Shown here: piece by piece, positions 1 through 64,000 of the stretch
Layout of the letters: every line of letters begins with the position of its first letter
Numbering within the stretch: the stretch's first letter is position 1
Virus record (IMG/VR): IMGVR_UViG_3300027668_000008
Span: 186,001-250,000 of that record
Reading direction: 5' to 3' (one strand)
Length of the DNA: 64,000 nucleotides
Program-made: the position numbers and the translations under genes
Notes under the pieces: generated by a model
What the model was told of the DNA's origin: nothing
Databases searched by the model: none
The model's input: the letters and a program-made list of their open reading frames with translations, nothing else

Positions 1-85
1 TTGCGTTGTCGCCGCCGCGGTTTCCGCCTTGTGAACGGGTATCCTGTGCTTGTAGTTTTGCACGGATTTCTGCTAATGATGCCAT
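1..85 (-). CDS. gp32: Single-stranded DNA-binding protein (T4 gp32-like), 5' end only; runs off the window
   Basis: Manual translation from ATG at 85 gives MASLAEIRAKLQAQDTRSQGGNRGGDNA, an N-terminus typical of T4-like SSBs. It has its own sigma70 promoter. Confidence 0.75.
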   Translation of the reverse strand, partial: MASLAEIRAKLQAQDTRSQGGNRGGDNA

Positions 86-182
86 GTTATGTGCCTCTCT
101 GTTGCCTAGTTAATAGCCTAGTTATGTTGTTTTAATATTGCCTTGATAGCAATGTGTACACCTTCCTGATGTACTGCTAACA

Positions 183-211
183 ATTATACTTATCTTTAAA
201 CCCAAAGTCAA
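183..211 (-). promoter_or_regulatory. Sigma70-type promoter for the SSB gene
   Basis: TTGACT-N17-TATAAT on the minus strand, with an A-rich tract upstream. Confidence 0.85.
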
Positions 212-240
212 CCTTTATTTTCTGAATCTAATATAATTGT

Positions 241-464
241 TACAACTAACTGTTTGGAAGGACTTGCTGTGAACTCACCTCCAACTTTCTAATAGCAGAT
301 CACATCTAATATTGCAAGGTTTCGACGTGAAATTTACTAGAACCACCGCTTCTTAAACCAACCCACTTGGGCGCCTAAAAAGATTAAGTGTGCGTTACCC
401 CTCTGCCGAAGAGTTATTCCGCCACAAACACAAAAGAATTATAAGCCCTTTTGTTTTAGTTGTT
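241..464 (-). ncRNA. Candidate structured non-coding RNA (~225 nt)
   Basis: No ORF. It has its own promoter, complementary ends (ACAACTAA/TTAGTTGT) and several internal stems. Confidence 0.6.
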
Positions 465-470
465 AAGTAT

Positions 471-499
471 AATATACATTAGAATGTATCCGAAGTCAA
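471..499 (-). promoter_or_regulatory. Sigma70-type promoter driving the candidate ncRNA
   Basis: TTGACT-N17-TATATT; the predicted start (~464) coincides with the terminal stem. Confidence 0.75.
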
Positions 500-517
500 C
501 CATTTTTTTAAATTATT

Positions 518-889
518 TTATAAATCGCCGTTTTTTCGCATATTTGCACGGATTTTAGTAGCACTAATGTCGTGTATCTCTTTACCTAAGTCATGTTCTG
601 TAATAGTATATCCTACTCCACGCCCATAACTAATGTCTACAATATTTGGAACATTGATAATATTGTACTCTTTACGATACTCGAATCCTTCGAAACTTAA
701 TCCATTAATGATGTTTTTACGGACTGTATCAATATCAAATGGATTATCGTCTACACCCTGTACATTACGAATCATAATGCAAACTTGCCCGGTTTGTGCT
801 AGTGCTTTTTTAAATAATGCTGTGTGGCCATCATGCCACGGTTGCCAGCGACCCAACATCTGAACTGTTGGCTTCTTACTATCAAACAT
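518..889 (-). CDS. HxGH nucleotidyltransferase (cytidylyltransferase / NMNAT-like)
   Basis: GRWQPWHDGH and C-terminal ISATKIR motifs. Confidence 0.8.
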   Translation of the reverse strand: MFDSKKPTVQMLGRWQPWHDGHTALFKKALAQTGQVCIMIRNVQGVDDNPFDIDTVRKNIINGLSFEGFEYRKEYNIINVPNIVDISYGRGVGYTITEHDLGKEIHDISATKIRANMRKNGDL

Positions 890-1307
890 TGTTTCTGTTC
901 ATATAGTTTAGTATTACTTCAGATAATTGTGCGTGTGTATCGTCAAACCATTCACGTACATGGTAATTAACCTTGTTAGGCATTTGAAACATTCTGTTAG
1001 TATCCTCGTACTTGCCAATTTTAATTGTATCCATCCAAACTGTATAATCAGCATTAAACTCTTTTCTTGCTGTTTCAGTAGGACAAATAAAATCACAAAC
1101 TGCGATTTTATCAGACATAACTACTCCATCTGCTAAATGTTTCATGCGTTGTGCTTGTCTTATTCTTCCCTCAGGACTAAAATCCCAATCGTCATATTTT
1201 TTGCGTACTACATCGGCATTGATGTGTACTGCACCAATTAAGTTAGCAAATGGTTTTGCTAGTGTTGTTTTACCACTTCCAGGTAACCCAAAGATTAAAA
1301 TTTTCAT
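882..1307 (-). CDS. cysC: Adenylylsulfate (APS) kinase-like P-loop kinase
   Basis: GLPGSGKTT Walker A plus NADVVR, DFSPEGR and FICP motifs resembling CysC; shorter than cellular CysC. Confidence 0.65.
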   Translation of the reverse strand: MKILIFGLPGSGKTTLAKPFANLIGAVHINADVVRKKYDDWDFSPEGRIRQAQRMKHLADGVVMSDKIAVCDFICPTETARKEFNADYTVWMDTIKIGKYEDTNRMFQMPNKVNYHVREWFDDTHAQLSEVILNYMNRNNV

Positions 1308-1318
1308 ATTGCACTCCT

Positions 1319-1999
1319 CTAAACCAAACTATCAAGTTTAGGTAAAAAATGTTGTTGTTGCTCTGTGCTTAAATATTCTTTTACAAAGTTTCTAACTAAT
1401 GTTATGTTATCGTGTGTGTATTGTTCTACTACATCTTTAGTTAAGTTATATCTTTTCATTACTTCTTCATCATATTTAAAGAATAAACTTTCATAATCAA
1501 TGATGTATGTTTTGTTTGTTGCAAAACTATTAACTTCGTTAACTCGCTGTTTGTAGTCTGATTCCAATAATTTTAAGTCGTTGTCTTCTAATGCGTTGTT
1601 TACAAACTTATTATATGTATTTGTTGTTCGGTTTTTAAGTAAAGTTAAAAAACTAATGTACCACTGTATTTCGGGCTTTGGCAAAATGTAATGTATCTCA
1701 TTTATATCCAAATATTCTTTTAGATATATTGGCACCCAATGCCACGATAAGTTTTCCTCTTTGCTTTCAACTAACTTGCGTATATTATCTTCGTAAATGT
1801 CTTGTCTTATAGTATGCCCAATTTTTAGATAATGATATGCATGAATTTTGTTAAAGAACATTGGTATCCATTTGACCGGACCTTCGACTTGAAATTCGTT
1901 GTTAGGTTTTTCTGTACCGCTTCCGTAATGGTTAACCATTACAAAATTCCCACTTGCTCCGGGTGGCCATATCCATAGTTCGTTAACTTGTTTTTTCAT
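1319..1999 (-). CDS. Hypothetical protein, possibly sulfotransferase-like fold
   Basis: N-terminal WPPGASGNF loop and late IDYESL motif resemble P-loop sulfotransferases. Confidence 0.4.
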   Translation of the reverse strand: MKKQVNELWIWPPGASGNFVMVNHYGSGTEKPNNEFQVEGPVKWIPMFFNKIHAYHYLKIGHTIRQDIYEDNIRKLVESKEENLSWHWVPIYLKEYLDINEIHYILPKPEIQWYISFLTLLKNRTTNTYNKFVNNALEDNDLKLLESDYKQRVNEVNSFATNKTYIIDYESLFFKYDEEVMKRYNLTKDVVEQYTHDNITLVRNFVKEYLSTEQQQHFLPKLDSLV

Positions 2000-2631
2000 A
2001 TTGCACCTTTGTAACTACTTGCTAATTTTATTGTTTCGTCTAATTCCGATTCTGCTTGTGATACATATTTTTCATTTGCATCTTTGTTTAGTGTCTCTAA
2101 AAGTTTACTATCATCTGTTGTTAAGTCAATTACACCTAATTCTGATTCTAACCAATTTAAATAAGGCATCTTATACAAGTATAGCAATTCTTGACTTGCA
2201 AAAATTGTACGATAGTTAGAAATTATGTTATCTAACTCTTGTATAAACACAGGTGTAGTGTGTTTACCTCTTACTCGTTCTTGTTGCAGTTTTACAATAT
2301 TACTATCTCTGCCAATAATAAGAAACTGCACATTTGCAAATTGTGTAACTTGCTTAATAAATTCATCGTATGCTGGTATTGTTTCTATGCCGTCATCAAA
2401 ATAAGGACAACTAATGCTTGTAATAAAATGCTTACTTTGTGTCCAATCAAACTCATACAATTTTGTGGGATCTTTCCAATACTCTGCAAACGGTTCTAAA
2501 TCATGCCCTTCCCAATACTTTTCCTGTAAACTAGGCCAAACAAATATATCGTTATTGTGTCCTAATGCTTTACTGAATAAATGATTACCACTACCTTGTG
2601 GTCCTGTCATTATTGTTAATACTGGTTTCAA
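1996..2631 (-). CDS. Sulfotransferase-like P-loop protein
   Basis: IMTGPQGSGNHL, IIGRD and SQELL align with the 5'PSB, 3'PB and YE-L motifs of sulfotransferases. Confidence 0.5.
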   Translation of the reverse strand: MKPVLTIMTGPQGSGNHLFSKALGHNNDIFVWPSLQEKYWEGHDLEPFAEYWKDPTKLYEFDWTQSKHFITSISCPYFDDGIETIPAYDEFIKQVTQFANVQFLIIGRDSNIVKLQQERVRGKHTTPVFIQELDNIISNYRTIFASQELLYLYKMPYLNWLESELGVIDLTTDDSKLLETLNKDANEKYVSQAESELDETIKLASSYKGAI

Positions 2632-2632
2632 T

Positions 2633-3373
2633 TTAGTCTAGTGTCCATACTGTATCTCGTGATCCGTTTTCAATTAATTCTCGTGTTTTATCAGATTTTA
2701 ATCCTGTAATTTGAATAACTGATCTCGGATAACTGCTTGTATTAGCCGTTGCGTGTGGTACATTGGGCCAATCAAAAATATGTGCTTCGCCGGCTTTCCA
2801 ACGTTCGTATACACAATTACCATACATATAAAATTGACCAGGCTTCCAATCATCTAGGAAAAATGTAATACGACATACTTGCTCTGGGTCATCTAAACAA
2901 CGATCCCATAACTTATCAATATGCAAGTTAAACATTTGTCCAGTTCGTTGAACGTGTGAACGTGCTTTAAATTCGTCTACTCCACCAATAATGCCAAAGT
3001 GTTCTTTCATTTTGATAAGGGTTGGGTAGTCGTCTAACTCGTCGGTCATGTCAGTTAACATTAAGTTTTTAGGATCACCGCCGCCTTTTGCAATATCATG
3101 TTCTTCTTGTTTTAACATTGGAGATTCTACTTCACTCTCTCCATAAAATTTTCGTGTTTGCCAGTTAATAGACTTATTAGAATTTTCAATTAATCTGTTT
3201 TTATCGTCTGACCAATCACCTTCAAAACGACCTAGAACTTTGAACCATTCGCCTTCCTTATCAATAATATTATCATCAAAGTGATACTCGCTGTGTGCTA
3301 CTGTCCAATCCCAACTACTTTCGTATTTGTCTGCAGGTTGTAAAGTTTTATTCCATTTTGTTTTATTATACAT
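2633..3373 (-). CDS. 2OG-Fe(II) dioxygenase / AspH-like cupin hydroxylase
   Basis: HID...PHATAN...R facial triad and WKAGEAHIFD strand. Confidence 0.7.
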   Translation of the reverse strand: MYNKTKWNKTLQPADKYESSWDWTVAHSEYHFDDNIIDKEGEWFKVLGRFEGDWSDDKNRLIENSNKSINWQTRKFYGESEVESPMLKQEEHDIAKGGGDPKNLMLTDMTDELDDYPTLIKMKEHFGIIGGVDEFKARSHVQRTGQMFNLHIDKLWDRCLDDPEQVCRITFFLDDWKPGQFYMYGNCVYERWKAGEAHIFDWPNVPHATANTSSYPRSVIQITGLKSDKTRELIENGSRDTVWTLD

Positions 3374-4874
3374 AATCTATTCCTTTATCTTTTCTTAATA
3401 CGCTGTTTAAAAATATGCCAACAGCGATTATAATACAAACTAAAAATATAGGGTGATTGTAAATATTAAACAATTCTCCCCATCTAAATCCTTCCATAGA
3501 AGTTAGTCCTGGTTTCCACTGTTTGTATCCGTATAACTGTAGTGTTCCCCAAAAGTATTCATCAATCTTAAATGCTACAACATATGCAACAAGGATTGCT
3601 GGTCTACTAATGTTAAATTTCTTACATACTACACCAATTGCACTTAAAATAGTTAACAAGGCTAAATCTTCCCAACCACCTGTATACTGCATATTTGCGT
3701 AAACAATTACTGCTAAAATAAATGTTGCATAAATCCAAAAAGGAACTTCTAATATTTTAAGAATATACTTGTACAGAAAAATACTTAATAGTGCTACACC
3801 AATTGTTCCAAAGATATAACCAAATGCTAAACTGTTTGTAAATTGTAAATCATCTAGTAAACTTGGTGTACCAATTTCCATACCAAAGTACATACAAATT
3901 GCCATAACCATAGCCGCAAATGGTGCCGCTGGAATTCCAAATAACACTGCTGGTATCATACTAGATACTTTTTGTGCATTGTTGGCTCCTTCACAACCTA
4001 GTAGTCCTACAGGGTTACCTTCTCCAAATGGAACTTCTTGATCTTTACCTTTGTGTGCGGCTTTAGTGGCACCGTATGCTAAAAAGTCTCCTACTGCTCC
4101 GCCTACACCTGGTAATAGTCCAGTAACGAACCCAATTAGTCCTCCACGAACCATGTCTTTCCAATGTCGTCTACAATCGCCGAAGCCTTGCTTTAAACCT
4201 TCAAAATAGTTTCCTTCTATTGGTGGTGCCGCTGATTTTAATCCTCGTCTAAATCCATCTAATAACTCCGGAACTCCGAATAGTCCTGATAATAAAACTA
4301 CCATGCCAATTCCGTTTTGTAGATATTCCCAACCAAATGTTAGTCTAGGATTACTTACAACATCTTCGCCTACCATACCTACTGCTAATCCAAATATGAT
4401 TGCACAGATACTTAAAAATATATTTTTACTTGCCACAAAGCCTACACAGGCTAGGGCCATTGTCATGAATCCCAGAAACTCTGGACGTCCAAATAATACG
4501 ATAATCTTCCCATAATAAGGAAGTAAAAAGAAAGTTAATGCCGCGAATATAACTCCATTAAATGTAGAGTCAGTAATAGCAATTCCCATTGCTCTTGCCG
4601 CCTGGCCTTTCTTTGCCATTGGATAACCATCGATAACACAAGCCGCTGTTGTACTAGCGCCTGGTATACCTGTTAGAATACTTGTATAACTATCTGCACT
4701 GGCACAACTTGCCACGATTGCAGTCAGAAAGACCAACCCCAAATAGGGGTCAGCCATAAAGTACGCTCCCATGCTAAAGACAGTTATCAGGGCGGTAGTT
4801 ACACCTGCAATAGGTATAATACCAACTAGCATTCCATACATGGTGCCAATTAATGCCCAGATAACATAATCCAT
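3366..4874 (-). CDS. tctA: Tripartite tricarboxylate transporter, large membrane subunit
   Basis: 502-aa polytopic protein with GIIPIAG, ILTGIPG...DGYPMAKKG, GLLPGVGG and EGANNA...GIP motifs. Confidence 0.92.
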   Translation of the reverse strand: MDYVIWALIGTMYGMLVGIIPIAGVTTALITVFSMGAYFMADPYLGLVFLTAIVASCASADSYTSILTGIPGASTTAACVIDGYPMAKKGQAARAMGIAITDSTFNGVIFAALTFFLLPYYGKIIVLFGRPEFLGFMTMALACVGFVASKNIFLSICAIIFGLAVGMVGEDVVSNPRLTFGWEYLQNGIGMVVLLSGLFGVPELLDGFRRGLKSAAPPIEGNYFEGLKQGFGDCRRHWKDMVRGGLIGFVTGLLPGVGGAVGDFLAYGATKAAHKGKDQEVPFGEGNPVGLLGCEGANNAQKVSSMIPAVLFGIPAAPFAAMVMAICMYFGMEIGTPSLLDDLQFTNSLAFGYIFGTIGVALLSIFLYKYILKILEVPFWIYATFILAVIVYANMQYTGGWEDLALLTILSAIGVVCKKFNISRPAILVAYVVAFKIDEYFWGTLQLYGYKQWKPGLTSMEGFRWGELFNIYNHPIFLVCIIIAVGIFLNSVLRKDKGIDYV

Positions 4875-4884
4875 ACTATATTCC

Positions 4885-5940
4885 TTACTTTAAAAGTTCT
4901 GGTTTATAGATTGATGGAAAGCCGTATGCTTCTTGATTCCACTTAACCGCATCTTTAAGAGCTTTTTCTGTAATCAAAGATTTCAGTGCCGCTAGTAATG
5001 ATGGACCGTCTTGGATCCAAGGATAAACACCAGTCTTAGCATAAATTTCTGCACTTGCAACTGGATCATTAATCATCTCAGTTACAGCCGCTTTAACTTT
5101 TGCCGCATTAGGGTTACCTTTGTTCATCCAAAGTGATTTTTGAATTGCATCACGCCAATTACGAGTAAGTTTATATGCTTGATATAATTCACCTGCTGGA
5201 CGTTCGCCCCATAAGTTCTCATACACATCTTCGAATTGTGTGTTTGGAAAGTTTGGATCTGCAATTTGTACATTGTTTTCTAAGTCTAGAATACCGTGTG
5301 TGAACCAAAGTTCGTTACCTTCGATACCTGTGTAAAAACGTTTCCATGCCGCCGGACTTTCACGTGCAATATCAAATTCGCCGTTTTTAAATCCAAGACG
5401 CTTTTCTCCGCCTGATACACCGTTAACCCAGATAACACGTTCTCTCCAACAAGCCAAGTATGCTTCGATTGAACCTTCTGGTTGTGGACCACATAGCAAC
5501 ATTGCCGCCGCCGCCGCATCTGGTTCAAAACCTGATCCGCCTGCGATTGTCCAAGTGCCGGATTTTTCATCCTTGCCTGCTTGTTTACCTAAAACGATAT
5601 CATTGTTCATTGAACCAATTAGTTCATAATCAAAGTAATCGTAATCTACTTTATCTAGTAGATATGATACACCGTTACCACCATGTGCTACCATAATCGT
5701 TTTGTCATCAAAACGTAGGTCATTGTGGAATTTGTTAAAGCCAGGAATATCACGTGCCCCTGGAATATGGCGTACCACTACTGGTTCACCGATAAACTTT
5801 TCCAAGTTTTTCGCAATAATCTCGCCCCATACAGAAGTACCTTTACCAGGTGCTTGTGGAACAATTAGTGTATAATCAGCGAATGCTGATGTGGCAATAC
5901 TCATCGAAAGTACTGCTGATATTAGTAGTTTTTTAAACAT
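4885..5940 (-). CDS. tctC: Tripartite tricarboxylate transporter substrate-binding protein (TctC/Bug-like)
   Basis: Signal peptide ending AFA, IVPQAPGKGT and VVVRHIPGA motifs; adjacent to tctA. Confidence 0.8.
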   Translation of the reverse strand: MFKKLLISAVLSMSIATSAFADYTLIVPQAPGKGTSVWGEIIAKNLEKFIGEPVVVRHIPGARDIPGFNKFHNDLRFDDKTIMVAHGGNGVSYLLDKVDYDYFDYELIGSMNNDIVLGKQAGKDEKSGTWTIAGGSGFEPDAAAAAMLLCGPQPEGSIEAYLACWRERVIWVNGVSGGEKRLGFKNGEFDIARESPAAWKRFYTGIEGNELWFTHGILDLENNVQIADPNFPNTQFEDVYENLWGERPAGELYQAYKLTRNWRDAIQKSLWMNKGNPNAAKVKAAVTEMINDPVASAEIYAKTGVYPWIQDGPSLLAALKSLITEKALKDAVKWNQEAYGFPSIYKPELLK

Positions 5941-6200
5941 TTATGTTCTCCTTAATTACTACATTAATAATTAACCGTACACTACTGCAAGGTTAGGTCA
6001 AATTTCCATACAAAAAAGCCAAATGCAAAGCATTCAGTTAAAAGTAATTTAGATCAGTTTTTGGGGATTTTTTTTGTTTAAAAAATCGATCAGAATTGAG
6101 TCTATCATTTTCTTTTCTCTTGTTTATAGGTCTTTTCAAAGATTATAGTAAATATTGCATCTACCATCTTTGGAACAGTAAGGTTTACTGTTAACAATAT
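5941..6200 (-). promoter_or_regulatory. Long structured 5' leader of the tctC operon
   Basis: 260 nt between promoter and ATG, with multiple inverted repeats; one stem closes next to the AAGGAG RBS. Confidence 0.45.
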
Positions 6201-6208
6201 TATTTAGC
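6201..6208 (-). promoter_or_regulatory. T4-like late promoter (GCTAAATA)
   Basis: NNTAAATA motif recurring upstream of late genes throughout the window. Confidence 0.65.
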
Positions 6209-6244
6209 AAGAACGTTACCGCCCTTGCTAAAAATTAATTCTTT

Positions 6245-8686
6245 TTATTTTAAGCCTGCTAGGAATAGTATTTCATCACGTAAGTGTTGATCTTCAGGTG
6301 TTTCGGCAACTACTTCTACTGCTTCTTCAACTTTTTCTTCTTCTACTTCTTCCTTGTCATCTTTTTTGTTGCCTTTTTTAGCGGCTAACATTTTTTCAAA
6401 AGCGGCTTTTTGTGCTGGGCTTTGTGCTTCTTCTAATTCTTTTTCTTCTGCAACTGCATCATAATCAATTACTGCTGTAATGTTGTTGCCACAGCATTCA
6501 CATTCTTCTCCGATTTGTGCCTTAGTATGTTTACCTTCACAATGAGGACATCCTGATTTACATCCACAAGTTGCTTCTGTAATTCCTGAGTTTTTAATAT
6601 GGTCATGCGGTTGCATAGTACCGTCTTCGTTAATGCCTAAATCTTTCATTACTTCTTTAACCATTATACTAATATCACTTGAACCTAGTTCGTCCATTGG
6701 TGCATGGCTTTGAGCAACTTCTTCAATTGCTGATAATAATGTTTGCATATCTACATTTTTAAGAATTTTATCAAACGTTTCTGGGTTTGCAGTAATACGC
6801 CATTGAATAGCATCTGCTATTTCTTCATAACCTTCAGTATCTGCACCGTTTACTGCAACGTTTTCTACTTGTGCAGTTTCGTCTACACCGTTAATAGTGT
6901 CGTAAAATTCTTCGTTATCTGGATGCTTTGCTAAAAATTCTTCTCTAGTCATTTCTTCTGCGTCATCATGCAATGCGTTCTTAACTGCGCCTTCTGTTGT
7001 TTCTTCTTCATTGGTACTAGAGTGTGTCAAATGAGGTTTAACTATTTTTTGGATTCTGTCTTGCATTTCTTGTGGAATATCATATTGGTCTAATGAGTCA
7101 TCTACCCAAGATGCAATAATTGGTCGAGCATCACCTTGTGGGTCTTCATCAGCCGCTTCGCCTAAACTATCAAATAAACTGTCATCACCAATAATATTAT
7201 ACATAACGTTAGTAGCATTTTCGCCTTCTGCACCAAGGGGGAGTACATCAGCCATTGCTGTTTCTAAAGAATCAATTGCTTCAGCAGTATCTGGAATTGC
7301 CCAAGTACCTTCTGATAAATTATTCATTATACTTTCGTATTGATCTTCTTCTGTTTTTGCTTTTAAATCTCTTTTTCCAGGAATGATATTAACATTACCT
7401 TTCATGTATTTAGATGCTAACTGGTAAGCCGCTTGTCTATCTGGTGGAGTATCCATAGATGCTAAATCACTAATCTGTAAAGAAAGTGCATCATCGATGG
7501 TACGTTTAGCCAATGTCATAATAATTTTTCTAACTAAACCGTCTTCTGGATTTTCAGAAGTGTTTTTGTTAATAACATTTTTTTTCAAATGTTGAATATA
7601 ATTTTTAATATCCTCATCTTCTTCTGGATTCATGCGTATGTCTAATTTAGCACTTGGATCTTTTGCTAGATCATGTGCCATTGCGTTTCCACCTTCTTGT
7701 TCTTGTACTTTCATTTTATTAATCCCTCTAGCCAAATTTGGCAGTATTGTATCCACTATGTTATCTTTTTGAATACGAACTAACTTACTTCTGATATCAT
7801 CTAAGTCTGCTTGTTCGATATTATTTTCTGTTGGTCTATATTGTTCTACATATTTCGCATAACCTTTAGCACCACATAAAGTTTTTAAAGTTTCTCTAAT
7901 ACCTTGATATCTTTGACGTGCTTGTTCGATAATATGTTGTGCTTCATCTTGTTCAGCAAAATTATCTGCACGTTTAAAAACTTTAACAAATTTTGCTAAG
8001 TCGAGTGCTTCCTGTGTTATTTCGTGTATATGTTGACCAATTTCGTCTTGGTATGAACCGTTGTGATTCATATGTTGGGCTAATGCTCTGCCAGATAATA
8101 AATTTTTGAAAGGAAGTTTAACTCTTCCTTGTTCTACATTCTCTACATACAAACTATGAATGTTTCTACTACGAGAACCACGAACATCTTCATCAACAGG
8201 AGCACTATGTTTAATTATTAAACGAACATTCTCACCAAAACGTTGGTAAGATGTTTTTAACGTACCTGCTAACTTACTTTCAAATGTTACTTCTGTACTA
8301 TCATAAGCATTATCGTTATTTTTAATATAAGCATAATCAGTTTTATCTAATTGTTGCTTACCGATGTTACGAACATCAAAACTCATTAAATTTCTTTTTG
8401 CAAAAAATCTTAATTCCTTTAAAAAACTGTACCAGTCTTTCTTATCACCATGTCGCATTTCTTCTGTAATATTATTGTTATAATATATTACTAATGCATT
8501 AGGATCTACTACATTTACAGTAACACTACCATGACTTTTGCCACTTGCTCCGTACTCTAGGGTAAAAATTCTACCTTCGTTTGGTTCAACCGTAGTCACT
8601 GCTTGACTATCTGCGATGGTCAATTGAGTGAATTTTTTGGCTAGTACGCCATATAAGTCTTTTGCTACTTTATCATGTATTTGCAT
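6245..8686 (-). CDS. Large hypothetical protein, probably head-associated
   Basis: 813 aa with an acidic C-terminal half and repeated hydrophobic-X-E sites; ends EILFLAGLK like the scaffold; follows the terminase gene. Confidence 0.55.
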   Translation of the reverse strand: MQIHDKVAKDLYGVLAKKFTQLTIADSQAVTTVEPNEGRIFTLEYGASGKSHGSVTVNVVDPNALVIYYNNNITEEMRHGDKKDWYSFLKELRFFAKRNLMSFDVRNIGKQQLDKTDYAYIKNNDNAYDSTEVTFESKLAGTLKTSYQRFGENVRLIIKHSAPVDEDVRGSRSRNIHSLYVENVEQGRVKLPFKNLLSGRALAQHMNHNGSYQDEIGQHIHEITQEALDLAKFVKVFKRADNFAEQDEAQHIIEQARQRYQGIRETLKTLCGAKGYAKYVEQYRPTENNIEQADLDDIRSKLVRIQKDNIVDTILPNLARGINKMKVQEQEGGNAMAHDLAKDPSAKLDIRMNPEEDEDIKNYIQHLKKNVINKNTSENPEDGLVRKIIMTLAKRTIDDALSLQISDLASMDTPPDRQAAYQLASKYMKGNVNIIPGKRDLKAKTEEDQYESIMNNLSEGTWAIPDTAEAIDSLETAMADVLPLGAEGENATNVMYNIIGDDSLFDSLGEAADEDPQGDARPIIASWVDDSLDQYDIPQEMQDRIQKIVKPHLTHSSTNEEETTEGAVKNALHDDAEEMTREEFLAKHPDNEEFYDTINGVDETAQVENVAVNGADTEGYEEIADAIQWRITANPETFDKILKNVDMQTLLSAIEEVAQSHAPMDELGSSDISIMVKEVMKDLGINEDGTMQPHDHIKNSGITEATCGCKSGCPHCEGKHTKAQIGEECECCGNNITAVIDYDAVAEEKELEEAQSPAQKAAFEKMLAAKKGNKKDDKEEVEEEKVEEAVEVVAETPEDQHLRDEILFLAGLK

Positions 8687-8691
8687 ATTAC

Positions 8692-8699
8692 TATTTACC
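8692..8699 (-). promoter_or_regulatory. Late promoter (GGTAAATA), 5 nt before the ATG
   Basis: Motif match and position. Confidence 0.65.
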
Positions 8700-8703
8700 T
8701 TTT

Positions 8704-10275
8704 CTATAACATTAATGTAGGCATAGGTTCTACTACATCGTCAAAATTATCGCTTAAAAGCTCGTCTATTCCAGCATCATACTTCTTTAACACCATACTC
8801 ATACGCACTGCTAACACTAAAGACATGACTAAATCATCTGTTTCGCCAGGTCTTGCTTGGTAACTACTACCAACTGCAACAAACGACTTTAATTCTGATA
8901 TTAAATTTCTACTGTTAATTACTAATCTCTTTGTTTCGATTAAACTTTTTAACTTGGCACAAGCAGATAGTTTAGATTTATGTGTTGTATTAAACCCTCT
9001 ACGAAACTTTTTACTATTACCATGTCCTTTGGGTTCACTAATAAAGAAGCCTGGAATATTCTCTTCACCTATTTCTGCTATTGTAACTAGTGCCGCTTCT
9101 CCTAATGTGTTATTCTCTACACTGTAGTAAACATCATTAGGTTCATCAATACATTGTACCAAATACTCGCCAATAGATTTCATTATTTTAATTTGCTGTG
9201 CTATTGGAGTTTTATTGTGCATAAACTCAGCAACTTGTTCTAACGATGGCATCTCTATAACTTGTATGGCGGCATTATCGCCTCCAGTACCTAAACTAGG
9301 ATCTAAACTTATTAAGTATATACTTCCTTTTTTAGGTTTTTTGAACCATCTAACTTGACCTTGTCTATCAATAGGGTCTTTGCCTTCTAACTCTGCTAAT
9401 CTAATTGGATTAATTAATGTTTCATCAAAGATAATTGGTTCACAATCCATCTCACGTTTAAAACGTTCTTCTCCAATACGCCCTAATTCTTCGTTGGCCC
9501 ACTTCTCATCTCTGTCTGGGTGTTCTCTCCAAAGTGCTTTAAAGCCGTAGAAGCCGTTTATCCCTATACCGCCTTTTAATGGGTGACCGTAATCGTCGAT
9601 AGTTCTGTTTGCTTCTGTCCATAACAACCAAAACTGATCTTCGTCACTGTTAGGTGTACTTGTAATAATTGCTTTACCACCAGTTGCCAACGTTGGAGAT
9701 ATCGAAGTCCAAAACTCTTTAGCAATAGTTGGTCTCACAAACGCAAACTCGTCACAGTATAGTAACGTAATGGACATACCACGTCCTGTGTTTTCTGTTG
9801 TTGCTTGTGCTACAATTCTACTTCCGTTTTCAAATTCAATTGAGCCTTTGTTGTAACTAGTTACACCGGCTCTAATATGATTGGGCATGAGTTCATATGC
9901 ATATCGTATACGTTGCATAATTTCTTGTGCACCTGCATATTTGTGAGCCGCAATTAAGATAGTGCTATCCGGTACAAACATACCGTACCACAACAGGTAA
10001 CCTGCCGCTGTAGTAGTTTTTCCCATTTGTCTACTTAATAAATTAATACTAAATCGATTAGTGTGATAACTGTTAACTAACGTTTCTTGAAACTTATAAG
10101 CGTTGTATAAAATTTTACCAAGAACCGGGTGCTGAATATGAAAATATTTTGATAAGAAATATTCAGGCCCTGTATCAGGATTTGCACATTCCATGAATTC
10201 TTTTAATTCATCTTCTGTCCAACGTTCTGCCTGGTGTGGCTTTTTAATTAAAACACCGTCTAAACTTCTGCTCAT
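8704..10275 (-). CDS. gp17: Terminase large subunit
   Basis: SRQMGKTT Walker A, LYCDEFAF Walker B, ITSTPN, nuclease SLDPSLG and DDLVMS motifs. Confidence 0.97.
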   Translation of the reverse strand: MSRSLDGVLIKKPHQAERWTEDELKEFMECANPDTGPEYFLSKYFHIQHPVLGKILYNAYKFQETLVNSYHTNRFSINLLSRQMGKTTTAAGYLLWYGMFVPDSTILIAAHKYAGAQEIMQRIRYAYELMPNHIRAGVTSYNKGSIEFENGSRIVAQATTENTGRGMSITLLYCDEFAFVRPTIAKEFWTSISPTLATGGKAIITSTPNSDEDQFWLLWTEANRTIDDYGHPLKGGIGINGFYGFKALWREHPDRDEKWANEELGRIGEERFKREMDCEPIIFDETLINPIRLAELEGKDPIDRQGQVRWFKKPKKGSIYLISLDPSLGTGGDNAAIQVIEMPSLEQVAEFMHNKTPIAQQIKIMKSIGEYLVQCIDEPNDVYYSVENNTLGEAALVTIAEIGEENIPGFFISEPKGHGNSKKFRRGFNTTHKSKLSACAKLKSLIETKRLVINSRNLISELKSFVAVGSSYQARPGETDDLVMSLVLAVRMSMVLKKYDAGIDELLSDNFDDVVEPMPTLML

Positions 10276-10284
10276 TTATATGCC

Positions 10285-10521
10285 TTACTTGTTTAAACTT
10301 TTGATATGCTTGTGTAGTTGTGCTACAAGTTTATCTTTTGTTTCTCTTCTATCTAACTCAATTTTATGAGTTCTGCCTAAGTTTTCTAATGCTTTCTTAG
10401 TTAACTTGGCAAGTTCTTTTTTGCTAGGTACTATTGCTGGTTTTTGCTTAACAACCTTTACGGGTTTTAAAGTTTCGACAAGCGGTTTTACTGCAAAGAT
10501 TTTTTCAAACCATTTGAACAT
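10285..10521 (-). CDS. Small basic protein with HeH / Rho-N-like domain
   Basis: LTKKALENLGRTHKIELDRRETKDKLV pattern; good RBS; late promoter at 10564-10571. Confidence 0.55.
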   Translation of the reverse strand: MFKWFEKIFAVKPLVETLKPVKVVKQKPAIVPSKKELAKLTKKALENLGRTHKIELDRRETKDKLVAQLHKHIKSLNK

Positions 10522-10679
10522 ATTAATTCTCCTTTTAATTATAATATATACATATTACTATTATATTTATCGGTAAAATAAACCTGTTGTAAGAAAGTGT
10601 TATAGAATGGGGCAATATACAAGCATACGACCCTCAAATTCGTCGTATAAGCAAGTCTTTGTGTGTTAACTACAACTTA

Positions 10680-10916
10680 TTAGTCGTCGTAGGGTTTTTC
10701 ACCAGTTAACCACGGTTTACTGAACCAAAGTCTAAACCATGCTTGTGTTCCGGGTTGGATTTTCTTTTTCTTTGCTACTTTAGAAAGATCATTAGCAAGA
10801 CTGCCAATGTTTTCACCTACTATAGATGAGTAAGGGGTCAATCCAGAATATGAACCAACCCCTGCTAATTTTTTTAATTCGTCTAACTCTTTATCAAATG
10901 CTTTTTTATCAGCCAT
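10680..10916 (-). CDS. Hypothetical protein
   Basis: ELKKLAGV motif and C-terminal IQPGTQAWFRLWF; co-oriented with neighbours. Confidence 0.6.
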   Translation of the reverse strand: MADKKAFDKELDELKKLAGVGSYSGLTPYSSIVGENIGSLANDLSKVAKKKKIQPGTQAWFRLWFSKPWLTGEKPYDD

Positions 10917-10924
10917 GATTGAAA

Positions 10925-11848
10925 TTACATATCGCTTAACATTTTAGACAGTCTATCTTGTAACTCTACTGCTAAAGGATTGTCGCCTGGATATTCTTTC
11001 TTAGTTTGTTTCTTGGGACCGTTAAGTCCACCTGACATTTTGTTTAGTTGTGTGTCTGCATCGAAGTATTCTTCGTCTGGAGAGTTACTATACTCGTCAA
11101 GTTCAACTTCGCTAGTTGCCTGAGTTGGTGCCTGTTCAGCCTGTTCAGCCTTATGATCATGTCCATCACACTCACATTTATCAATTTCCTTGTCACAAGT
11201 ATCACATAACTCTAAATTATCTTTAGAAAAGTCAAAGTCTTTTTCTTCTGCTTCTGCTTTAACTTCTTGCTTTGCCATACCAGCGAGATCTAAAATTCTT
11301 GCTAAATCCTCTACTGCTACTTCAACTACATCTTTTTTAGCAATTGATGTTCCTTCAATTAAACCTTCATCGGATAATGCATCCTGGATCCATTGATAAG
11401 GATCGCCGTCTCTTGCTTTTTGTGTACCATACGGCATATCGCCAGTTTCACTATAGTACGAAAACAATTCCATGTATAATTCGTCGTCGTCTCCGATATC
11501 AGTCTTGCCGGATTTTAAATCAGCGTATGCTTTAGGATGTTTATTAAGAATACTTTCAGCATCTCTATCATATGCATCTTCTTCAGATACTTCTAAAGGT
11601 GCTTCTTGAATAGTATCTTCATCACTATCAATTGCTTCGACTTTGTACTTCTTTCCGCCAACTGTAAATTCTGCTTTGCCATCTTTTCTGGCTTTTTCAA
11701 GTGCTCCTGAGAATTCGTTGCCTTCGTTAGTATCGTCTGACTCAACTCTTAGTGCATTTTGCACTGCTGGTTTTTTATTTAATTCTTTTGCTATGTCAGT
11801 TGGCTTGTTAGTTTGTACACTTTCTAATGCGTCTAATATATCTCTCAT
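10925..11848 (-). CDS. Acidic hypothetical protein, putative internal head / prohead core protein
   Basis: Acidic, repeated hydrophobic-X-E sites, ILDLAGM motif. Confidence 0.5.
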   Translation of the reverse strand: MRDILDALESVQTNKPTDIAKELNKKPAVQNALRVESDDTNEGNEFSGALEKARKDGKAEFTVGGKKYKVEAIDSDEDTIQEAPLEVSEEDAYDRDAESILNKHPKAYADLKSGKTDIGDDDELYMELFSYYSETGDMPYGTQKARDGDPYQWIQDALSDEGLIEGTSIAKKDVVEVAVEDLARILDLAGMAKQEVKAEAEEKDFDFSKDNLELCDTCDKEIDKCECDGHDHKAEQAEQAPTQATSEVELDEYSNSPDEEYFDADTQLNKMSGGLNGPKKQTKKEYPGDNPLAVELQDRLSKMLSDM

Positions 11849-11860
11849 AATAATGTTATC

Positions 11861-12406
11861 CTATTCCTTATTTTCTTTTGCAATTTCGTCTGCATATGCT
11901 GTTGCCAAAGAAACTGTAGGAGTTTCTTTATTATTTGCTAAATCTTTTAAAAAGTTTGCGTTATATTCGTCACCGAAATGTTCGCTTGCCTTAATCTCTA
12001 CTGCATCTTTTAACTCTGGAGTTCCAAGTGCAGGTACATAATCTTTTCCCATGTCTTCAACGTATTCTTCCCTAGCAACTTCATTAGGATCGTTTGGATT
12101 AGATACCATAACGTGTGATCCAGGAAGTCCTGCATAGTCTACTAATTCCTGTCTTAACATATCAACTGTTGAGGGATATGTTATGGAAATATCCATTATA
12201 GTAACTTCTGAATTTTTCATAGTTTGAAAATCCATAGGGTGTTCTTGTATAGGTGTAACTTTAGGCTTGGTCATATCTTTTAAATTATATTTTCCAAGTG
12301 CTATTTCAATTCTATCCAATTGAGCATCAGTTAAAGTACCTGCGTACTTCACACGAAATTTGTATTCTTTAATGTTTTCCATTAAATATTGCTTAAATGT
12401 TTTCAT
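11861..12406 (-). CDS. Putative internal head protein
   Basis: N-terminus MKTFKQYLME resembles the T4 internal-protein capsid-targeting sequence. Confidence 0.55.
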   Translation of the reverse strand: MKTFKQYLMENIKEYKFRVKYAGTLTDAQLDRIEIALGKYNLKDMTKPKVTPIQEHPMDFQTMKNSEVTIMDISITYPSTVDMLRQELVDYAGLPGSHVMVSNPNDPNEVAREEYVEDMGKDYVPALGTPELKDAVEIKASEHFGDEYNANFLKDLANNKETPTVSLATAYADEIAKENKE

Positions 12407-12433
12407 ACTGCTAATACACCTTCTTTTGTTATA

Positions 12434-12940
12434 TTATTTATCTTTTGAAAGCAGTTTTTCCAACAATGCATTGCGATCCAATACAACTGCTGTGCCTTCT
12501 TCGGCGTTTACGCCATTTTCGCTATCGTGCTTCTGCTGTACTTGATCTAATCTTGCTTTTTGTAACTGTAATTGGATCATTTTTAATTTTCTGTCAACTT
12601 TGGCGCCTTTGGCATTTAAAGCCGTGTCTAATAAACGTGCCGCTGTATTAAATATCTCACCTGCATATCTGGCTTCTACATTCATGCCTAAATCCATTAA
12701 ATCTTTAAATGTATCTCTTGCCGTTAGAGCAAGTTCGTCCATTTCTGTGTCATTTAATGACAAATCTTTGACCATCGGTAATGCTTGGTCAATTTTATCT
12801 GCTTTCGCCAATGCACTTGCTATATCTTCCTGTGTATGAGTAATAGTATGGTCTACTGACTTCTCAGGTTCTGGGATAATATCTTCAGCAAAATCTTCTG
12901 CGGGTGCTAAATCTAGCAATTCTTCTAATTTCTTTGTCAT
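12434..12940 (-). CDS. gp16: Terminase small subunit (gp16-like)
   Basis: 168-aa helical protein with C-terminal VVLDRNALLEKL; located near the large terminase. Confidence 0.6.
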   Translation of the reverse strand: MTKKLEELLDLAPAEDFAEDIIPEPEKSVDHTITHTQEDIASALAKADKIDQALPMVKDLSLNDTEMDELALTARDTFKDLMDLGMNVEARYAGEIFNTAARLLDTALNAKGAKVDRKLKMIQLQLQKARLDQVQQKHDSENGVNAEEGTAVVLDRNALLEKLLSKDK

Positions 12941-12974
12941 AATGTTTCCAATAATTATATGCTATTATAATTAT

Positions 12975-13412
12975 TTATCTTTTCTTAGGACGATGAAAGA
13001 TGTCATCTTCAGTTACTATTCTAAATGTTAGTCCATTTTGTTTACAGTATCTATTAGCGGCTTCCCACTTTGCAGAGTTTAATATAACTTTTGCTTGTGC
13101 GTGTTTGCTTCTACCTGCTTGTTCCATTGTTGTTTCTTTTTTAGGCTTTACTTCAATACATTCAGCACGTTTCTTACCATTCTTGTCTTGATACACGACA
13201 ATAAAGTCCGGAACATAAATTGTATTCTTACCTGTTAATGGATTTTTATAAGGAATTTTAATTGCTTCACTGGCCCATTGTATAACGCCTGGGTGGTTGT
13301 CGCAAAATTGCATGAACGCCCACTCCCAACTGCTTCTATACATTGGTGTTTTATTGCCGGCATATTTTGCAGGATTCTTGACAGTATACTTGCCTGAAGC
13401 GAACTTTGCCAT
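12975..13412 (-). CDS. gp4: Head completion nuclease (T4 gp4-like, TnsA fold)
   Basis: YRSSWE, WASE, YVPDF, IEVKP, KWEAA and FRIVTE motifs. Confidence 0.9.
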   Translation of the reverse strand: MAKFASGKYTVKNPAKYAGNKTPMYRSSWEWAFMQFCDNHPGVIQWASEAIKIPYKNPLTGKNTIYVPDFIVVYQDKNGKKRAECIEVKPKKETTMEQAGRSKHAQAKVILNSAKWEAANRYCKQNGLTFRIVTEDDIFHRPKKR

Positions 13413-13414
13413 GG

Positions 13415-13783
13415 CTAATCCAGTATGTTACGAGCAACAACTTGACTTGGTGCTTTATTTCTATTGAATCCTAATATACTTGTATTAGCTCTAGTTTGAT
13501 TAATTAACGAAACTAGTGCTTGTTGAATTTCTGTAACTGCATAATCATTAAAGTCTTCGATTATGTCCATTGGGGAAACGTTATGTAACATAGCAATTTG
13601 TAAAACTGTGTCTGTTAATCCGTTTGATATTGCTACGTTGTCGTTTGTTTTTCTTTTAAAGAAACCCATAATTGCATCAAACTCATTAGGGTTAACTACT
13701 GTTGAGTTTCTGTCTGTATTATAAACGTCAAAAAACTCTGTAGTTTTATTTCCGTTTGGATTTGCTGGTAAATTAGTTGACAT
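13415..13783 (-). CDS. Hypothetical protein (tail/baseplate cluster)
   Basis: Tightly packed ORF in the late operon. Confidence 0.6.
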   Translation of the reverse strand: MSTNLPANPNGNKTTEFFDVYNTDRNSTVVNPNEFDAIMGFFKRKTNDNVAISNGLTDTVLQIAMLHNVSPMDIIEDFNDYAVTEIQQALVSLINQTRANTSILGFNRNKAPSQVVARNILD

Positions 13784-13784
13784 A

Positions 13785-15161
13785 TTATGTTATTCCGCCT
13801 TGACTTTTGCCTGCATACGAAGAACTATTAGTAATGTTACTAACACTTGTTCTTTGTGGTGCTACTGGATTTTTTGTTTGCTTACTAGCATCTTGATGTT
13901 GTAACTGACTAAAGTCTTGAGAGTTAATATGACTCATTATATTTCCACCTAATCCAGGTCCAAATAAACTTGATATAGCCGCTGGAATCTTTTGGGTCAT
14001 TTGACCTACCATTCCACTTGCTCCACTAACTGCACTTTGTAGATCTCCACCTACACCGCCTGCAAAACCTTTTAATTGATCTAACATTGCATTTGTTTGT
14101 ACTTTAGACCCGTTACTAGAAACTACACCACTACGCATTGGAGCACTTGTAGTAACTCCTGTCATTTTAGGTACTTGTGGTAAAGGATTACCTTGTGCCG
14201 ATTTGGCATTAGGAAAACTAAAATCACCAATTGGATTTTGTCCTCTTAAAGCATCCATTGCCGCACCAGTAAGTTCTGACTTTAACATATGTTTTAAGTT
14301 AGCACCTTTTAAATTACTTGCTCCACGCAAACCTGTAACAACTGCTCCTGCAATGTTGCCACCTGCTAAATCGGCTCCTATACTTCCTACTGCGTCTACT
14401 AAACCGCCTGGGCCTAAAAGACTTGTTGTACCGCCGCCTGCTGGTGTTAGTGGACTAGGTGCTTTGTCATAGTGCAATGTACCGAAACCTTGTGGACTGT
14501 CTCCATCAACAAGTCCCGATTTATATTTCACTGTTTCAAATCTAACTGACATTCTATGTTCTAGTATGCCTGCACTGTCTGAATAATCATGATTGTCGTG
14601 ATCAAAAGTTTCGATAATTGGATTAACTAACCAATACTCTGTATACTTCTTTTGATATAAACTGTAAATTTTTATTCCAGTAAAGAATGGTTTTGTATTT
14701 CTGTCTAAACCCCATTGACGAGCATTGTCCATCATAGGTTTATATGTATCTTTATAACCATATGTTCCACTTGACTCATACTGTGGGTCATTGTTGTAGT
14801 AGGCATAATATGCATACCACAAGTTTCTTATCACGTCACTATTATCATCGTGGAAGGTGATGTTACAAGGACTATAATTAATCTTGTTGTGGTGATAACG
14901 TTTTCTGTTATATTGATTGTGTTCAACAACTTCAAAGTTATACTTAGGTAGATCTACAGACTTAACTAAAAAACTTGCTTCTAAGTTTTCACTTCCACTG
15001 AATGAAAATCCAAGGCCCGGGTTGACCTGGAAGACCACGTGAAAGAGAAACTTATGTTTGGGTGCTAGTCTGTAATTGCCGTCGACGAACGTTCGTGATG
15101 CGTGTTTATAATCACGAACATTATCACCGGTTGCAAGAGCTTTTAAGAAAGAATTAATCAC
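13785..15161 (-). CDS. Tail-tube-fold baseplate protein (gp54/gp48-like tube initiator)
   Basis: VKSVDLPK, YSPCNITFHDD and YWLVNP tube-like motifs; Gly-rich tail; directly after the tube gene. Confidence 0.65.
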   Translation of the reverse strand: MINSFLKALATGDNVRDYKHASRTFVDGNYRLAPKHKFLFHVVFQVNPGLGFSFSGSENLEASFLVKSVDLPKYNFEVVEHNQYNRKRYHHNKINYSPCNITFHDDNSDVIRNLWYAYYAYYNNDPQYESSGTYGYKDTYKPMMDNARQWGLDRNTKPFFTGIKIYSLYQKKYTEYWLVNPIIETFDHDNHDYSDSAGILEHRMSVRFETVKYKSGLVDGDSPQGFGTLHYDKAPSPLTPAGGGTTSLLGPGGLVDAVGSIGADLAGGNIAGAVVTGLRGASNLKGANLKHMLKSELTGAAMDALRGQNPIGDFSFPNAKSAQGNPLPQVPKMTGVTTSAPMRSGVVSSNGSKVQTNAMLDQLKGFAGGVGGDLQSAVSGASGMVGQMTQKIPAAISSLFGPGLGGNIMSHINSQDFSQLQHQDASKQTKNPVAPQRTSVSNITNSSSYAGKSQGGIT

Positions 15162-15184
15162 AGGTTATTCTACTCCTTTATGGA

Positions 15185-15802
15185 TTAGCCTGTTACTACT
15201 TCACCAATAGTTCTAGCCACTGTAGTTCCTACGCCTGTTCCTAATGGAGTTTGAACTGCGTTATCAAAACGAATCGACATTGTAACTGTCGCTGGTTCTG
15301 AAGTTGCGTAATTCAAGTCGTTGTAGTTAACGTTTTGGATCATACAACCGTATAATTCCCACGTCTCTAGTACGTTTGGTGTTGATGCTCCGTTACCACC
15401 GTCTAATATTTCACATCTAGTAATGAATTTGTAATCAATACCCGATGCCGCACTTGATTGTTCCATCATATCAAATTGTTTCTGTACTTGTTCTCCAACA
15501 AGTTTAGATACTTGACCTGATGCATCATCACGCATATTAACTGATACGGCTTCCCAAGTGTGTTTACCTTGGATATAAACTTTACTGTTGTAGATATCAA
15601 TTGGTACTTCTTCAAAATTGACTGAAGGACGTTGAAAATCCATAACTTGTTTTGTTAGTTCACTTCTTGGAGTTGAGATTCCGAAATTTTCGAAACTCAC
15701 ACGGAAGCGATACTTTAATTTTGGCATTAACAGACCTTGGCTTGATGCGGATTGATCCGATGCTAAAGGTACTGTAAATTTGCTTAATGAACTTACTGAC
15801 AT
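15185..15802 (-). CDS. gp19: Tail tube protein
   Basis: KYRFRV, GKHTWE and WELYGC motifs; follows the sheath gene. Confidence 0.9.
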   Translation of the reverse strand: MSVSSLSKFTVPLASDQSASSQGLLMPKLKYRFRVSFENFGISTPRSELTKQVMDFQRPSVNFEEVPIDIYNSKVYIQGKHTWEAVSVNMRDDASGQVSKLVGEQVQKQFDMMEQSSAASGIDYKFITRCEILDGGNGASTPNVLETWELYGCMIQNVNYNDLNYATSEPATVTMSIRFDNAVQTPLGTGVGTTVARTIGEVVTG

Positions 15803-15876
15803 ATTTTTTGCTCCTGCTTCTATGCTTTAATAATATTTAGTCGCTTAATTTACCTTGTTCCTAATAAGGCTCTATA

Positions 15877-18800
15877 TTAAATAGAGCCTGTATTTTGGAT
15901 ACGAACTGGTATGTAGATGTATTCAACCGCTTTAACTGGTTCAATAGCAATGTCTATATACAACTCGTTTCTGTCAATTCTATCATTTGTGTTGTTTGTT
16001 TCGTCACATACAACCAAATAATCATAAAGACCACGTTTCGCAACTAAATCATTCATTAATTGCTCAACAACTTGTTTTACTTCATCACGTGTTAGTTTAT
16101 CGTTAGGTTCAAAAACAAAAGGTTTTGTAATAACTGCTAAACGTTCACGTATATAAGCAGTAAGTCTAGATACATTAATACGATCTAAAGCACTCGCTGT
16201 TGCCGTTTTAGTTTTGTTACCATAGTTTAATACACCGTTGCCTGGTAAGAATGTAATTGGGTTAATACTGTTTTCGTATAAAGTATCTCTTAAAGATTCT
16301 CTAACTCCAACACTAGTAAATTCACCAGTTGCTACATCAATATATCCTAAGCCTGTTGCGTTATCAACTATACCACGTCTTGTGCCTGCCGGAGCAAACC
16401 AAGGATAACTAGCGTCATCTGAACGAATCATTGTTCTTAACATCATATGACTTGAAGGAACTACAATACTATTACCATTTAAATCTGTAGTAATACCACT
16501 TGGGTAAAACACACCTAAGTATGTATCAGCAGTAACCATTCCATCATCGTTATTATCTGTTGCTAGTTTGGCATTAGTTGCCCAGTTTTGAATATCTGTA
16601 CTATTTGCCGCTAATCTCATTGGTGTGTCACCAATTACAAAAGCAGTGTTACGTCTATCATTGTTTAATGATACCATATTAGCAATTAGTTCTGGATATC
16701 CTGGTGCCGCCATTACGTTAAAGTTTCTTTGCTCTTCACGTAATTCTGAACTTGTATCAAGTGCAGATTTCATAGCCGCTACCACAACTTGACGTACTGC
16801 TTGTCTACCCATGAATGGAGAACCATCATTTTGTAAACCTGCTTTACTTACCCATGCATCTTTTTCCGTTGGTAATACTTTACCTGGGAAGTTTGTAGAG
16901 TTAAAGAAATCTTTCTTAAACTCTTTTACATTGTAAGAACTACGTCTCATATTAAACATTAACATACCACGTGGGTAATTAGCCGCTAGTGGTACATCTA
17001 AGTCTGTGTAATCGTTTGTTAGTAAAGATTTAGTAGTTGTAATATCACCACTGACTACGTCTGTAGTTGCGTTACCCATATATCTTGCATCTGCAAATAG
17101 GATACCATCTTCACTAGTTTGATCTGTATTGTCTATTGTTACAAACTTGTCTGTGCCTGAAACTTGTTCCCATCTTTTAATAATTGGGAAGTTTTCTAAG
17201 TCACTTGTATCAACCCAAAGGTCACCGTAAACTAGTGCTGACTTATCTGACTGTTGTGTCGGTTCAGTTGCACTAACTAATGGACCATTTGGACTTGTTG
17301 TTGACAAGTCAAATCCTCTAGCATCTGTAGAAACATTTTGGTAACCTTTCCAAGTTGTACCGTTATGTATCATGATATCCATTTCATCAGTTACATTATG
17401 GAACCATAGTCTACCTGTTGCTGGATTAGTTGAAGGTTCAATTGATCCTGCTGTATAAACTAGTTGTTGGAAGTTACTTGCTACCAAGTTTCCTGCTGTT
17501 GCACCTTCTCTAAGGTATGTATTAGCAGTTGTAAAGCCTGCTGTAGCCAAAGGAGTGTTGTTTGTGTTTGCAAGTATCATAACGCCACCTAATGAGTGTG
17601 TTAATGTAATTGCTCCAGTTGAAGCCAAACTAGCAGTAACATAAGGAATATTAACTGTGTTAATATCATTTACTATATCTGACGCTGTTGTGCCTGTTGC
17701 TGTAACTGTGTAACCTGTAACTGTGTTAACGCCTTTTGCGGATGACGTAATTGTAAACGCATCACCAACAACAAATGTTGGTGCAGTAGCGGTACCAGTA
17801 ACAACTGTTGAACCTTTAACTTTTCTTTCGTATAATTTGTATAGTGTAAATCCACTTGAGTTTGTAAATGCGTGTGCGTAAACTGTACCTACATCTATAT
17901 TCAAACCGCCGCCTACTGAATCTAAACCGTATAATGCGTGTCTATCACCACGATACACATTTACTGCTTTAGCAACAAATTTGGCTAGTGTTGTACTGTA
18001 AGCACTTACATCAAACTTTGCTCCGTTATTTGGAGTTGTAGTTTTAATCCAAACACTACCTGTTGGCGCCGAAGTAGCATCTGCTGTTTTCCATTCTGGA
18101 ATAGATGTATGTGGTTGTTGTAGTACAGAGATAACATAGTATGTTGCCGCTGTTACACCAATGTCTGTTAATAATGTTCCACTAACGTTAGCAATAACAA
18201 TAGCATTGCTTGCCGCTGTAGATTGTCCATAAATTTCAATTTTACTATTTACTAGTGCCGCTGTAACGCCTGTAATAGATGCCGCATTAATGTCAGCAAC
18301 TGTTTGTGCATAAGTTGTACTAGTTGTAGTAACTGTTGTTCCGTTAATAGTAATGCTGTCGCCATTTGAAACAGTGCCGCCTGATGCAGTACCTTGTACA
18401 GTTGGAATTGCAGTATGCCAATTAGTTGTGCCTAATGCTTTCCATCCTGATGCAGTTCTTACACTTACAGTATTATTGTTAGTACTGGCATCAATCGCAT
18501 AATCGCCTGCTTTGCCTATTGAAGCAAGAGGTACATTACTTGAGATTTTAGTACTATCTGTAATTACTGTTGGAACTTTATTAGTAAAAGTTTGTGTTGT
18601 TGCATTCCATTCAAAAATACCAAATTTGGTTTTAGCAGTATCTAACCAATGAGTACCATTAACTGGTTTAGCAGTTGGTCTTCCTGATTGTCCTGTTAGT
18701 TCACCTAAGTCAACATCTGCTCTAACAATGTATGCTCTGTTACTTGCACCTAATAGTGAGTAAGCAGACATAAGGCCATATTCATTTTGTTCATAGCCGT

Positions 18801-19053
18801 GTAGTGCAGTACCTGATGTACTTTTGTAGAATGAAGGTTCACCGAACGTTGTTACAAGTTCTCTTTGTGATCCTATTAAATAAGTTTTTTCTGCATTTAT
18901 TTTTGCAGTTCCACTAGCAACTCCTGTGCTAGTCGGGTCGTTTTTATTCGTTGCTGTTGCAATAACCAACATAGGCACAGTACCTACTGCCGTACTGGCA
19001 TACTGTGATTCGTCGACTATTTTAACTTCAATACCTGGTGATACAAGCGCCAT
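15877..19053 (-). CDS. gp18: Contractile tail sheath protein
   Basis: MALVSPGIEV start, PWFAPAGTRRG, LDRINVSRL, FEPND and PVKAVEYIYI motifs. Confidence 0.97.
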   Translation of the reverse strand: MALVSPGIEVKIVDESQYASTAVGTVPMLVIATATNKNDPTSTGVASGTAKINAEKTYLIGSQRELVTTFGEPSFYKSTSGTALHGYEQNEYGLMSAYSLLGASNRAYIVRADVDLGELTGQSGRPTAKPVNGTHWLDTAKTKFGIFEWNATTQTFTNKVPTVITDSTKISSNVPLASIGKAGDYAIDASTNNNTVSVRTASGWKALGTTNWHTAIPTVQGTASGGTVSNGDSITINGTTVTTTSTTYAQTVADINAASITGVTAALVNSKIEIYGQSTAASNAIVIANVSGTLLTDIGVTAATYYVISVLQQPHTSIPEWKTADATSAPTGSVWIKTTTPNNGAKFDVSAYSTTLAKFVAKAVNVYRGDRHALYGLDSVGGGLNIDVGTVYAHAFTNSSGFTLYKLYERKVKGSTVVTGTATAPTFVVGDAFTITSSAKGVNTVTGYTVTATGTTASDIVNDINTVNIPYVTASLASTGAITLTHSLGGVMILANTNNTPLATAGFTTANTYLREGATAGNLVASNFQQLVYTAGSIEPSTNPATGRLWFHNVTDEMDIMIHNGTTWKGYQNVSTDARGFDLSTTSPNGPLVSATEPTQQSDKSALVYGDLWVDTSDLENFPIIKRWEQVSGTDKFVTIDNTDQTSEDGILFADARYMGNATTDVVSGDITTTKSLLTNDYTDLDVPLAANYPRGMLMFNMRRSSYNVKEFKKDFFNSTNFPGKVLPTEKDAWVSKAGLQNDGSPFMGRQAVRQVVVAAMKSALDTSSELREEQRNFNVMAAPGYPELIANMVSLNNDRRNTAFVIGDTPMRLAANSTDIQNWATNAKLATDNNDDGMVTADTYLGVFYPSGITTDLNGNSIVVPSSHMMLRTMIRSDDASYPWFAPAGTRRGIVDNATGLGYIDVATGEFTSVGVRESLRDTLYENSINPITFLPGNGVLNYGNKTKTATASALDRINVSRLTAYIRERLAVITKPFVFEPNDKLTRDEVKQVVEQLMNDLVAKRGLYDYLVVCDETNNTNDRIDRNELYIDIAIEPVKAVEYIYIPVRIQNTGSI

Positions 19054-19186
19054 ATTTTTTACCTCGCAAAATTATTTTATTTGTAATTCGTTTTAATTCG
19101 TTTACAACTTTGTTATTGTATTTAGTAAAAAACTACAAAAAGGTCTATTTTGTAACCAGGAATAGCGTCACCTTTAAAGAGCGGTA

Positions 19187-19194
19187 TATAAATA
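19187..19194 (+). promoter_or_regulatory. Late promoter TATAAATA, divergent from the sheath promoter (19119-19126)
   Basis: Exact T4 late consensus. Confidence 0.75.
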
Positions 19195-19199
19195 CTTGT

Positions 19200-19547
19200 A
19201 TGAAAACTAGACCCATATGTGTTAAATGCAAGAAGAAGTCTGCCGCCATAAATTATAAAAAGGGCGAAAAGGTGTATTACCGCAGAATGTGTGATACTTG
19301 CAACCGTAACTTTGTAAGAAAACCCAAACTAACAGTCTGGGCTAAAGCAGGTTATAAAAAGAAAAGTAGTTGTGAGAACTGTGGATTTAAAGCAAAGTAC
19401 TATGATCAATTAGAAGTATACTTCATAGATGGTAACTTAATTAATATTAAGCATAGTAATCTTAAATCTGTTTGTTTGAATTGTTTAATTGAATTAGGAC
19501 ACTCAGGGTGGAATTCTAAGAAAGGCGATCTAATACCAGACGTTTAA
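19200..19547 (+). CDS. Zn-finger / degenerate HNH-like protein
   Basis: Four CxxC pairs and IDGN...N...NL..VCLNC; start moved to ATG 19200, just after the promoter. Confidence 0.7.
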   Translation: MKTRPICVKCKKKSAAINYKKGEKVYYRRMCDTCNRNFVRKPKLTVWAKAGYKKKSSCENCGFKAKYYDQLEVYFIDGNLINIKHSNLKSVCLNCLIELGHSGWNSKKGDLIPDV

Positions 19548-20148
19548 GGTCTTCCAACGTTGAATTGTTTTCTATAACAATATCAAAATCTTTATCATCA
19601 CTTACCCAACGCCATTCGCTTTGATGTACTTCAGGGAACACTATATTCATAGAATGAACTTCTTGCAAGTCATCTATATGTTGATTAACACTTATAGCAG
19701 TGGTCCACCATAACGGCTTTTCGCCTCTTCGTACTTGCCAAACTTCGCCTTTTAACTCTTTAATTACGTTAATTTCGTTTGGAAAACGTACATCAGGTAT
19801 TACAAAATTCTGTGTCGGATTGTTTAAAATCTTTTGTTTAACTAAACTTACCCATACACCATCAAAGAAGCCTTCTCTCATACAATCTGTTCCAAACAGT
19901 TGTAATACTAGTCTAGGTGTAATTTCTTTGCCAGTTTCAGATGACCAAAAATCGTCTTGCTTTTCTCTCCAGTCTCTACTATTTTTAGTATCACCTTCAA
20001 GCATTTTACGATCCCAATTGAATATTGTTGCTACCCCGTCTTTAAGTGCATCAGCGAAACTTATTTTTTTAAAGTCGTGCTCTGCTATTAATGTGTCGGC
20101 AACTGTTCCTTTACCAGACCCGATAAGTCCGCATATTCCAATAATCAT
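19516..20148 (-). CDS. gp1: Deoxynucleoside monophosphate kinase
   Basis: GLIGSGKGT, SFADALK, PRLVLQLFGT, DVRFPNE and HQSE motifs. Confidence 0.92.
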   Translation of the reverse strand: MIIGICGLIGSGKGTVADTLIAEHDFKKISFADALKDGVATIFNWDRKMLEGDTKNSRDWREKQDDFWSSETGKEITPRLVLQLFGTDCMREGFFDGVWVSLVKQKILNNPTQNFVIPDVRFPNEINVIKELKGEVWQVRRGEKPLWWTTAISVNQHIDDLQEVHSMNIVFPEVHQSEWRWVSDDKDFDIVIENNSTLEDLKRLVLDRLS

Positions 20149-20170
20149 TGTTTACCTTAGTTGTTAATGT

Positions 20171-20920
20171 TTAGCCAATTACCCAAGTCATTGGCATTTG
20201 TCCGTCTACTAAATTATACAGGTCTTGCTCGAGTTTGTCAAGCTCTGTTATTGCTTCTTGTTTTAAAGAGTCGCCATTTAGTGAGGTTCCACCTTGTGGG
20301 CCGGCAATAGTAGCAAATTTGCTTCTTGCTTCACCTAACATATACTTGCAACGTGCAAGTGTATAATCATAAAGCCACGTTTTACAACGCAAATCTGTTA
20401 ATAATGTTACATCTGGTTTTTCATTATACATCCAAAGAAGTATATTTTCACCAGTAGCACGGATTTTTCTAACGATTGTTAGTTTCTTAGATACAGGCTC
20501 AAATGTAAAGTTAATGTATCCACCGAACATTTTGGCTGTTAATTCTTGGTATTGAGCAAACATATCATAACTAGCAAGTCCACCGACTTTGCCTGCTTGT
20601 AGCATATATGTATTCATATATCCTGCTTCAAATGGTTCAAACATTGTACCAGTTGAGGATCCACCTGTGCTTCTACGAAATACTTCTCTTACTGATTGTA
20701 CTTGGTCAGGTAATATGTACTCTTGTTGTTCTTCTACAAGAGATAAAAATCCATAACTTTCTTCAACTGCATTAGAACTTTTTTGTCTATAAACGTCAAA
20801 TGCTTTGTTTAATGCAATTTGGTAGTGGGCAGGATCAAGTTCAACTTCGACCATGCCTCCGCCTAAACTGGCTTTGCAATATTCGAATACTTTACTTTGT
20901 TCTGTCGCTAAATCTGCCAT
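20171..20920 (-). CDS. gp13: Neck protein (head-tail adaptor)
   Basis: LGGGMVEVEL, WLYDYTLA, SKF...GGTSLNG and terminal WVIG motifs. Confidence 0.9.
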   Translation of the reverse strand: MADLATEQSKVFEYCKASLGGGMVEVELDPAHYQIALNKAFDVYRQKSSNAVEESYGFLSLVEEQQEYILPDQVQSVREVFRRSTGGSSTGTMFEPFEAGYMNTYMLQAGKVGGLASYDMFAQYQELTAKMFGGYINFTFEPVSKKLTIVRKIRATGENILLWMYNEKPDVTLLTDLRCKTWLYDYTLARCKYMLGEARSKFATIAGPQGGTSLNGDSLKQEAITELDKLEQDLYNLVDGQMPMTWVIG

Positions 20921-20941
20921 GAATAATTCCTCTTATATACA

Positions 20942-22231
20942 CTATTTAGCAACTTTCAACAGTATTGTTTGATCATTGATTCTGCCATTTAGTTTAGTAT
21001 CCACTGCCTTTATGTCATCTAAGTACTTCCGTAAAAGGATCTTTCCTGCGTGTTTAAACGCCGACAGTTGCTCTTTAGGCTTTCGTAGAGTCTTTTGTAC
21101 ACTAGCATCACTAAACTGTGTAATAGTTGTACCTTTAATACTTAACCCACTACCATCACGTTGTTGCCCTGTGGGGTCAATATTATTAGCAACATACTTT
21201 CCTATTTTACGAGTTTTAGTATTGTAAATCCACAGTTCACTCATCCCAATTACTTCAATAGGGTTAACACTAACTAGTCCAAGCTCTCCAAATTCCTTTA
21301 GATATTTCATCTTACTAACCAATTTCTCTTTTGCTACTGGCTTCTTTTTACGAGGTTTACGTTCTGCTTTACCATGCTCAATCAACATCGAACAAGCCTT
21401 ATCAATTTCTGCATAAATGTCATGCATTTTTTTACGTTGCTTTTTTGGTATTGGTTCGTATGCTTCTAATAACTGGTCATACCATTCATCATCTGTCTTT
21501 ACAGGACCAATTAGTTCTTGCATTTCTGTTAAGTTAGGAGTATAGTGATCCCTAATAATTTTTGCATGAGCAGGTTTTGCCTGTTGCTTTCGAAGTATGC
21601 TTAATGGATTGAACTGTTTCATATCAAACTTTTCTAAGTCGTCTATTGCAACATCTAGAAATTCTTCTATTTCATCAGTTAAGTTCAATGAAGCAATTCG
21701 TAGCCTGTCTTGTATAGTTAATGCAGGTCCGCCATAAAGTTTTTCTTTTTCTTCAATTTGACCGCCCTTTTTAATTAAAATTTCTTTACCTAACGCAACC
21801 ACATCGTCGATTGACTTACGGACAAATATTGTTGGATCTGATTGTCCTCCGATTACGCCTGGTAACGTTTCTAAGTATGCATCGTATTCATCGTGCCACG
21901 TGGGCATACCTTTAAGTAATGCACAACACTGAGCACACGTTGTAATACTCATTCTCCACGACTCACAAGCACTAACGGCTTGTAGATCATCTTTAGTGTA
22001 TCCATTAGCAGTCATCCATATTTTTACTTTCGGTAGTAAATCCTTGGCTTGATAGTAATGATTATAATAAGCAGTTACCCGAGTGCGTTCTCTGTGGTAT
22101 TGCTCAATAGGCCACGATTGCCAATCGTCCCATATAGGCTCTGGACCTGTGTATTGTTCGTCGGCAGACTTAGGTGTTCTCACCTTTGCTGGCTTTTTAC
22201 GTGGTAATTTCACTGATGTTCCTGTTCCCAA
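20942..22231 (-). CDS. Basic hypothetical protein with a sigma70-like promoter
   Basis: 429-aa ORF; TTGACA-N16-TATATT at about 22272-22299. Confidence 0.7.
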   Translation of the reverse strand: MGTGTSVKLPRKKPAKVRTPKSADEQYTGPEPIWDDWQSWPIEQYHRERTRVTAYYNHYYQAKDLLPKVKIWMTANGYTKDDLQAVSACESWRMSITTCAQCCALLKGMPTWHDEYDAYLETLPGVIGGQSDPTIFVRKSIDDVVALGKEILIKKGGQIEEKEKLYGGPALTIQDRLRIASLNLTDEIEEFLDVAIDDLEKFDMKQFNPLSILRKQQAKPAHAKIIRDHYTPNLTEMQELIGPVKTDDEWYDQLLEAYEPIPKKQRKKMHDIYAEIDKACSMLIEHGKAERKPRKKKPVAKEKLVSKMKYLKEFGELGLVSVNPIEVIGMSELWIYNTKTRKIGKYVANNIDPTGQQRDGSGLSIKGTTITQFSDASVQKTLRKPKEQLSAFKHAGKILLRKYLDDIKAVDTKLNGRINDQTILLKVAK

Positions 22232-22343
22232 AATTTGCTCCTGTATGACTTTATATATACAATTAACTTTAAATATACTATCTTTACGCTATTTGTCAAC
22301 CTTTTTCTTTATCTTTCTGCATTTTAGTTAAGAATAGTTTCTA

Positions 22344-22351
22344 TATAAATA
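22344..22351 (+). promoter_or_regulatory. Late promoter TATAAATA for gp14-gp15
   Basis: Exact consensus followed by a GAGG RBS. Confidence 0.75.
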
Positions 22352-22370
22352 CTACAAAGAGGTTACAAAT

Positions 22371-23567
22371 ATGCCAAAACTATCCATGTGGAAGCCTGAG
22401 AAAGGGCAAGACTACAACTTTTTCGACAACAGGGTTCGTGAGATGTTCACCATCGGTGGTACCGGTGTAAACATTCATAAATTCTTAGGAGCCGATACGG
22501 CTAACAACGACGGGAAAGATTCCACTCAGCCTAGTTATGCTACACAAAGTGAGCAAAATATTCAGGATTTATTATTCCTAGAGAACAGAGATAGAAAATA
22601 TGATACGTCTGTTTATGAGATGCGTGGCATATATAATGTTTCAGATATAGATTTTGACCTTACACAATTTGGATTGTTTTTACAAAACGATACATTGTTT
22701 ATTACAGTTCATATGAATGACATGGTAGAAAGTTTAGGTAGAAAACTTATCAACGGTGACGTTATAGAACTACCTCATATGAGAGATTTTTATCCACTAG
22801 ACTCAGAATTACCAGCGGCATTAAGACGCTATTATGTTGTGCAAGATGGTAACAGAGCCGCAGAAGGATTTAGTCCAACGTGGTATCCGCATTTATGGAG
22901 AGTTAAATGTACTCCACTAGTTGACTCACAAGAGTACAGAAGTATATTTGATCAAACTGCTAAAAAACAAGACGGTTCAGATGTTACTGGTGCCGATAAC
23001 AAGTTAAGAGATTTATTAAGTACATACAAGCAAGAGCTTGAAATTAACACTGCCATTATTACCGAAGCAGAAAAAGAGTTACCTAAGAGCGGTTACGACA
23101 CAAGTTCATTTTTTGTTGTACCTACTAATAATGATGGTACTCCCGCTGATCCAGAAGAAGATAGTGCAGATACAACAACAGTTGGAGCAAGTAGTACACT
23201 TGTTACTGCTGACGAAGTTCCTGTTACACCAAGTCAAGAAGGATATGACAGTCCAGGTGGTATGGCAGGTGACGGTATTGCTCCTAACGGGTACCCTGTT
23301 ACTCCAGCAACTGCTTTCCCAAGTGGTGCAGACATTGGAGATTTTGTACTTAGATTAGATTATAAACCAAATCGTTTGTTTAGATATGATGGCAAACGTT
23401 GGGTCAAAGTTGAAGATGCAGTTCGAACAAGTACAACAGGCGGTGCTGGTTCTACGCAGAAAGATGGCTTTGTTAATAATACAAGCACATACACAGACGA
23501 CGACGGTGATGTTAGAAAGTCTAGACAACGTTTAAGTGATGTTCTAACACCGGAAGAGGACAACTAG
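22371..23567 (+). CDS. gp14: Neck protein gp14-like (head closure)
   Basis: DLLFLENRDRKY, LTQFGL and GDVIELPH motifs; precedes gp15. Confidence 0.8.
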   Translation: MPKLSMWKPEKGQDYNFFDNRVREMFTIGGTGVNIHKFLGADTANNDGKDSTQPSYATQSEQNIQDLLFLENRDRKYDTSVYEMRGIYNVSDIDFDLTQFGLFLQNDTLFITVHMNDMVESLGRKLINGDVIELPHMRDFYPLDSELPAALRRYYVVQDGNRAAEGFSPTWYPHLWRVKCTPLVDSQEYRSIFDQTAKKQDGSDVTGADNKLRDLLSTYKQELEINTAIITEAEKELPKSGYDTSSFFVVPTNNDGTPADPEEDSADTTTVGASSTLVTADEVPVTPSQEGYDSPGGMAGDGIAPNGYPVTPATAFPSGADIGDFVLRLDYKPNRLFRYDGKRWVKVEDAVRTSTTGGAGSTQKDGFVNNTSTYTDDDGDVRKSRQRLSDVLTPEEDN

Positions 23568-23568
23568 A

Positions 23569-24969
23569 ATGGCAAGACAGTTTTTTTATGACAATCAGAT
23601 TAGAAGATTCTTACTACAATTTGTAAGATTGTTTAGTAATTTTCAAGTAGAAGTTGGTGCTAAGAATGCCAGTGGTGACAGAGACTTGCTTACAATTCCA
23701 GTAACATACGGCGACATGAGTCGTAACGTTGCCCAAGTAATGAGAGATGCAAGTGAGAACAAAGTATTAAGTGCTCCTCGAATGACTACGCATATACAAA
23801 GTATGACATATAGTAGAGAACGTGTACAAGAGCCTAACTTTGTAGATAAGTTACACGTTAGACAACGAAAATTTAATGACAGTACAAAGACATACAGTCG
23901 TACTCAAGGTAATGCTGTAACTGTTGAAAGACATATGCCTGTTCCTTATGACCTAAGATTAAACTTAGATATTTGGACTACTAACACTGAAATGAAATTA
24001 CAAGTATTAGAACAAATTTTATGTTTGTTTAATCCGAGTTTAGAAATACAAAGTACAGACAACTACGTCGACTGGACTAGTTTAAGTTTAGTACAATTAG
24101 AAAACGTAAACTTTAGTAGTAGAAGTATTCCTGTTGGAACCGAAGACCAAATAGATATTGCAACATTAGAATTTAGTATGCCTATTTGGTTAAGTATGCC
24201 TGCTAATGTTAAGAAGATGGGTGTTATACACAAAATTATTAATAGTGTCTATGATGGAAGTGGAGACTTAGTAAATTCAGTTAGTGATGACAATTTAGTT
24301 ATGGGAACAAGACGTGCTGTTACACCAGGTAATTATGGTGCTGTACTTTTAAATGGTCAAGCAGAACTTGTTGACACAAACGCAGAAAGTACTCGTGACA
24401 CTTTAGATACTACTGTAATTCTTACTGAAAATTTAACAAAACCAAGTTGGAGAGCAGTCTTAGAACAATACGGGCCTATTAATCCAGGTATAACACAGAT
24501 ACGTTTTATACAAGACAATGACGCTGAGGTTGTAGGAACCATTGCATATCACCCAGCAGACCCTCATATCCTCCTTGTAACGGTAGATAGTGACACGATC
24601 CCGGTTAATACACTAACAGCAATTAATTCAATCATACGCCCATCTAAAGCGACAGCGACAAGTGTAGTTAAAACGACAGGTAATCGTTATTTAATTTTAG
24701 AAGATATTGGAAAAACAACATCACCGGCACAAGTAGACGGTCCAGATTTTTGGAAAAGCAATGCAGGTGTAGACTTTGTTGCTAACACAAATGATATTAT
24801 TAAATGGGACGGGGAGAAATGGGTTATAGATTTTGACGCTAGTGCAACCGAAACATTAAGTTATGTTACTAATGCTACAACTGGTATCCAATACAAATGG
24901 ACTGGTACACAATGGCTTAAAAGTTATGAAGGGGAGTATGCTCCTAAAAACTGGAGAGTTGTTATCTAA
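23569..24969 (+). CDS. gp15: Tail sheath stabiliser / terminator with C-terminal extension
   Basis: FFYDNQIRR, PVPYDL and QVLEQILCLFNP motifs. Confidence 0.88.
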   Translation: MARQFFYDNQIRRFLLQFVRLFSNFQVEVGAKNASGDRDLLTIPVTYGDMSRNVAQVMRDASENKVLSAPRMTTHIQSMTYSRERVQEPNFVDKLHVRQRKFNDSTKTYSRTQGNAVTVERHMPVPYDLRLNLDIWTTNTEMKLQVLEQILCLFNPSLEIQSTDNYVDWTSLSLVQLENVNFSSRSIPVGTEDQIDIATLEFSMPIWLSMPANVKKMGVIHKIINSVYDGSGDLVNSVSDDNLVMGTRRAVTPGNYGAVLLNGQAELVDTNAESTRDTLDTTVILTENLTKPSWRAVLEQYGPINPGITQIRFIQDNDAEVVGTIAYHPADPHILLVTVDSDTIPVNTLTAINSIIRPSKATATSVVKTTGNRYLILEDIGKTTSPAQVDGPDFWKSNAGVDFVANTNDIIKWDGEKWVIDFDASATETLSYVTNATTGIQYKWTGTQWLKSYEGEYAPKNWRVVI

Positions 24970-25736
24970 TCGTTCCACTTGTACTTTAACTGAACGCCTA
25001 TATCCATATCACTAATAAAAGTTCTGTAGTCTAAATACTTTACGTTTTTACACCACTTCCAATCGTCTGGAAATGTGTAAGCAGGATTATCATTTACCCA
25101 GTGAAAATTAACATCTTTGTAAGAATCAAATATAACTTTCATGTGTGCAATCCATTTCGCATCTGATGACGGTTCTGTTGATGATGGATAATTTTCTGTA
25201 TCCGCATATACATTATTTGTTAATTCAGGATCTCTTTGATTATCGAACCCAATCAAATATACTTCCTTATGCTTGTCAAAACAAGCCAAATATGTTGCGA
25301 TTGTTCCCGAGTTATAGTAACTAATATTTTGTGGAATTAAATGAAACTTACCCGGGTATTTTACAACATTCTTAGCAGTTGTATATACAATATTATTTTC
25401 ACCAAAGCCTGAGTTGGCTATTTCTTTTGTCATATTATCTAACATAGTGACAGTGAAATCTGGTTTCATATCTCTATATATAGCATTACACCCGTAAGTT
25501 TGACAACGTTTGTTTGCTAACAAGCCTCCACTATGATTTTCAATATACTCTAAGGAAAATTGTTTTCGTACTCTGCTATTACCGTTACCAATTACAACTG
25601 CATAACCACGATGGTCATCATTCATAATCGTTCTGGGTATCCACTCTCGGTCTTCTGTTCTAACACCGTCGGTTAAACTAACATTGTGTATGACAAATTC
25701 GCCTTCGTAGTCGTCTGAGTAAAATGGAAGTTTCAT
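24966..25736 (-). CDS. Maf/DUF115-like (sialyltransferase-like Rossmann) protein
   Basis: VIGNGNSR, YGCNAIYRD.KPD and VYLIGFD motifs. Confidence 0.55.
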   Translation of the reverse strand: MKLPFYSDDYEGEFVIHNVSLTDGVRTEDREWIPRTIMNDDHRGYAVVIGNGNSRVRKQFSLEYIENHSGGLLANKRCQTYGCNAIYRDMKPDFTVTMLDNMTKEIANSGFGENNIVYTTAKNVVKYPGKFHLIPQNISYYNSGTIATYLACFDKHKEVYLIGFDNQRDPELTNNVYADTENYPSSTEPSSDAKWIAHMKVIFDSYKDVNFHWVNDNPAYTFPDDWKWCKNVKYLDYRTFISDMDIGVQLKYKWND

Positions 25737-25763
25737 ATGTTGTTACCTTTATATTAGTAATAT

Positions 25764-26801
25764 TTATATGAAAAGCATTGCTCCGGCAGTTAGTATAACC
25801 AAACTACCCCAAAGCCCGAGTATGGTAGCATAATAACGCAATTTGGTACCAAAGTAAAGCATTCCTATTGCCACGCACTTGTGCATTGGACTAATCAAAT
25901 ATCCTACAAAGTCTACTGCAAAGAACCACGGCAAATATTCTATACCATATATAGTTGCCATAATAACTGTTAATGCACCAAAACGTGAACTACTTCCTAA
26001 TGCAAATGCACCGGCAAAACTAGCCAAACTTAACATAGTAAACCCCCAAAGAGTGTTAATGTCAAGTCCACTTGTTTCTAAAAATGTTTTAATTTGTTCT
26101 GTATTTTCTCTAGCAATATTTGCCGCAATAATGATAAGTGCGACCCAGCCAATTAGTCTAAAATCAACATAGCCTAATAACTTCTTGATGTTAAAAGTCT
26201 TTGTTACAAGTATGTAATAAGCAGTTAAAGATCCAAATACCCACATAAAGTCTAGTCCGGCAATAATACCGCCCACACCTGCAACGTAGGGAAAAACATA
26301 TCTAGTTATTCTACTAACTTTAATTTCTGTTCCGCAGTCACCAATTTCAATATCACTTTCTTTTACACCCCATACCAAGTATGAAATAATAAAAATAAGA
26401 GATACTGCTAACAAGGGCCACATCATTCCCATAAATTGTCCGTATGAGATACCAAACGCCGCCATTGGTAAAATAACTGTTTTCTCTAACGGTGACCAGA
26501 AATAATAATGGTGTGTACTTACATAATCAATAGGACCAAACTTATCTCTACCACAACACCCTTTGTCGGGTGCCATAGTTTCGAGCATTCCTGCACTCAC
26601 TGTAACCCTTCCTTTAATAGGAAGTATGCCTGTTAATGCACTCACTATTGCTACAACAGATTTTTTACTTTTTAAATTTTGTTCAAAGAAACAAAACAGA
26701 TCCTTAAATAATCCATTTTCTTTTACCATACCTGCAATCATCATTACAAATACGATTAAAAATAAATATATTTGACCCTTTAATATTAAGTCAATAATCA
26801 A
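25764..26801 (-). CDS. Polytopic membrane permease (ion-transporter-superfamily-like)
   Basis: About 9-10 hydrophobic segments with WSPLEK and ISPMHKC motifs. Confidence 0.7.
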   Translation of the reverse strand: MIIDLILKGQIYLFLIVFVMMIAGMVKENGLFKDLFCFFEQNLKSKKSVVAIVSALTGILPIKGRVTVSAGMLETMAPDKGCCGRDKFGPIDYVSTHHYYFWSPLEKTVILPMAAFGISYGQFMGMMWPLLAVSLIFIISYLVWGVKESDIEIGDCGTEIKVSRITRYVFPYVAGVGGIIAGLDFMWVFGSLTAYYILVTKTFNIKKLLGYVDFRLIGWVALIIIAANIARENTEQIKTFLETSGLDINTLWGFTMLSLASFAGAFALGSSSRFGALTVIMATIYGIEYLPWFFAVDFVGYLISPMHKCVAIGMLYFGTKLRYYATILGLWGSLVILTAGAMLFI

Positions 26802-27589
26802 TTATTGTTTCCTTTTTGTATCGAAATCTTTAGTTGTTCCGTAAGTTCTGAAGAGTTACCCAACTGTGCTTGTTGATTACTGTTATGTACTATTTGTGCA
26901 GTCCTACGTTCATTGTGTACAAACACATCACTTGCAAGTTCTATTGCTTTAGTTTGGTCTTCATATGTTAACATTGTTAAACTGTCCATGTTTCCAACAC
27001 CTACTTTCCCGTATGCAATCATATCCATAGCCGATTGTTTACCTAAACGTTTAACCCAATAATCTCGTTCAGCCGCTTCTATTTTCTCTGGGTGATCAAA
27101 AATATCAATTAACTTTGATCCATCTTCCAATATGCCATATTCGCTTTCAGATAATTCCTGTATCAAATTTAAATACATTAAACGTTCTTCTCTATGACCT
27201 CTAAGTAATCTTACAAATCCATCACGTTTTGCTTCTGCATAATTTATTTCAATTTGTGCTCTACGTTTTACAAATTCATCATCAGTTTTTTCAATATCGT
27301 GTTTCCACTCATCGATTGTTAATTCAATTTTTGCAAGTTCGTATTCTTGTGAGGTAATAGAATGTTCTCTACCTTGTATTTCCATAAGGTACTGTTTCAT
27401 TGCACCATACGGAGTAATACCAGCCTGTCCAATAAAATGCCTCATTTTAAATTCTGGCATAACAAAGTTTCTGCTTATACTATATCCTACTATATCTGCT
27501 TGTTCTGTTGTTAACTCATCTATGTCAGATTTTAAGTCTTTACCTGTTACTTGCATAGATGATTTTAAACTATCAAACGTTTTGCCCAT
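26798..27589 (-). CDS. Hypothetical coiled-coil protein
   Basis: Helical 263-aa ORF overlapping the permease start. Confidence 0.6.
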   Translation of the reverse strand: MGKTFDSLKSSMQVTGKDLKSDIDELTTEQADIVGYSISRNFVMPEFKMRHFIGQAGITPYGAMKQYLMEIQGREHSITSQEYELAKIELTIDEWKHDIEKTDDEFVKRRAQIEINYAEAKRDGFVRLLRGHREERLMYLNLIQELSESEYGILEDGSKLIDIFDHPEKIEAAERDYWVKRLGKQSAMDMIAYGKVGVGNMDSLTMLTYEDQTKAIELASDVFVHNERRTAQIVHNSNQQAQLGNSSELTEQLKISIQKGNNN

Positions 27590-27594
27590 ATGTG

Positions 27595-28200
27595 TTATCC
27601 TCCAATATATCTAGGTGTTTGAAACCGTATATTAAATGCAACATTTATTCGTTGCATATTACTTTTATTTGTTTCTGTTTCATGTGGCATCCAAGCGGGC
27701 CACAAAATTAATTGTCCATTTGTAGGAGATATACTATATCTACTAGTAAACGGTGCGTGGGGGTGACAACTTTCTGTTAAGTTCATCGGATTGTGCCAAA
27801 CAATATCACCTGTGTCTTTTCCTTGTAAGTAGTAAACTGCTACATAATGATGAAGTCTGTGATCATGTAAGGCATTTTTACTGTCTGGTTCATTTATATT
27901 TGTCCAGTATCCAATATCTGGTGCACCGTAATTTCTAAGTTTTTCATTATACAATGGGTCGGCTTCTGCATATGTTTCTATTGCACTATTACATAACAAG
28001 CGAAGTTCTTCTACTAACCATTGTATATCTGGATAGTTGAATTCGTGTCTCCAGCAACCTCTGTTACTAAAGTTTAATTGCTTTTCATCTGTTTGTTTTT
28101 TTATGTTTTGTGCATATTCAATCATAGAGTTACGTTGTGATTCTGATCCAACATCATCTTTTACGAAAACATCTGCTTGTAATATTTTAAATTTGTTCAT
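27595..28200 (-). CDS. 2OG-Fe(II) oxygenase (phage type)
   Basis: WTNIN, HDH, VYYL, WPAWMPH and RINVAFN motifs. Confidence 0.85.
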   Translation of the reverse strand: MNKFKILQADVFVKDDVGSESQRNSMIEYAQNIKKQTDEKQLNFSNRGCWRHEFNYPDIQWLVEELRLLCNSAIETYAEADPLYNEKLRNYGAPDIGYWTNINEPDSKNALHDHRLHHYVAVYYLQGKDTGDIVWHNPMNLTESCHPHAPFTSRYSISPTNGQLILWPAWMPHETETNKSNMQRINVAFNIRFQTPRYIGG

Positions 28201-29812
28201 TTCTTTTTACTACCATTACATATAAACCGTTCCACCATTTAGTTTTATCTTCTATATTATTAAGAATTAACTTTTCAAATTCTATTTTATAATTTGTGTT
28301 TAATATTCCTTGTTTACTACCATTAACAACTCCTTGCCAATTAGCATCATCGAATATTAATATGGCTTCATCTGCCCAATACTTACTATAATGTTCAACT
28401 GCTTTTGCCGTTAGTTCTTGGTCATGTGGACCATCATAGAAAAACAAATCGTACCCGTTGTCTTCTAATTTAACATTAAGCATATCGTCGTTATAAACTT
28501 TTAAATTTTTATAACTACTTGTATTGTTGTCAAACTGTTTCTTATTATTAGTTGGTAGTTTAAATTCTCCGCTTTCGGGATTGATATTTTCATTCCAATT
28601 ATCAACACAAGTTACTGGAATATTTGTATCTAAAACACTAATAGCGGTAGAGCCCATAGCACTACCTACTTCTAAATACATTATACTATCTTTTCCCAAT
28701 TGATGCAAGAGTTTTTTTACTCGTTCACTAGTTAATCCTTGTATGTTATTAGTATAGTCGTTGTTTTCATGCGATACTAGTGCTTGTACTAATGTTATTG
28801 CCTTGCTATTATTGACTTTTCCAGACTTACTTTCATAAACTTTATCGCAAAAATTACAATCCCAACAATCAAATTTACAAGTCTTAATTATTTTTCGCCA
28901 AGCATTTATTGGCTTGTCTTTTAAATTAGTATCATCAAGATATTGTTCGAATCCACTAACTAATATTTCCTTCTTGTTATGGTAATTTTCAACTATTTTT
29001 AGAGTTTCATAGAAACGTTTTATATTTTCTCTGCCATGCATTTTAAATACATCAACATACTTTGCTAGTTCTACCCAGTCTTCTCTCCATGGAGGAAAGT
29101 TTGCTTTCTTTAGATCTGAACTAGGGTCAGTAATATCCCATTTGGAACAACTTACTCTGCTGATAGGATCATTAAAATATTGAGGATTATCACCAACTCT
29201 GGTATTATTAAATTGAAAATGTTCTTCCATCATAGCACAACCTCCGGCACAACCTTCATTTGCTAATAAAGAAATTTTCATATCATACTTGTCCGCGGCT
29301 TTTCGTATACGAGCAAGACTATCGTGATCTCGCATTAAATCTCTATGCAAGTTTACATAATGAAATCCGTGTTTACCTAATTCAGCAACATCTTTAGCCG
29401 TTTGTACTTGTCTAAGAATTGTATTTTTTATTAAAAGTTTAGGAAACTTTTTCTGTATTTGTCCAGTTGCTACCCAATGTGTGTGAGGTATAGTTGCACT
29501 ATGTACTCCTGCATTATATAACTGATCGAAGTTATGTATCCACGTATCTAAATTGTCTTGCGAAGGTCTAACTTCAATATTATTAAATGTTGCACTTATA
29601 GGTATGCCTGTTGCTTCTTGTATTTTAAGTGCTACTGATATTAATTCATTTGTGTCAGAAGCAAACACATCACCCATAGCATCTTGCTCAAAAGGAGGCA
29701 TTCTACAAGTAAAGTAAATATCGTAAATCACTTCTCGATGATTAATACAAAAATCTACAAAATGTTGTAACTGGGTATTATTTAACTTTGGGTTAAGCGG
29801 TATACTGAACAT
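28187..29812 (-). CDS. U32-family Fe-S protein fused to a class I SAM methyltransferase
   Basis: N-terminal half: RDLMRD, LANEGCAGGC, VFKMHGRE, CKFDCWDCNFC. C-terminal half: YLEVGSAMGS, CVDNW, FFYDGPH, IFDD. Confidence 0.8.
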   Translation of the reverse strand: MFSIPLNPKLNNTQLQHFVDFCINHREVIYDIYFTCRMPPFEQDAMGDVFASDTNELISVALKIQEATGIPISATFNNIEVRPSQDNLDTWIHNFDQLYNAGVHSATIPHTHWVATGQIQKKFPKLLIKNTILRQVQTAKDVAELGKHGFHYVNLHRDLMRDHDSLARIRKAADKYDMKISLLANEGCAGGCAMMEEHFQFNNTRVGDNPQYFNDPISRVSCSKWDITDPSSDLKKANFPPWREDWVELAKYVDVFKMHGRENIKRFYETLKIVENYHNKKEILVSGFEQYLDDTNLKDKPINAWRKIIKTCKFDCWDCNFCDKVYESKSGKVNNSKAITLVQALVSHENNDYTNNIQGLTSERVKKLLHQLGKDSIMYLEVGSAMGSTAISVLDTNIPVTCVDNWNENINPESGEFKLPTNNKKQFDNNTSSYKNLKVYNDDMLNVKLEDNGYDLFFYDGPHDQELTAKAVEHYSKYWADEAILIFDDANWQGVVNGSKQGILNTNYKIEFEKLILNNIEDKTKWWNGLYVMVVKRNEQI

Positions 29813-29818
29813 TGAGCC

Positions 29819-30544
29819 TTACACATTAAGTTGTGCGGCAGTCGTCGTTCCTGTACTTGTTTGTAATGCTACTGGCATTGTCATTTCGAATCTTTGATGC
29901 ATTAATACAAAACAGGCGCTGATGTCTGCACAATTTTTGATTTCCGTTTCTACGACTTGTTTACTTGCTAGTAAAGTTCTAACTTTTCCATCGTGATTAT
30001 TGATTGCTTGTCCTATTAGCCTTGCCATGTCTGCTTTTTCGATTCCTCTACTTGTTGCTAGTGCGTCAAGTAACGGAACAGTGGCTGAATTATTTTTATT
30101 ATACTTGATATAATCTGATTTTTGCTTATCCCAAGTACTACTTTCTAATACACTAACATTAATATTTAGTGCTTGTAATCTATGGTCATAAATTTCATCT
30201 AATTGTTTACGCATAACTGCTTTCATAAAAGCAGTACAATTTGTAACGTCATCAGTTGTTAATGTATATTTTTCTTTTTCGCCTGTGGGTTCTGAACTTT
30301 CGTGTAACCCCATTTGTTCATCTTCAAGTGTACCCGGTCTAATGCTTACATGACCTTTCCAGCCTTGTGTTAGTAACCATGCTTTTGCAACGGCGTCTGT
30401 CAATATCGTTGGCTCTAAATGTAAATAAGGTATGATGTCTTTGTGTGTATCAGGTATAAATCCTACACAGTAATTTAAATATCTGCCATATATTTTTACA
30501 GGACCTAATTCTTTTTGTGTTTTCATTTTAAATAAAATATACAT
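29819..30544 (-). CDS. Putative tail fibre assembly / chaperone-like protein
   Basis: ESSTWDKQ...PLLDALATSRGI motif of fibre-associated proteins; follows the fibre gene; start set at ATG 30544. Confidence 0.55.
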   Translation of the reverse strand: MYILFKMKTQKELGPVKIYGRYLNYCVGFIPDTHKDIIPYLHLEPTILTDAVAKAWLLTQGWKGHVSIRPGTLEDEQMGLHESSEPTGEKEKYTLTTDDVTNCTAFMKAVMRKQLDEIYDHRLQALNINVSVLESSTWDKQKSDYIKYNKNNSATVPLLDALATSRGIEKADMARLIGQAINNHDGKVRTLLASKQVVETEIKNCADISACFVLMHQRFEMTMPVALQTSTGTTTAAQLNV

Positions 30545-30546
30545 AA

Positions 30547-32415
30547 TTATGCTCTCCAAACACAGTGTCCTGAGCTTCCGCCTGCTACGCCTGTTCTTAC
30601 TGATCCAGAACCTAGTTCAGTTCCTGAGTTAGTTGCATATGTCCACTTCCAACCTCTGTTGTTCTGTGAACCATCATAATTACCCATACTATACTGATGT
30701 GCTTGTCCCATATCTAAATTTTCTTCCCCACAGTTTGTAATTGGTTTAGTAACTGTTGTTGTAACTGTTTCCGATGAGTAACTCCATACTCTTACATTAT
30801 TACCACCATTGTAACTTCCTTCGTTGCCAGCATAACCATAACCTAGTTTGTCTGCCCAACCTTTTTGCTGACTGTTAATACCCGGTTTATTAGTTGGTGT
30901 TGTCATTGTAACTTGTGTGCCTGTTGACCAAACAAATTTTCTACAATCATTTACATCTTGCCAAACATAACCATAATTTTCACCACTGTGACTTGCACAA
31001 CCTGACTGCATAGCATCACCACTTAATGAATCCTGTCCTTGGTCAGAATACATAGTTCCGTTTGCTAAATTCATAACATCTACGTTTGCATTACCACCGC
31101 CTACAATCCAAGCCTTTTCGTGTTCTTTAAATAGTGTAGCACAATCGTTTCTTCCCCATTGCAGATTTGGTCCATTACCGCCAGTGTAGGTTGACATATG
31201 GAAATTTGTTGTTGCCGCACTAGTACCTGGCCAAGTGTCATCTGCACTCCAAAGATACCCATGTGTTAGTGTACATACACCGGAAGTATATGCCGCGGCA
31301 TAGGTCAGTACATCACCATTATTAGTCATAACGTCAGTTGCATGAACCATTGTGTTTACGTTTTTCCACGGACTTGAACTTTGGTAACCGCCCATAACAA
31401 ATCCAGTTGTAATAACTTGTCTTGTTAAGAAAGGTTGTGCTCCGCTACTTCCAGCGGCTTCGACCCAATCACTGCCATCATATAACATTAATTTTTTTGT
31501 ACCACTGTTATAGTAAACTTGTCCTGCCGCTAAATTACTTGACGGATCACTCGACAATGATTTAAAATCAACCGGTCCACCAAATTGCGGTGTTGTATCT
31601 TCAATAATATTAGATATACCTGCTGACTGAATAGAACTAATAGAAGTAAATCCAAAGTTACCACTTCCATCTGTTTTTAAAACCATGTTTGCAGATCCAT
31701 CACTAATACTTAAATCAGTTAATGCAGTTGGTATAGTGGGTTTGTTAGATAAATCATTATAACTAATTGTAACACCAGTTAAATTACTTGTATTTGTTTG
31801 TATTGCGTTACCCATGTATGCATGATTTTCGCATTGGTAATGAAGTACAGGTGGCGTATCATCTGTGATTGTAATTTCTGTATAGGCTCCGGCTTGACCG
31901 GCTGTTCCATTTTGTGTTACGTTTGTTGTATATGCAGAAGTTTTATCTGCTTTTAAGAAAAATCTAATTGCGTGAGTATTATTACTACTATGTGAAGTAT
32001 CAAATCTATATGCTCTTCCAGGAGTAAACACAAAATATGGTGCTTGAATTCCGTCCATAAAGTATCCTTTAGACGATCCTGTACCGTTGTATCTGTGTGT
32101 TGCAGTTTTGTCTAAAGATTGTACTATAATATCAATTCTACTTCCAAAAGGTCTTGCGTGTGATCCTGCGTCAACATATGCTTTAATAGATTGTTGTGTG
32201 GCTAAATGCTCGTCCGAATCAGATGTCATAGCATCTTCGTCTTTAACAGCACTACCTGAAACAGATGTATCTAATTGTGCATTTGTTAAAATTGGGGAAG
32301 AATTTGCTGTATTTAATTGTTGCCATACAGAGTCTGTACTGTTGTAAACAAAACTTACTCCACCTACAACTACTACTGTCCCGTTTGATGGACTTGCTGG
32401 AAATGTTGCCGCCAT
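30547..32415 (-). CDS. Virion fibre/adhesin with cupredoxin-like and beta-propeller-like domains
   Basis: FPASPSNG start, LATQQSIKAYVD and LHYQCENHAYMG motifs, repeated GFVMGG/GYAG blades. Confidence 0.7.
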   Translation of the reverse strand: MAATFPASPSNGTVVVVGGVSFVYNSTDSVWQQLNTANSSPILTNAQLDTSVSGSAVKDEDAMTSDSDEHLATQQSIKAYVDAGSHARPFGSRIDIIVQSLDKTATHRYNGTGSSKGYFMDGIQAPYFVFTPGRAYRFDTSHSSNNTHAIRFFLKADKTSAYTTNVTQNGTAGQAGAYTEITITDDTPPVLHYQCENHAYMGNAIQTNTSNLTGVTISYNDLSNKPTIPTALTDLSISDGSANMVLKTDGSGNFGFTSISSIQSAGISNIIEDTTPQFGGPVDFKSLSSDPSSNLAAGQVYYNSGTKKLMLYDGSDWVEAAGSSGAQPFLTRQVITTGFVMGGYQSSSPWKNVNTMVHATDVMTNNGDVLTYAAAYTSGVCTLTHGYLWSADDTWPGTSAATTNFHMSTYTGGNGPNLQWGRNDCATLFKEHEKAWIVGGGNANVDVMNLANGTMYSDQGQDSLSGDAMQSGCASHSGENYGYVWQDVNDCRKFVWSTGTQVTMTTPTNKPGINSQQKGWADKLGYGYAGNEGSYNGGNNVRVWSYSSETVTTTVTKPITNCGEENLDMGQAHQYSMGNYDGSQNNRGWKWTYATNSGTELGSGSVRTGVAGGSSGHCVWRA

Positions 32416-32418
32416 AAT

Positions 32419-34020
32419 TTAACTCCTCTTTAACAGTACTTCTACTGTATCTTGTTCATCGACTTTGTTATTTAACGCCAAACCGATAATACAGCCTGGT
32501 TGATAATTGCCACTAAATTTTGTTGCATATCCTTTAATTTCGCTAGATGTTAACATATCACCCTTTTCAATGTGTCCAACTACTTTAATTGGAACTCGTC
32601 CTACAAAACCTACACAAACTGGATGTTCTGCATCTATATCTTTATTCATTAAGTAAGCAGGTTTATCAGAAACAACGCCTGCTATTTGTGAACTAGCATA
32701 TTTGCCACACTCTGTAACTTCGTGTGTTCCGCCTACTATAACCACTGTGCCTACTTCATAATCTTTATCACCTGCATACATCTCTGCCAAGTCAGCATAC
32801 TGTGCCGATGATGCTTTACCTGAAAATGCTACTGCGTGAATCTCTTTAAACTGTTTTGCAGAAGAACCTAAATCTCTAGTATTATCTCCATCTGGTAAAA
32901 TAACACCTGTTACCGCAACTGTTCCATCTAACATTGGACCACTTTGTCCAGGTGACCACTCTACCCATTGTTTAGTAGTACCGTCATTAATGTATTTGTA
33001 AAAGTTACCATTATCAGTATCGTACCATTCGTCGCCGTCTGCTGGACTACTTGGTGCTCCAGAACTTGCAACATACGTTGTTGCACTTCCGCCTGTGCCG
33101 TTAACCCATGCACTACCGTTGTATTTTAATACTTGGTCTGTTTGCAGACTTGATATTGTTACATCTGCTAGTGTACCTAAATTTGAACTTGTTAAATCTG
33201 CTAGTGCACCAATACCTGCCGCTGTTGGTGGAGAGTATGTAAACACACCTGTACTATTGTTGTATGCAATAGAACCGTCACCACTTGCACTTCCTTCTGC
33301 ACCGACTGATAAATCTGTTAATGCAATTCCGCCTGCATCTGCGGCATTTACCCAAGCACTACCATTGTATTTTAATACTTGTCCGTTACTTACACTTGAT
33401 ATTGTTACGCCTGTTAGTTCGTTTAATTCGTTTACTTCAGCAGTATTAACCCAAGCACTTCCGTTGTATTTTAAAATTTGTCCTGTACTTGCACCAGATA
33501 GTGTTACGTCTGTTAATTCTCCAATTTCATTTGTTGAAGCAATTAATCCATCGACATAGGCTTTATTTGCCGCATCTGTATTTGCAGTAGGTGTTCCTAA
33601 TTCAGTTAGTTTAATACCATTTAAATCTATTGTTGTGTTACTATCGATTTTAATATTACTATTTGTAAATCTTACATCTTCATTTTTAAATCTTACTTTT
33701 TTATCAAATACGTTATCAAAATCATCATCATCACTATCATAATCAGATATAGAACTTGCAACCATAGTTTTAGTTGCTAGTACAGAAATATTTCTTTCAA
33801 TATCTTCTAATCTTCTTAAGTCTGATTTTGATCCACCAAATACAATATCGTCATCTTGTATATCACCTTCAGCAAAAGATTCAATATCACCATTCTTTTT
33901 ATAACGCCAAAGTTTCGAATCAACTGATGCTCCACTTAATTCTGCTGATTTTAATGAATGTAGATCCTCGAAAGATCTCATCTGTCCATTAATTTTTATT
34001 TTTCTTCCGCCTCTAGCCAT
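32419..34020 (-). CDS. Tail fibre protein with C-terminal autocleaving chaperone-like domain
   Basis: Three (G/D)Q(I/V)LKYNGSAWVN repeats; SAQYADLAEMY...GRVPIKV. Confidence 0.75.
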   Translation of the reverse strand: MARGGRKIKINGQMRSFEDLHSLKSAELSGASVDSKLWRYKKNGDIESFAEGDIQDDDIVFGGSKSDLRRLEDIERNISVLATKTMVASSISDYDSDDDDFDNVFDKKVRFKNEDVRFTNSNIKIDSNTTIDLNGIKLTELGTPTANTDAANKAYVDGLIASTNEIGELTDVTLSGASTGQILKYNGSAWVNTAEVNELNELTGVTISSVSNGQVLKYNGSAWVNAADAGGIALTDLSVGAEGSASGDGSIAYNNSTGVFTYSPPTAAGIGALADLTSSNLGTLADVTISSLQTDQVLKYNGSAWVNGTGGSATTYVASSGAPSSPADGDEWYDTDNGNFYKYINDGTTKQWVEWSPGQSGPMLDGTVAVTGVILPDGDNTRDLGSSAKQFKEIHAVAFSGKASSAQYADLAEMYAGDKDYEVGTVVIVGGTHEVTECGKYASSQIAGVVSDKPAYLMNKDIDAEHPVCVGFVGRVPIKVVGHIEKGDMLTSSEIKGYATKFSGNYQPGCIIGLALNNKVDEQDTVEVLLKRS

Positions 34021-34988
34021 TATACTTTAAATCCTGTAACTTCTAATTGGTCATCTGTATCTATTATACCAATATTTATCGTTAATGTTGATCCCGACAC
34101 ACTGAACTCAGCGGGCCTTAAAAGCATTCTATTCATATAAACATTGAAATGAACCGCTGTATTTAAATCACTAAATGTATATGTAACTTGAGCTGAAACA
34201 TTTGTTGATGCTTCACCTGTTGTTACTGTTTGTACTGCACTATGAAATCTTGTAAAACTGTTTGTAAGAGCAACTGTGCCTGTTGCATCAGGTAATGTAA
34301 TTGTTCTGTCTGCTGTTGGATCTGTTAATGTAACTGTAGTTTCGTGTGCATTACCTGTTGGTCCTTCAAATTTTAAAGTTGCGCCTGCATTAATATATAA
34401 TCCGTTTTCGTTAATTCTTACAATGTTATCTTGTGTACCATTGTTCATTACTGTAAACTCTAAAGTACCATCTTCGCTACCATCAGTAACATCACTTGAT
34501 TTAGCACTAATTTTACCATAGATTACAGTTTGATCTGTAGAGTTTCTTCCTTTAAATTTTAATTGCCCTAAGTAATCTGCATTAAATGGAGAAACACTAT
34601 TTCTATCTAATTCTATAATTGGTCCAGCGTCTGATCCGCTTTCTGTAGAAGTTAAACTTCCGCCATCAGTAATTGCTGTAAACAACCCTGAAGTAATTCC
34701 TGTTAAGTTAGAACCGTCACCATGAAATGCGTTTGCTTGTATATCTGTATAGCCGACAATAGTAACATCACCGTTAGTTGTTCCATCTTCAGCGGTGGTA
34801 ATTGCAACAAATCTATCTGCAGATTCGTCCCACATTAATGCAACATTTGTATCGTCGCCTCGCTCTAATACTATACCTGTATCTTTATTGTTGCTTCCAG
34901 TTTGTCCACTATTAAGCCGTATTAAGGGATCGGTAAGGTTTGTTACATCGAAGTTTACCTGAGCGGCTTTAGGTCTTGTTAATGGCAT
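34020..34988 (-). CDS. Virion structural / fibre protein
   Basis: DPLIRLN, WDESADRF and PTADRTITLPDATGTV motifs. Confidence 0.7.
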   Translation of the reverse strand: MPLTRPKAAQVNFDVTNLTDPLIRLNSGQTGSNNKDTGIVLERGDDTNVALMWDESADRFVAITTAEDGTTNGDVTIVGYTDIQANAFHGDGSNLTGITSGLFTAITDGGSLTSTESGSDAGPIIELDRNSVSPFNADYLGQLKFKGRNSTDQTVIYGKISAKSSDVTDGSEDGTLEFTVMNNGTQDNIVRINENGLYINAGATLKFEGPTGNAHETTVTLTDPTADRTITLPDATGTVALTNSFTRFHSAVQTVTTGEASTNVSAQVTYTFSDLNTAVHFNVYMNRMLLRPAEFSVSGSTLTINIGIIDTDDQLEVTGFKV

Positions 34989-35061
34989 CTATGTCTTCCT
35001 ACTGTCAGTATATGCTATATTCTATAGTATTTATGTCTTAATGGTCCTTGACAATCTAGTC

Positions 35062-35089
35062 AAAAAGAAAGGCCCCGTAGGGCCTTTCT
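35062..35089 (-). terminator. Rho-independent terminator
   Basis: AGAAAGGCCC-TACG-GGGCCTTTCT followed by TTTT. Confidence 0.88.
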
Positions 35090-35118
35090 CCTATATTAGT
35101 ATAAGTCTTTAGTATGGA

Positions 35119-38100
35119 TTACATACGTCCAACAACAACTTCAATTACGCCTTCGCCTTCTGCGTGATTTTCAAGTGCTTTACCAATAACAGTACCCATT
35201 GCAGGATTTTCTTCTGCACGAGCCATTCCGTTACCAGCCGCTACAAGCATATCACCTTTAGCAACTGCACCAGTTACTTTACATGGAACTCTTCCTTGTA
35301 ATGCTACTGCTACGCCGTCTGCGTCACTGTTCATTAAGTAAGCAGGATTTGTTGAAACAACACCAGCAATTTTCTTGTCTGCATCTTGCATACAAGTTGT
35401 TACTTCATGTTCTCCACCAAAACATACTACTGTTCCTGGTTCAATATCTGCATCTGCAGAGTACATCTCTGCCAAGTCAGCGTATTGTGCCGAAGTTGCA
35501 GTTCCACTAAACACACCAGTCGATAATGTAATACCTGAACTGTTGAATGTAGTGTGTGCCGCATTATCAAGTGTAACAACCGCAGTACCTGTACCACTGT
35601 CAGTGACTTCAATCTTACTGTCACCTTCTGAGATACTGTCCTGTGATAAACCAGCAAGTCCGCCGTCAACATAACCTTTAGTAGCCGCATCGCTTGAAGC
35701 AGTCGGTGTTGCTACACTAGTTAGACGTTGTGAGTTTGCATTTAAGATACCACCAAGTGTCAAAGTATATGAACCACTAATTGTCAAGTTTTCAGCAATC
35801 ACATCACCTGTGAATGTTCCACCTGCCAATGGCATTTTAGTAGCAAGACTGCTTGTAACAGTTCCACTAAAGTTTGCATCGTCACCTAAAGCCGCCGCCA
35901 GTTCGTTAAGTGTATCTAACGCACCTGGAGCCGAATCAACAAGAGAATCAATTTTTGCTTGTGCTCTTGCATCTGCTCTAGCATTTGTGAAGTACAAGTT
36001 AGTTGAACCTTCTGTCATTTCATCAGTGTTGTCTTTAGTTGCGATTTGACTCGTAACATAAGCCTTGATTGATTGTTGTGTAGCCAATGCTGTTGCACTG
36101 TCAGAACCCATTGCATCTTCATCTAAGATTGCAGTAATTCTGGCACCACTTGCACCTGCTATACCACTTGAGTTGATTGTGAACATTTCAGTACCAGCCG
36201 CATCAAAACGGATTGTATCATCATCTGTACCTTCTTCAACTTGTATTTGCGTATCACCATCTTGGTCAGCAATGCCAACTATTGTAGATGTTGTAGTTAA
36301 TACACGAGCGTCAATAACATCACCAGTTGCCGGAGCCTCTGTAAATGTTAATGTTGTTCCACTTACTGCGTATGCAGTAGTTGGGATCTGTACAACACCG
36401 TTTAGAGACACGATAGTAGTTGCAGTTGTACCAGTTACACTTAATGTAAATGCTACTGTACTTGCATCACCATTGAAGGCATCTGCCGCGATTGTTGTAA
36501 AGTCAGCGCCTGAGTTCCACTCACCACCAGTGTAAACTTCAAGTGTGCCAGATGTAGAGTTAAATCTATACTGACCAATACTTGGAGATGCTGGACGTTG
36601 AGCAGTTGTACCAACTGGAAGTCTTACAGAGTCTGTAGAGTCTACAACTAGGCTTGAGCCTGCTACTGTAGATGTTCCACCAACACTTAATGTTCCAGCG
36701 TTTGTACTATTACCACTTGCTGTTATTGTTGTAACTGTTGCCGCCGCTGGTGTGTTGCCACCCAATACGCCATCAACTGCACCTGTGTGTGCACCTGCTG
36801 AATCACCAGTTAAATCACCAGTAATATTACCTGCAAAGTTAGTATTTGCTGTAATAACAGTACCTGTAACAGCCGCAGGAGTATTACCACCTACAACGCC
36901 GTCTTGTGTTCCTGTTACATTACCTGCTACATTACCAGTTACGTTACCAGTAATATTACCTGCAAAGTTAGTACTTGCTGTAATTACTGTACCATTAACT
37001 GTTGTACCTGTAATCGCCGCCGCAGTGTTGGCACCAATAATCGCACCGTCAATCGCACCGCCGTTTACGTCAACTGTTGCGAACGTTGAAGTTCCAGTTG
37101 AAGTTACATCACCAGATACTGCGCCTGTGTGAACACCTGCACTGTTACCAGTTAAGTTACCTGCTACATCACCAGTTACGTCACCTGTAATATCACCAAC
37201 AAAATTAGTATTTGCTGTGATTACTGTACCAGTTACCGCGGCAGGAGTATTACCACCTACTACGCCATCAACTGCACCTGTGTGTGCACCTGCACTGTTA
37301 CCAGTTACGTTACCTGTTAAAGCACCTACAAAACTAGTTGCCGATAAAGCACCAGTTCCACTGTTGAACGTTAATGAAGCCGCATCTGACAATTCGCCAT
37401 TTGCACCTGAAAACGTTACTCTAGTGTTTGTAAGATCTGCTACTCTCATACTACCGAAAGCCGCCGCACCTAGATCACCACTGAACACACTTGATGTGTC
37501 AGTTGCATCTGCGATGAATACGAATTCAGTTGCTGATGTATCTAAACCAAAATAGCCTTTTTTCGCAGAGCCATCGTTGTGTAGATATGTAATACCTCTA
37601 TCTAAGTTATCATTACTGTCAGCACCCACTTGGAATACCGGATCAGCAATAGTAACAACTGTTGAATCAACAGTAGTAGTTGTACCTGTAACAGTTAAAC
37701 TACCTTCGATAGTAACTGTTCCGCCTGATCCACCTGGATTAGGGTCAATAGTTAAATTACCTGAAGTAGTTTTGATTGTGTTTGCATCAATATTGATGTT
37801 ACCCATAGTTAAACCATCTGAATTGATAGTTCCTTCTGATGCACCGTCAATGTTAAATGTTATTAAACCATTTGAACCACTATCAGTAACTGTAACATCA
37901 CTGTTTAATTGGTTAATGGCGTTTGCCGCACCTGATAACTGTGAATCAACATAGGCTTTAGTAGCCGCGTGTTGGTTCGCTGTTGGATCAGTTACGTTTG
38001 TTACTTGATTAGAACCAGCATCAATAGTACCGCCTGCTGTAATAGTAGTAAATGTACCAGCCGCCGGTGTATTACCACCAACAACACCATCTTGTGTTCC

Positions 38101-38982
38101 TGTTACATTACCTGTTACATTACCTGCTACGTTACCAGTTACGTTACCAGTAATATTACCTGCAAAGTTAGTACTTGCTGTAATTACAGTACCAGTTACT
38201 GCCGCTGGAGTAGTTCCACCAATAATACCATCAACTGCACCTGTGTGTGCACCTGCTGAATTACCAGTTAAGTTACCTGCTACGTCACCAGTTACATCAC
38301 CTGTAATATCACCTGCAAAATTTGTGTTTGCAGTAATAACAGTACCAGTTACTGCCGCCGGTGTATTACCACCAACAACACCATCTTGTGTTCCTGTTAC
38401 ATTACCAGTTAAGTTACCTGCTACGTTACCAGTTACGTTACCTGTTAGTGCGCCTGCAAAATTTGTGTTTGCAGTAATAACAGTACCAGTTACTGCCGCA
38501 GGAGTATTACCACCTACAACACCATCTTGTGTTCCTGTTACATTACCTACTACGTTACCAGTTACGTTACCTGTTAAGGCACCTGTTGCTGTTCCAAATC
38601 TTATGTCACCATAAGATGCAATAGTTACGTTACCTGCAGTTGTTCCTGCATCTGTTGTAAGCATCATTGCGAATTGGTCTTCGCTTTCGTCCCAAATCAT
38701 TGCCGCATTGTTACCAGCACCGCCTCTGTTAATGATAATACCACCATCAACGTTTCCTGCGCCACCTGATCCCAATAGCATAAATGGATCTGCCACGGTC
38801 GTGTTTGTTGTATCAACAGTAGTGGTTGAACCATTTACTGTTAAATTACCTGTTACAGTCAGATTACTGCCATAGGTTAAGTTTGCTTCCAATTTACCGG
38901 CTGTTACGTTAACGTCTGCAATTTTTGCAGTTGTTACCGCGGAGTCGGTTATCTGATTGGTTTTAATACGAGTTACGGCCAT
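35119..38982 (-). CDS. Long tail fibre protein with G/T/N-rich repeats and C-terminal chaperone-like domain
   Basis: 1287 aa; TGNV repeats, APGALDTLNELAAALGDD and SAQYADLAEMY motifs. Confidence 0.85.
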   Translation of the reverse strand: MAVTRIKTNQITDSAVTTAKIADVNVTAGKLEANLTYGSNLTVTGNLTVNGSTTTVDTTNTTVADPFMLLGSGGAGNVDGGIIINRGGAGNNAAMIWDESEDQFAMMLTTDAGTTAGNVTIASYGDIRFGTATGALTGNVTGNVVGNVTGTQDGVVGGNTPAAVTGTVITANTNFAGALTGNVTGNVAGNLTGNVTGTQDGVVGGNTPAAVTGTVITANTNFAGDITGDVTGDVAGNLTGNSAGAHTGAVDGIIGGTTPAAVTGTVITASTNFAGNITGNVTGNVAGNVTGNVTGTQDGVVGGNTPAAGTFTTITAGGTIDAGSNQVTNVTDPTANQHAATKAYVDSQLSGAANAINQLNSDVTVTDSGSNGLITFNIDGASEGTINSDGLTMGNINIDANTIKTTSGNLTIDPNPGGSGGTVTIEGSLTVTGTTTTVDSTVVTIADPVFQVGADSNDNLDRGITYLHNDGSAKKGYFGLDTSATEFVFIADATDTSSVFSGDLGAAAFGSMRVADLTNTRVTFSGANGELSDAASLTFNSGTGALSATSFVGALTGNVTGNSAGAHTGAVDGVVGGNTPAAVTGTVITANTNFVGDITGDVTGDVAGNLTGNSAGVHTGAVSGDVTSTGTSTFATVDVNGGAIDGAIIGANTAAAITGTTVNGTVITASTNFAGNITGNVTGNVAGNVTGTQDGVVGGNTPAAVTGTVITANTNFAGNITGDLTGDSAGAHTGAVDGVLGGNTPAAATVTTITASGNSTNAGTLSVGGTSTVAGSSLVVDSTDSVRLPVGTTAQRPASPSIGQYRFNSTSGTLEVYTGGEWNSGADFTTIAADAFNGDASTVAFTLSVTGTTATTIVSLNGVVQIPTTAYAVSGTTLTFTEAPATGDVIDARVLTTTSTIVGIADQDGDTQIQVEEGTDDDTIRFDAAGTEMFTINSSGIAGASGARITAILDEDAMGSDSATALATQQSIKAYVTSQIATKDNTDEMTEGSTNLYFTNARADARAQAKIDSLVDSAPGALDTLNELAAALGDDANFSGTVTSSLATKMPLAGGTFTGDVIAENLTISGSYTLTLGGILNANSQRLTSVATPTASSDAATKGYVDGGLAGLSQDSISEGDSKIEVTDSGTGTAVVTLDNAAHTTFNSSGITLSTGVFSGTATSAQYADLAEMYSADADIEPGTVVCFGGEHEVTTCMQDADKKIAGVVSTNPAYLMNSDADGVAVALQGRVPCKVTGAVAKGDMLVAAGNGMARAEENPAMGTVIGKALENHAEGEGVIEVVVGRM
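36720..38590 (-). repeat. Two clusters of imperfect intragenic repeats
   Basis: About 8 copies of DGVVGGNTPAAVTGTVITANTNFAG, separated by 12-nt TGNV/AGNV units. Confidence 0.85.
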
Positions 38983-39119
38983 AAGTGAATCACTCCTCTT
39001 TATTTTATGTCGTTATAAGTCTGGTCGGACCAATAGTATTTATAGGATTCACGTATTTTTTATATGCTTGTATATGGTTTAAAGGTAAATTAAATTAAAT
39101 AATTTAATTAAAGTAGCAC

Positions 39120-40388
39120 TTAATGAAAGTCTACCCAGGCACTATTTGCATAGCCCTGAAACTTATTTGTTGTGGTATTATAGATTACCATACCGTTACT
39201 TGGAGTTAGTGCATTACGTTGTGTTGTTGTCATACTTGCTAACTGTACTGCATTATTAAACGCACTTCTACTTGTTTGTATATTAACAACTTCGGTACCA
39301 CCAGTATCTAATCTGATCGTATCATCGTCTGCGCCTTCTTCGACTTGTATCTTTGTATCACTATCCGAATCAACAACAGATCTAATAGTGGTTACAAGTC
39401 CTAATTTTCTTACTTCAATTCTATCACCAGTTACTGGTGCTTGTGTAAATGTTAACACTGTTCCGCTAACACTATATGCTTGTATTGGTTCTTGTACAAC
39501 ACCGTTTAATGTTACCATTACTGTTGCACTATCGGCTGAACTGTTAAGTGTAAATGCAGTTGTCGAACCGTCTCCAGCAAATGCTTGAGTTGATATTGCT
39601 CCTGCACTACTTCCAACTGCTACCCATTCACTGCCGTCATAAACTTCTATCTTATCACTATCGTCATTAAAACGTATCATGCCTTTAGCAGGAGTTCCGG
39701 GACGTTCTGCATTGGTTCCAACAGGAACAACAAGAGCAGTTGTGCTATCAATTATTACAGTGCCGGTGCCATCAACGTCAATAGTTAAATCGTCGCCTGA
39801 GTTCGATGGAGCAATAACATTGCCCGAGAACCCTAGTGTACCTGTGCCACCACCTGTACCGTAAGTACCTGTGTATCGGGCACCCTCAATATAAACACTA
39901 GCACCACTAAAACTTTTTCCATTAGGATAGTTACTACCAATAAAATTTAATACTCCTGATTCATAATCAAAGAACCATTCGTCATTATTACCACTACCAG
40001 TAACAAAAACTTTATTACCTACAACAGTTGCACCTGCGGCATCACCTGAAGTATGTATGTAAACATTTACAATATATGTACTTCCAAACTGTGGTGGGAT
40101 CCAACCGGTTAATCCAGTTTTCCATGTTCTGTCTGCTGTTGCTGTATTATCTTCTGTACACTCTATAGCACTACTTCCAGTATAAACTGTAACAGGACTT
40201 GAACTACTACCGGGTTTAACTCCTGGTATACTAGCAGAATCTCTCCATACTCTGTCACCTCTAATTAGTAGTGGTGATGGTATTGCTTCGTTAGGAGCAA
40301 GTTTGTTAGCATTGGTGTCTGTTTTAGTTGCACCATAACCTAATTTTTTAAATAGATAATCTAGTTTCTGTGTATCTGAAATTGCCAT
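39120..40388 (-). CDS. Virion structural protein
   Basis: WFFDYESGVLNF, PVGTNAERP, GMIRFN and GDGSTTAFT modules. Confidence 0.7.
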   Translation of the reverse strand: MAISDTQKLDYLFKKLGYGATKTDTNANKLAPNEAIPSPLLIRGDRVWRDSASIPGVKPGSSSSPVTVYTGSSAIECTEDNTATADRTWKTGLTGWIPPQFGSTYIVNVYIHTSGDAAGATVVGNKVFVTGSGNNDEWFFDYESGVLNFIGSNYPNGKSFSGASVYIEGARYTGTYGTGGGTGTLGFSGNVIAPSNSGDDLTIDVDGTGTVIIDSTTALVVPVGTNAERPGTPAKGMIRFNDDSDKIEVYDGSEWVAVGSSAGAISTQAFAGDGSTTAFTLNSSADSATVMVTLNGVVQEPIQAYSVSGTVLTFTQAPVTGDRIEVRKLGLVTTIRSVVDSDSDTKIQVEEGADDDTIRLDTGGTEVVNIQTSRSAFNNAVQLASMTTTQRNALTPSNGMVIYNTTTNKFQGYANSAWVDFH

Positions 40389-43300
40389 TAGCTCGCCACT
40401 CCAATACTTAGACTAGATATACTTTGTCCACTTGTTAATGCAATCCTAACTAAAGAAACATTTCCTGTTGCGTTTGCCATATTTTCTGTTCCAAATGTCA
40501 TTGTATATCCACCACTTAAACTACTGTTTGTTGGAATAACATCTCCTCCAGTAAACGCACAACCGTCACTTCCGTTACCGCCGTTGCCAGTATCAGCGCC
40601 AGGTAAACCTACTCCACTATATTGTGTTGTACAATCTAACCAACCGTTTGCTCCACTTGAACTATCGACACCTGTGCCAGGTAATGCTATCCACACACCT
40701 GCTACACCAGATGAACTTGTAATCTGTACATCGTAGTTTGCAACAATGTTTCTTCTAAATGCAAAAGTAAAATACTGTGTTCCGGTATCACCACTTCTGT
40801 TTGGTCCTGCAGGCAAAAATCCTGTACTATAATCTGATACATTATATTCTAAATCACCCCAACGCACTGTTGCTTCTTTTGTTCCTGCAACTGTTTTGTT
40901 TCCAGTAAATAAATTATTTGTATAAAAGTTTGTTGATCCAGTAAATGACGGTGTATTAGTTGTTGCACTTGCAAAGTCGAATACACGTTTGCCGTTGTCT
41001 GTATGAGCTCCGTCACCTAAACTATTAGATACACTAATATCTTCTTCAACAACTCCTGATGGACTTGCTGTGTGTACTGCAACTAATGGACTCGATACTT
41101 CAACATAACTTCCTGTACCATTCATATTCGACGCTCTTAACTTAATAGTTTCAATCGCCGCTATACTACTCGATGTTAAATTAATTGTTTGTGATCCGAT
41201 AGCATAAGGAGTACCTACTCCAGTATCTGCAATAGGAATACCACTTGCTAACATTGTACTTGCACCATCTATGTTCGCATATGTTTTGTTTTGTGTATAT
41301 ATAACACTGCTAGAAGTTCCTTCTGCATTTGTACCACTAGCAATAGTTAATACCGAACTTGTATCTCTGTATGCTTGTCCTACTAAATTTTCTAATGTTA
41401 CGCCTGTTAATGCCAGCGTAGGGCTTCCTGTATTATAATAAGGAACACCTGAAATATATCTGTAACTTCCTGCTGATGCTTCTGTTAATGCGGAACTACT
41501 AGTATTAACTGTTGGTGTACTAGTCATATCATCATACACAACTGCAACATAATTTGTGTTACCTGTTGCACTATGTTCTAAACGTTGGTCATTAACACCC
41601 ACAGTATAACTCGCTAGAGATTGTGTAATCTTAGCATCAAACGTTTGATAAAATCCCGTAGGATACGTCGACGAACTTATACTATCATTTGCATCAACTT
41701 GGTTACTAACAACTAATGAAGTAAATGTTCCATCTTCATTAAGTGAATTACTAAACGTTTTATTACCTCTATCAACACCGTTTATTTTAGCAGTTAACGT
41801 GCCTGAGAGCCCGTTGTAAGCATTATCTACAACACTAGTGTCAATAGTCCCACTTGTGTAACGTCTTGCAGTAGTTGTGGTTAATACATCTCCTGCACTT
41901 AATGGATTCGAATCACTACTATCTGTAAAGTTTGCCGCTAGTTTAGGACTTGTTCCTACATAACTATCAGCCAGTGTTATACTTTTTGTACTTAAATTTG
42001 CTGGTGCACTAGGTATTGCTCTAACTTCAAACGTTAGTCCTGTGTCTGTATCTGTTTGTGCTGTTATATCCGGTGTTCCGTTTGCAGTAAATGACAAGTT
42101 TTTATTACCTACACTAACACTTGTAAAGTCATGGTCTAAAGTTCCGCCTATTGATCCTGGGCTGGAGCCATCTTCCGATACTACATTGTTTGAACTTCCA
42201 TCATTCCAGTTATAAACATAATCGTCTGCGTTTTGTGAAGTGTTTGTAACTCTCACCAACGCTCTGTTTACACCGTTATAGTCAACACCATCATAAACAT
42301 CATATTGATTGTCGCCACTTCTGTCACTAACTGTGATTGCTGTTCCTGAAAGGTTTGCTCTTACGTCCGGTTCAACGTGGACTGAGAATGTACTACTAAT
42401 AAACGGACTACTTGAATGGTCACTAATAACTCTTAATGTGCCTGTGTAATCTTGTGCTGTGCCATTTGCTTGGTCGCTACTACTTAATGTATATGTGTGA
42501 CTTAATGGAACACCTCTGTCACCTGCAGAACTTGTTCCTGCGTTAACTGTTACATTACTTGTTCCGTCACCAAACTGATATTGATACTGTATTCCGTATG
42601 TTGAATAATTACCAATACCTGCTTCTGAATTATTTGTAAGACTTACAACGTGTCCACTAGTACCTTCTTCATTAATACCAGTTACATCATCTAATGATAC
42701 TGTAGGTGTGTGGTCATCATAAATTTTTATTATAGCACTATCAGGACCAACTGGTATAACAGCCGGATCCGCAGTGCTCATTGTATCTAATGTAAGTTGT
42801 GTTGTAAAACTCTGTTCCGATTCTGTTGCTGTCGGAAATGTGTGCGATAGTCTTGTACCATTACTACCACCTGTTGCAGTGTCACTAGAAATTGTTGCGT
42901 TACTAGATCCATCGCCCCATATAATTGTCCACTGAACAACTGCACCTGAAATATCTGTATTAGTACTATTATTTTGGAAGTATACAGTTGCACCATCGTC
43001 CCATTTAGTAATTGGACTACCTCCGCCAGCGGCGGCATACCATGCAAAGTCTACTGTTGGGTTTGGACTGTAAACAGCAATATAATCTGTTCTTATAAAA
43101 CTTGCACTACTTCCGGTTCCACTTCCACTTGTATTACTTGCTGTAACTGTAATACTGTGTGGGCTACCTGCGTAATTAGTGTATGTGTGACTTGGACTTG
43201 TACTAGAAGTTGTTGTATTACTTGTTCCATCGCCCCAGTCGATTACATAATTATTTGCTGTACCTACTGTTGATATACTTAATATTGTGCTAAATCCTGA

Positions 43301-43810
43301 ACCACCGGATGTTACACTTGCTGTAAATGTTACACTTTTAACAAAAGTGTTATTACGAATATTTTCTGTTACTTCGTTTAAGTCGTCAATTGCGTCAGTA
43401 ACTTTAGTAGCACCTGTCCAACTTAAATACGCACCGTCAGTTGTTAAACTTCCATCAGTTGGTGTTGCTAGTGTTGTTGTCATACCTGTAACACTGCCTG
43501 CTACAGTTGAAACATCTACCCAACTTAATGTACCTGCACCATCTGTAGCAAGAACATAGTTATTTGTTCCTCCAGAGATAGTGATGCCTGATGGTGCTCC
43601 TAAGTCTAAAGGACCACTTACACTTCTAATTTGTGATGCGTTGATTGTTACGTTGTCTACTTGTAGGCTTTGTGTTGGAGAGGCTGTGTTAATACCCACC
43701 CTGTCATTCGTGACATCGATGTATAATAAATCTGTATCTACTGATAAATCCGTGCCTAATCGCTCAAGATTACTCTTAAGCATAGCACCGGAAATTCTTC
43801 CAATTGCCAT
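40388..43810 (-). CDS. Large virion protein with PKD/Ig-like domains
   Basis: Four WGDG/FGDG/WNDG...HT PKD-type motifs; Ser/Thr-rich. Confidence 0.75.
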   Translation of the reverse strand: MAIGRISGAMLKSNLERLGTDLSVDTDLLYIDVTNDRVGINTASPTQSLQVDNVTINASQIRSVSGPLDLGAPSGITISGGTNNYVLATDGAGTLSWVDVSTVAGSVTGMTTTLATPTDGSLTTDGAYLSWTGATKVTDAIDDLNEVTENIRNNTFVKSVTFTASVTSGGSGFSTILSISTVGTANNYVIDWGDGTSNTTTSSTSPSHTYTNYAGSPHSITVTASNTSGSGTGSSASFIRTDYIAVYSPNPTVDFAWYAAAGGGSPITKWDDGATVYFQNNSTNTDISGAVVQWTIIWGDGSSNATISSDTATGGSNGTRLSHTFPTATESEQSFTTQLTLDTMSTADPAVIPVGPDSAIIKIYDDHTPTVSLDDVTGINEEGTSGHVVSLTNNSEAGIGNYSTYGIQYQYQFGDGTSNVTVNAGTSSAGDRGVPLSHTYTLSSSDQANGTAQDYTGTLRVISDHSSSPFISSTFSVHVEPDVRANLSGTAITVSDRSGDNQYDVYDGVDYNGVNRALVRVTNTSQNADDYVYNWNDGSSNNVVSEDGSSPGSIGGTLDHDFTSVSVGNKNLSFTANGTPDITAQTDTDTGLTFEVRAIPSAPANLSTKSITLADSYVGTSPKLAANFTDSSDSNPLSAGDVLTTTTARRYTSGTIDTSVVDNAYNGLSGTLTAKINGVDRGNKTFSNSLNEDGTFTSLVVSNQVDANDSISSSTYPTGFYQTFDAKITQSLASYTVGVNDQRLEHSATGNTNYVAVVYDDMTSTPTVNTSSSALTEASAGSYRYISGVPYYNTGSPTLALTGVTLENLVGQAYRDTSSVLTIASGTNAEGTSSSVIYTQNKTYANIDGASTMLASGIPIADTGVGTPYAIGSQTINLTSSSIAAIETIKLRASNMNGTGSYVEVSSPLVAVHTASPSGVVEEDISVSNSLGDGAHTDNGKRVFDFASATTNTPSFTGSTNFYTNNLFTGNKTVAGTKEATVRWGDLEYNVSDYSTGFLPAGPNRSGDTGTQYFTFAFRRNIVANYDVQITSSSGVAGVWIALPGTGVDSSSGANGWLDCTTQYSGVGLPGADTGNGGNGSDGCAFTGGDVIPTNSSLSGGYTMTFGTENMANATGNVSLVRIALTSGQSISSLSIGVAS

Positions 43811-43888
43811 GTTATTCTCCTACACCACTGTTCAATCCCGGGTGAGCCTGGGTATATAACTATTTATGCTAATGATTAAGAAAGGATA

Positions 43889-44314
43889 TTATGCAATATC
43901 TGTAGCGTCAAAGCCTTCGATTGCATATATTCTATGTGTGTTTGGTGGTGGACTTGTAAACGTAATATCACGCCCACTAACAGTGTATGACGCTGTTGGT
44001 TCTTGTATAACATTGCCCACAACAACCATAACGTTATTTACTGTGCTAGGTGCTGTTGTAAAGAAATTAGTAAATGCAGTTGTTGAACCGTCTCCAGTTA
44101 CAACTGTTGTTTTTGTAACAGTAGCATTACCAGAACGTGATAAGTTTTTCCAAGCCGCACTATCGTAGTATTCTACTTTATTAGTGTCCTCGTTAAAACG
44201 AAATTCACCAGCCGCTGGATTTGTTGGTCTACCTGCTGTAGTTCCTGAAGCAGGTTGTGTAACCTGATTTCCACGTTTAATAAAATTTGTGTTACTTTTT
44301 AAAAAGCCAGCCAT
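43889..44314 (-). CDS. Small virion structural protein
   Basis: GTTAGRP, GEFRFN and GDGSTTAF modules shared with neighbouring fibre proteins. Confidence 0.7.
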   Translation of the reverse strand: MAGFLKSNTNFIKRGNQVTQPASGTTAGRPTNPAAGEFRFNEDTNKVEYYDSAAWKNLSRSGNATVTKTTVVTGDGSTTAFTNFFTTAPSTVNNVMVVVGNVIQEPTASYTVSGRDITFTSPPPNTHRIYAIEGFDATDIA

Positions 44315-44316
44315 TA

Positions 44317-44625
44317 TTAAATACTCACGTAACTAACAGAGGCAGTAATCGCATTACTTGTTCCTGAAATTGCTTGTATAGTATCAGCATTTCCTAATAC
44401 CATTTTTTCAGCATTCATAATGTAAGTGTCGCCGCCTGTAATTGTTAAATCTTTAACTATTTGGTTTGTTGCCGCGGCAGAACCACCACTTTGTACTACG
44501 TTAACAGATAATGTTGCATCAGATCCAGTTGTATTGCAAAAGAATATAACTGTGATTGCAGTGTTATTTGTACTTGTATACAATGTTGTTGATGTAGTGC
44601 CTATTTGTCCTTGTGCTATTGCCAT
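44317..44625 (-). CDS. Small beta-rich virion protein
   Basis: 102-aa ORF in the structural operon. Confidence 0.65.
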   Translation of the reverse strand: MAIAQGQIGTTSTTLYTSTNNTAITVIFFCNTTGSDATLSVNVVQSGGSAAATNQIVKDLTITGGDTYIMNAEKMVLGNADTIQAISGTSNAITASVSYVSI

Positions 44626-44634
44626 CTGTTTACC

Positions 44635-45429
44635 TTAAAATATTAATCCAAAAACTATTGCTTTTGATTTTGTTACTAATTCGTCAGTAGTATTTATGTT
44701 AGATACAAACACCCCAGAACCGCCTGAAGCAGGAGTTTTAGCATACACTTTTGTGAATCCTGCCACACCTGTTGGATCTGAACCTTGTTCTGTTATTTTA
44801 GTAACATCTACTATGTTTATTTCACCAGTACCTGTTGTACTTAAAATTAAATTCTCACCAGTAGCAGTATTACTTACTGTATTACCACTTATCTGTACGT
44901 TGCCATGTGCTAACGCCGATGCAGTTACTTCTAAAACATCAGTGCCATCTAAGTTAACAAAGAACTTACTAGTTCCAACACCGTCGTCGAATACTTCTGC
45001 TTTACTGTCGCCTTCTACAATTTTATCTGCAGATGCGCCTCCTACTTGTGCATCAACATAACTCTTAGTTGTTAAATCGTCACTACCTACCGGTGATGCA
45101 CCTCTTACTTTAGCAAAACTAGAACCTATCTTAAAATCAAATACATCATTTGCTTCATCAAAATGAATTGTAGCATTATCAACTGATCCACGATCAATTT
45201 CTAAACCAGAAGTTCCAGATGTTACACCTGCTCCTGCTTCGCCTTCGTTAAGTACAATAACATTATCTGCTATTGCAGTATTTGTTGATGACACAGTTGT
45301 ACTTGTACCTGTAATTACCAAGTTTCCGTCAACTGTTAAAGTGTGGGTATCAATAGAAACATTACCAGTACTACCGGCATCTGTTGTTATCTTATAATCA
45401 CCTAAAACTCTTTTTTCTGTGTTTGCCAT
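44635..45429 (-). CDS. Virion structural / fibre-like protein
   Basis: DNVIVLNEGE, GLEIDRG and TTKSYVD motifs; late promoter at 45451-45458. Confidence 0.7.
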   Translation of the reverse strand: MANTEKRVLGDYKITTDAGSTGNVSIDTHTLTVDGNLVITGTSTTVSSTNTAIADNVIVLNEGEAGAGVTSGTSGLEIDRGSVDNATIHFDEANDVFDFKIGSSFAKVRGASPVGSDDLTTKSYVDAQVGGASADKIVEGDSKAEVFDDGVGTSKFFVNLDGTDVLEVTASALAHGNVQISGNTVSNTATGENLILSTTGTGEINIVDVTKITEQGSDPTGVAGFTKVYAKTPASGGSGVFVSNINTTDELVTKSKAIVFGLIF

Positions 45430-45472
45430 GCATTTAAACCTTATATAGTGTATTTAGCCTTTATAAACTATT

Positions 45473-45500
45473 AAGAAAAGTTGCCCCGAAGGGCAACTTT
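45473..45500 (-). terminator. Rho-independent terminator
   Basis: AAAGTTGCCC-TTCG-GGGCAACTTT followed by TCTT. Confidence 0.8.
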
Positions 45501-45515
45501 AATATTTGCTTAAGA

Positions 45516-45968
45516 TTAAGCGTCTTCTGTGAAGTCTGTATCGTCAGTACCTGCCGCAGTATCGTCGTCACCTGCTTCTTCAACTTGAACTTTTCCGTCC
45601 GATGCTGAAACAGTAGTATTCCAACCTATAGATGTGCCGTGCAATGCGTTAGATCCAGTAGCACTTGGTTGTGCTAGTGTCATTTTACGTCCTGCAATTT
45701 TAGATACACCATAAGTTTCACCATCATCGCCTTTTACAGAAATAATCATATCTGTTCCAGTTAATGCCGCTGGTAAAATACCAGTTTTTAGTGTACGAAT
45801 GTATGCAGTGCCAGGTGTTCCAGTTGCTTTAACTGAAAACTTTTTACTACCTAGTTGCTTTGCGATATATCCTTCAACAACGGCTGAACCGTCATGAAAG
45901 TTTACTTTAATTTCTTTGCCGCCTGCTGTAGGCACTCCGAAAAATCTTTTGTTAATTGGTCTTCCCAT
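45516..45968 (-). CDS. Hypothetical protein, likely an abundant virion or head decoration protein
   Basis: Monocistronic unit with late promoter (46042-46049), AGGAG RBS and terminator; MGRPINKRFFG start. Confidence 0.6.
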   Translation of the reverse strand: MGRPINKRFFGVPTAGGKEIKVNFHDGSAVVEGYIAKQLGSKKFSVKATGTPGTAYIRTLKTGILPAALTGTDMIISVKGDDGETYGVSKIAGRKMTLAQPSATGSNALHGTSIGWNTTVSASDGKVQVEEAGDDDTAAGTDDTDFTEDA

Positions 45969-46052
45969 TTTATTTCTCCTTGATACGTTTTATGTACTAC
46001 GAGGATGGCTCCCCATAAACTCACATTAGTGTGAGCAATACTATTTATATGT

Positions 46053-46244
46053 TTATTTGTTATGATGTTTAACTGATAAATGCTTGAGTATTTTACCTGC
46101 ATTTTCACCAGACTTAACAGTGTAGCCAGAGGTTCCTCCTGCATTAACATCTACTTCTGATCTGCTTTTTTGAAGTAATTTATCTATGCGGTTTTTCTCT
46201 GCCTGCTTACTATATGCTGTAAGCATATGTGTATGTCGGCCCAT
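46053..46244 (-). CDS. Small basic protein downstream of a glutamine riboswitch
   Basis: AAGGAGGG RBS; ATG at 46244. Confidence 0.7.
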   Translation of the reverse strand: MGRHTHMLTAYSKQAEKNRIDKLLQKSRSEVDVNAGGTSGYTVKSGENAGKILKHLSVKHHNK

Positions 46245-46269
46245 AATCACCCTCCTTATTAAAGTTAGG

Positions 46270-46315
46270 TGCGTTCCTTCGCTATTGCTACTTCCGGCCT
46301 CAAAGGCTGAACGTT
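46270..46315 (-). ncRNA. glnA-type glutamine riboswitch
   Basis: AACGTTCA-GCCT-TTG-AGGC-CGGAAGTA-GCAATAGC-GAAGGAACGCA matches the glnA motif: P1 CGTTC/GAACG with E-loop GGAAGTA...GAAG. Confidence 0.85.
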
Positions 46316-46322
46316 GTAAAAT

Positions 46323-46330
46323 TATTTAGT
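46323..46330 (-). promoter_or_regulatory. Late promoter (ACTAAATA) upstream of the riboswitch
   Basis: Motif match directly after the capsid terminator. Confidence 0.65.
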
Positions 46331-46352
46331 CATAATATCTGAGTTTTTACTC

Positions 46353-46380
46353 AAAAAGAAAGGCCCCGGAGGGCCTTTCT
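46353..46380 (-). terminator. Rho-independent terminator after the major capsid gene
   Basis: AGAAAGGCCC-TCCG-GGGCCTTTCT followed by TTTT. Confidence 0.9.
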
Positions 46381-46431
46381 AATATTGTTTCAGTTAGTTA
46401 ACAATAATATCCAAAAAGGATAATATGTATA

Positions 46432-47679
46432 TTAACTAAATGTTGGGTTAGCAATAGTTACTCTACCAACGTAATCCGCCGCGTTTCCAAGTGAACTTGC
46501 AGTTTGTGAAAGTTCGCTGTAACCGTAACGTGTCATAAAGCCAACTAATGGCTCTAATGTTGCTGGATCAAGTACTACACCTGAACTCATTAGTGGAACG
46601 TAAGGACAATAAAATGCCGCCGCGTCCGCTTCTGATGAACCTTTGTAACCAACTAATACCGCTTCTGAATCAGCCGCATAACTGTCAACATAGATTCTCA
46701 TTGCTGAGTTCAATGTACCAACGAATTTAGTATTTGTTGGTGCTTCAAAAGTACCTTCAGTTGTTCTTGCGAACGCTGAAGTAGATGCACTTTGTAGCAT
46801 AGTTAATGCAGTTGGAGAAACAACAGCCCAGTTACCTGCGCCACGTCTTGTTCTCTGTGCGATTTTGTTAGATACTCTGTTGATCGCCACAGCCAAAGCC
46901 GCGTGTTCGTCACCAACGTAAGTTGCTGTACCACTAACTGCCGCTTGGTCATATGCTTCAGTGTTTGCACCGAAAGCCGTTGAACCAGCCGCCGCTAAAG
47001 TTCTTAAAGAACTTAGAACTTCTTGGTCGATCTCTGCAGTAATCTCTTGGGCTAATGCCGCCATGATTTCTGCTTCTACATCAATACCTTGTTGTGATTG
47101 AGCGTCTTGAGCCGCTTCAAAAGTCCAACGAGCTGATAGTCTTCTAGTACGAGCTTCTACAGTTTGACGTAGAATTTCGATTGAAAGAGTATTACCTGGA
47201 ACACCTTCTAAGTATCCAGCCGCTGTTGTACCAGCCGCTTTTGCACCTGCCGCCGATTCAGTACCTGAATAACCAGCCGCGATGTCTTTTGGCCCTAGAG
47301 CCTCATCGTTAGCGGCTAGGTTAGTACCGTCATTAGTAGTTGCTTGAATTGCCGCACCGTTGGCACTATTAATAGTGTTTGCAGAGTTATATTTAACTCT
47401 TAAAGTGTGGATTTGTGCAATTGGACCAGTCATAGGTTGTACACCAACGATTTCATTTGCAATCACTGTTGGCATTACACGTCTAATTACGGGTAAAATT
47501 ACTTTGTTTAATTGTGCTACACCACCTGCCGCTGTCGCGCCACTAGTTGCCGCCTCTGAAAGGTGGCGTTTAGTATTTTCAAGTATTGTAGACATTGTCT
47601 TGCGACGAGTACCTTGTAAACCATCTAAAAGGGCTTCTTTAGTATTGTCCCAACGACCTTCTGCTAAAATATCAGACAT
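46432..47679 (-). CDS. gp23: Major capsid protein
   Basis: IVGVQPMTGP, RRLSARWTFEAAQD, EIDQE, FYCPYVPL and TRYG motifs. Confidence 0.98.
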   Translation of the reverse strand: MSDILAEGRWDNTKEALLDGLQGTRRKTMSTILENTKRHLSEAATSGATAAGGVAQLNKVILPVIRRVMPTVIANEIVGVQPMTGPIAQIHTLRVKYNSANTINSANGAAIQATTNDGTNLAANDEALGPKDIAAGYSGTESAAGAKAAGTTAAGYLEGVPGNTLSIEILRQTVEARTRRLSARWTFEAAQDAQSQQGIDVEAEIMAALAQEITAEIDQEVLSSLRTLAAAGSTAFGANTEAYDQAAVSGTATYVGDEHAALAVAINRVSNKIAQRTRRGAGNWAVVSPTALTMLQSASTSAFARTTEGTFEAPTNTKFVGTLNSAMRIYVDSYAADSEAVLVGYKGSSEADAAAFYCPYVPLMSSGVVLDPATLEPLVGFMTRYGYSELSQTASSLGNAADYVGRVTIANPTFS

Positions 47680-47701
47680 TTTTATAGTCTCCTAATTGTT
47701 T

Positions 47702-48793
47702 TTAGTTTAGTCCCGCCAGACGCTTAATTTCAATGATATTGCCCTCATCTTCTGCGTTCACGGATTCTTTTTTATTACCAGTTACTTCTTTCGACTCCAT
47801 TATAGCATGAGATTTTGTCTCTGCTTTAACTTCGTTTTTAAGAACTGCTGGCAAGTACTTATTAAATGTACCTGTAAGTTTATCAGTTACGACATTTTCA
47901 AGTAAGTCTTGCATTACCGTTTTCTGATTTTTGCTTAAAGGTGCCATCATTTCGTTTAACTGTTGATCACGGACAATGCGATCATTGATTCTACGAATTT
48001 CTGCTTCTTTGCTTTCAACTAAAGTAGATTTCTCAACTGCAACTTTTTTCGATTCATCAAGTTGTTTAGTTACGTTTGCTACTGCTGTTTGCAAATCTTT
48101 AATCTCTGAATTTTCATTCAAATGTGATGTTGCAAACTCACTAGCAAATGTTTCAAACAATTTGCGTCCGAAGTTATTTTGACGTGCAGTGTCAATATCT
48201 TCTTTTAATTGAGTTAACTCGGTGTTAAGATTCTTAACGACTGAATCCTTCACTAATTTACTTGAACGTTCAATGAAAGTCTCTTTAAGTTTTGAAAGTT
48301 GTTTCTTGCCTTCTGCAACAAGTTTAACTCTAGTTTCTACAACTGCTTCTTTATCCTTATGGAATTCAGCAATCTCTTCTGCTAGTGCTTTTACAACAAA
48401 CTTTTGTAACTTATCAAGAGTTTCTGCTTGAACTTTACGATCGTCGTTTAGTTCGCTTAATTCAGCACCTAGTTTACCAATCATGAATGATTTAACTTTA
48501 TCAGTCTGTTCAGACATTCTAACGTTATATCTTACACGATCTTCTTCTAGTGCTTTGCGTTCTGAAACGATATTCTCAAGTTCCTTAGTTAAGTTTTCAT
48601 TTACCATCTTGTCAAGACTCTCAACCATAGTAGTTTTGTCATGCTCATAACGACGAGAAAATTCTTCTCGTAACTCACCGCGGATCTCTTCCCTAGTTTC
48701 AGTTAACTTGGTTTCCCATGCTTCCTGAATTTCAGTCTTAGTTTCCTCGTTGACTATACCGCTATCAAGCAATGGTTTGAGTGCGTCAAACAT
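47702..48793 (-). CDS. gp22: Prohead core scaffold protein
   Basis: Coiled-coil, GRKLFETF motif; between the protease and capsid genes. Confidence 0.88.
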   Translation of the reverse strand: MFDALKPLLDSGIVNEETKTEIQEAWETKLTETREEIRGELREEFSRRYEHDKTTMVESLDKMVNENLTKELENIVSERKALEEDRVRYNVRMSEQTDKVKSFMIGKLGAELSELNDDRKVQAETLDKLQKFVVKALAEEIAEFHKDKEAVVETRVKLVAEGKKQLSKLKETFIERSSKLVKDSVVKNLNTELTQLKEDIDTARQNNFGRKLFETFASEFATSHLNENSEIKDLQTAVANVTKQLDESKKVAVEKSTLVESKEAEIRRINDRIVRDQQLNEMMAPLSKNQKTVMQDLLENVVTDKLTGTFNKYLPAVLKNEVKAETKSHAIMESKEVTGNKKESVNAEDEGNIIEIKRLAGLN

Positions 48794-48797
48794 TTGG

Positions 48798-49433
48798 TCA
48801 ACTCCTTAATTTAAGTTCATTGATAAGGTTTATAACCTCATCTTTTAAAAATTTTTGCACACGAGTATCTTCTTTAGCCTCTGCCGCTAATCCTAAAATT
48901 TTATGTCCATGTTTCATGTTCATTAAACCTTCGTAAATTGCAGTTGGGTAGGCATTTGGTGCACTCGGTTGTGCAACTACGTCTACTGTGACGATTTCGA
49001 AACCACTAACTTCACCGTTAGCATCATTGACTTCGCCGCTTCCGCGACTTGAAACTCCCAATTTGACACCGCTTTCTAGCATTGTTCGTACTAGTTGACC
49101 CATCGGTGTTGGGAGAATTTTTAGTTTACCATAACCATTTGGACCATCCATCCACATTTCTGTAATCATGTGGCATACTCGATCTAGGTTAATTTTTAAA
49201 TCGTCTGGATGATCTACTTCTCCTAATACAGAGTCGCCTTTTGTAATTTGATCATTTAACGTAGTAACCGCCGAAGTAATTTGGTCCACAGGGTAAAGTC
49301 TTTGGTTGTGATTTTTCACACCACCTTGAATACAAATTCCTTTAAGGTATAAATCCTTGCCGTCATTCGCACTTTCTGTGACCATCTTTGCTTGGTCATA
49401 TGTTAAGTTCTCTTTTAAATACATTGAGCTCAT
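48798..49433 (-). CDS. gp21: Prohead core protease
   Basis: LGEVDHP, LGVSSRGSG and DVVAQPSAPNA motifs. Confidence 0.96.
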   Translation of the reverse strand: MSSMYLKENLTYDQAKMVTESANDGKDLYLKGICIQGGVKNHNQRLYPVDQITSAVTTLNDQITKGDSVLGEVDHPDDLKINLDRVCHMITEMWMDGPNGYGKLKILPTPMGQLVRTMLESGVKLGVSSRGSGEVNDANGEVSGFEIVTVDVVAQPSAPNAYPTAIYEGLMNMKHGHKILGLAAEAKEDTRVQKFLKDEVINLINELKLRS

Positions 49434-49458
49434 CGTATATTTTTTCCTTTAAAAGTTA

Positions 49459-50181
49459 TTATACTTTCTTTAGGTCCGGTTTAGTAGTACCGCCCATGTC
49501 TTGTGCTTTAGGTGCCGGCTTACTTGCGTCGGTTCCTTTTGATACTTTCATACCACCTTTTTGCTGTTTTGCAACAGGTGATGCTTTGTTATCAGCATGG
49601 TCAGCCTTATCGGCATCTGGTGCTTTTTCAAGTTTTGATTCTTCAACTACTTCGTCTTCAGTTGCTTCGTCAATCTCTGTTTCATCAGTTTCTACAACAG
49701 CGTCTTCTTCAGTTGCTACTGCTTCTTCCATTTCTGGTTCTGCAGGTGCTTCCATTTCTTCACCATCGTCTGCTTCTGAATCATCACCATCTTCTTTTGA
49801 TAATAGCTCTTCAAATTCCTTTTGAAGTTCAGCAATGTTGTCTTCTAAATCTACAACACGGTCTTCTAGCTCTTCTTCATCAGATGCTTCCATGTCTGCT
49901 GGTGCCTCAGGCTCCATATCCATTTCTGCTTCTAATTCATCACTAGCACCTTCTAAATCGCCTTCAGGCTCCTCAGAAATACCTTCTTCGTCTGCTTTAA
50001 TGTCTTGCTCAAAGTCTTTCACTTCGTCTTGTGATACTACTTCATCTAAATCATCTTGAGAAATAAGATTTTCATAAATCTCACGTGAATTCTCAATTAC
50101 GATTTCGTGAAACAAATCACTTGCTTTTTGCTCATCTTCGTTGACTATTAAATCAACTAGTTGTTTCCATTTATCGCTCAT
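49459..50181 (-). CDS. Acidic prohead core protein (gp67/gp68-like position)
   Basis: Very D/E-rich; upstream of the protease; RBS spacing favours ATG 50181. Confidence 0.6.
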   Translation of the reverse strand: MSDKWKQLVDLIVNEDEQKASDLFHEIVIENSREIYENLISQDDLDEVVSQDEVKDFEQDIKADEEGISEEPEGDLEGASDELEAEMDMEPEAPADMEASDEEELEDRVVDLEDNIAELQKEFEELLSKEDGDDSEADDGEEMEAPAEPEMEEAVATEEDAVVETDETEIDEATEDEVVEESKLEKAPDADKADHADNKASPVAKQQKGGMKVSKGTDASKPAPKAQDMGGTTKPDLKKV

Positions 50182-50317
50182 ATTCATACTCCTATTAGGA
50201 TAGTTATCGGTAATATTATTTACTATAAAGGTCGGAAAAAGGGGTCTAAAAGGTGAAATATTAGTACTTTTTAGGATTATTTTTTAGATAAGCCAAAATA
50301 CTTTCTCTTTTTAGGAC

Positions 50318-50533
50318 TTATAATCCGCCGTCGTCACTGGATTCAGCACCATACTGGGCTTGTACTTTCTGTAGTTTCTCATACTGTTCAAACTTTTTCG
50401 CTTCTTTAATACGTCGAAGTTTGTTGATTTGCTCTAATGTCAACTTGACTTTTCGAGTGTCACCAATTATTAGTACACTTTTATCGTCCTCTACAGAGTA
50501 GCGGTTTTTTTCAAATAAATCATTCAAGTCCAT
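50318..50533 (-). CDS. Small hypothetical protein in the head cluster
   Basis: TRKVKLTLEQINKLR; late promoter at 50539-50546, 5 nt before the ATG. Confidence 0.65.
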   Translation of the reverse strand: MDLNDLFEKNRYSVEDDKSVLIIGDTRKVKLTLEQINKLRRIKEAKKFEQYEKLQKVQAQYGAESSDDGGL

Positions 50534-50560
50534 AATACTATTTACCTTTATATTATAATG

Positions 50561-51124
50561 TTATTTATTAAAAAATATATTAAATGATAAACTAACCCTT
50601 GTATCATGAGATTCGTTCCGCATTATACCATGTTTTAAGTATCCGGGGAATAAAAGCAGTTTACCTACAACAGGTTTATGTTGCCAAGAACCCGTTGTTA
50701 CACAAGTAGACATAGCCACTTGTACTGTAGGATTCTCGAAAACTATGTTCCCGTCTTTTTGATTTGTTTGAAAATAATATACGCCTGATATGTCTGCGTT
50801 ACCGTGGTCATGAACATGACCATAATCGTTATGTTCAAATAACGATATCCATGATTCCATTCGATAGTCATTGCTATGTGTATAGCCTAACTGCTCTGAA
50901 AACTCATTTAAATTCTCATTTAAAAATAAGTTAAAGTTAGTTAAGTTATAGTTCTTTATTATATCGTCTGAGAGTTTAGATATTTTATGGGTCTTACCCC
51001 AATCTAGATTGTATTCTGTACCAGTGTCTTGTACAACAATACCAATTTCGTGTTGTATGTTTTTTAAATTTTCGTCTTTAGCAAAACTGCACCATAAAGG
51101 TGTAGGGAAGATATTTTCTATCAT
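50561..51124 (-). CDS. 2OG-Fe(II) oxygenase (phage type)
   Basis: IFPTP, HDH, ISGVYY, LFPGYLKH and RVSLSFN motifs. Confidence 0.88.
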   Translation of the reverse strand: MIENIFPTPLWCSFAKDENLKNIQHEIGIVVQDTGTEYNLDWGKTHKISKLSDDIIKNYNLTNFNLFLNENLNEFSEQLGYTHSNDYRMESWISLFEHNDYGHVHDHGNADISGVYYFQTNQKDGNIVFENPTVQVAMSTCVTTGSWQHKPVVGKLLLFPGYLKHGIMRNESHDTRVSLSFNIFFNK

Positions 51125-51135
51125 TCCTGTTCTCC

Positions 51136-52839
51136 TTATAAGTCGATATCTGCGTTAGGGTCTCCGCCTAAGTCATCTGCTACATCAACTTCGTCACCAC
51201 CTACTCCTGCTTCTGCTTCTGCATCAGCGTCTAAGTCTGTGTTTAATCCACCTGGTGTAACTCCGACACTTCGTAAATCTTGTCCAACTGTTTGTTGTGC
51301 TTGTGTTTTTCCGTTTTCCTCTGCCCAAAGTTTATCATTCTCTGCAAGTTCTTCTTCGCTAATACCTAAGAAACGTTTAAGCATGAATCGTTTGCTCAAA
51401 TAAGGTGTTTGTGATAAACTTGTAAACAATGAAGCACGTTGGTTGTCTAATTCTGCTTGTCTGTAAGCCGCAAAGTTTTGAGGTTCATTCAAACGCAAAT
51501 CAAACATACTACTATCAATATTAAAACCTTTCCAGTTTAAAAACATTTTGAACTCATGGTCAAATGATGTTGCCACTGTGTTTTGTAAACGTTTACAATA
51601 TTGATTGAATCTGTATTCTTGGATTAATGCAGTTCCTACTCTACCATCACTTGCAACCGAACTTCCGTCCTCTGCACCTGTTGGCAAATAACTACTTGGA
51701 ATTCTTAATCCTCTAAACAACTTGTTAGTAAAGTATTTCAAGTCATCAATTTCACCTAAGTTTGTACCACCCGGTAATGTTTCAACTTTAGATCCTCTAC
51801 CTTCAGCAGTTTGTGGAAAGAAATAATCTTCGTTAATACTCAATGGATTATATGTTGCATCCATCATACTTCCGCCGCCACCACTTTGTGTTGGAATACG
51901 TCTTTGGTGTATTTCGTTTTTAACTCTGTTAACGTAACCCATTGCCATGTGTGCTGGCATATTACCTACGTCAATATAGAACACACGTCTTTCAGGAGCA
52001 CGTTGCACCCTGTAAATAATAATAGCGTCTTCTAATAATTCTTTTTGTTTGTATACTTTAAATACACTTTCTAAAACACTGAGACCAAAGGGCCAATTAG
52101 GATCTAATCCTTCAGTTAAACTAATATGCACAACATGACTGGCATCAATTGCCATTTCGTTTGTTGAGTTACTAAATCTAGAATTGTTTGTAGCAGAATT
52201 TAAATTATAAATGTTACCCTGGCCTTGATTGGCGGCAACGCCTCCTTGACTTCCCATAGTTCCACCCGACTTCATGTCACCATGTTGAGGTTGTGTTACT
52301 GTTAGGTTTTCAAAATTAGGATTAATATTTTTTAAAACGTACTGCTCAGGTTCTTTACCTTTGCTTTCGTTTACAATAACTTTAACAATGTCTGCATTGT
52401 CTACCCAATGCCATTGAAATGTTTCTGGATCTCTAACAAATATTTGATCACCATACTTTAATGTATTACGAAACATTTTAAATATTCGTTTATCAAAATC
52501 GTTTAAACTTACCCAACTATGTAGTGCTTCTTTAAGTACTTTTACTTCAGAGTCACTTGGTTGTTCTTTAAAGAATATATCGAACGGTGTTTTATTTTCA
52601 ATATTTGTTTGTGTACTGAATTCTGCTAGGATATCTAGTGCCGCATTAATCTCACTGTCGCTATCCATAGTTTCATATTGAGTATATCGTTCAACACGGT
52701 TTGGATGTCCTGTATAAACTTCTGGTAGATGACTTTGATAGTTCTTGAAGCCCACGTCAGCCTGAGAATCTCTTGGCATAGTCGTAGAGCCTGTCATGCT
52801 ATTAGTGTCTACTACTTTAAAATACTTTTTCCAACTCAT
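51136..52839 (-). CDS. gp20: Portal vertex protein
   Basis: EDAIIIYRVQRAPERRVFYIDVG, EDYFFP and VETLPGG motifs. Confidence 0.97.
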   Translation of the reverse strand: MSWKKYFKVVDTNSMTGSTTMPRDSQADVGFKNYQSHLPEVYTGHPNRVERYTQYETMDSDSEINAALDILAEFSTQTNIENKTPFDIFFKEQPSDSEVKVLKEALHSWVSLNDFDKRIFKMFRNTLKYGDQIFVRDPETFQWHWVDNADIVKVIVNESKGKEPEQYVLKNINPNFENLTVTQPQHGDMKSGGTMGSQGGVAANQGQGNIYNLNSATNNSRFSNSTNEMAIDASHVVHISLTEGLDPNWPFGLSVLESVFKVYKQKELLEDAIIIYRVQRAPERRVFYIDVGNMPAHMAMGYVNRVKNEIHQRRIPTQSGGGGSMMDATYNPLSINEDYFFPQTAEGRGSKVETLPGGTNLGEIDDLKYFTNKLFRGLRIPSSYLPTGAEDGSSVASDGRVGTALIQEYRFNQYCKRLQNTVATSFDHEFKMFLNWKGFNIDSSMFDLRLNEPQNFAAYRQAELDNQRASLFTSLSQTPYLSKRFMLKRFLGISEEELAENDKLWAEENGKTQAQQTVGQDLRSVGVTPGGLNTDLDADAEAEAGVGGDEVDVADDLGGDPNADIDL

Positions 52840-52906
52840 TTGTTTTATGTCCTATATTTCGAATTCATTGCTTTATTATAACATATAGTAGTATTTATTG
52901 CAACCG

Positions 52907-55327
52907 TTAAGATTGAAGTTTTACTATGTGTCCAGTTTGCCTGTTCATTTTCTTTAATTCTACAAGTAATTCAGCATTATCTGAACCTGTGCCTTGTATT
53001 TGTATAAGTTTTTCAACACTTTTAGTAAGGTTTACTATAGGTCCCATGTCCATATCCACTGGTATATTTCTGCCATTCGGTAACGGAACAACTGCTTCAT
53101 TAGTAGCACCTTCACCGATCATTGAAAGTGTGGGCTGTTTAATAATGCCTCCATCTTCAAAACCAAACTTATTTGCAAACCAACCGCCTATTTTCTTACC
53201 AGCGGAATCTCCGCCTATACTACCTAAAACACCACCAATAATACCACCAATAGCAGTACCAACAATTGGAACAAATGATCCTATCATGGCACCTGCCGCT
53301 ACACCACCTAAAGTACCAGCAAAGTTACCAGCCGCTGAGCCAACACCTTCCATTGCTTTACCTGTAGTGGTCTCTTGCTCACTAGTTGCCGCTGTAATAC
53401 CACCAGATGCTAACGCACCCAATATTGGTATCTTTTTAAGAATTCCGCTTGCCACTTTAGTAATAATACTTCCACTACCTGCCGCAACTGCTTTAGTACC
53501 CGAACCTGCAAGACTTGCCGTTGTTTTTACTGCTTCTGTTGTTGCTTTAGCACCTGCGCCTACCACAGTAGCAGTTGTTTTCGATGCCGCAACGGCAGTT
53601 TTTGTTGCAGTGTCTATTGCTGTTTTAGTGGCTTTAGTTGTTGCAACAAGTGAATTTGCCACAGTCTTAGATGCAGTTGCAAATTCGTCTGCGTGTTTAA
53701 CTGCCATTTGACCTAAAGTTTTAGATGCATTGTTTGCCGCTTTTGCGAACCCACTTGCCGCACCGCCTGCCAATACAACATTGTCTTTAAAGTCGGTTAA
53801 GGCTTGTTTCTCTTCTGGTTTCATTTCAACACCGTCAACTAAATCTTTTAATTTGCCAACGATTGTTCCCATGCTTCCAATAGCCGCTTCAGCAACTTTG
53901 TTCATTCCAAGTCTTGTTGTTTTACCTAAGTCCTCGACTAACATTTGTGTATCTTTTACAGTTTTAGTTTCTGGTTCAGGTTCAGGTACTAATGACTTAC
54001 TGTAAGCATCCATGTCACCTTTAAATTTTTCACTAATAACTTTGTACTGTTGGTTAACGCCTTGTAGTGCTAGTACACTTTTGTTCATTTGGTCTGCTAT
54101 TGGACTAAATCCTTGTAAGTCACGCATTCCTTTGAACTGGCTATTTTGTGCATCATAAACTGCACCCATTCTCTTAACAACATCCTCTGACTTAATAGTA
54201 CCTTTACGCATTGAAAGACCAAGTTTGTTAAGCTCTTCTCCCATCGGACTTTGTAATAGTAAGTTACCTTCTGCTGTTGCACCTACTGTTAGTCCTTGCA
54301 TACCACGAAGAACAAGATCCATTGCTCCTGGTACATCGCCGAATTTATCTCTTAATAGCTCTAATGAATTTCTAGTATTTGTGTTTCCTGTAACAGACAT
54401 TTCAGATAACATTAATTCAATGTTAGCCTCTTGTTTGTTTCTTGCCATTTTTTCTGCAAGAGCTTTTCTGTCTTGTCCAGTTAGTGTAGCAAGTTTTGTA
54501 ATTTCTTCTGAATAGTTTGCCGCCGCCATTGCTTGTTGTCTAGTAGACATATTTGCAAATGCAGTATTACGTTGTTGCATCGTAATATATTCGCCGAGCA
54601 TTTCAGCACTTTCTTCAGCACTGATACCTAAGTATCTTAATTTGTCACGTGATAGTTCATTCATTGCGACATTAATGTCTACAAATCGTTTAGCACCCAA
54701 TCTAGCAGTACCACCAAAGACAGCCAAACTTGCTGAGTTTTCTCTAACGATTCCTGTAAAAGTTTCTAATCTTAAATAACTTGCCGCCGCGGCTTTCTCA
54801 ATATCAAATAAGTTGCCGGAAAATGCCGCACCACTTCTGGATAGTTGGTCAAATGAATCTGATAAGTTGGCTGTATGAGCAATAACGGCTCCGCCTGCGG
54901 CACCTAATGCGCCTCCGGCATATGGTATTGCACTTGCTAATTTGTCAACGGCAGTACCCATGTCTCTCATGTTTAGTCCAACGCCGGCTGTACTTGCACC
55001 AAATTTAACAACGTCTTCAACTGCTCCCATGACTTTATCAGCCATGCCTCCTAGTTTTGAACCAAAACTACCAGCACTTTTTCCCGCATCGTCTAATTCT
55101 TCTGCTAAATCGTCAGCACTTTTAGTAAGACCTTTAAGCTCTACATTGAGCTTTTTGCTACTTTTCGCTTGTTCGTTGGTATTCTTAAGAGCATCTTTAA
55201 AACTCTTGGCTCCAGTAGAACCAGAAGATGATGCTTCCATTTTATCAACAAGTCTCTTTAATGTTTCTTCAGTAGCAACATTATTAAGTGTGACTGTATT
55301 ATTGTCTATGTCTATTTCAACTGCCAT
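52907..55327 (-). CDS. Tape measure protein (gp29-like)
   Basis: 806-aa Ala/Gly-rich helical protein; C-terminal DGGII...IGEGATNEAVVPL. Confidence 0.75.
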   Translation of the reverse strand: MAVEIDIDNNTVTLNNVATEETLKRLVDKMEASSSGSTGAKSFKDALKNTNEQAKSSKKLNVELKGLTKSADDLAEELDDAGKSAGSFGSKLGGMADKVMGAVEDVVKFGASTAGVGLNMRDMGTAVDKLASAIPYAGGALGAAGGAVIAHTANLSDSFDQLSRSGAAFSGNLFDIEKAAAASYLRLETFTGIVRENSASLAVFGGTARLGAKRFVDINVAMNELSRDKLRYLGISAEESAEMLGEYITMQQRNTAFANMSTRQQAMAAANYSEEITKLATLTGQDRKALAEKMARNKQEANIELMLSEMSVTGNTNTRNSLELLRDKFGDVPGAMDLVLRGMQGLTVGATAEGNLLLQSPMGEELNKLGLSMRKGTIKSEDVVKRMGAVYDAQNSQFKGMRDLQGFSPIADQMNKSVLALQGVNQQYKVISEKFKGDMDAYSKSLVPEPEPETKTVKDTQMLVEDLGKTTRLGMNKVAEAAIGSMGTIVGKLKDLVDGVEMKPEEKQALTDFKDNVVLAGGAASGFAKAANNASKTLGQMAVKHADEFATASKTVANSLVATTKATKTAIDTATKTAVAASKTTATVVGAGAKATTEAVKTTASLAGSGTKAVAAGSGSIITKVASGILKKIPILGALASGGITAATSEQETTTGKAMEGVGSAAGNFAGTLGGVAAGAMIGSFVPIVGTAIGGIIGGVLGSIGGDSAGKKIGGWFANKFGFEDGGIIKQPTLSMIGEGATNEAVVPLPNGRNIPVDMDMGPIVNLTKSVEKLIQIQGTGSDNAELLVELKKMNRQTGHIVKLQS

Positions 55328-55337
55328 TATATACCCA

Positions 55338-55390
55338 GATAAATACTTTATAAGTATTATAGTGATAACACTATTATATGTTTATTTATC
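55338..55390. promoter_or_regulatory. Pair of opposing late promoters
   Basis: GATAAATA on + at 55338-55345 and on - at 55383-55390. Confidence 0.65.
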
Positions 55391-55401
55391 GGAGTCAAAA
55401 C

Positions 55402-56235
55402 ATGGAAAACAATCAAAACCCTTTGGTAGGGTATTTTCGTAAACCAGAAGTTTACTTGTCACTACCTAGTAAGGGAAAGTACTACAAACATGGTGTTTTA
55501 GACTTGCCACCTAACGGCGAACTTGGGATTTTCCCAATGACTGCTAGGGACGAGTTAGTCCTAAAAACACCAGACGCATTACTTAACGGTGCAAGTACCG
55601 TTGAAGTGATACAAAGTTGTGTGCCTGCTATTAACAATGCTTGGGAAATTCCTAGCATTGATATGGACACATTATTAATCGGTGTGCGTATTGCCACTTA
55701 TGGTGAGCAAATGGACATACAAATCGCTTGTAATAAGTGCCAAACACAAAACGAGTTTGGAATCGACTTAACTGCATTAATGGATCAGACTAAGGACTGG
55801 AAGTTCGAAGAAGATTTGGAAATTGGTGATTTAAAACTTACATTTAAACCACTAACTTACCAAGAACTAAATGCTGAAAGTTTGCGTAACTTTGAAGAAT
55901 CAAAGATTATGAAAATCGTTAACAACGACAGTCTAGATGATGAAAAGAAACGTGAAATGTTTCAAGATGCATTCTTAAGACTTACTGCATTAACAGTTGA
56001 CTTAATTGGTAAAACAATATGTAAAGTTGAAAGTCCAAATGGCGTAACTGAAGACAGAGCTCACATTGCTGAGTTTGTACAAAATGTCGACAGAAAAACA
56101 TTTAGTGCAATACAAGATCATCTAGATGGACAAAAAGATAAGAACTCTTTCAAACAGTTTGAAGGCGAATGCACTAATTGTGAAGCACATTTAAGTACTC
56201 CAATTATGTTCGACAATTCCAATTTTTTCGCCTAA
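55402..56235 (+). CDS. gp26: Baseplate hub protein / tail assembly chaperone (gp26-like)
   Basis: LPSKG, MTARDE, IRIATYGE and two CxxC motifs; ends NFFA; GGAG RBS favours ATG 55402. Confidence 0.8.
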   Translation: MENNQNPLVGYFRKPEVYLSLPSKGKYYKHGVLDLPPNGELGIFPMTARDELVLKTPDALLNGASTVEVIQSCVPAINNAWEIPSIDMDTLLIGVRIATYGEQMDIQIACNKCQTQNEFGIDLTALMDQTKDWKFEEDLEIGDLKLTFKPLTYQELNAESLRNFEESKIMKIVNNDSLDDEKKREMFQDAFLRLTALTVDLIGKTICKVESPNGVTEDRAHIAEFVQNVDRKTFSAIQDHLDGQKDKNSFKQFEGECTNCEAHLSTPIMFDNSNFFA

Positions 56236-56459
56236 GGCTTCTGAGTCTCGCTAACGATGAGATCGGACAGTTAGTTAAAGACTATGACAAGGAAGCCCAA
56301 AATCTTAAAAAAGAATTGGTGAGAATAGTATGGTATATGAGAGGTGGAATACACTTGGATCAAGCCTATAACTTGTCACGGAATGATATGAAGGATATAT
56401 CTGGTGTTATCGAAGAGAATATTAAGACAACTCAGAAAACTGGATTACCTTTAATCTAA
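56223..56459 (+). CDS. gp51-like ORF, probably reached by a -1 frameshift from gp26
   Basis: Open -1 frame FFRLRLLSLANDEIGQ...WYMRGG...GLPLI with no 5' start codon; begins at T TTT TTC. Confidence 0.7.
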   Translation, partial: FFRLRLLSLANDEIGQLVKDYDKEAQNLKKELVRIVWYMRGGIHLDQAYNLSRNDMKDISGVIEENIKTTQKTGLPLI

Positions 56460-56665
56460 TATGTTCATGACTATACATTATAATCACTTACATCCATAAA
56501 CATTTTATAAGATTACTAAAAGATATACTTCGTATATCTAATAACTTCACTATCGTTCGTTATTAATTTTCTTTTAGAGTTTTTAGTAGATAATACTATT
56601 AATTGAATAACTGAATATTAAACAATATACTTTTAATACATATTAAGTATAAGAGCGAAGCGATA
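56460..56665. other. AT-rich non-coding tract with hairpins, candidate replication origin
   Basis: No ORF; AGATATAC-TTC-GTATATCT hairpin at 56521-56539; very low GC. Confidence 0.35.
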
Positions 56666-57060
56666 GTCATCATGTAGATTGTTTCAGTCAGACGGAACCA
56701 CTTACGGTTCCGTCAAATGCCTTCATGTGAGTTCGCCACAGCCCGACTATTGGAAGTAAGTATTTTATCGCAACTCTATGGGTTCTAGTCTTTCCCACAC
56801 TTACACTGATCCTACTTTCGTAGTCTATTTCCTCGTTCCGATTGAAATAGTTTTTAAGAGTTATATGCGTTTGTCATACGTTAGCAATCGTACTATACTA
56901 ACCGGTGAGCCCAATTTGTTTGATGGCTTCCACACTCTGGTGTGTTGATCGGTATGTTGCGTGTGTCCCTTTACGGGTACTTTTTCCACAGTGGATAGTT
57001 AAACTGGCCCACTAACCTTATGTGCTAATTGATTTGCCATAATGATTGCTGATTTTGTGC
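56665..57060 (-). ncRNA. Candidate large structured RNA (~400 nt)
   Basis: ORF-free, higher GC than flanks, many stems including CTAC-GAAA-GTAG and a perfect 9-bp hairpin. Confidence 0.55.
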
Positions 57061-57570
57061 CTATGCACACAGAGTCTTAACTCTGTCTGCGTTTCTTTGA
57101 AAGAATTCTTCGAAGCCTGTGATATGCCATGTTTTGTGTTTTGGGGAATTGTATGTGAATTGCCGTGATGTGATGAGTTGATGTGCGCCTGGGGTTGCTA
57201 TAAATTTGCCTTTGTTATTAAACTTCATTATTAAAATATTGAAGTCGCCATCATCTGCCGCGTCCATTAATTGGTCCAGCCAGTCCTCCAGCATACGAAC
57301 CTTGTCGTGTGTGAGCAGTTGATGAAATGGAAAGTCTTTATACGATTTACATTCCGCATTAAATTTTGGAAACGATTGTCCAGGAATAATATCTCCTTTA
57401 AATCCACGTATTTGACCTTCGTGTAATACTTCTTTACGAACAGTATTTTGTCCGCCTACATAAGCGCCTGAGCCCGGAGCTCTAATAAAAGATTCGTTGT
57501 ATAAATCGGATAAGAAACGTGCAACGTCTCTTTCCCAATTACTTCCTTTTGCTTTTTGCTTGTTTGGCAT
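57061..57570 (-). CDS. Holliday junction resolvase-like PD-(D/E)XK nuclease
   Basis: KGSNWER, RAPGSG, GDI and ECK motifs. Confidence 0.75.
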   Translation of the reverse strand: MPNKQKAKGSNWERDVARFLSDLYNESFIRAPGSGAYVGGQNTVRKEVLHEGQIRGFKGDIIPGQSFPKFNAECKSYKDFPFHQLLTHDKVRMLEDWLDQLMDAADDGDFNILIMKFNNKGKFIATPGAHQLITSRQFTYNSPKHKTWHITGFEEFFQRNADRVKTLCA

Positions 57571-57784
57571 TCTTCTTCCTATGTATGTTTAATAGTAACA
57601 CCTTTTGGTGGTACTCGTCAATCTTTTTTTCTGCATAGAAAGGAAATAATGTTGGAACAAAACCGTGTATGATGCTAATGATACCTGTAAGTATCAAATC
57701 CAATCCTGCCACGACGGCAAACTTGGTATGCTCATAATAGGTCTTTCCGGCTTCTTTTAGATGTGCCTTAATTGCCCTTTTCAT
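57539..57784 (-). CDS. Small hydrophobic protein
   Basis: HLKEAGKTYYEH...IIHGFVP.LF pattern (DUF6356-like, from recall). Confidence 0.6.
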   Translation of the reverse strand: MKRAIKAHLKEAGKTYYEHTKFAVVAGLDLILTGIISIIHGFVPTLFPFYAEKKIDEYHQKVLLLNIHRKKNAKQAKSKRK

Positions 57785-59126
57785 AGATTCCCTTTAACTT
57801 ATTGATGTTCGGCTTTCCTAGAACGTTAAGCTCGATGTGTGTAACTAATTTATCCACCGATATACCGTTGTCAGCCAACTTCTGAACTAACTGTTTTACA
57901 TTCACGTCTTTATGTTGCATAACCACTACAACGTGTGTCTGAGATATGCTAAACACACAACAGTATCCTTCTAACCAATTTGGTACAAGTTGTTGTGGAT
58001 TGATTAGTTGGTCGTCAATTCTTATTAAGTCGCTATTGCGTTTTTCAAAATAAAATGTATCTGCGTCAGCACTTACAATATCTTGAGTAACAAATATATC
58101 TATAGATTCATCATTAATGCTTTTGCACATATGACTACTACCTTCGATTGTAAGTATCTCATTTTCGTTAATATCGTAACTGCCTGTGTTGTCGACTATA
58201 CTTCCCATTTCTTTACTATTATACAAGTCTAAGTTGTGCTTGTCAACGACTTTATGTATTAAAGGTGGTAAACATTCAGTAAGTCCATATATTACTGCAA
58301 CTTTTTCTACGCCTTGATTCTTAACCAACCTTCTAATAAACGAATTGTCTATTACACTACCGCCAGTTAAAACCCATTTAACATAATCAAAGTTACGCAA
58401 GTGTATTCCTTGCTTTGCATATGATTGAAAATGCACCGGAAAAATTAACATCATATCCGGTTTGTACTTGTCTAAATCTTCTGCGTTATAAGGATTGTCT
58501 AGTCTAGGTAGTACAATCCGTTTACTTGAAAACAATGCAGGAAAAAAGTAAACACTGCTCACACCTAAGTGAACAATATTATGGAAAAACCAACTTGTGT
58601 TTGCTTCTTTCCAATAAAGTCTTATACTGTCGTCTGTTGCACTCTCTACACTTTTATGAGTGTGTTGTATGCACTTAGGTACTCCAGTACTTCCACTTGT
58701 TAATGCTTCTATTAAAACTTCCGAATGATCGATGATATAAGTTTCAACACCTTCGAACATATCTTCAGTAACACTTATGTCGTCTAAATCTAAGTGAGTA
58801 CAATTATCAGCATGAATAGTACATGGGTGTATACCACGTGTTATCATTGCTTTAATATTTCTACTAGATGTGTATTCATTTGTTATTTCGTGTTCTCCAC
58901 TTATAACAATAATAAGTCCATAATCAATAGCCGCAAAAACACAGGCAAGGTGATGAAAGTCTTCTTGCATTGCAAGTCCAACTCTATCGCCCTTGACTAG
59001 GTTATTGTTCAAGAACAGTTGTTGGTACCCAGAAGCAAATCGAGATAAACTCTCTTTAGTCAACTGGGTACCGTTAATTAGATCAACTATTTCAAAATTA
59101 TTAGATAACTTTGTAATAGATATCAC
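57768..59126 (-). CDS. AMP-binding (ANL family) acyl-CoA-synthetase-like enzyme
   Basis: TSGSTGVPK, LTGG, YGLTE, TQD, R.SDLI and terminal LGKP motifs. Confidence 0.85.
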   Translation of the reverse strand: MISITKLSNNFEIVDLINGTQLTKESLSRFASGYQQLFLNNNLVKGDRVGLAMQEDFHHLACVFAAIDYGLIIVISGEHEITNEYTSSRNIKAMITRGIHPCTIHADNCTHLDLDDISVTEDMFEGVETYIIDHSEVLIEALTSGSTGVPKCIQHTHKSVESATDDSIRLYWKEANTSWFFHNIVHLGVSSVYFFPALFSSKRIVLPRLDNPYNAEDLDKYKPDMMLIFPVHFQSYAKQGIHLRNFDYVKWVLTGGSVIDNSFIRRLVKNQGVEKVAVIYGLTECLPPLIHKVVDKHNLDLYNSKEMGSIVDNTGSYDINENEILTIEGSSHMCKSINDESIDIFVTQDIVSADADTFYFEKRNSDLIRIDDQLINPQQLVPNWLEGYCCVFSISQTHVVVVMQHKDVNVKQLVQKLADNGISVDKLVTHIELNVLGKPNINKLKGIYEKGN

Positions 59127-59129
59127 AAT

Positions 59130-59306
59130 TTACATACCGTTCTTTTTTTCTTGGATCTCGGCACGTCTTGCTTTCGCAAGTTTGCCCATTTCACCTAAAG
59201 ACTTACGAGCTCTTGCCGCCGCGGCTTTTACGCCTTTGGTTTCAAATGCTTCGTTTTCTTTAAGGTACGTTTCGTAGTGTACTACGATGTCATCATGTAT
59301 TGCCAT
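59130..59306 (-). CDS. Histone H1-like (Hc1-type) small basic protein; not in the ORF track
   Basis: 58 aa: MAIHDDIVVHYETYLKENEAFETKGVKAAAARARKSLGEMGKLAKARRAEIQEKKNGM; AGGAG RBS. Confidence 0.75.
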   Translation of the reverse strand: MAIHDDIVVHYETYLKENEAFETKGVKAAAARARKSLGEMGKLAKARRAEIQEKKNGM

Positions 59307-59315
59307 TTTTTTCTC

Positions 59316-61085
59316 CTATACAACGTCAATGTCGTTGTTATAACTTGTAAATCCGTTTTCTTTAATAACGGACAATATATTATTAACACGACCAGCGAGT
59401 TCGTCTCTGTGTGATACTAACCATACAGACTTTTTTCGTTCCCTACTGATTTTTTTAAGAATAGCCAGACTGTTTTCAACACCCGAACTATCCATACCAG
59501 AATCAACTAGTTCATCAATGAACAATAAGTTAATTGGCTGGTATAAGTTTTCCCAAACATCTCTGAACGCCCAACTTAACGAAAGTATAAGTCTGTTACG
59601 TTCACCTCTGCTTAGGTTGTCAAAATCTAAATCTCTACCATGTTCCTCTATTATTACTGTTAAATCGTTTTGGAATACAACACTGTGTGGTAATCCAATA
59701 CGTTCTAAATAATAAGCAAGTCGTTTGTTTAGAAATGCTAGATTCTGATCAATTATACGTTTACGAATAAACGAATCTTTACTAGTTAAAAGTTTCATTA
59801 AAAAGTCTTGATGATCCTTAACCCTAGTTAACTCGTTTACTGTATCGTACTTAACCTCCTCAATGCCATGTTCTTCCATTTCTTGAATTTGTTCTAGATA
59901 TGGATCTTCCTGGACTTTAAGGCTCGTTAATTCGCTTTGTAACTTGTCTAAACTAGACCTGTGGTTGTATGCATCATCTATTTTGTCATAGAATACAGTA
60001 GGTTTTGCACCTAACTCGCCCATACTTGCTAGTTCAGATAGTAGTTCTTTCTCAGTTTTTCCATTAGTTTCTAAGACAGATACTGCTTCAGTTAATAATT
60101 CTTTTTTATCTTTAAGTATGTCTTCATGTGTATTATCGTGTAATTCCTGCCCACAAGCATAACACTTGTGTTCTTCTAAAGACTTTACTTCTTTTTCTAA
60201 TTTTACTTGATTGTTAGCATAACGTGTAGACTCTGTTACAAGTCTATCTAGTTTATCCTGTAAGTCTGTAAACTTTCTTGCTTTTTCTGAATACGTTGTT
60301 ATTAAGTTGTGTGCTTCTATTTCTTTTTCAATATCAACATGACTTAGTGATTCAAATGCAGATTCAATTTGCTCAACGTCCTGCGTCTTCTTGTTAATCC
60401 ACATTGTGCTTCTACGTTTGATAGCATCAATCTGTTCTCTAATCTTGTGGTTTGCATCACCGGTTGCTTTAATTCTGTATTCTTCTTGTGTGATTAAATC
60501 TTTATTAATACGCAACTGTTCTTTTAAGGTGTCAGCCTTATCACTTAATAATGTAATACCTAACAACTGTTCAATAATAACTCGTTGTTCATTGTGCTTT
60601 AAACTTAAGAACGGTTGTGTGTAAGTATTCAGTGCAACAATATGTTTAAACATATCGTGACTCATACCTAACAAACGTTCTACTTCTTTTTGTGTTTCTC
60701 TACTGTCGCCTTGTGCAGTGTCTGATGCTTCTTGTTCAGTACCATCTACATAAAATTTTAATAAGTTAGGCTTCCTGCCACGTTCGATACGATATGATTT
60801 ACCGCCTAATTCGAAGCCAACTGTAACTAGCATACTTTTGCCGTTAGTTTTGTTTACTAAATTATCTTTACGAATGTTAGTAAGTGCATTACCGTATAAT
60901 GCGAAACTTAAAGCATTGATAATAGTAGTCTTACCAGTACCATTTCTGGATCCATGGTCTCCGCCACCTGTGTCCAAGTTCTCACCTAGTACAAGTGTTA
61001 AGTCACTTCTATTAAAGTCAAGTGCTTGAGTACTGTTTCCAACACTCATGAAATTCTTAACAGTTAAGTTGTTTAGTTTAAACAT
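59316..61085 (-). CDS. gp46: Recombination ATPase subunit (Rad50/SbcC-like)
   Basis: NGTGKTT, CYACGQ zinc hook, LSRGE, LFIDE and VSH motifs. Confidence 0.96.
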   Translation of the reverse strand: MFKLNNLTVKNFMSVGNSTQALDFNRSDLTLVLGENLDTGGGDHGSRNGTGKTTIINALSFALYGNALTNIRKDNLVNKTNGKSMLVTVGFELGGKSYRIERGRKPNLLKFYVDGTEQEASDTAQGDSRETQKEVERLLGMSHDMFKHIVALNTYTQPFLSLKHNEQRVIIEQLLGITLLSDKADTLKEQLRINKDLITQEEYRIKATGDANHKIREQIDAIKRRSTMWINKKTQDVEQIESAFESLSHVDIEKEIEAHNLITTYSEKARKFTDLQDKLDRLVTESTRYANNQVKLEKEVKSLEEHKCYACGQELHDNTHEDILKDKKELLTEAVSVLETNGKTEKELLSELASMGELGAKPTVFYDKIDDAYNHRSSLDKLQSELTSLKVQEDPYLEQIQEMEEHGIEEVKYDTVNELTRVKDHQDFLMKLLTSKDSFIRKRIIDQNLAFLNKRLAYYLERIGLPHSVVFQNDLTVIIEEHGRDLDFDNLSRGERNRLILSLSWAFRDVWENLYQPINLLFIDELVDSGMDSSGVENSLAILKKISRERKKSVWLVSHRDELAGRVNNILSVIKENGFTSYNNDIDVV

Positions 61086-61088
61086 TAA

Positions 61089-62102
61089 TTAAAGGTTCCT
61101 GTATATTTCCATTAAAAGATTTGGATCATATAAATCTGATTCAACTGAAGTGAGCTGAGTCATAACAATACTGTCTACACTTTCAAAGTTTATTTCTGCT
61201 TTTTCATCAAATGCTACATCAACTTCTTTTTGTTGTATAAGTGCTATTTCTCTAACATCATATTGTTCGTAAAAAGTTTCTTTAATAAAGTTTGCTTCCT
61301 CGTAACTAATGTTAATATCTAAATTAACTCTTAGATAAGACTTAGGAAGAAGTATTCCTTGTGGGTTATCAAGTAACTGACTTAACTTTAATACTTTATA
61401 CTTGGGTGCATCTTCCCACTTAACATAGTAGTGTGGAACACCCCATTCTAGTATCATTGCTCCACGATCATCATCCCAAGAGTCAGAGTAGTTATGTGGG
61501 AAAGCATTTCCGATGTATGTAATATTACCTACTTCTTGACGCTTGTGGAAGTGACCGGTAAACATTCGTTCAATACCTTGAAAGTCTGAATGTTTAATTT
61601 CTCCATGGTCTGGCATTTGTACCATTGCATTCATATAAAAGTTAGGAAGTTCAAAATGTCCTAACATATACTTTGCATTTAGTTTTTTAAGCGACTTATA
61701 TTCGTCACCTACTAGCCATGGAACTATTGCGACATCACCTTCTGTAGTGATCTCGTCAAAAAGTCGTACATTTGGTATATGTTTTGCCCAAGTGATACTA
61801 TTAAAATCTCGTTTGTCTTTGAAGTACTCGTCGTGGTTACCTGGTATGAAGATTACTTGATCAAATGCTTGACTCAGTAAAGTAATGGCTTCTACACTGT
61901 GATTCAGTGTGGCTACATTAATACTGGCTCGTTGGTGATGCCAATCACCTAAGAACAAACAGGTTTCACAGTTTTTCTCTTTTCCTTGTTCAATTACCCA
62001 CCTCACAAAGTTAACACAATCTTCATTGTGTGTTAGACTGTTGCTTTTGTTTCCGAAGTGAATATCTGTAAAGGCAATGGCTTTCTTAAATAGATTACTC
62101 AT
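61089..62102 (-). CDS. gp47: Recombination nuclease subunit (Mre11/SbcD-like)
   Basis: TDIHFG, LGDW, PGNHD, GHFE and GHFH motifs. Confidence 0.96.
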   Translation of the reverse strand: MSNLFKKAIAFTDIHFGNKSNSLTHNEDCVNFVRWVIEQGKEKNCETCLFLGDWHHQRASINVATLNHSVEAITLLSQAFDQVIFIPGNHDEYFKDKRDFNSITWAKHIPNVRLFDEITTEGDVAIVPWLVGDEYKSLKKLNAKYMLGHFELPNFYMNAMVQMPDHGEIKHSDFQGIERMFTGHFHKRQEVGNITYIGNAFPHNYSDSWDDDRGAMILEWGVPHYYVKWEDAPKYKVLKLSQLLDNPQGILLPKSYLRVNLDINISYEEANFIKETFYEQYDVREIALIQQKEVDVAFDEKAEINFESVDSIVMTQLTSVESDLYDPNLLMEIYRNL

Positions 62103-62134
62103 GCTTTTCCTAGATTTAAGTTACATACATTACT

Positions 62135-62163
62135 ATAATACTGTATTCTGAGAACAATGTCAA
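62135..62163 (-). promoter_or_regulatory. Sigma70-type promoter for the gp47-gp46 operon
   Basis: TTGACA-N17-TATTAT. Confidence 0.8.
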
Positions 62164-63008
62164 CCTTTTTTGGCGGCTTTCACTTTAGTGTTTTCATTAA
62201 ACTTATCAACACGTTTTTGTTCTGCTACTGTGTCATTGGCATTTTGTCTAGTAAAACTAGGTGCTAAGTCATTCATTTCCAATATATCATCTCTAATGTT
62301 TTGGTTACGTTTTTCAATGTTTAGTACTCTTGTAAAACTATTTGTTATTGCCGCAGTATAATATGCAAACGGATTGTCTGATTTACTTTCGTCAAACTGT
62401 AGTCCTATTTGTGCTAACTGTAATAATGCTTGTCCACGCATTTCATCTACATATGTGTAACCACGCCAGTTGTATCTGTGACTGTAACGTTCACATAACA
62501 TCATATACATATGTGCTAACTTGTTTGTTACTTTACCACCTGATAAACTAAAGTTGCCGTTTTCCATTCCGCCTTCCCAATGAGACTTGCCACAAATAAC
62601 TAATTCGCCAGTTGCATTAAATCGCCAATGTTGGAACGGAGGAAAATTACATTTAGTGTGATGATCTGCAACTGTCTTAGGATTCTTTTTACGTTCACTG
62701 TCTGTTGGAACGTGTTCAAAAGTCATAACTCTAAAAATCAGTTCTGTTTTTTCGAATGATTTAGGATCAACATGGAAGTCTGCCATCTTTTTTCCTTTAA
62801 TAGTATTATTCTTATATCCGTTTTTTGCTATCCTATCTGCTCTATTTTGCCGAGCTTGAAGAATTGTTGCTTTTTTAATTTCCTTTTCCGAATGTAAAAT
62901 AATATCGAAAATCTTTGCGTCATCATCTAAGAACGACCCAAAAGTGCTTTTAGATGTATGTATTTCTGCTAATAGGTCTCTATTGTTGAGGTAATTTCGT
63001 ACTGCCAT
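62160..63008 (-). CDS. gp55: Late transcription sigma factor
   Basis: NYLNNRDL, NWRGYTYVDEM and FDESKSDNPFAYYT motifs. Confidence 0.9.
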   Translation of the reverse strand: MAVRNYLNNRDLLAEIHTSKSTFGSFLDDDAKIFDIILHSEKEIKKATILQARQNRADRIAKNGYKNNTIKGKKMADFHVDPKSFEKTELIFRVMTFEHVPTDSERKKNPKTVADHHTKCNFPPFQHWRFNATGELVICGKSHWEGGMENGNFSLSGGKVTNKLAHMYMMLCERYSHRYNWRGYTYVDEMRGQALLQLAQIGLQFDESKSDNPFAYYTAAITNSFTRVLNIEKRNQNIRDDILEMNDLAPSFTRQNANDTVAEQKRVDKFNENTKVKAAKKG

Positions 63009-63037
63009 ATTTTTGACTCCTTAAATTATATACTCAT

Positions 63038-63066
63038 ATTATACACTCGATAAATACTAATATCAA
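63038..63066. promoter_or_regulatory. Sigma70 promoter for gp55 (-) enclosing a late promoter (+)
   Basis: TTGATA-N17-TATAAT on -; GATAAATA on + at 63049-63056. Confidence 0.7.
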
Positions 63067-63085
63067 GAGGAAAGATTAAATAATT

Positions 63086-64000
63086 ATGACAACTTTTAAA
63101 GACGGTATTATTTCGAGGAATGGAGTGAACTTAGGCATTCCAGACCCCACAAACACTGCTTCTGCATCAGGTACTACTCAAACTGCCCAAACCGGCAAGT
63201 TTAGTATTGCGGGTGCAACCAAGGCTTTTTCCGATAACATAGAGCAATTTGGTGCAGACTTTAAGGATATATTAGAAGATCCTAAAGGTGCACTTACAGA
63301 AATGCTTAATGGAGATCCTGTTACTGCTAGGTTAAAAGGTGCTGGTATTGACAAAGGTGCTAATCCTAATGATAAGTTGGCAGAAATTGCGGCTTCAAGT
63401 TCGACAGTTGGCAAGAATAAAGATGATCACAGAGTAAGACTGTCTTTACCACCTGCGGCTAAAATACATTATCAAAAAGCAACAGTTCCTTATTTACTAC
63501 AGCCGCTAGTTAATACTAATGGCGTTATCTTTCCTTATACTCCACAACTTATATTCCAGCATAATGCTGATTATAGTCGTAGCAGTCCTACACATAGTAA
63601 TTATCCTCTTAATTATTACAGTGCAAGTAATGTGAGTGACATCTCCATGTTTGGAGAGTTTGTTAGTGAGAATGGACAAGATGCAAGATATGTACTTGCA
63701 GTTATAACTTTTTTAAGAGCCGTTACTAAAATGTTTAGTAACAGTGACGACCTGGCAGGTAATCCACCACCAATCCTAAGATTAAGTGGACACGGACAAT
63801 ACTTACTACCAAATGTCCCAGTAGTAGTAAACACAGTTTCGATTACTATGCCTAATAATGTTGATTATATTACTATCCCATCAGGTGGATTAAATTCACA
63901 AGGCAGAGCAATGACAACAAGAGTACCTAAAAGTTTAGATATTAACGTTGGCTTAACACCAGTATACAGTAGAGCTCAAATGAGAACATTTGGTGTAGAT
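63086..64000 (+). CDS. Tube-fold baseplate protein (gp48-like), 3' truncated; not in the ORF track
   Basis: Open from ATG 63086 to the window end; GVIFPYTP, THSNY, FLRAVTKMF, GNPPPILRLSGHG and VPVVV motifs. Confidence 0.75.
   Translation, partial: MTTFKDGIISRNGVNLGIPDPTNTASASGTTQTAQTGKFSIAGATKAFSDNIEQFGADFKDILEDPKGALTEMLNGDPVTARLKGAGIDKGANPNDKLAEIAASSSTVGKNKDDHRVRLSLPPAAKIHYQKATVPYLLQPLVNTNGVIFPYTPQLIFQHNADYSRSSPTHSNYPLNYYSASNVSDISMFGEFVSENGQDARYVLAVITFLRAVTKMFSNSDDLAGNPPPILRLSGHGQYLLPNVPVVVNTVSITMPNNVDYITIPSGGLNSQGRAMTTRVPKSLDINVGLTPVYSRAQMRTFGVD

What the first reader, a model, noticed from the sequence alone, without database searches (positions are those of the whole stretch)
518..5940. 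Late operon coupling a TTT importer to a possible activation and sulfation pathway
Seen: seven tightly packed co-oriented genes, namely tctC, tctA, a 2OG/AspH-like hydroxylase, two sulfotransferase-like proteins, an APS-kinase-like protein and an HxGH nucleotidyltransferase, all behind a late promoter. Known: ATP sulfurylase is an HxGH enzyme, APS kinase makes PAPS, sulfotransferases consume PAPS, and some TTT systems carry sulfonated acids such as sulfolactate. Inference: a phage import-hydroxylate-sulfate module acting late, perhaps modifying virion or cell-surface glycans. An alternative reading of the last two genes is a split NadR-like kinase/NMNAT pair.
Basis: partly seen in the sequence, partly recalled or inferred. 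Interest (0 to 1): 0.8.

Follow-up and report, generated by a model that had tools for sequence, protein, structure and literature searches.

The report
Phage transporter cassette with tailoring enzymes
An uncultured marine jumbo phage carries its own two-part carboxylate uptake system, tightly linked to an oxygenase and a sulfotransferase-like enzyme, and this four-gene cassette recurs in many marine phages, whereas the proposed seven-gene sulfation pathway behind a late promoter is only partly supported.

Summary
The seven co-oriented, tightly packed minus-strand genes are real. All evolve under purifying selection (dN/dS 0.05-0.18).
- TctA is certain (Pfam 1e-86).
- The signal-peptide protein is a very divergent TctC-like binding protein.
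- g3 is a 2OG/Fe(II) oxygenase by fold, with an intact HxD...H...R set.
- g4 has a sulfotransferase-like fold but an atypical phosphate loop.
- g6 is APS-kinase-like.
- g7 is an HxGH nucleotidyltransferase whose only solved relatives are NMN adenylyltransferases, not ATP sulfurylase.

The region is composite, not one pathway. The core is SBP-TctA-g3-g4, conserved across diverged marine phage contigs and usually joined by a methyltransferase-like gene and another sulfotransferase-like gene that this phage lacks. g5 is rare. g6-g7 is an independent pair, fused in some cultured phages. It normally sits among replication and recombination genes, as it does here, and almost never with the cassette.

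The phage's own candidate late-promoter motif (ATAAATA) is absent upstream of g1. Two terminator-like hairpins separate g1 from the structural genes.

The best reading is a phage-supplied uptake system for an unknown carboxylate that is then hydroxylated and perhaps sulfated. The substrate and the chemistry are inferred, not shown.

The parts
5941..6244 (-). Upstream intergenic region of 304 nt. It holds two terminator-like hairpins (6232-6203 and 6037-6019, the second followed by a T-run), a 19-codon ORF and a strong AGGAG ribosome-binding site before g1. It holds no candidate late-promoter motif.
   Evidence: Sequence; hairpins; no TATAAATA or ATAAATA; upstream regions of relatives are not conserved
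4885..5940 (-). g1: periplasmic solute-binding protein, 351 aa, with a cleavable signal peptide (..SAFA/DYT). It is a highly divergent TctC/Bug-like protein.
   Evidence: No Pfam hit. Weak BugE 2dvz and TctC 6hke hits at the 'IVPxAPGxGT' motif. hhalign against Salmonella TctC: E 3e-4 over 90 columns. Atlas: a neighbour's model has TM 0.79 to bacterial TctC clusters. 880 homologues, and the listed best 120 (down to 52% identity) carry no Pfam domain. dN/dS about 0.09-0.11. RNA-library contigs cover it at 99-100% identity in 4 of 4 marine metatranscriptomes.
3366..4874 (-). g2: TctA large membrane subunit of a tripartite tricarboxylate transporter, 502 aa and multi-spanning. No tctB gene accompanies it.
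   Evidence: PF01970, 1.1e-86, residues 5-428. Hydropathy. No further ORF in the module. The Salmonella operon has tctB between tctC and tctA. dN/dS 0.05-0.08.
2633..3373 (-). g3: Fe(II)/2-oxoglutarate oxygenase, 246 aa, with a double-stranded beta-helix fold, like proline hydroxylases and AspH. Its start overlaps the tctA stop by 8 nt.
   Evidence: H151-x-D153 is invariant; H207 and R217 are nearly invariant. AF2 pLDDT 91.7. Foldseek hits: proline cis-4-hydroxylase 4p7x at 1.9e-6, proline 3-hydroxylase 1e5r, AspH 6yyy. Atlas PF05118 neighbours. No Pfam hit for the protein itself.
1996..2631 (-). g4: sulfotransferase-fold protein, 211 aa. Its glycine-rich loop GPQGSGNH is atypical, with no Lys/Arg at the catalytic position. 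It keeps an RD...Q motif at the position of the 3'-phosphate-binding motif.
   Evidence: AF2 pLDDT 93. Foldseek PDB top hits are TPST1/2 and SULTs, E 1.5e-4, TM 0.47-0.50. BFVD top hits are viral sulfotransferase family proteins. Invariant residues. More than 1275 homologues, and the listed best 120 carry no Pfam domain. No hit in deposited phage genomes.
1319..1999 (-). g5: rare accessory protein, 226 aa, with an N-terminal PPGASGNF loop. It may be a second sulfotransferase-like protein. This is unverified.
   Evidence: Only 11 representative clusters in 1.84 billion proteins. Present in 2 of 25 loci. Atlas neighbours resemble Sulfotransfer_3 models at TM 0.6-0.7. No significant profile similarity to g4, to ST206 or to PDB. 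dN/dS 0.08.
882..1307 (-). g6: short P-loop kinase of the APS-kinase family, 141 aa. It matches only the first ~90 positions of the 152-position APS_kinase profile.
   Evidence: PF01583, 33.1 bits against a cut-off of 21.1. The PDB profile's best single-stretch matches are APS kinases (2yvu 1e-11, 3cr7, 1d6j, PAPSS1). It matches the N-half of phrog_10255. Motifs.
518..889 (-). g7: minimal HxGH nucleotidyltransferase, 123 aa, NMNAT-like. Motifs are GRWQPWHDGH, YGRGVGY and ISATKIR. Its start overlaps the g6 stop by 8 nt. It is fused to g6 in Xylella, Stenotrophomonas and other phages.
   Evidence: PF01467, 1.3e-3. NCBIfam NadM/NMNAT, 5e-6, below cut-offs. PDB profile hits: archaeal NMNAT 1f9a at 1.4e-7 and NadM, with no ATP sulfurylase at E<=10. 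Fusion proteins.
438..499 (-). Downstream boundary: two strong sigma-70-like promoters directly after the g7 stop. They start the next transcription units (a conserved non-coding element, then gp32-like and UvsX-like genes).

Best explanation
The region is a composite of three units.

(A) g1-g4 form a four-gene accessory cassette that moves among uncultured marine phages. It has a signal-peptide-bearing TctC-like binding protein, a TctA permease (no TctB), an Fe(II)/2OG oxygenase and a sulfotransferase-fold protein.
- Shown: the genes, their folds and motifs, their conserved order, their translational coupling, purifying selection, and presence in marine RNA libraries.
- Inferred: during infection the phage installs its own high-affinity uptake system for an organic acid in a Gram-negative host. 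The binding protein works in the periplasm and TctA in the inner membrane. The imported compound is then tailored in the cytoplasm. g3 hydroxylates it. g4 transfers a group to it, most likely sulfate from PAPS.
- In most other phages a methyltransferase-like protein and a second sulfotransferase-like protein belong to the same neighbourhood.

(B) g5 is a rare add-on of unverified fold.

(C) g6-g7 is a separate, widespread phage gene pair: an APS-kinase-like kinase plus an NMNAT-like nucleotidyltransferase. Its usual home is the replication and recombination region. It lies next to the cassette here because the cassette was inserted beside it. It could raise the PAPS supply for g4, but it is not an obligatory partner.

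The substrate is unknown.
For: - ORFs and spacing.
- TctA is certain.
- The SBP is TctC-like by adjacency, signal peptide and remote matches.
- g3 fold and HxD...H...R.
- g4 fold.
- Co-occurrence in 25 loci with at least 4 kb on both sides of TctA: SBP 25, g3 adjacent 23, g4 25, MT-like 21, ST206 11, g6 13, g7 11, g5 2.
- The cassette, or most of it, is kept where the parts are only 37-61% identical and in other phage backgrounds, next to RNR and heme oxygenase or next to PhoH and RNA ligase. L061 carries ST206 in place of g4.
- The SBP family is essentially phage-only. Only 2 hits were found in 185,579 species-representative genomes. One lies on an 11-kb MAG contig with phage-like genes, the other on a 1.9-kb MAG contig.
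- g6-g7 are fused and stand alone in cultured phages among DNA-metabolism genes.
- In 79 further viral loci g6 keeps g7 (66) but not g4 (1) or the SBP (1). The neighbours are UvsW, UvsX, UvsY, primase and sigma factor.
- Here gp32-like and UvsX-like genes follow g7.
- dN/dS is 0.05-0.18 for all seven genes.
- RNA-library contigs cover the SBP gene in 4 of 4 metatranscriptomes.
Against: - No substrate, transport activity or enzyme activity has been measured.
- g4 lacks the catalytic Lys/Arg of the sulfotransferase 5'-phosphosulfate loop. It matches no sulfotransferase Pfam model. Its TM-scores are only about 0.5, and P-loop kinases appear among the hits.
- The SBP fails the TctC Pfam model.
- No TctB is present, and canonical systems need one.
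- Gene adjacency in phage variable islands can reflect insertion hot spots rather than a shared pathway.
- The related loci are phylogenetically non-independent.
- RNA-library contigs do not prove transcription.
Confidence: 0.45

Rival explanations
1. All seven genes act together: TTT imports an acid, g3 hydroxylates it, g7 (as an ATP sulfurylase) and g6 (as an APS kinase) make PAPS, and g4 and g5 sulfate the product late in infection, possibly for virion or surface glycans.
For: - g6 passes the Pfam APS_kinase cut-off, and APS kinases are its best single-stretch solved matches.
- g6 directly abuts g4 in several relatives (L008, L015, L017, L029).
- The kinase-N, transferase-C order of the fusion proteins matches the order I recall for animal PAPS synthase (the PAPSS order is my own knowledge).
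- A g6-type kinase in phiRSL1 lies in one cluster with a bona fide Sulfotransfer_2 protein.
- g7 carries an invariant YGR[G/D]VGY, which recalls the GRD loop of ATP sulfurylase (the GRD loop is my own knowledge).
Against: - g7 has no detectable similarity to ATP sulfurylase. It resembles NMNATs and is only 123 aa.
- g6-g7 nearly always occur without the cassette or any sulfotransferase among their 20 commonest neighbour families.
- Only 13 of 25 cassette loci have g6.
- No late-promoter motif was found.
- The module has no glycosyltransferase.
Confidence: 0.15
2. g6-g7 is a nucleotide-cofactor salvage pair unrelated to the cassette. In the NadR-like logic, a kinase makes NMN from nicotinamide riboside and g7 adenylylates it to NAD+. 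This would support replication or counter NAD-depleting defences.
For: - g7's only solved relatives are archaeal, NadM and NadR-type NMNATs. It has the GRxQPxHxGH and ISxTxIR motifs.
- It hits a PHROG NMNAT family.
- The pair sits among replication, recombination and nucleotide-metabolism genes in cultured and uncultured phages.
Against: - g6's best single-stretch solved matches are APS kinases, and NadR was not among the 60 listed matches. It keeps APS-kinase-type motifs (D32, R35, FS..GR, F[IV]CP).
- g7 lacks about 45 residues of a full NMNAT. In the stretch after P81 it has YGR[G/D]VGY, where I recall an Asn and a Trp that bind NMN in archaeal NMNATs (the role of those residues is my own knowledge).
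- All NCBIfam scores are far below cut-offs.
Confidence: 0.3
3. g3 and g4 modify proteins or peptides rather than an imported small molecule: an AspH-type hydroxylase and a tyrosylprotein-sulfotransferase-type enzyme acting on a phage or host protein. Their position next to the transporter would be island co-location.
For: - The best PDB fold matches of g4 are tyrosylprotein sulfotransferases.
- AspH, a protein hydroxylase, is among the g3 matches.
- Per Atlas cluster labels, AspH + sulfotransferase fusion proteins exist in bacteria.
Against: - The top g3 matches are free-amino-acid (proline) hydroxylases.
- g3 overlaps the tctA stop codon. The TTT-g3-g4 order is kept at 37-49% identity and in different genomic contexts.
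- No candidate substrate peptide gene is conserved in the cassette.
Confidence: 0.12
4. The cassette is a nutrient-scavenging or catabolic device. It would import an organic acid, for example a sulfonated or otherwise substituted carboxylate or 2-oxoglutarate itself. The oxygenase would cleave or activate it to release a nutrient or feed central metabolism. g4 would play a non-sulfotransferase role.
For: - From my own knowledge, TTT systems carry di- and tricarboxylates and sulfolactate, and 2OG oxygenases of other families release sulfite or sulfate from organosulfur compounds.
- g4's loop is atypical for a sulfotransferase.
- Viral tctA has been reported as an AMG of unknown role in viruses of sulfur-oxidising SUP05 bacteria (PMC4164917).
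Against: - There is no direct evidence.
- g3 is not of the TauD/AtsK family by fold ranking.
- A methyltransferase-like and a sulfotransferase-like partner in most loci point to tailoring rather than breakdown.
Confidence: 0.1

Closest known systems
Tripartite tricarboxylate transporters (TctCBA of Salmonella; Bug proteins of Bordetella)
   Same: It has a TctA permease (PF01970, 1e-86). The adjacent gene encodes a secreted binding protein of about 330 mature residues. That protein has the N-terminal strand-loop motif of TctC/Bug proteins.
   Different: There is no TctB. The binding protein does not match the TctC Pfam model and belongs to a large, essentially phage-only family. The system is encoded by a virus and coupled to enzymes.
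Phage auxiliary metabolic genes for uptake (e.g. cyanophage pstS) and the previously noted viral tctA
   Same: A phage carries host-type nutrient-uptake genes. tctA domain hits on viral contigs have been reported with unknown role (PMC4164917, PMC6359870, PMC8115048).
   Different: Here both parts of a secondary transporter are present (binding protein plus permease). They form a conserved cassette with an oxygenase and a sulfotransferase-fold protein. I found no description of this in the papers searched.
2OG/Fe(II) oxygenases of the AspH and proline-hydroxylase type
   Same: It has the double-stranded beta-helix fold, the HxD...H triad and a distal Arg.
   Different: It has no Pfam membership. 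TM-scores are only about 0.45. The substrate is unknown.
PAPS-dependent sulfotransferases (TPST, cytosolic SULTs, Sulfotransfer_3)
   Same: The overall fold matches. It has a strand-loop-helix phosphate loop at the N-terminus. An Arg-Asp lies after the strand at the position of the 3'-phosphate-binding motif.
   Different: The loop is GPQGSGNH, without the catalytic Lys/Arg. Gln stands in place of the motif Ser. No sulfotransferase Pfam model matches.
PAPS synthase (APS kinase fused to ATP sulfurylase) and viral cysC auxiliary genes
   Same: g6 is of the APS-kinase family. In other phages it is fused, kinase first, to an HxGH nucleotidyltransferase. Viral cysC genes are a known category (PMC10914622; bioRxiv 10.1101/2021.01.05.425418).
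   Different: The kinase is truncated. The transferase is NMNAT-like, 123 aa, and shows no ATP-sulfurylase similarity. The pair's usual context is replication genes.
NadR / NadM (NMN adenylyltransferase with a kinase or Nudix partner)
   Same: The g7 motifs and its nearest solved relatives are of this kind.
   Different: The domain order is reversed relative to NadR. The kinase is of APS-kinase type rather than NadR type. g7 is much shorter.

Membership tests
Tripartite tricarboxylate transporter (TTT) | TctA large membrane subunit (PF01970) | tested here: met
   1.1e-86, 291.6 bits against a cut-off of 28.9, residues 5-428
Tripartite tricarboxylate transporter (TTT) | TctC/Bug periplasmic binding protein (PF03401) | tested here: inconclusive
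   No Pfam hit at E<=1. Remote signals only: PDB BugE 0.54 and TctC 2.0; hhalign against Salmonella TctC at E 3e-4, probability 40%; Atlas neighbour TM 0.79. A signal peptide is present.
Tripartite tricarboxylate transporter (TTT) | TctB small membrane subunit | tested here: not met
   No further ORF of 50 aa or more with membrane segments in the module. The Salmonella operon has a 143-aa gene at the tctB position between tctC and tctA (annotated hypothetical, cytoplasmic membrane).
Fe(II)/2-oxoglutarate oxygenase (AspH-like, PF05118) | Double-stranded beta-helix fold | tested here: met
   AF2 pLDDT 91.7. Foldseek hits to proline hydroxylases and AspH, E 2e-6 to 3e-5.
Fe(II)/2-oxoglutarate oxygenase (AspH-like, PF05118) | HxD/E...H metal triad and a basic residue for the 2OG C5 carboxylate | tested here: met
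   H151 and D153 are invariant. H207 and R217 are at least 90% conserved and lie on predicted strands.
Fe(II)/2-oxoglutarate oxygenase (AspH-like, PF05118) | Match to the Pfam family model | tested here: not met
   No hit for the window protein. The best among 15 relatives is E 0.12.
PAPS-dependent sulfotransferase (g4) | Sulfotransferase fold | tested here: inconclusive
   The top PDB and BFVD matches are sulfotransferases, but TM is 0.47-0.51 and kinases are interleaved.
PAPS-dependent sulfotransferase (g4) | 5'-phosphosulfate-binding loop with catalytic Lys/Arg (PKxGTT type) | tested here: not met
   The invariant loop is GPQGSGNH, with Gly/Gln at the Lys position.
PAPS-dependent sulfotransferase (g4) | 3'-phosphate-binding motif (Arg ... 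Ser after a strand) | tested here: inconclusive
   R108-D109 are invariant after strand 100-107. Gln116 stands where the Ser is expected. The mapping is by secondary structure, not by superposition.
PAPS-dependent sulfotransferase (g4) | Match to any sulfotransferase Pfam model | tested here: not met
   None in 38 family members at E<=10.
PAPS-dependent sulfotransferase (g5) | Fold or family match | tested here: inconclusive
   There is only an Atlas lead through a neighbour's model. There is no Pfam, PDB or profile match.
APS kinase (CysC, PF01583) (g6) | Family model above the curated cut-off, with P-loop | tested here: met
   33.1 bits against 21.1. GLPGSGKTT loop. The best single-stretch PDB matches are APS kinases, 1e-11.
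APS kinase (CysC, PF01583) (g6) | Full-length domain including the lid, and equivalog-level score | tested here: not met
   The match ends at profile position 93 of 152. NCBIfam scores are 24-30 bits against cut-offs of 127-669.
APS kinase (CysC, PF01583) (g6) | APS to PAPS activity | not testable with these tools
   Needs an enzyme assay.
ATP sulfurylase (PF01747) (g7) | Family model, or a solved relative | tested here: not met
   12.7 bits against 24.3. No ATP sulfurylase among PDB hits at E<=10. The protein is 123 aa, against a 212-position catalytic-domain profile.
NMN adenylyltransferase, archaeal/NadM/NadR type (g7) | GRxQPxHxGH and ISxTxxR motifs, with nearest relatives of this type | tested here: met
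   GRWQPWHDGH and ISATKIR are present. PDB 1f9a 1.4e-7, NadM 1.8e-6.
NMN adenylyltransferase, archaeal/NadM/NadR type (g7) | Curated family score and full-length domain | tested here: not met
   NCBIfam scores are at most 26 bits against cut-offs of 127-449. Only residues 9-89 align. The second half carries YGR[G/D]VGY.

The most novel reading that the evidence does not exclude
The g6-g7 pair, fused in some cultured phages, is a minimal PAPS synthase of a new type. In it an NMNAT-derived 120-residue nucleotidyltransferase has become a sulfate adenylyltransferase. Marine phages would use it together with the TTT-oxygenase-sulfotransferase cassette to turn an imported organic acid into a sulfated metabolite during infection.
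Probability: 0.12. Interest if true: 0.85.

Novelty: new variant of a known kind. Interest (0 to 1): 0.55.

Why it matters
Phage auxiliary genes for nutrient uptake are known mostly as single binding proteins such as pstS. Here a phage supplies both the binding protein and the permease of a secondary transporter. The pair is locked to two tailoring enzymes in a cassette found on many marine phage contigs: more than 880 SBP homologues and more than 1275 g4 homologues in metagenomes. It is also seen in marine RNA libraries.

Four of the seven proteins (SBP, g3, g4, g5) belong to families with no Pfam model. If the cassette imports and chemically alters a dissolved organic acid, it would be a virus-driven route in marine carbon or sulfur cycling. 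It would also give the long-unexplained viral tctA genes a testable function.

The analysis also separates a widespread phage kinase-nucleotidyltransferase pair whose chemistry (PAPS, NAD or other) is open and easy to assay.

Tried and rejected
- T4-type late promoter: TATAAATA occurs 5 times in the window against 8.7 expected, and none lies upstream of g1. The derived motif ATAAATA marks minus-strand gene starts, mostly of structural genes, but not g1. No convincing sigma-70-like site lies in the g1 upstream region 5941-6244 either.
- DNA-level search in deposited phages found no match. TctA tblastn hits there are bacterial or contaminant-like records.
- g4 and g5 as paralogues: hhalign found only a 15-column loop match, E 0.12. 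ST206 against g4 and g5 was not significant.
- PDB profile searches gave nothing significant for g3, g4, g5 and ST206. Pfam on 38 g4 relatives and 15 g3 relatives gave nothing useful.
- Bacterial origin or host clue: the genome-contig scan gave only two short MAG contigs. One (11 kb) carries phage-like genes; the other is 1.9 kb.
- Defence-system reading: PADLOC gave only generic P-loop hits for g6.
- No tRNAs were found. The only Rfam hit in the window is a glutamine riboswitch far from the module.
- The C-terminal half of phiRSL1 ORF238 is not a g7 homologue.
- Metatranscriptome contigs show presence only. They cannot place a 5' end or prove co-transcription.

Full report
**Source and setting.** The window is part of a 306.7-kb viral contig (IMGVR_UViG_3300027668_000008). 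Its large terminase is about 50% identical to those of PA5oct- and Atu_ph07-type jumbo phages. Most of the window is a minus-strand structural block: portal, major head protein, tail sheath, tail tube, TerL and an 813-aa virion structural protein. The finding lies at the 3' end of that block. Directly downstream come strong sigma-70-like promoters, a conserved non-coding element, and then gp32-like and UvsX-like genes.

**Observation.** Seven minus-strand ORFs occupy 5940..518. Spacers are 10, 1 and 11 nt, and overlaps are 8, 4 and 8 nt. All have homologues, and pairwise dN/dS is 0.05-0.18, lowest for TctA and the binding protein. Contigs from four marine metatranscriptome libraries cover the binding-protein gene at 99-100% identity and cover other parts patchily. 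This shows presence in RNA libraries, not proven transcription.

**The 'late promoter' part fails.** TATAAATA is not upstream of g1. A shorter motif, ATAAATA, occurs 13 times on the minus strand. Ten of these lie 25-75 nt upstream of minus-strand gene starts, most of them in the structural-gene block. None lies in the 304-nt g1 upstream region. That region holds two terminator-like hairpins. Upstream regions of relatives share only a strong ribosome-binding site.

**Gene identities.**
- g2 is TctA (PF01970, 1e-86).
- g1 has a signal peptide and no Pfam hit. Its profile hits BugE and a TctC structure weakly at the canonical N-terminal motif. It aligns in register with Salmonella TctC (hhalign E 3e-4). 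It also has TctC-labelled structural neighbours in the Atlas. No tctB is present, unlike the Salmonella operon.
- g3 has no Pfam hit. It has an invariant H151-x-D153 and conserved H207 and R217. A confident model (pLDDT 91.7) best matches proline hydroxylases and AspH.
- g4 has no Pfam hit in 38 relatives. Its confident model (pLDDT 93) ranks tyrosylprotein and cytosolic sulfotransferases first in PDB, and viral 'sulfotransferase family' proteins first in BFVD. TM is about 0.5 and kinases are interleaved. Its invariant loop GPQGSGNH lacks the catalytic Lys/Arg. R108-D109...Q116 occupies the place of the 3'-phosphate motif.
- g5 is very rare. Its only support is an Atlas lead.
- g6 passes the APS_kinase Pfam cut-off, and APS kinases are its best single-stretch solved matches, but it is truncated.
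- g7 is an HxGH transferase whose solved relatives are exclusively NMNATs. No ATP sulfurylase appears even at E<=10.

**Co-occurrence.** Scans of viral contigs gave 58 related loci. Of 25 distinct loci with at least 4 kb on both sides of TctA:
- all have the binding protein and g4;
- 23 have g3 directly after TctA;
- 21 have a class-I methyltransferase-like gene;
- 11 have another sulfotransferase-like family ('ST206', weak Sulfotransfer_3 hit, KSH and YR motifs);
- 13 have g6, 11 have g7 and 2 have g5.

The window phage and its nearest relative lack the methyltransferase-like and ST206 genes. The core persists where its parts are only 37-61% identical, and in other phage backgrounds with RNR and heme oxygenase, or PhoH and RNA ligase, nearby. 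L062 keeps all four genes. L061 carries ST206 in place of g4. Species-representative bacterial genomes hold only two relatives of the binding protein, both on short MAG contigs. One of them (11 kb) carries phage-like genes. Deposited phage genomes hold no g4 and only one weak g3 relative.

**The g6-g7 pair behaves differently.**
- It is one fused protein in Xylella phages Salvo and Sano, Stenotrophomonas DLP_6 and others. There it lies among MazG, topoisomerase, ligase and SSB genes, with no TTT genes in the stretches examined.
- At least 403 viral contigs encode a g6 relative. In 79 newly fetched loci g7 accompanies it in 66, g4 in 1, g3 in 2 and the binding protein in 1.
- The commonest neighbours are UvsW, UvsX, UvsY, primase, DnaB, a sigma factor, ThyX, peptide deformylase, and KDO-pathway and sugar-nucleotide enzymes. 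None of the 20 commonest neighbour clusters matched a sulfotransferase Pfam model; 4 had no Pfam hit.

So the pair's native place is the replication and recombination region, which is where it sits in this window. The cassette lies beside it.

One counter-observation keeps a PAPS role alive. In phiRSL1 a g6-type kinase, without the g7 domain, lies in a cluster with a bona fide Sulfotransfer_2 protein, glycosyltransferase-like genes and a 5-hmdU DNA kinase.

**Interpretation.**
- Shown: the anatomy, the folds, the conserved order, selection, and the distribution.
- Inferred: the cassette lets the phage install an uptake system for an organic acid in a Gram-negative host and modify that acid by hydroxylation and a sulfotransferase-type transfer.
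- Open: whether g6-g7 feed this step with PAPS, make NAD, or do something else. g6 looks like an APS kinase, g7 looks like an NMNAT, and neither reading fits both.

**Literature.** Viral tctA has been noted with unknown role (PMC4164917, PMC6359870, PMC8115048). Viral cysC genes are a recognised category (PMC10914622; bioRxiv 10.1101/2021.01.05.425418). I found no description of the cassette.

**Verdict.** The unified late sulfation operon is only partly supported. What is there is a new variant of a phage auxiliary metabolic cassette, next to an independent and still unexplained kinase-transferase pair.

Noticed in passing
window ~255-430 (- strand), between promoters at 499-471 / 466-438 and 211-183: A conserved non-coding element of about 175 nt lies just after g7 and before the gp32-like gene. 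It is 84-87% identical in related phages, while g7 next to it is 63-71% identical at the protein level in the same relatives. The predicted fold has z -2.1, with 59 consensus pairs and 2 compensatory changes. There is no Rfam match. It is a candidate phage small RNA or leader.
   Followed up: partly
window 46268-46315 (- strand): A glutamine riboswitch aptamer (RF01739, 52.6 bits against a gathering score of 35) lies between the major head protein gene and a 150-aa ORF (45968..45516). That ORF has no Pfam or PHROG match. A TATAAATA lies at 46049-46042. It may hint at host type or at nitrogen-responsive control inside a late region.
   Followed up: partly
window minus strand, e.g. 55389-55383, 52898-52892, 43867-43861, 39043-39037, 35034-35028, 34079-34073, 12978-12972, 12441-12435: The motif ATAAATA occurs 13 times on the minus strand, 10 of them 25-75 nt upstream of gene starts. 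It is a candidate late-promoter core for this phage.
   Followed up: partly
L065/L066 (Ralstonia phage phiRSL1, NC_010811.2, about 164-171.5 kb): A g6-type APS-kinase-like protein (ORF238) lies in one co-oriented cluster with three glycosyltransferase-like genes, two nucleotidyltransferase/kinase-like genes, a Sulfotransfer_2 protein (ORF232), a 5-hmdU DNA kinase (ORF231) and a thymidylate-synthase-like gene (ORF230). This is possibly a DNA hypermodification pathway that uses sulfate.
   Followed up: partly
L003, L008, L010, L011, L016, L017, L021, L022, L026, L029, L031, L057, L058, L061-L063 (positions): A class-I methyltransferase-like gene lies next to the TTT pair in 21 of 25 informative loci, and a second sulfotransferase-like family (ST206) in 11 of 25. 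Both are absent from the window phage.
   Followed up: partly
window ~6107-6048 (- strand): A 19-codon ORF (MIDSILIDFLNKKNPQKLI) lies between the two hairpins upstream of g1. A similar peptide can be read at the same place in the related locus L015.
   Followed up: no
L001:15904-16656 and L001:16688-17461 (about 3.5-5 kb beyond the window's first base): A class-I methyltransferase lies there, next to a fusion of a cytidylyltransferase-like domain with a mannose-6-phosphate-isomerase-type cupin. They suggest sugar-nucleotide chemistry elsewhere in this phage.
   Followed up: no
L068-L146 (viral contigs with g6 relatives): In 13 loci a small DUF2061 membrane protein gene directly follows the kinase gene. 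KdsA-like, CMP-KDO-synthetase-like, carbamoyltransferase and peptide deformylase genes are recurrent neighbours.
   Followed up: no

What the first reader, a model, noticed from the sequence alone, without database searches (positions are those of the whole stretch)
6245..11848. Shared [ER]-[IL]-x-x-LAG-[LVM] motif links the scaffold to three unknown proteins
Seen: the scaffold ends EIKRLAGLN, the 813-aa protein ends EILFLAGLK, the 78-aa ORF (10680-10916) has ELKKLAGVG, and the 307-aa ORF has RILDLAGMA. The two large acidic ORFs also carry hydrophobic-X-E sites like the capsid LSE-A site. Known: scaffold C-termini often bind coat protein, and T4 gp21 cleaves after Glu. Inference: a portable prohead-targeting tag that loads cargo proteins into the head, much as encapsulin targeting peptides do.
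Basis: partly seen in the sequence, partly recalled or inferred. Interest (0 to 1): 0.62.

Follow-up and report, generated by a model that had tools for sequence, protein, structure and literature searches.

The report
Shared head-targeting tag, jumbo phage
A ten-residue peptide that ends the head-scaffold protein of this marine jumbo phage also sits on several fast-evolving virion proteins, most likely as a portable address label that gets them built into the phage head, although the partner it binds has not been shown.

Summary
The window lies in a 306.7-kb jumbo myophage of the PA5oct/RaK2/Atu_ph07 clade. The strict motif occurs 4 times in the whole proteome (0.07 expected).

The motif is an amphipathic helix, Phi-x-x-Phi-[KRL]-[RK]-L-[A/S]-G-Phi.
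- It ends 109 of 111 scaffold homologues and 76 of 102 homologues of the 813-aa protein. The sequence just upstream of the tag in that family is barely conserved.
- It occurs in 89 of 120 relatives of the 307-aa protein, at N-terminal, internal or C-terminal positions.
- Synonymous codons vary freely, so selection acts on the peptide.
- In the scaffold model it is a short helix on a roughly 35-residue low-confidence tether.
- Tag-bearing counterparts were found by mass spectrometry in PA5oct and RaK2 virions.
- Elsewhere the tag is fused to a NUDIX enzyme (Atu_ph07) and to an amidoligase-domain protein.

My best reading (about 0.55) is a portable signal that uses the scaffold tail's receptor to load proteins into the prohead. 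The receptor is unknown.

The cleavage-site part of the finding is not supported. Hydrophobic-x-Glu sites are enriched only in the scaffold.

This is a new variant of a known kind.

The parts
47702..48793 (-). Head scaffold protein, 363 aa. It is one very long helix plus a low-confidence C-terminal tether that ends in the tag.
   Evidence: The gene lies between the S77 prohead protease and the gp23-type capsid gene. It matches phrog_10922 and proteins annotated as scaffolding protein in related jumbo phages. The AlphaFold2 model has helices at 16-205 and 223-283, and residues 323-363 have pLDDT below 50. Hydrophobic-x-Glu sites are enriched, 24 observed against 12.8 expected.
47708..47737 (-). 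Scaffold tag IIEIKRLAGL (residues 353-362), one residue before the stop codon.
   Evidence: The tag is present in 109 of 111 homologues. The model has a short helix at 355-359. All synonymous Leu, Ala and Gly codons are used across 70 distinct coding sequences.
6245..8686 (-). 813-aa acidic protein (pI 4.75). It has a conserved N-terminal domain, a hypervariable Cys-containing middle and a C-terminal tag.
7697..8686 (-). Conserved N-terminal domain (residues 1-330) of the 813-aa protein, in a virion-structural-protein family.
   Evidence: phrog_13484, E 1.4e-17. tblastn matches PA5oct gp278, which carries a mass-spectrometry note, and RaK2 ORF112. The AlphaFold2 model has pLDDT 81.5 and no convincing fold match in the PDB.
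6251..6280 (-). Tag RDEILFLAGL (residues 803-812), one residue before the stop codon.
   Evidence: In this family 76 of 102 homologues have the tag in the last 9 residues. Information content is about 0.8 bit per position upstream and 2-3 bits at positions -3 and -2.
10680..10916 (-). 78-aa protein with the tag LDELKKLAGV near its N-terminus (residues 11-20, coded at 10857-10886) and a conserved W/F-rich C-terminus.
   Evidence: The ORF is 78% identical in a relative whose 813-aa homologue is only 63% identical. A 39%-identical homologue in a more distant relative keeps the tag and sits next to the terminase gene.
10925..11848 (-). 307-aa very acidic protein (pI 4.28) with the internal tag LARILDLAGM (residues 182-191, coded at 11276-11305), a Cys cluster and a conserved C-terminal GDNP-plus-helix element.
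   Evidence: It holds the same position as PA5oct gp281, RaK2 gp050 and Serratia BF gp209, all tag-bearing virion proteins. Sequence homology to RaK2 gp050 is only suggestive: hhalign E 0.0024, probability 12%.
8704..10275 (-). Large terminase subunit. It serves as the synteny anchor between the tag-bearing genes.
   Evidence: Pfam Terminase_6N and Terminase_6C. The order tagged gene, TerL, 813-family gene recurs in G001, G002, G004, G005, PA5oct and Atu_ph07.
46432..47679 (-). Major capsid protein (gp23 type), a candidate receptor. It has a likely maturation site after HLSE at residue 42.
   Evidence: Pfam Gp23, E 4e-98. N-terminal sequence. The closest solved structures are T4-type gp23.
48798..49433 (-). 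Prohead protease (S77, T4 gp21 type).
   Evidence: Pfam Peptidase_S77, E 2.9e-28, and phrog_207.
51136..52839 (-). Portal protein (T4 gp20 type), an alternative candidate receptor.
   Evidence: Pfam Portal_T4, E 2.9e-109.

Best explanation
The motif is a short linear interaction motif. It is an amphipathic helix of about ten residues with hydrophobic positions at -6, -3, 0 and +3, and it ends in L-[A/S]-G-hydrophobic. Its primary home is the extreme C-terminus of the head scaffold protein, where it hangs on a disordered tether. Several other protein families of the same phage clade carry a copy at either end or inside a disordered stretch.

The likely mechanism is as follows. The scaffold tail docks on a receptor inside the assembling prohead. 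By analogy that receptor is most probably the inner face of the gp23-type capsid protein, and otherwise the scaffold core or the portal. Any protein carrying the same peptide is co-assembled into the prohead through that receptor. The protease then digests the scaffold, and the tagged proteins stay in the virion.

Shown: the motif, its conservation, its portability, selection at the protein level, and virion presence of tag-bearing relatives.
Inferred: binding, the receptor, and the requirement of the tag for incorporation.
For: - Enrichment: 4 observed against 0.07 expected in the genome.
- The scaffold tag is kept from the marine clade to PA5oct, Atu_ph07, Vibrio 2.275.O and Serratia BF, whose scaffolds are 33-39% identical to this one.
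- The tag is the only strongly conserved element in the C-terminal stretch compared (last 45 residues) of the 813-aa family, whose members range from 448 to 1047 aa.
- It is position-independent in the 307-aa family: 10 copies are N-terminal, 4 are C-terminal, the rest are internal, and 22 proteins carry two copies.
- Third codon positions vary freely while L-A-G is invariant.
- In the scaffold model the tag is a short helix after a low-confidence linker.
- Virion evidence in cultured relatives: PA5oct gp281 (two tags) and gp249 (one tag) both carry ESI-MS/MS notes, and RaK2 gp050 is in the virion mass-spectrometry table.
- The Atu_ph07 NUDIX protein gp257 begins with a near copy of that phage's own scaffold tail, including the trailing Lys-Lys.
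- A relative's 1182-aa amidoligase-domain protein ends in the tag.
- Precedents: the 80alpha scaffold and SaPI1 CpmB share a C-terminal RIIK motif that binds the same capsid-protein site (PMC6893505). T4 internal proteins share a capsid targeting sequence (PMC3012670).
Against: - There is no direct evidence of binding to any partner, and no solved structure from this clade exists.
- The PA5oct homologue of the 813-aa protein (gp278) is a virion protein without a terminal tag, so the tag is not required for that family to be incorporated.
- The RaK2 gp050 detection rests on one peptide.
- The mass-spectrometry lists of PA5oct also contain many non-structural enzymes, so a virion note is weak proof.
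- The 899-aa tagged ORF lies far from the structural genes and has no known role.
- This phage clade also encodes a ClpA/B-like AAA+ protein that could be an alternative reader of the tag.
Confidence: 0.55

Rival explanations
1. The tag is read not by the capsid but by an assembly or processing enzyme. One candidate is the phage's own ClpA/B-like (or BCS1-like) AAA+ unfoldase or translocase. The other is the S77 prohead protease, which could use the tag as a docking site. Under this reading the tag marks proteins for unfolding, translocation or cleavage rather than for capsid binding.
For: - The genome encodes a 797-aa ClpA/B-like ORF, and PA5oct encodes ClpA, ClpX and ClpS homologues.
- A comparative paper proposes that such AAA+ proteins in this jumbo-phage subgroup may translocate proteins packaged into the head (PMC7824862).
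- An AAA+ ATPase gene sits just downstream of the tagged gene block in RaK2, Serratia BF and the Vibrio phage.
- In the scaffold the residues just before the tag often form hydrophobic-x-Glu (I-I-E), and the scaffold is enriched for such sites.
Against: - Internal and N-terminal copies are common, which is unusual for terminal degrons.
- Asp is as frequent as Glu at position -4 in scaffolds, whereas proteases of this type are known to cut after Glu.
- The invariant part is L-A-G-hydrophobic, not the acidic residue.
- Tagged proteins persist in virions rather than being degraded.
Confidence: 0.15
2. The tag docks on the portal vertex rather than on the capsid shell. The tagged proteins would then be low-copy portal-proximal or DNA-end-associated head proteins, which would fit their genes flanking the terminase gene.
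For: - The tagged genes flank the large terminase gene in G000, G001, G002, G004, G005, PA5oct and Atu_ph07.
- From my own knowledge, scaffolds of other phages recruit the portal during assembly.
- Detection of RaK2 gp050 from a single peptide suggests low abundance.
Against: - In RaK2 and Serratia BF the tagged gene is not next to the terminase gene.
- In the well-studied cases the scaffold's C-terminal tail binds the capsid protein (PMC6893505).
Confidence: 0.12
3. The motif is a self-association or helix-capping element that spreads by module shuffling among related disordered proteins. It has no shared receptor and no targeting role.
For: - The tagged proteins are mosaics that share other small modules: the GDNP element, Cys clusters and N-terminal helices.
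- Common descent of a module could explain part of the sharing.
Against: - The tag is kept while everything around it turns over.
- It is found on unrelated folds, including a NUDIX domain, an amidoligase domain and a coiled-coil scaffold.
- It sits exactly at the C-terminus in two unrelated families.
- The Atu_ph07 NUDIX tag copies that phage's own scaffold tail.
Confidence: 0.1
4. The motif is a chance resemblance, or a signal at the DNA or RNA level (for example a promoter or RNA structure overlapping the gene ends).
For: The motif is short and was defined after the fact. Two of the four copies abut stop codons next to downstream genes.
Against: - 4 observed against 0.07 expected, and no shuffle of 200 reached 4.
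- The motif is conserved in hundreds of homologues.
- All six Leu codons and all four Ala and Gly codons are used, with third-position entropy of 1.4-1.9 bits.
Confidence: 0.02

Closest known systems
C-terminal RIIK motif shared by the phage 80alpha scaffold protein and the SaPI1 protein CpmB
   Same: A very short motif at the extreme C-terminus of a helical scaffold protein is also carried by a second, otherwise different protein. That protein thereby uses the scaffold's binding site on the capsid protein (PMC6893505).
   Different: - The sequence differs (R-I-I-K against L-A/S-G-hydrophobic).
- The capsid lineage differs (small HK97-type siphophage against gp23-type jumbo myophage).
- There the second protein belongs to a parasite and changes capsid size. 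Here the carriers are the phage's own virion proteins and enzymes, and copies also occur internally and at N-termini.
- Binding is not shown here.
T4 capsid targeting sequence (CTS) of internal proteins IPI-III and Alt
   Same: A conserved peptide of about 10 residues on otherwise diverse proteins directs them into the scaffolding core of a gp23/gp21-type prohead. It can carry foreign proteins (PMC3012670).
   Different: - From my own knowledge, the T4 CTS is N-terminal, is removed by gp21 and is not part of the scaffold gp22.
- T4 gp22 lacks the present motif.
- Here the tag is the scaffold's own tail and is mostly C-terminal or internal.
Herpesvirus scaffold and protease sharing one C-terminal capsid-binding tail (from my own knowledge, not tested here)
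   Same: The same C-terminal tail on the scaffold and on a cargo (the protease) takes both into the procapsid by binding the major capsid protein.
   Different: There the sharing comes from nested in-frame genes, and the only cargo is the protease. Here independent genes carry independent copies, and the protease has a different C-terminal helix.
Encapsulin cargo targeting peptides (from my own knowledge, not tested here)
   Same: Short, mostly C-terminal peptides with small residues flanked by hydrophobic ones, on a flexible linker, load enzymes into an HK97-fold shell.
   Different: - Encapsulins have no scaffold, portal or DNA.
- The consensus differs.
- No homology is implied.

Membership tests
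Scaffold-tail motif shared with other proteins (80alpha SP / SaPI1 CpmB type) | The motif lies at the extreme C-terminus of the scaffold protein. | tested here: met
   109 of 111 homologues carry it within the last 9 residues. The same holds in PA5oct, Atu_ph07, Vibrio 2.275.O and Serratia BF.
Scaffold-tail motif shared with other proteins (80alpha SP / SaPI1 CpmB type) | The same motif is carried by at least one non-scaffold protein of the same system. | tested here: met
   Four further proteins in this genome carry it. Two to six do so in each relative examined.
Scaffold-tail motif shared with other proteins (80alpha SP / SaPI1 CpmB type) | The motif binds a defined site on the major capsid protein. 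| not testable with these tools
   This needs cryo-EM of proheads or peptide-binding assays. No solved structure from this clade exists.
T4-type capsid targeting sequence | An N-terminal leader of about 10 residues. | tested here: not met
   The copies here are C-terminal (scaffold, 813-aa, 899-aa) or internal (307-aa). Only the 78-aa ORF and a minority of relatives have it near the N-terminus.
T4-type capsid targeting sequence | The leader ends in hydrophobic-x-Glu and is removed by the gp21-type protease. | tested here: inconclusive
   Glu or Asp at -4 with a hydrophobic residue at -6 is common in scaffold tags. Such sites are not enriched in the cargo ORFs. Cleavage itself cannot be tested here.
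T4-type capsid targeting sequence | The tagged proteins are found inside the head. | tested here: inconclusive
   Tag-bearing PA5oct gp281 and gp249 and RaK2 gp050 are in virion mass-spectrometry lists. Their location within the virion is unknown, and no data exist for this uncultured phage.
gp22-like prohead scaffold (role, not sequence family) | The gene lies between the prohead protease and the major capsid protein, the product is long and helical, and it is rich in protease sites. | tested here: met
   Gene order. Helices at 16-205 and 223-283. Hydrophobic-x-Glu sites 24 observed against 12.8 expected, z 3.7.
gp22-like prohead scaffold (role, not sequence family) | Detectable sequence similarity to T4 gp22. 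| tested here: not met
   There is no Pfam scaffold family hit and no PDB hit. The T4 gp22 C-terminus is unrelated.
Encapsulin targeting peptide | The cargo enzyme carries a terminal peptide on a flexible linker that binds the interior of an HK97-fold shell with no scaffold involved. | tested here: not met
   The system here has a scaffold, a protease and a portal, and the tag is the scaffold's own tail. The resemblance is functional only.

The most novel reading that the evidence does not exclude
The L-[A/S]-G-hydrophobic helix is a universal, position-independent capsid-loading signal of the whole RaK2/PA5oct/Atu_ph07 jumbo-phage clade, which has thousands of members in aquatic metagenomes. 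It would let one read the packaged, and probably injected, proteome directly from sequence, including enzymes such as a NUDIX hydrolase and an amidoligase-domain polyvalent-like protein. It could also be transplanted to load foreign proteins into very large capsids.
Probability: 0.35. Interest if true: 0.75.

Novelty: new variant of a known kind. Interest (0 to 1): 0.6.

Why it matters
How jumbo phages select the many minor proteins that end up inside their large heads is poorly understood outside T4 and the phiKZ group. The tag described here has three useful properties. It can be recognised from sequence, it is conserved from marine metagenomic phages to cultured Pseudomonas, Klebsiella, Serratia, Vibrio and Agrobacterium phages, and it is shared by the scaffold and several cargo-like families.

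That would give:
- a direct, testable handle on scaffold-capsid docking in this clade;
- a way to predict packaged or injected proteins in uncultured phages;
- a candidate peptide for loading foreign proteins into large capsids, as was done with the T4 targeting sequence.

I found no description of the motif in five full-text searches, in a term search of the PA5oct and RaK2 genome papers, or in a jumbo-phage comparative review.

Tried and rejected
- **Complex prediction.** The capsid protein (84-row alignment) was run with the last 45 residues of the scaffold (42-row alignment). The score was 0.18 against a mark of 0.32, so there was no verdict and the controls were not run. This is no evidence either way.
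- **Fold of the 813-aa N-terminal domain.** Foldseek against the PDB gave nothing at E <= 0.001. VIA-align gave only generic helical-hairpin matches with Z below 7. The ESM Atlas feature search gave one unnamed viral cluster at 0.76.
- **Similarity searches against the phage collection.** Megablast of 6245-12000 found no match. tblastn of the 307-aa ORF found no match.
- **Motif-profile search of whole phage records.** The genome search on four cultured phages returned zero candidates even where the tag is known to be present. I treated it as an invalid negative and replaced it by downloading the genomes and scanning them.
- **T4.** gp22, gp21, gp68 and the other head proteins checked have no such motif.
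- **Cleavage sites.** Enrichment of hydrophobic-x-Glu sites in the two acidic ORFs was rejected.
- **A second signal.** The conserved N-terminal M-R-D-I-L-D-A-L-E of the 307-aa family is not enriched at N-termini across this genome.
- **DNA-level explanation.** Rejected by the synonymous-codon analysis.
- **Covariation of the last tag residue.** Across 8 genomes the final residue (Leu against Ile) tends to agree between the scaffold and its cargo (my tabulation). The trend is too weak and too dependent on phylogeny to use.
- **Homology of the 307-aa family to RaK2 gp050.** hhalign gave E 0.0024 and probability 12%, which is only suggestive.
- **PA5oct supplementary peptide tables.** These are not held.
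- **Literature string search** for the peptide found nothing relevant.
- **Other points.** No genetic code other than table 11 was used.


Full report
**Context**

The window is bases 186001-250000 of a single 306.7-kb contig with 36% G+C. Its genes are those of a jumbo myophage:
- a T4-type large terminase, portal, S77 prohead protease and gp23-type capsid protein;
- ORFs placed as tail sheath and tube by their order relative to the annotated PA5oct genes.

The protein between the protease and the capsid gene matches proteins annotated as scaffolding protein in Pseudomonas phage PA5oct, Agrobacterium phage Atu_ph07, Vibrio phage 2.275.O and the RaK2-like phages, at 33-39% identity. More than 7000 homologues exist in metagenomes. 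An AlphaFold2 model shows one very long helix (16-205, then 223-283). It also shows a low-confidence C-terminal stretch (323-363) that ends in a five-residue helix. Hydrophobic-x-Glu sites are about twice as frequent as expected in this protein (z 3.7), as one would expect for a scaffold digested by a gp21-type protease. The label 'scaffold' is therefore well founded by position, shape and composition. There is no detectable sequence similarity to T4 gp22.

**The observation**

All four peptides are present as described, on the minus strand. In the whole proteome (403 ORFs, 96,747 residues) the strict pattern occurs only these four times. Composition predicts 0.07, and none of 200 shuffles reached four. 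The bare tetrapeptide L-A-G-[LVMI] is not enriched (6 observed, 7.4 expected), but four of the six copies have the full upstream context.

The pattern was chosen after the fact, so the real test is conservation:
- **Scaffold family.** 109 of 111 full-length homologues end in the tag, zero to two residues before the stop codon. All of about 76 scaffold genes next to capsid genes in IMG/VR contigs do the same.
- **813-aa family.** Lengths run from 448 to 1047 aa, with a conserved N-terminal domain of about 320 residues. 76 of 102 homologues have the tag in the last nine residues, against a chance of 0.0017 per protein. The 36 positions upstream of the tag carry about 0.8 bit each, while positions -3 and -2 carry 3.0 and 2.2 bits.
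- **307-aa family.** 89 of 120 relatives carry the tag, against a chance of 0.10. It is internal in most, within the first 16 residues in 10 and at the C-terminus in 4, and 22 proteins have two copies.

The consensus has hydrophobic residues at -6 and -3, mostly basic residues at -2 and -1, then L-[A/S]-G-[L/I/V/M]. Across 70 distinct scaffold coding sequences the residues L, A and G are invariant. All six Leu codons and all four Ala and Gly codons are nevertheless used. Selection therefore acts on the peptide and not on the DNA or RNA.

A profile scan of the genome found a fifth copy. An 899-aa ORF of unknown function, outside the window at G000:63414-66113, ends in L-D-R-I-K-Y-L-S-G-L.

I downloaded two long metagenomic relatives and the genomes of PA5oct, RaK2, Vibrio 2.275.O, Serratia BF and Atu_ph07, plus selected regions of two further relatives (G004, G005). 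Each has the scaffold tail tag plus further tagged proteins. Synteny is striking:
- A tagged, very acidic, apparently disordered protein sits just upstream of the large terminase gene. In the RaK2 group it sits in the block after the tail-tube and head-completion genes.
- The 813-family gene sits just downstream of the terminase gene.
- The small 78-aa ORF is a real gene. It is 78% identical in a relative whose 813-aa homologue is 63% identical, and a 39%-identical homologue with the tag sits next to the terminase gene in a more distant relative.

**Are the tagged proteins head or virion proteins?**

For this uncultured phage there are no data. The evidence from cultured relatives is as follows:
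- PA5oct gp281 has two tags and holds the position of the 307-aa ORF. PA5oct gp249 has one tag. Both carry ESI-MS/MS virion notes.
- RaK2 gp050 is the positional counterpart. It is listed in the virion mass-spectrometry table with one peptide and 5.3% coverage.
- Serratia BF gp209 is annotated as a virion structural protein.
- The N-terminal domain of the 813-aa protein matches phrog_13484 (virion structural protein) and PA5oct gp278, which was detected by mass spectrometry.

There are two caveats. PA5oct gp278 has no terminal tag, so the tag is not the only route into the virion for that family. The PA5oct list also contains many enzymes, so a mass-spectrometry note is weak proof of structural status.

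**Portability**

Two cases show the tag on recognisable enzymes:
- Atu_ph07 gp257 is a NUDIX-domain protein (Pfam E 6e-11). Its first 14 residues nearly repeat that phage's own scaffold tail, including the two lysines after the motif.
- A 1182-aa protein of relative G004 has an Amidoligase_2 domain (34 bits against a cut-off of 22) and ends in the tag. A neighbouring 373-aa protein does too.

The large tagged proteins are mosaics of small modules. This recalls the polyvalent proteins that some phages are thought to deliver with their DNA (PMC5512222, listed; PMC7824862). That link is a resemblance and has not been tested.

**Mechanism**

The best-supported reading is that the scaffold tail docks on a receptor in the growing prohead, and that other proteins carrying the same peptide are co-assembled through that receptor.

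I favour the inner face of the capsid protein as the receptor. In the studied cases a short C-terminal scaffold element binds the capsid protein. In the 80alpha/SaPI1 system a second protein uses the same site through the same C-terminal motif (PMC6893505). The T4 capsid targeting sequence shows that a ten-residue label is enough to load diverse proteins into a gp23/gp21-type prohead (PMC3012670).

The conservation, the disordered context, the portability and the virion presence of relatives are shown. Binding, the identity of the receptor and the requirement of the tag are inferred.

**Rivals**

1. The reader of the tag could be an enzyme rather than the shell. The genome has a ClpA/B-like ORF. 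A comparative study proposed that such AAA+ proteins help load head proteins in this phage subgroup. An AAA+ ATPase gene also follows the tagged gene block in three relatives. Against this, internal and N-terminal copies are frequent, and tagged proteins persist in virions.
2. The receptor could be the portal, which would fit the linkage to the terminase gene. That linkage is absent in the RaK2 group.
3. The motif could be a shuffled self-association module with no targeting role. This reading is hard to square with its presence on unrelated folds and its exact terminal placement.
4. Chance and DNA-level signals are excluded.

**What in the finding does not hold**

The two acidic ORFs are not enriched in hydrophobic-x-Glu sites (z 0.8 and -0.8), so these sites are not evidence that they are protease substrates. 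The capsid site H-L-S-E followed by A is present.

**Comparison and novelty**

The tag works like the T4 targeting sequence, the 80alpha/CpmB RIIK motif and the shared herpesvirus scaffold/protease tail. It differs from them in sequence and in position: it is the scaffold's own tail, and it also occurs internally and at N-termini. It also differs in the range of carriers.

I found no description of it in five full-text searches, in a term search of the PA5oct and RaK2 papers, or in a jumbo-phage review. These searches cover open-access papers only. I rate it a new variant of a known kind. It is of real interest to phage-assembly specialists and is directly testable in PA5oct or RaK2.

Noticed in passing
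G000:C1:63414-66113 (minus strand; outside the window; L004:7415-10114): A fifth tag-bearing ORF of 899 aa, with no family assignment, ends LDRIKYLSGL-stop. Its last residues resemble the C-termini of two tagged proteins (1182 aa with an amidoligase domain, and 373 aa) in relative G004.
   Followed up: partly
window 3366-4874 and 4885-5940 (minus strand): A TctA-family tripartite tricarboxylate transporter membrane subunit (Pfam E 1e-86) and an adjacent 351-aa ORF (no Pfam family) lie directly downstream of the 813-aa gene inside the phage genome. The pair is conserved in a 63%-identity relative (L168/L169). This is a likely auxiliary metabolic gene pair.
   Followed up: partly
window 10925-11848 (C-terminal about 60 residues) and counterparts in RaK2 gp050, Serratia BF gp209, Vibrio NVP2275O_389 and PA5oct gp281: A second conserved short element, G-D-N-P-[L/M] followed by a terminal helix, marks the C-terminus of the 307-aa family across the whole clade. 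The family also keeps an N-terminal M-R-D-I-L-D-A-L-E-like helix (59 of 120 relatives) that is not a genome-wide feature.
   Followed up: partly
window 6245-8686 and 10925-11848, with tagged counterparts in relatives: The tag-bearing acidic proteins carry small Cys clusters. The 813-aa ORF has 8 Cys and the 307-aa ORF has 4. Relatives carry CxxC-containing clusters that recall DnaJ-type zinc fingers. These are possible metal-binding knuckles and were not analysed further.
   Followed up: no
Atu_ph07 NC_042013.1 199073-199519 (L214:2574-3020, minus strand): A NUDIX hydrolase begins with a near copy of the phage's own scaffold C-terminal tag. It is a candidate packaged enzyme.
   Followed up: partly
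G000:C1 about 74000-76500 (minus strand; outside the window): A 797-aa ClpA/B-like AAA+ ORF (AAA_2, 170 bits) is encoded by the phage. No FtsH-type peptidase was found.
   Followed up: partly
window 47702-48793, scaffold residues about 330-342: A second conserved element, L-x-E-S-[K/R]-x-E-V-T-G-[D/N]-K, lies about 25 residues upstream of the tag. It contains a hydrophobic-x-Glu site, so the last 30 or so residues might be released as a peptide on maturation.
   Followed up: no
window 50561-51124 (minus strand): A 2OG-Fe(II) oxygenase-family ORF (Pfam E 2e-18) sits between the portal and prohead protease genes, which is an unusual place for an enzyme gene.
   Followed up: no
window 48798-49433 (C-terminus): The prohead protease ends in its own conserved amphipathic helix (V-I-N-L-I-N-E-L-K here, I-I-K-L-I-S-E-L-K in PA5oct). 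It is different from the L-A-G tag and may be a separate incorporation signal.
   Followed up: no
window 10285-10521 (minus strand): The second 78-aa ORF, next to the terminase gene, is basic (pI 10.3) and conserved in relatives. It gives weak PHROG hits to an Arc-like repressor and to a prohead protease inhibitor (E about 0.002).
   Followed up: no
relative G001:C1 142222-145477: The large terminase gene of relative G001 is split into 214-aa and 460-aa parts by a 421-aa ORF, probably an inserted mobile element. PA5oct likewise has many Hef-like homing endonuclease genes in its structural region.
   Followed up: no

Follow-up and report, generated by a model that had tools for sequence, protein, structure and literature searches.

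A conserved phage gene set linking a Kelch-like fibre-tip protein to a divergent U32-like enzyme, here fused to a methyltransferase

The region considered here lies on a 64,000-nt stretch of a marine jumbo phage (IMG/VR record IMGVR_UViG_3300027668_000008, positions 186,001 to 250,000; hereafter the window), and consists of six tightly packed genes on the minus strand between positions 25764 and 32415. In the order of transcription, the open reading frames (ORFs) are located at 30547-32415 (622 aa), 29819-30559 (246 aa), 28187-29812 (541 aa), 27595-28200 (201 aa), 26798-27589 (263 aa) and 25764-26801 (345 aa), and the successive junctions, as computed from these coordinates, are a 13-nt overlap (or a 2-nt gap if the ATG at 30544 is used as the start of the second gene), a 6-nt gap, a 14-nt overlap, a 5-nt gap and a 4-nt overlap. 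They encode a fibre protein, a protein resembling tail-fibre assembly factors, a fusion of a U32-like domain with a class-I methyltransferase, a 2OG-Fe(II) oxygenase, a coiled-coil protein and a polytopic membrane protein, respectively. A preliminary description of this DNA had reported just such a fibre-linked cassette, and this observation is confirmed by our analysis.

The N-terminal part of the 622-aa fibre protein (30547..32415) is shaft-like, with residues 87-225 matching the tail-fibre family phrog_30742 (6.5e-50), while residues 316-619 match phrog_1417. This C-terminal portion of ~320 aa (about 30550-31470; named fibC here) is predicted to form a six-bladed Kelch-like β-propeller, which is presumed to be the distal tip. 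The AlphaFold model has a pLDDT of 88.5 and a pTM of 0.85, and Foldseek matched it with TM scores of 0.70-0.74 to the Kelch domains of Keap1/KLHL proteins and to phage Kelch-like proteins including one of Ralstonia phage RP12, although there is no Pfam Kelch repeat match by sequence. In relatives, fibC is usually a free-standing protein of ~355 aa, present in 1-3 tandem copies. The second gene product, p246 (29819..30559; phrog_1604), is a helical protein that may resemble tail-fibre assembly (Tfa/TAP) proteins, but this assignment is supported only as a lead: clusters of look-alikes in the Atlas carry HI1402_helical, Caudo_TAP and XkdW, and a bacterial orthologue has a weak PF27318 hit on record. 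Its true start is likely the ATG at 30544, as the Atlas record begins at residue 6. Orthologues of p246 lie next to the U32 gene in cyanophages and in a Leptospirales operon (see below). The 2OG-Fe(II) oxygenase (27595..28200) was identified by PF13759 (5e-14), TIGR02466 (2.5e-11) and phrog_81. The 263-aa protein (26798..27589; phrog_1409), referred to as cc263, contains a central coiled coil and a conserved C-terminal helical motif, and belongs to no known family; we found no Pfam, PDB or named relatives, and the only weak PDB matches, at residues 60-145, are coiled coils. The last gene (25764..26801), with an alternative start ~19 codons in, encodes a membrane protein that matches DUF401 (2e-7) and TIGR00529 (4.6e-11 over residues 12-329), and is a 'permease' like the ion-transporter superfamily; its orthologue in Ralstonia jumbo phage RP31 matches DUF401 over its whole length (3.2e-10) and CitMHS (2.7e-6).

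The N-terminal half of the 541-aa fusion protein (28823..29812, residues 1 to ~330) is a very divergent U32-type barrel. Pfam does not detect U32 on this protein even at E<=10, but several other lines of evidence do. The AlphaFold model shows eight alternating strand/helix units, and the Atlas structure has a TM score of 0.76 to a PF01136 cluster. A profile built from 79 family representatives scored E. coli TrhP at 25.9 bits and RlhA at 20.0 bits, with co-linear alignments over barrel strands 3-7, in which the K-x-x-G-R motif is aligned to K-I-E-G-R in TrhP, RlhA and UbiU; furthermore, hhalign gave a P of about 1e-6. In addition, P0270, a protein in an archaeal context, is hit by the phage-family profile at 3e-18, itself carries PF01136, and shares all the cysteine motifs of the family. 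Two such motifs are prominent. The first is E-G-C-x3-C after barrel strand 7 (C188-x3-C192, at 29237..29251), which together with C222 (29147-29149) is invariant or nearly invariant in the 79 representatives. The second is C-x3-C-x2-C-x2-C (C312, C316, C319 and C322, at 28847..28879), which closes the U32-like domain, provides the only four fully invariant columns across the 79 diverse representatives, and is a probable second metal or Fe-S site. However, the cysteine loops are the low-confidence parts of the model, and the canonical four-cysteine motif of U32 proteins is not conserved as such. As U32 proteins were first described as collagenases, it is conceivable that the domain acts as a 'collagenase-type' peptidase of the old MEROPS assignment, or as a redox-inactive assembly factor, that processes or folds the fibre tip, in accordance with its position next to a Tfa-like protein and fibre genes in every lineage. 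We consider such a non-hydroxylase role quite unlikely, since the seven conserved cysteines in two motifs are typical of metal or Fe-S sites, U32 proteins are currently treated as Fe-S hydroxylases (PMC10990095), and the fusion to a SAM methyltransferase argues for small-group chemistry.

The C-terminal half of the fusion (28187..28750, residues ~355-541) is a class-I SAM methyltransferase domain, which matches PF13578 (3.6e-7, above the gathering score) and is COMT/TrmR-like by COG naming, JGI having named its relatives 'predicted O-methyltransferase YrrM'. Foldseek matched it with a probability of 1.00 to class-I methyltransferases including TrmR (5zw3), whereas no sequence match to any solved methyltransferase, TrmR included, was detectable.

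To see whether these genes belong together, we examined 80 related IMG/VR loci, in which the fusion is flanked by cc263 in 76, by the Kelch protein in 70, by the permease in 52, by p246 in 48 and by the 2OG oxygenase, directly downstream of the fusion, in 43. The four loci without cc263 have under 800 nt of upstream sequence. Gene order differs between lineages, but the genes stay clustered. Moreover, among 50,697 phage genomes the U32 domain and cc263 each occur in 126 records with the same organism split, a match that was read from counts per organism rather than record by record, and the propeller occurs in 123; in contrast, the permease is found in only 12, and S-CAM4 keeps its permease homologue 58 kb away from the U32 gene. 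As synteny in T4-like structural modules is partly inherited, adjacency alone is weak evidence. Nevertheless, the same operon of propeller, coiled-coil protein, chaperone-like protein, U32 and DUF401 genes sits in a 6.44-Mb Leptospirales contig, flanked by non-phage genes, and hence the module is not restricted to phages. A cc263-U32-permease set also occurs, without the methyltransferase, in RP31, and such a set is found on an unrelated GC-rich contig as well. RP12 has a 292-aa Kelch-like protein, the same length as ORF139 of RP31, which lies two genes upstream of cc263 and weakly matches the Kelch profile (2e-5). An independent phage lineage couples a U32-like gene to 3-4 glycine-rich fibre-tip proteins and a flavin halogenase-like gene, and one member adds four 2OG oxygenases and a ferritin; in our view this would again be aromatic-ring tailoring next to fibre tips. 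The core members are therefore the propeller, cc263 and the U32 protein, while the methyltransferase, the 2OG oxygenase and the permease are lineage add-ons.

The preliminary description had proposed a polypeptide that hydroxylates and then methylates its substrate, paired with an O2-dependent hydroxylase and a permease, and co-expressed with a receptor-binding fibre. This interpretation is supported in part. The two conditions on which it had been made to depend, namely that the N-terminal half is a U32 barrel and that the genes co-occur in other phages, both held, and the coupling of hydroxylation to O-methylation has real precedents in the yrrM-yrrN-yrrO operon and in TrhO-TrmR fusions (PMC6599085). 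On the other hand, the obligate partners of the U32 gene are cc263, the Kelch-like fibre tip and the chaperone-like protein rather than the 2OG oxygenase or the permease, the methyltransferase fusion is lineage-specific, being absent in Ralstonia phages and in the bacterial operon, and the pairing of O2-dependent and O2-independent hydroxylases remains an inference.

The best-scoring characterised relatives of the U32 domain being TrhP and RlhA (the 23S rRNA ho5C2501 synthase), the fusion might be a phage analogue of TrhP-TrmR that makes ho5U and then mo5U (or ho5C) in host or phage RNA to help decode an AT-rich genome, its place among fibre genes being incidental. The naming of the methyltransferase and its structural match to TrmR, the trmR-trhP2-trhP1 operon of B. 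subtilis, in which a U32-type enzyme is likewise coupled to a COMT-like O-methyltransferase (PMC6599085), and the repurposing by phages of CmoA from the same pathway (PMC12783734) are in favour of this possibility. However, the phage protein lacks the Peptidase_U32_C motif and domain of TrhP and the additional domains of the 653-aa RlhA, and it differs from TrhP/TrmR in its cysteine pattern (E-G-C-x3-C, S-C and the C-terminal C-x3-C-x2-C-x2-C), in a methyltransferase that matches PF13578 instead of PF01596, and in its linkage to fibre rather than translation genes. It also co-occurs strictly with cc263 and the Kelch protein, including in a bacterial operon and in distant jumbo phages, the bacterial and Ralstonia versions lack the methyltransferase, and there are no tRNA genes in the window; an RNA target thus seems unlikely to us. 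Even less likely is the modification of phage DNA by 5-hydroxylation and O-methylation of pyrimidines. Characterised U32 enzymes do act in hydroxylation at C5 of pyrimidines in RNA, and phages have re-used the xo5U machinery for DNA (PMC12783734), but the gene lies in the putative late structural operon instead of with replication or nucleotide-metabolism genes, it co-occurs with fibre proteins and also in a bacterial operon, and a weak PHROG match to a 'DNA methyltransferase' (4.3e-7) covers only the generic SAM fold.

The transporter-like membrane protein, on the other hand, might point to a small-molecule pathway, in which it would move an aromatic or anionic metabolite (or a metal-citrate complex), the U32, methyltransferase and 2OG enzymes would tailor this compound into a quinone-, catechol- or sugar-type product, and the propeller might bind the product. 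UbiU/UbiV with UbiG, of the O2-independent ubiquinone pathway, in which ring hydroxylation is followed by O-methylation, are a precedent for a hydroxylase and an O-methyltransferase acting on a lipid; like the phage domain, UbiU and UbiV are minimal U32 barrels of about 300-330 aa, and these two proteins need accessory proteins, carry Fe-S clusters and use prephenate as the oxygen donor (PMC10990095). In addition, one divergent family member sits in a sugar/radical-SAM/glycosyltransferase cluster, which points to non-protein substrates for at least some members, one relative has a ferritin nearby, and a strongly conserved patch in the last blades of the propeller would be unusual for a variable receptor-binding face. 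However, the transporter is missing from about 90% of the isolate genomes that carry the U32 gene (12 against 126), there is only one U32 gene rather than a heterodimer pair and no SCP2/UbiT-like partner, no significant direct similarity to the Ubi proteins was found, the hosts include cyanobacteria, which make no ubiquinone, and no other biosynthetic genes are conserved with the module. Hence, we regard this possibility as unlikely as well.

A T4-type late-promoter-like motif, TATAAATA, is located at 39037..39044 on the minus strand, 55 nt upstream of a 1287-aa fibre gene that heads the run of minus-strand genes down to 25764. A second TATAAATA at 25761..25768 on the same strand overlaps the stop of the membrane-protein gene, lies 25 nt upstream of the next gene (24966-25736), and marks the probable 3' limit of the transcription unit. 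The motif is not enriched overall, but four of its five copies lie 20-75 nt upstream of start codons in the right orientation.

Taken together, our preferred though still tentative explanation is that the region is one copy of a conserved, horizontally mobile fibre-tip accessory module, which would be transcribed late together with the tail-fibre genes. In this view, its core would be formed by four proteins, i.e. the Kelch-like propeller, here fused to a fibre shaft, cc263, the Tfa-like p246 and a divergent U32-family Fe-S enzyme, often joined by the DUF401 protein, while in this marine lineage the enzyme is fused to the methyltransferase and followed by the 2OG oxygenase. The U32 domain, holding one or more Fe-S clusters on its conserved cysteines, would perform an O2-independent, prephenate-type hydroxylation of an aromatic (sp2) carbon, the fused methyltransferase would O-methylate the new hydroxyl, and the 2OG oxygenase would add a further O2-dependent oxidation. 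The target would most likely be a component of the fibre-tip assembly itself, either a side chain of the propeller or of cc263, or a ligand bound to them, and the tailoring would tune fibre maturation or receptor binding. While the gene content, the folds (from models and profiles), the U32 homology and the co-occurrence rest directly on our analyses, the binding of Fe-S clusters, the catalytic activity and its chemistry, the substrate and the late operon are inferred. Characterised U32 members act in hydroxylation of aromatic or pyrimidine rings, and most of the 12 U32 subfamilies are uncharacterised (PMC10990095), but no U32 enzyme is known to act on a protein, and a membrane protein with 10 TM segments has no obvious role in modifying a cytoplasmic fibre protein. 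These results suggest that some phages chemically tailor their host-recognition apparatus, by a system that has not been described.

Tail-fibre assembly chaperones (Caudo_TAP/Tfa, T4 gp57A/gp38) are comparable in that a small helical protein and a coiled-coil protein are encoded beside the fibre tip that they presumably serve, but no known fibre-chaperone set includes an Fe-S enzyme, a methyltransferase, an oxygenase or a polytopic membrane protein. As to the predicted propeller, no U32 or cc263 partners were reported in jumbo phage CBB, but one of the Kelch-like proteins of jumbo phages (e.g. CBB_552) is an MS-verified component of the CBB virion (PMC5259590), and the capsid protein encoded in the window is likewise closest to those of jumbo phages.

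The 64-kb window is the late structural module of a T4-like myovirus, which holds a gp23-type capsid protein, a portal, a sheath, a tape-measure-like protein and several fibres. An IMG/VR contig of 306,714 bp matches the U32-like domain of the fusion gene at 100% identity, and all eleven cassette and neighbouring gene queries are also 100% identical on it. The capsid protein is 59-65% identical to those of jumbo phages, namely PA5oct, Sinorhizobium Phosso, Vibrio 2.275.O and Escherichia phages of about 350 kb. The DNA runs that hold the stretch are marine metagenomes, and no phage in GenBank is close to it at the DNA level.

The preliminary description of six tightly packed genes holds: the six ORFs are located where it placed them, all on the minus strand, and their junctions range from a 14-nt overlap to a 6-nt gap. 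The 622-aa protein contains a fibre-shaft segment (phrog_30742, 6.5e-50) and a C-terminal phrog_1417 domain. The 541-aa fusion protein matches Methyltransf_24 (PF13578) at residues 380-489 with 31.5 bits, above the Pfam cut-off of 26.3. The 201-aa protein is a 2OG-Fe(II) oxygenase matching PF13759 (5e-14; 52.9 bits against a cut-off of 27), although it falls below the cut-off of the TIGR02466 subfamily (43.8 against 62.5). A second paralogue of this oxygenase (187 aa; 50561-51124, minus strand) lies next to the portal gene and matches the profile of the cassette's oxygenase at 4.9e-21; 2OG oxygenases are therefore multi-copy in this phage, which weakens any specific pairing with the U32 gene. 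The 345-aa putative permease matches DUF401 (PF04165, 31.1 bits against a cut-off of 24) and has several strongly hydrophobic segments, in keeping with a polytopic membrane protein; TIGR00529 aligns over residues 12-329, but far below the equivalog cut-off, and the orthologue in Ralstonia phage RP31 matches DUF401 over its full length and also matches CitMHS.

As for transcription, a TATAAATA motif (39037-39044, minus strand) lies 55 nt upstream of the 1287-aa fibre gene at 38982, and another (25761-25768, minus strand) overlaps the stop of the membrane-protein gene, 25 nt ahead of the next gene. We infer that the cassette probably ends a long late transcript that starts with fibre genes. Together with copies at 22344-22351 (plus strand) and 46042-46049 (minus strand), four of the five TATAAATA motifs in the window lie 20-75 nt upstream of start codons in the right orientation, which fits T4-type late promoters, although the motif is not enriched overall (5 found, 8.7 expected). 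A scan for sigma-70 promoters and terminators was at chance level. Short contigs from marine RNA libraries cover parts of five of the six genes at low depth, but as DNA carry-over cannot be excluded, this is only weak evidence, and not proof, of expression. The gene just downstream of the cassette (24966-25736, minus strand), preceded by its own late-promoter-like motif, encodes a 256-aa protein (phrog_30607) without a Pfam or NCBIfam match; its G-N-G-N-S ... G-F-D motifs, taken alone, are reminiscent of DUF115/Maf-type glycosyltransferases, and it accompanies the cassette in only 3 of 80 related loci. The 533-aa fibre protein upstream (32419-34020, minus strand) shows weak matches to intramolecular-chaperone/Peptidase_G2-type C-terminal domains (0.0053) and to several fibre PHROGs, and is probably a self-cleaving fibre.

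The preliminary description had made its proposal depend on whether the N-terminal half of the fusion protein is a U32 barrel and whether the genes co-occur in other phages, and both points were examined. The Pfam model (PF01136) gives no U32 hit on the N-terminal half, even at E<=10; hhalign of a shallow 20-sequence profile against single UbiU and UbiV, and phmmer searches of UbiU/UbiV against the family, were also negative, and a deeper profile was needed. Searches of the fusion, the methyltransferase domain and cc263 against PDB sequences with phmmer and profiles returned nothing meaningful, a search with UbiU as query found no solved U32 structure, and a Foldseek search with the whole fusion was dominated by generic methyltransferases and TIM barrels. 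Four independent lines of evidence nevertheless agree. First, the AlphaFold model shows eight alternating strand/helix units over residues 1-260, as expected of a TIM-barrel-like fold, and the ESM Atlas model of this very sequence superposes on a cluster that is 99% PF01136 at TM 0.76, and on YhbU-like clusters at 0.63. Second, an exhaustive profile search found 510 family representatives, and a profile built from 79 of them scores E. coli TrhP at 25.9 bits and RlhA at 20.0 bits; the alignment is co-linear from barrel strand 3 to the first cysteine, and in three separate alignments it places the F-K-x-x-G-R motif of the family (F-K-M-H-G-R-E, with K257, G260 and R261 nearly invariant) on the K-I-E-G-R strand motif of TrhP, RlhA and UbiU. 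Third, hhalign against the four E. coli paralogues gives P about 1e-6. Fourth, P0270, a protein from an archaeal-looking neighbourhood (RIO1 kinase, KH/PNO1-like protein), is hit full-length by the phage profile at 3e-18, carries PF01136 in its own right, and shares every cysteine motif of the family.

We therefore conclude that the domain belongs to a divergent U32 subfamily, which differs from the characterised members in three ways. The canonical four-cysteine [4Fe-4S] motif of UbiU/UbiV-type proteins is not conserved, as only the equivalent of its second cysteine aligns; instead, the family has E-G-C-x3-C (C188, C192), a later S-C (C222), and an invariant terminal C-x3-C-x2-C-x2-C (C312, C316, C319, C322). 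Cluster binding is plausible, but would use a different ligand set. Furthermore, there is no Peptidase_U32_C domain of the TrhP type, as no PF16325 hit was found in the window protein or in 79 relatives, and the barrel is followed directly by the cysteine motif and the methyltransferase. Finally, only one U32 gene is present: no second hit to the family HMM was found in the window, and no SCP2 family appears among the neighbours, in contrast to the UbiU/UbiV system with its two U32 paralogues plus an SCP2 protein (UbiT). In the deposited genomes of cyanophages S-CAM4 and S-RIM2 (loci L001 7001-7139 and L002 7001-7139, respectively), the fusion gene is annotated about 46 codons too short, as the tblastn match to the conserved N-terminus of the window protein begins 138 nt upstream of the annotated start.

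The C-terminal half of the fusion is a class-I SAM methyltransferase with a Rossmann-type SAM fold and motif I, in which E-x-G-x-x-x-G is invariant, and Foldseek gives a probability of 1.00 to many class-I methyltransferases. The automatic JGI name for relatives is 'O-methyltransferase YrrM', and TrmR ranks 9-11 among many equally good structural hits, but there is no PF01596 hit and no sequence match to any solved methyltransferase; its Y-D-G-P-H and D-D-A-N-W motifs may resemble the metal-ligand motifs. An O-methyltransferase role is therefore likely, though it remains a prediction. A role in tRNA or rRNA modification has good chemical precedent; however, it does not explain the genetic partners or the missing RNA-binding domains, and we consider it unlikely. 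Isoelectric points do not discriminate an RNA-binding role.

The C-terminal domain of the fibre models confidently (pLDDT 88.5) as a Kelch-type propeller with six four-stranded blades, with TM 0.70-0.74 (query-normalised) and about 0.8 (target-normalised) to Keap1/KLHL domains, although no Pfam Kelch repeat is detected by sequence. Its nearest viral look-alikes include a 292-aa protein of Ralstonia phage RP12 and Kelch-like proteins of jumbo phages, one of which is an MS-verified virion component of phage CBB (PMC5259590). In most relatives this domain is a free-standing protein of about 355 aa, present in one to three tandem copies, with two or three tandem paralogues in the related loci L024 (3057-6491), L031 (4231-6490) and L055 (4651-6728); only in the window, which has one copy, and in a few others is it fused to a shaft. 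The protein p246 resembles tail-fibre assembly proteins (Caudo_TAP/HI1402_helical) by language-model features only, without a Pfam hit at E<=0.01; a weak precomputed PF27318 hit on its bacterial orthologue was not reproduced at E<=0.1. The 263-aa protein, cc263, has no Pfam, NCBIfam or named relative, and the only weak PDB matches of its central stretch are coiled coils.

The co-occurrence of these genes is the strongest result. In 80 related IMG/VR loci the fusion gene is accompanied by cc263 in 76, the four exceptions having under 800 nt of upstream sequence, while the Kelch protein is present in 70, the permease in 52, p246 in 48 and the 2OG oxygenase in 43. The usual order is Kelch, cc263, p246, fusion, 2OG, a 241-aa gene and permease, and in the window cc263 has moved to the place of the 241-aa gene; thus the order changes, but the cluster persists. 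Among 50,697 phage genomes the U32 domain is found in 126 records (77 Synechococcus, 38 'Cyanophage', 8 Prochlorococcus and 3 Ralstonia), and cc263 is found in 126 with exactly the same split, as judged from counts per organism; the Kelch domain is found in 123, p246 in about 115 cyanophage records, and the permease in only 12. As 381 Synechococcus-phage and 61 'Cyanophage' records match in the capsid search, the module is accessory rather than universal. In S-CAM4 the DUF401 homologue (NC_031900.1 159580-160548) lies about 58 kb from the U32 gene, so the membrane protein is not always physically linked to the module.

The module is also found outside the cyanophages. Ralstonia jumbo phage RP31 has a Kelch-like ORF139, ORF138, cc263, a U32 gene without a methyltransferase, and the permease. 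A 6.44-Mb contig of a Leptospirales MAG (60% GC), the only genome returned by a genome scan with one protein, carries an operon with overlapping genes that holds a 1511-aa DUF6519/DUF2341/Laminin_G_3 protein ending in the same Kelch domain, followed by cc263, p246, U32 (no methyltransferase) and DUF401, and its flanking genes encode patatin, a guanylate cyclase and other non-phage proteins. A 2-kb GC-rich contig again shows cc263, U32 and permease. A second, distant branch of the U32-like family (about 430 aa) sits in other T4-like phages, where it follows three or four glycine-rich (Gly_rich_2) small fibre-type proteins, a conserved flavin-dependent halogenase-like gene (L087 5794-7437; L103-L109) containing the G-x-G-x-x-G and W-x-W-x-I-P motifs, and a 170-aa protein; in one member, L087, four tandem 2OG oxygenase paralogues and a ferritin follow.

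These results suggest that the unit under selection is the set of Kelch tip, cc263, p246-type putative chaperone and U32 enzyme, whereas the methyltransferase, the 2OG oxygenase and the DUF401 protein are modular additions. Every characterised U32 enzyme acts in hydroxylation of an aromatic or pyrimidine ring carbon; for UbiU-V prephenate is the oxygen donor, and the same chemistry is proposed for the whole family (PMC10990095). In the tRNA and quinone pathways that hydroxyl is then alkylated (PMC6599085), and the fusion therefore most plausibly hydroxylates and then O-methylates. As the genetic partners of the enzyme are fibre-tip components across phage lineages and in a bacterium, and the sister lineage pairs it with another aromatic-ring tailoring enzyme, we tentatively favour a target within the fibre-tip assembly. 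In this account the gene content, the U32 homology and the co-occurrence rest directly on the analysis and the folds on predicted models, while Fe-S binding, prephenate-dependent hydroxylation, methylation, transport, the substrate and the late transcript are inferred. The interpretation in the preliminary description, in which one polypeptide hydroxylates and then methylates and is paired with an O2-dependent hydroxylase and a permease beside a fibre, is supported in part only. A processing role other than hydroxylation is improbable, and DNA modification is a remote possibility. It is also conceivable, though we regard it as unlikely, that this is the first U32-family enzyme with a protein (or protein-bound) substrate; phages, and a bacterial fibre-like operon, would then enzymatically install hydroxy or methoxy groups (halogens in a sister lineage) on aromatic residues of their Kelch-like or glycine-rich fibre-tip proteins, creating chemically tailored receptor-binding surfaces or a protein-derived cofactor by an oxygen-independent route in oxygenic hosts.

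U32 proteins are a large family, most of whose twelve subfamilies have no known function, and they are reported as almost exclusively bacterial and archaeal (PMC10990095). Here a whole viral subfamily appears, with thousands of metagenomic members, which occurs in 123 cultured cyanomyovirus records plus three Ralstonia jumbo-phage records, and is bound genetically to the host-recognition apparatus; S-RIM2, S-CAM4 and RP12/RP31 are in culture. No paper in the literature searched links U32 proteins to phages or fibres, searches on DUF401 and on U32 with cyanophages gave nothing relevant, and GenBank and PHROGs list all the partners as hypothetical; the family itself is known, but the genetic system in which this divergent enzyme is found is undescribed. 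If the enzyme tailors the fibre tip, this would add covalent chemistry (hydroxylation, O-methylation, perhaps halogenation) to the ways phages diversify or stabilise receptor binding, and would give U32 enzymes a new substrate class. If it instead acts on tRNA or a metabolite, it is a widespread, unrecognised auxiliary gene of marine phages.

A small-molecule pathway served by the putative transporter would explain the DUF401 protein as well as one divergent relative, but the transporter is absent from most carriers, and we likewise consider this reading unlikely. In that relative, on an AT-rich contig of 109 kb (L095 3214-15035), a U32-like gene is embedded among four radical-SAM genes, split transketolase-like genes, a glycosyltransferase, epimerases/dehydratases, a PIG-L deacetylase and a UDP-glucose dehydrogenase, which may be a glycan-modifying use of the family. 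In another locus (L091 1205-1513), a 544-aa family member with a ~190-aa N-terminal extension sits directly after a small Rieske [2Fe-2S] protein, which could be an electron partner for this enzyme family.
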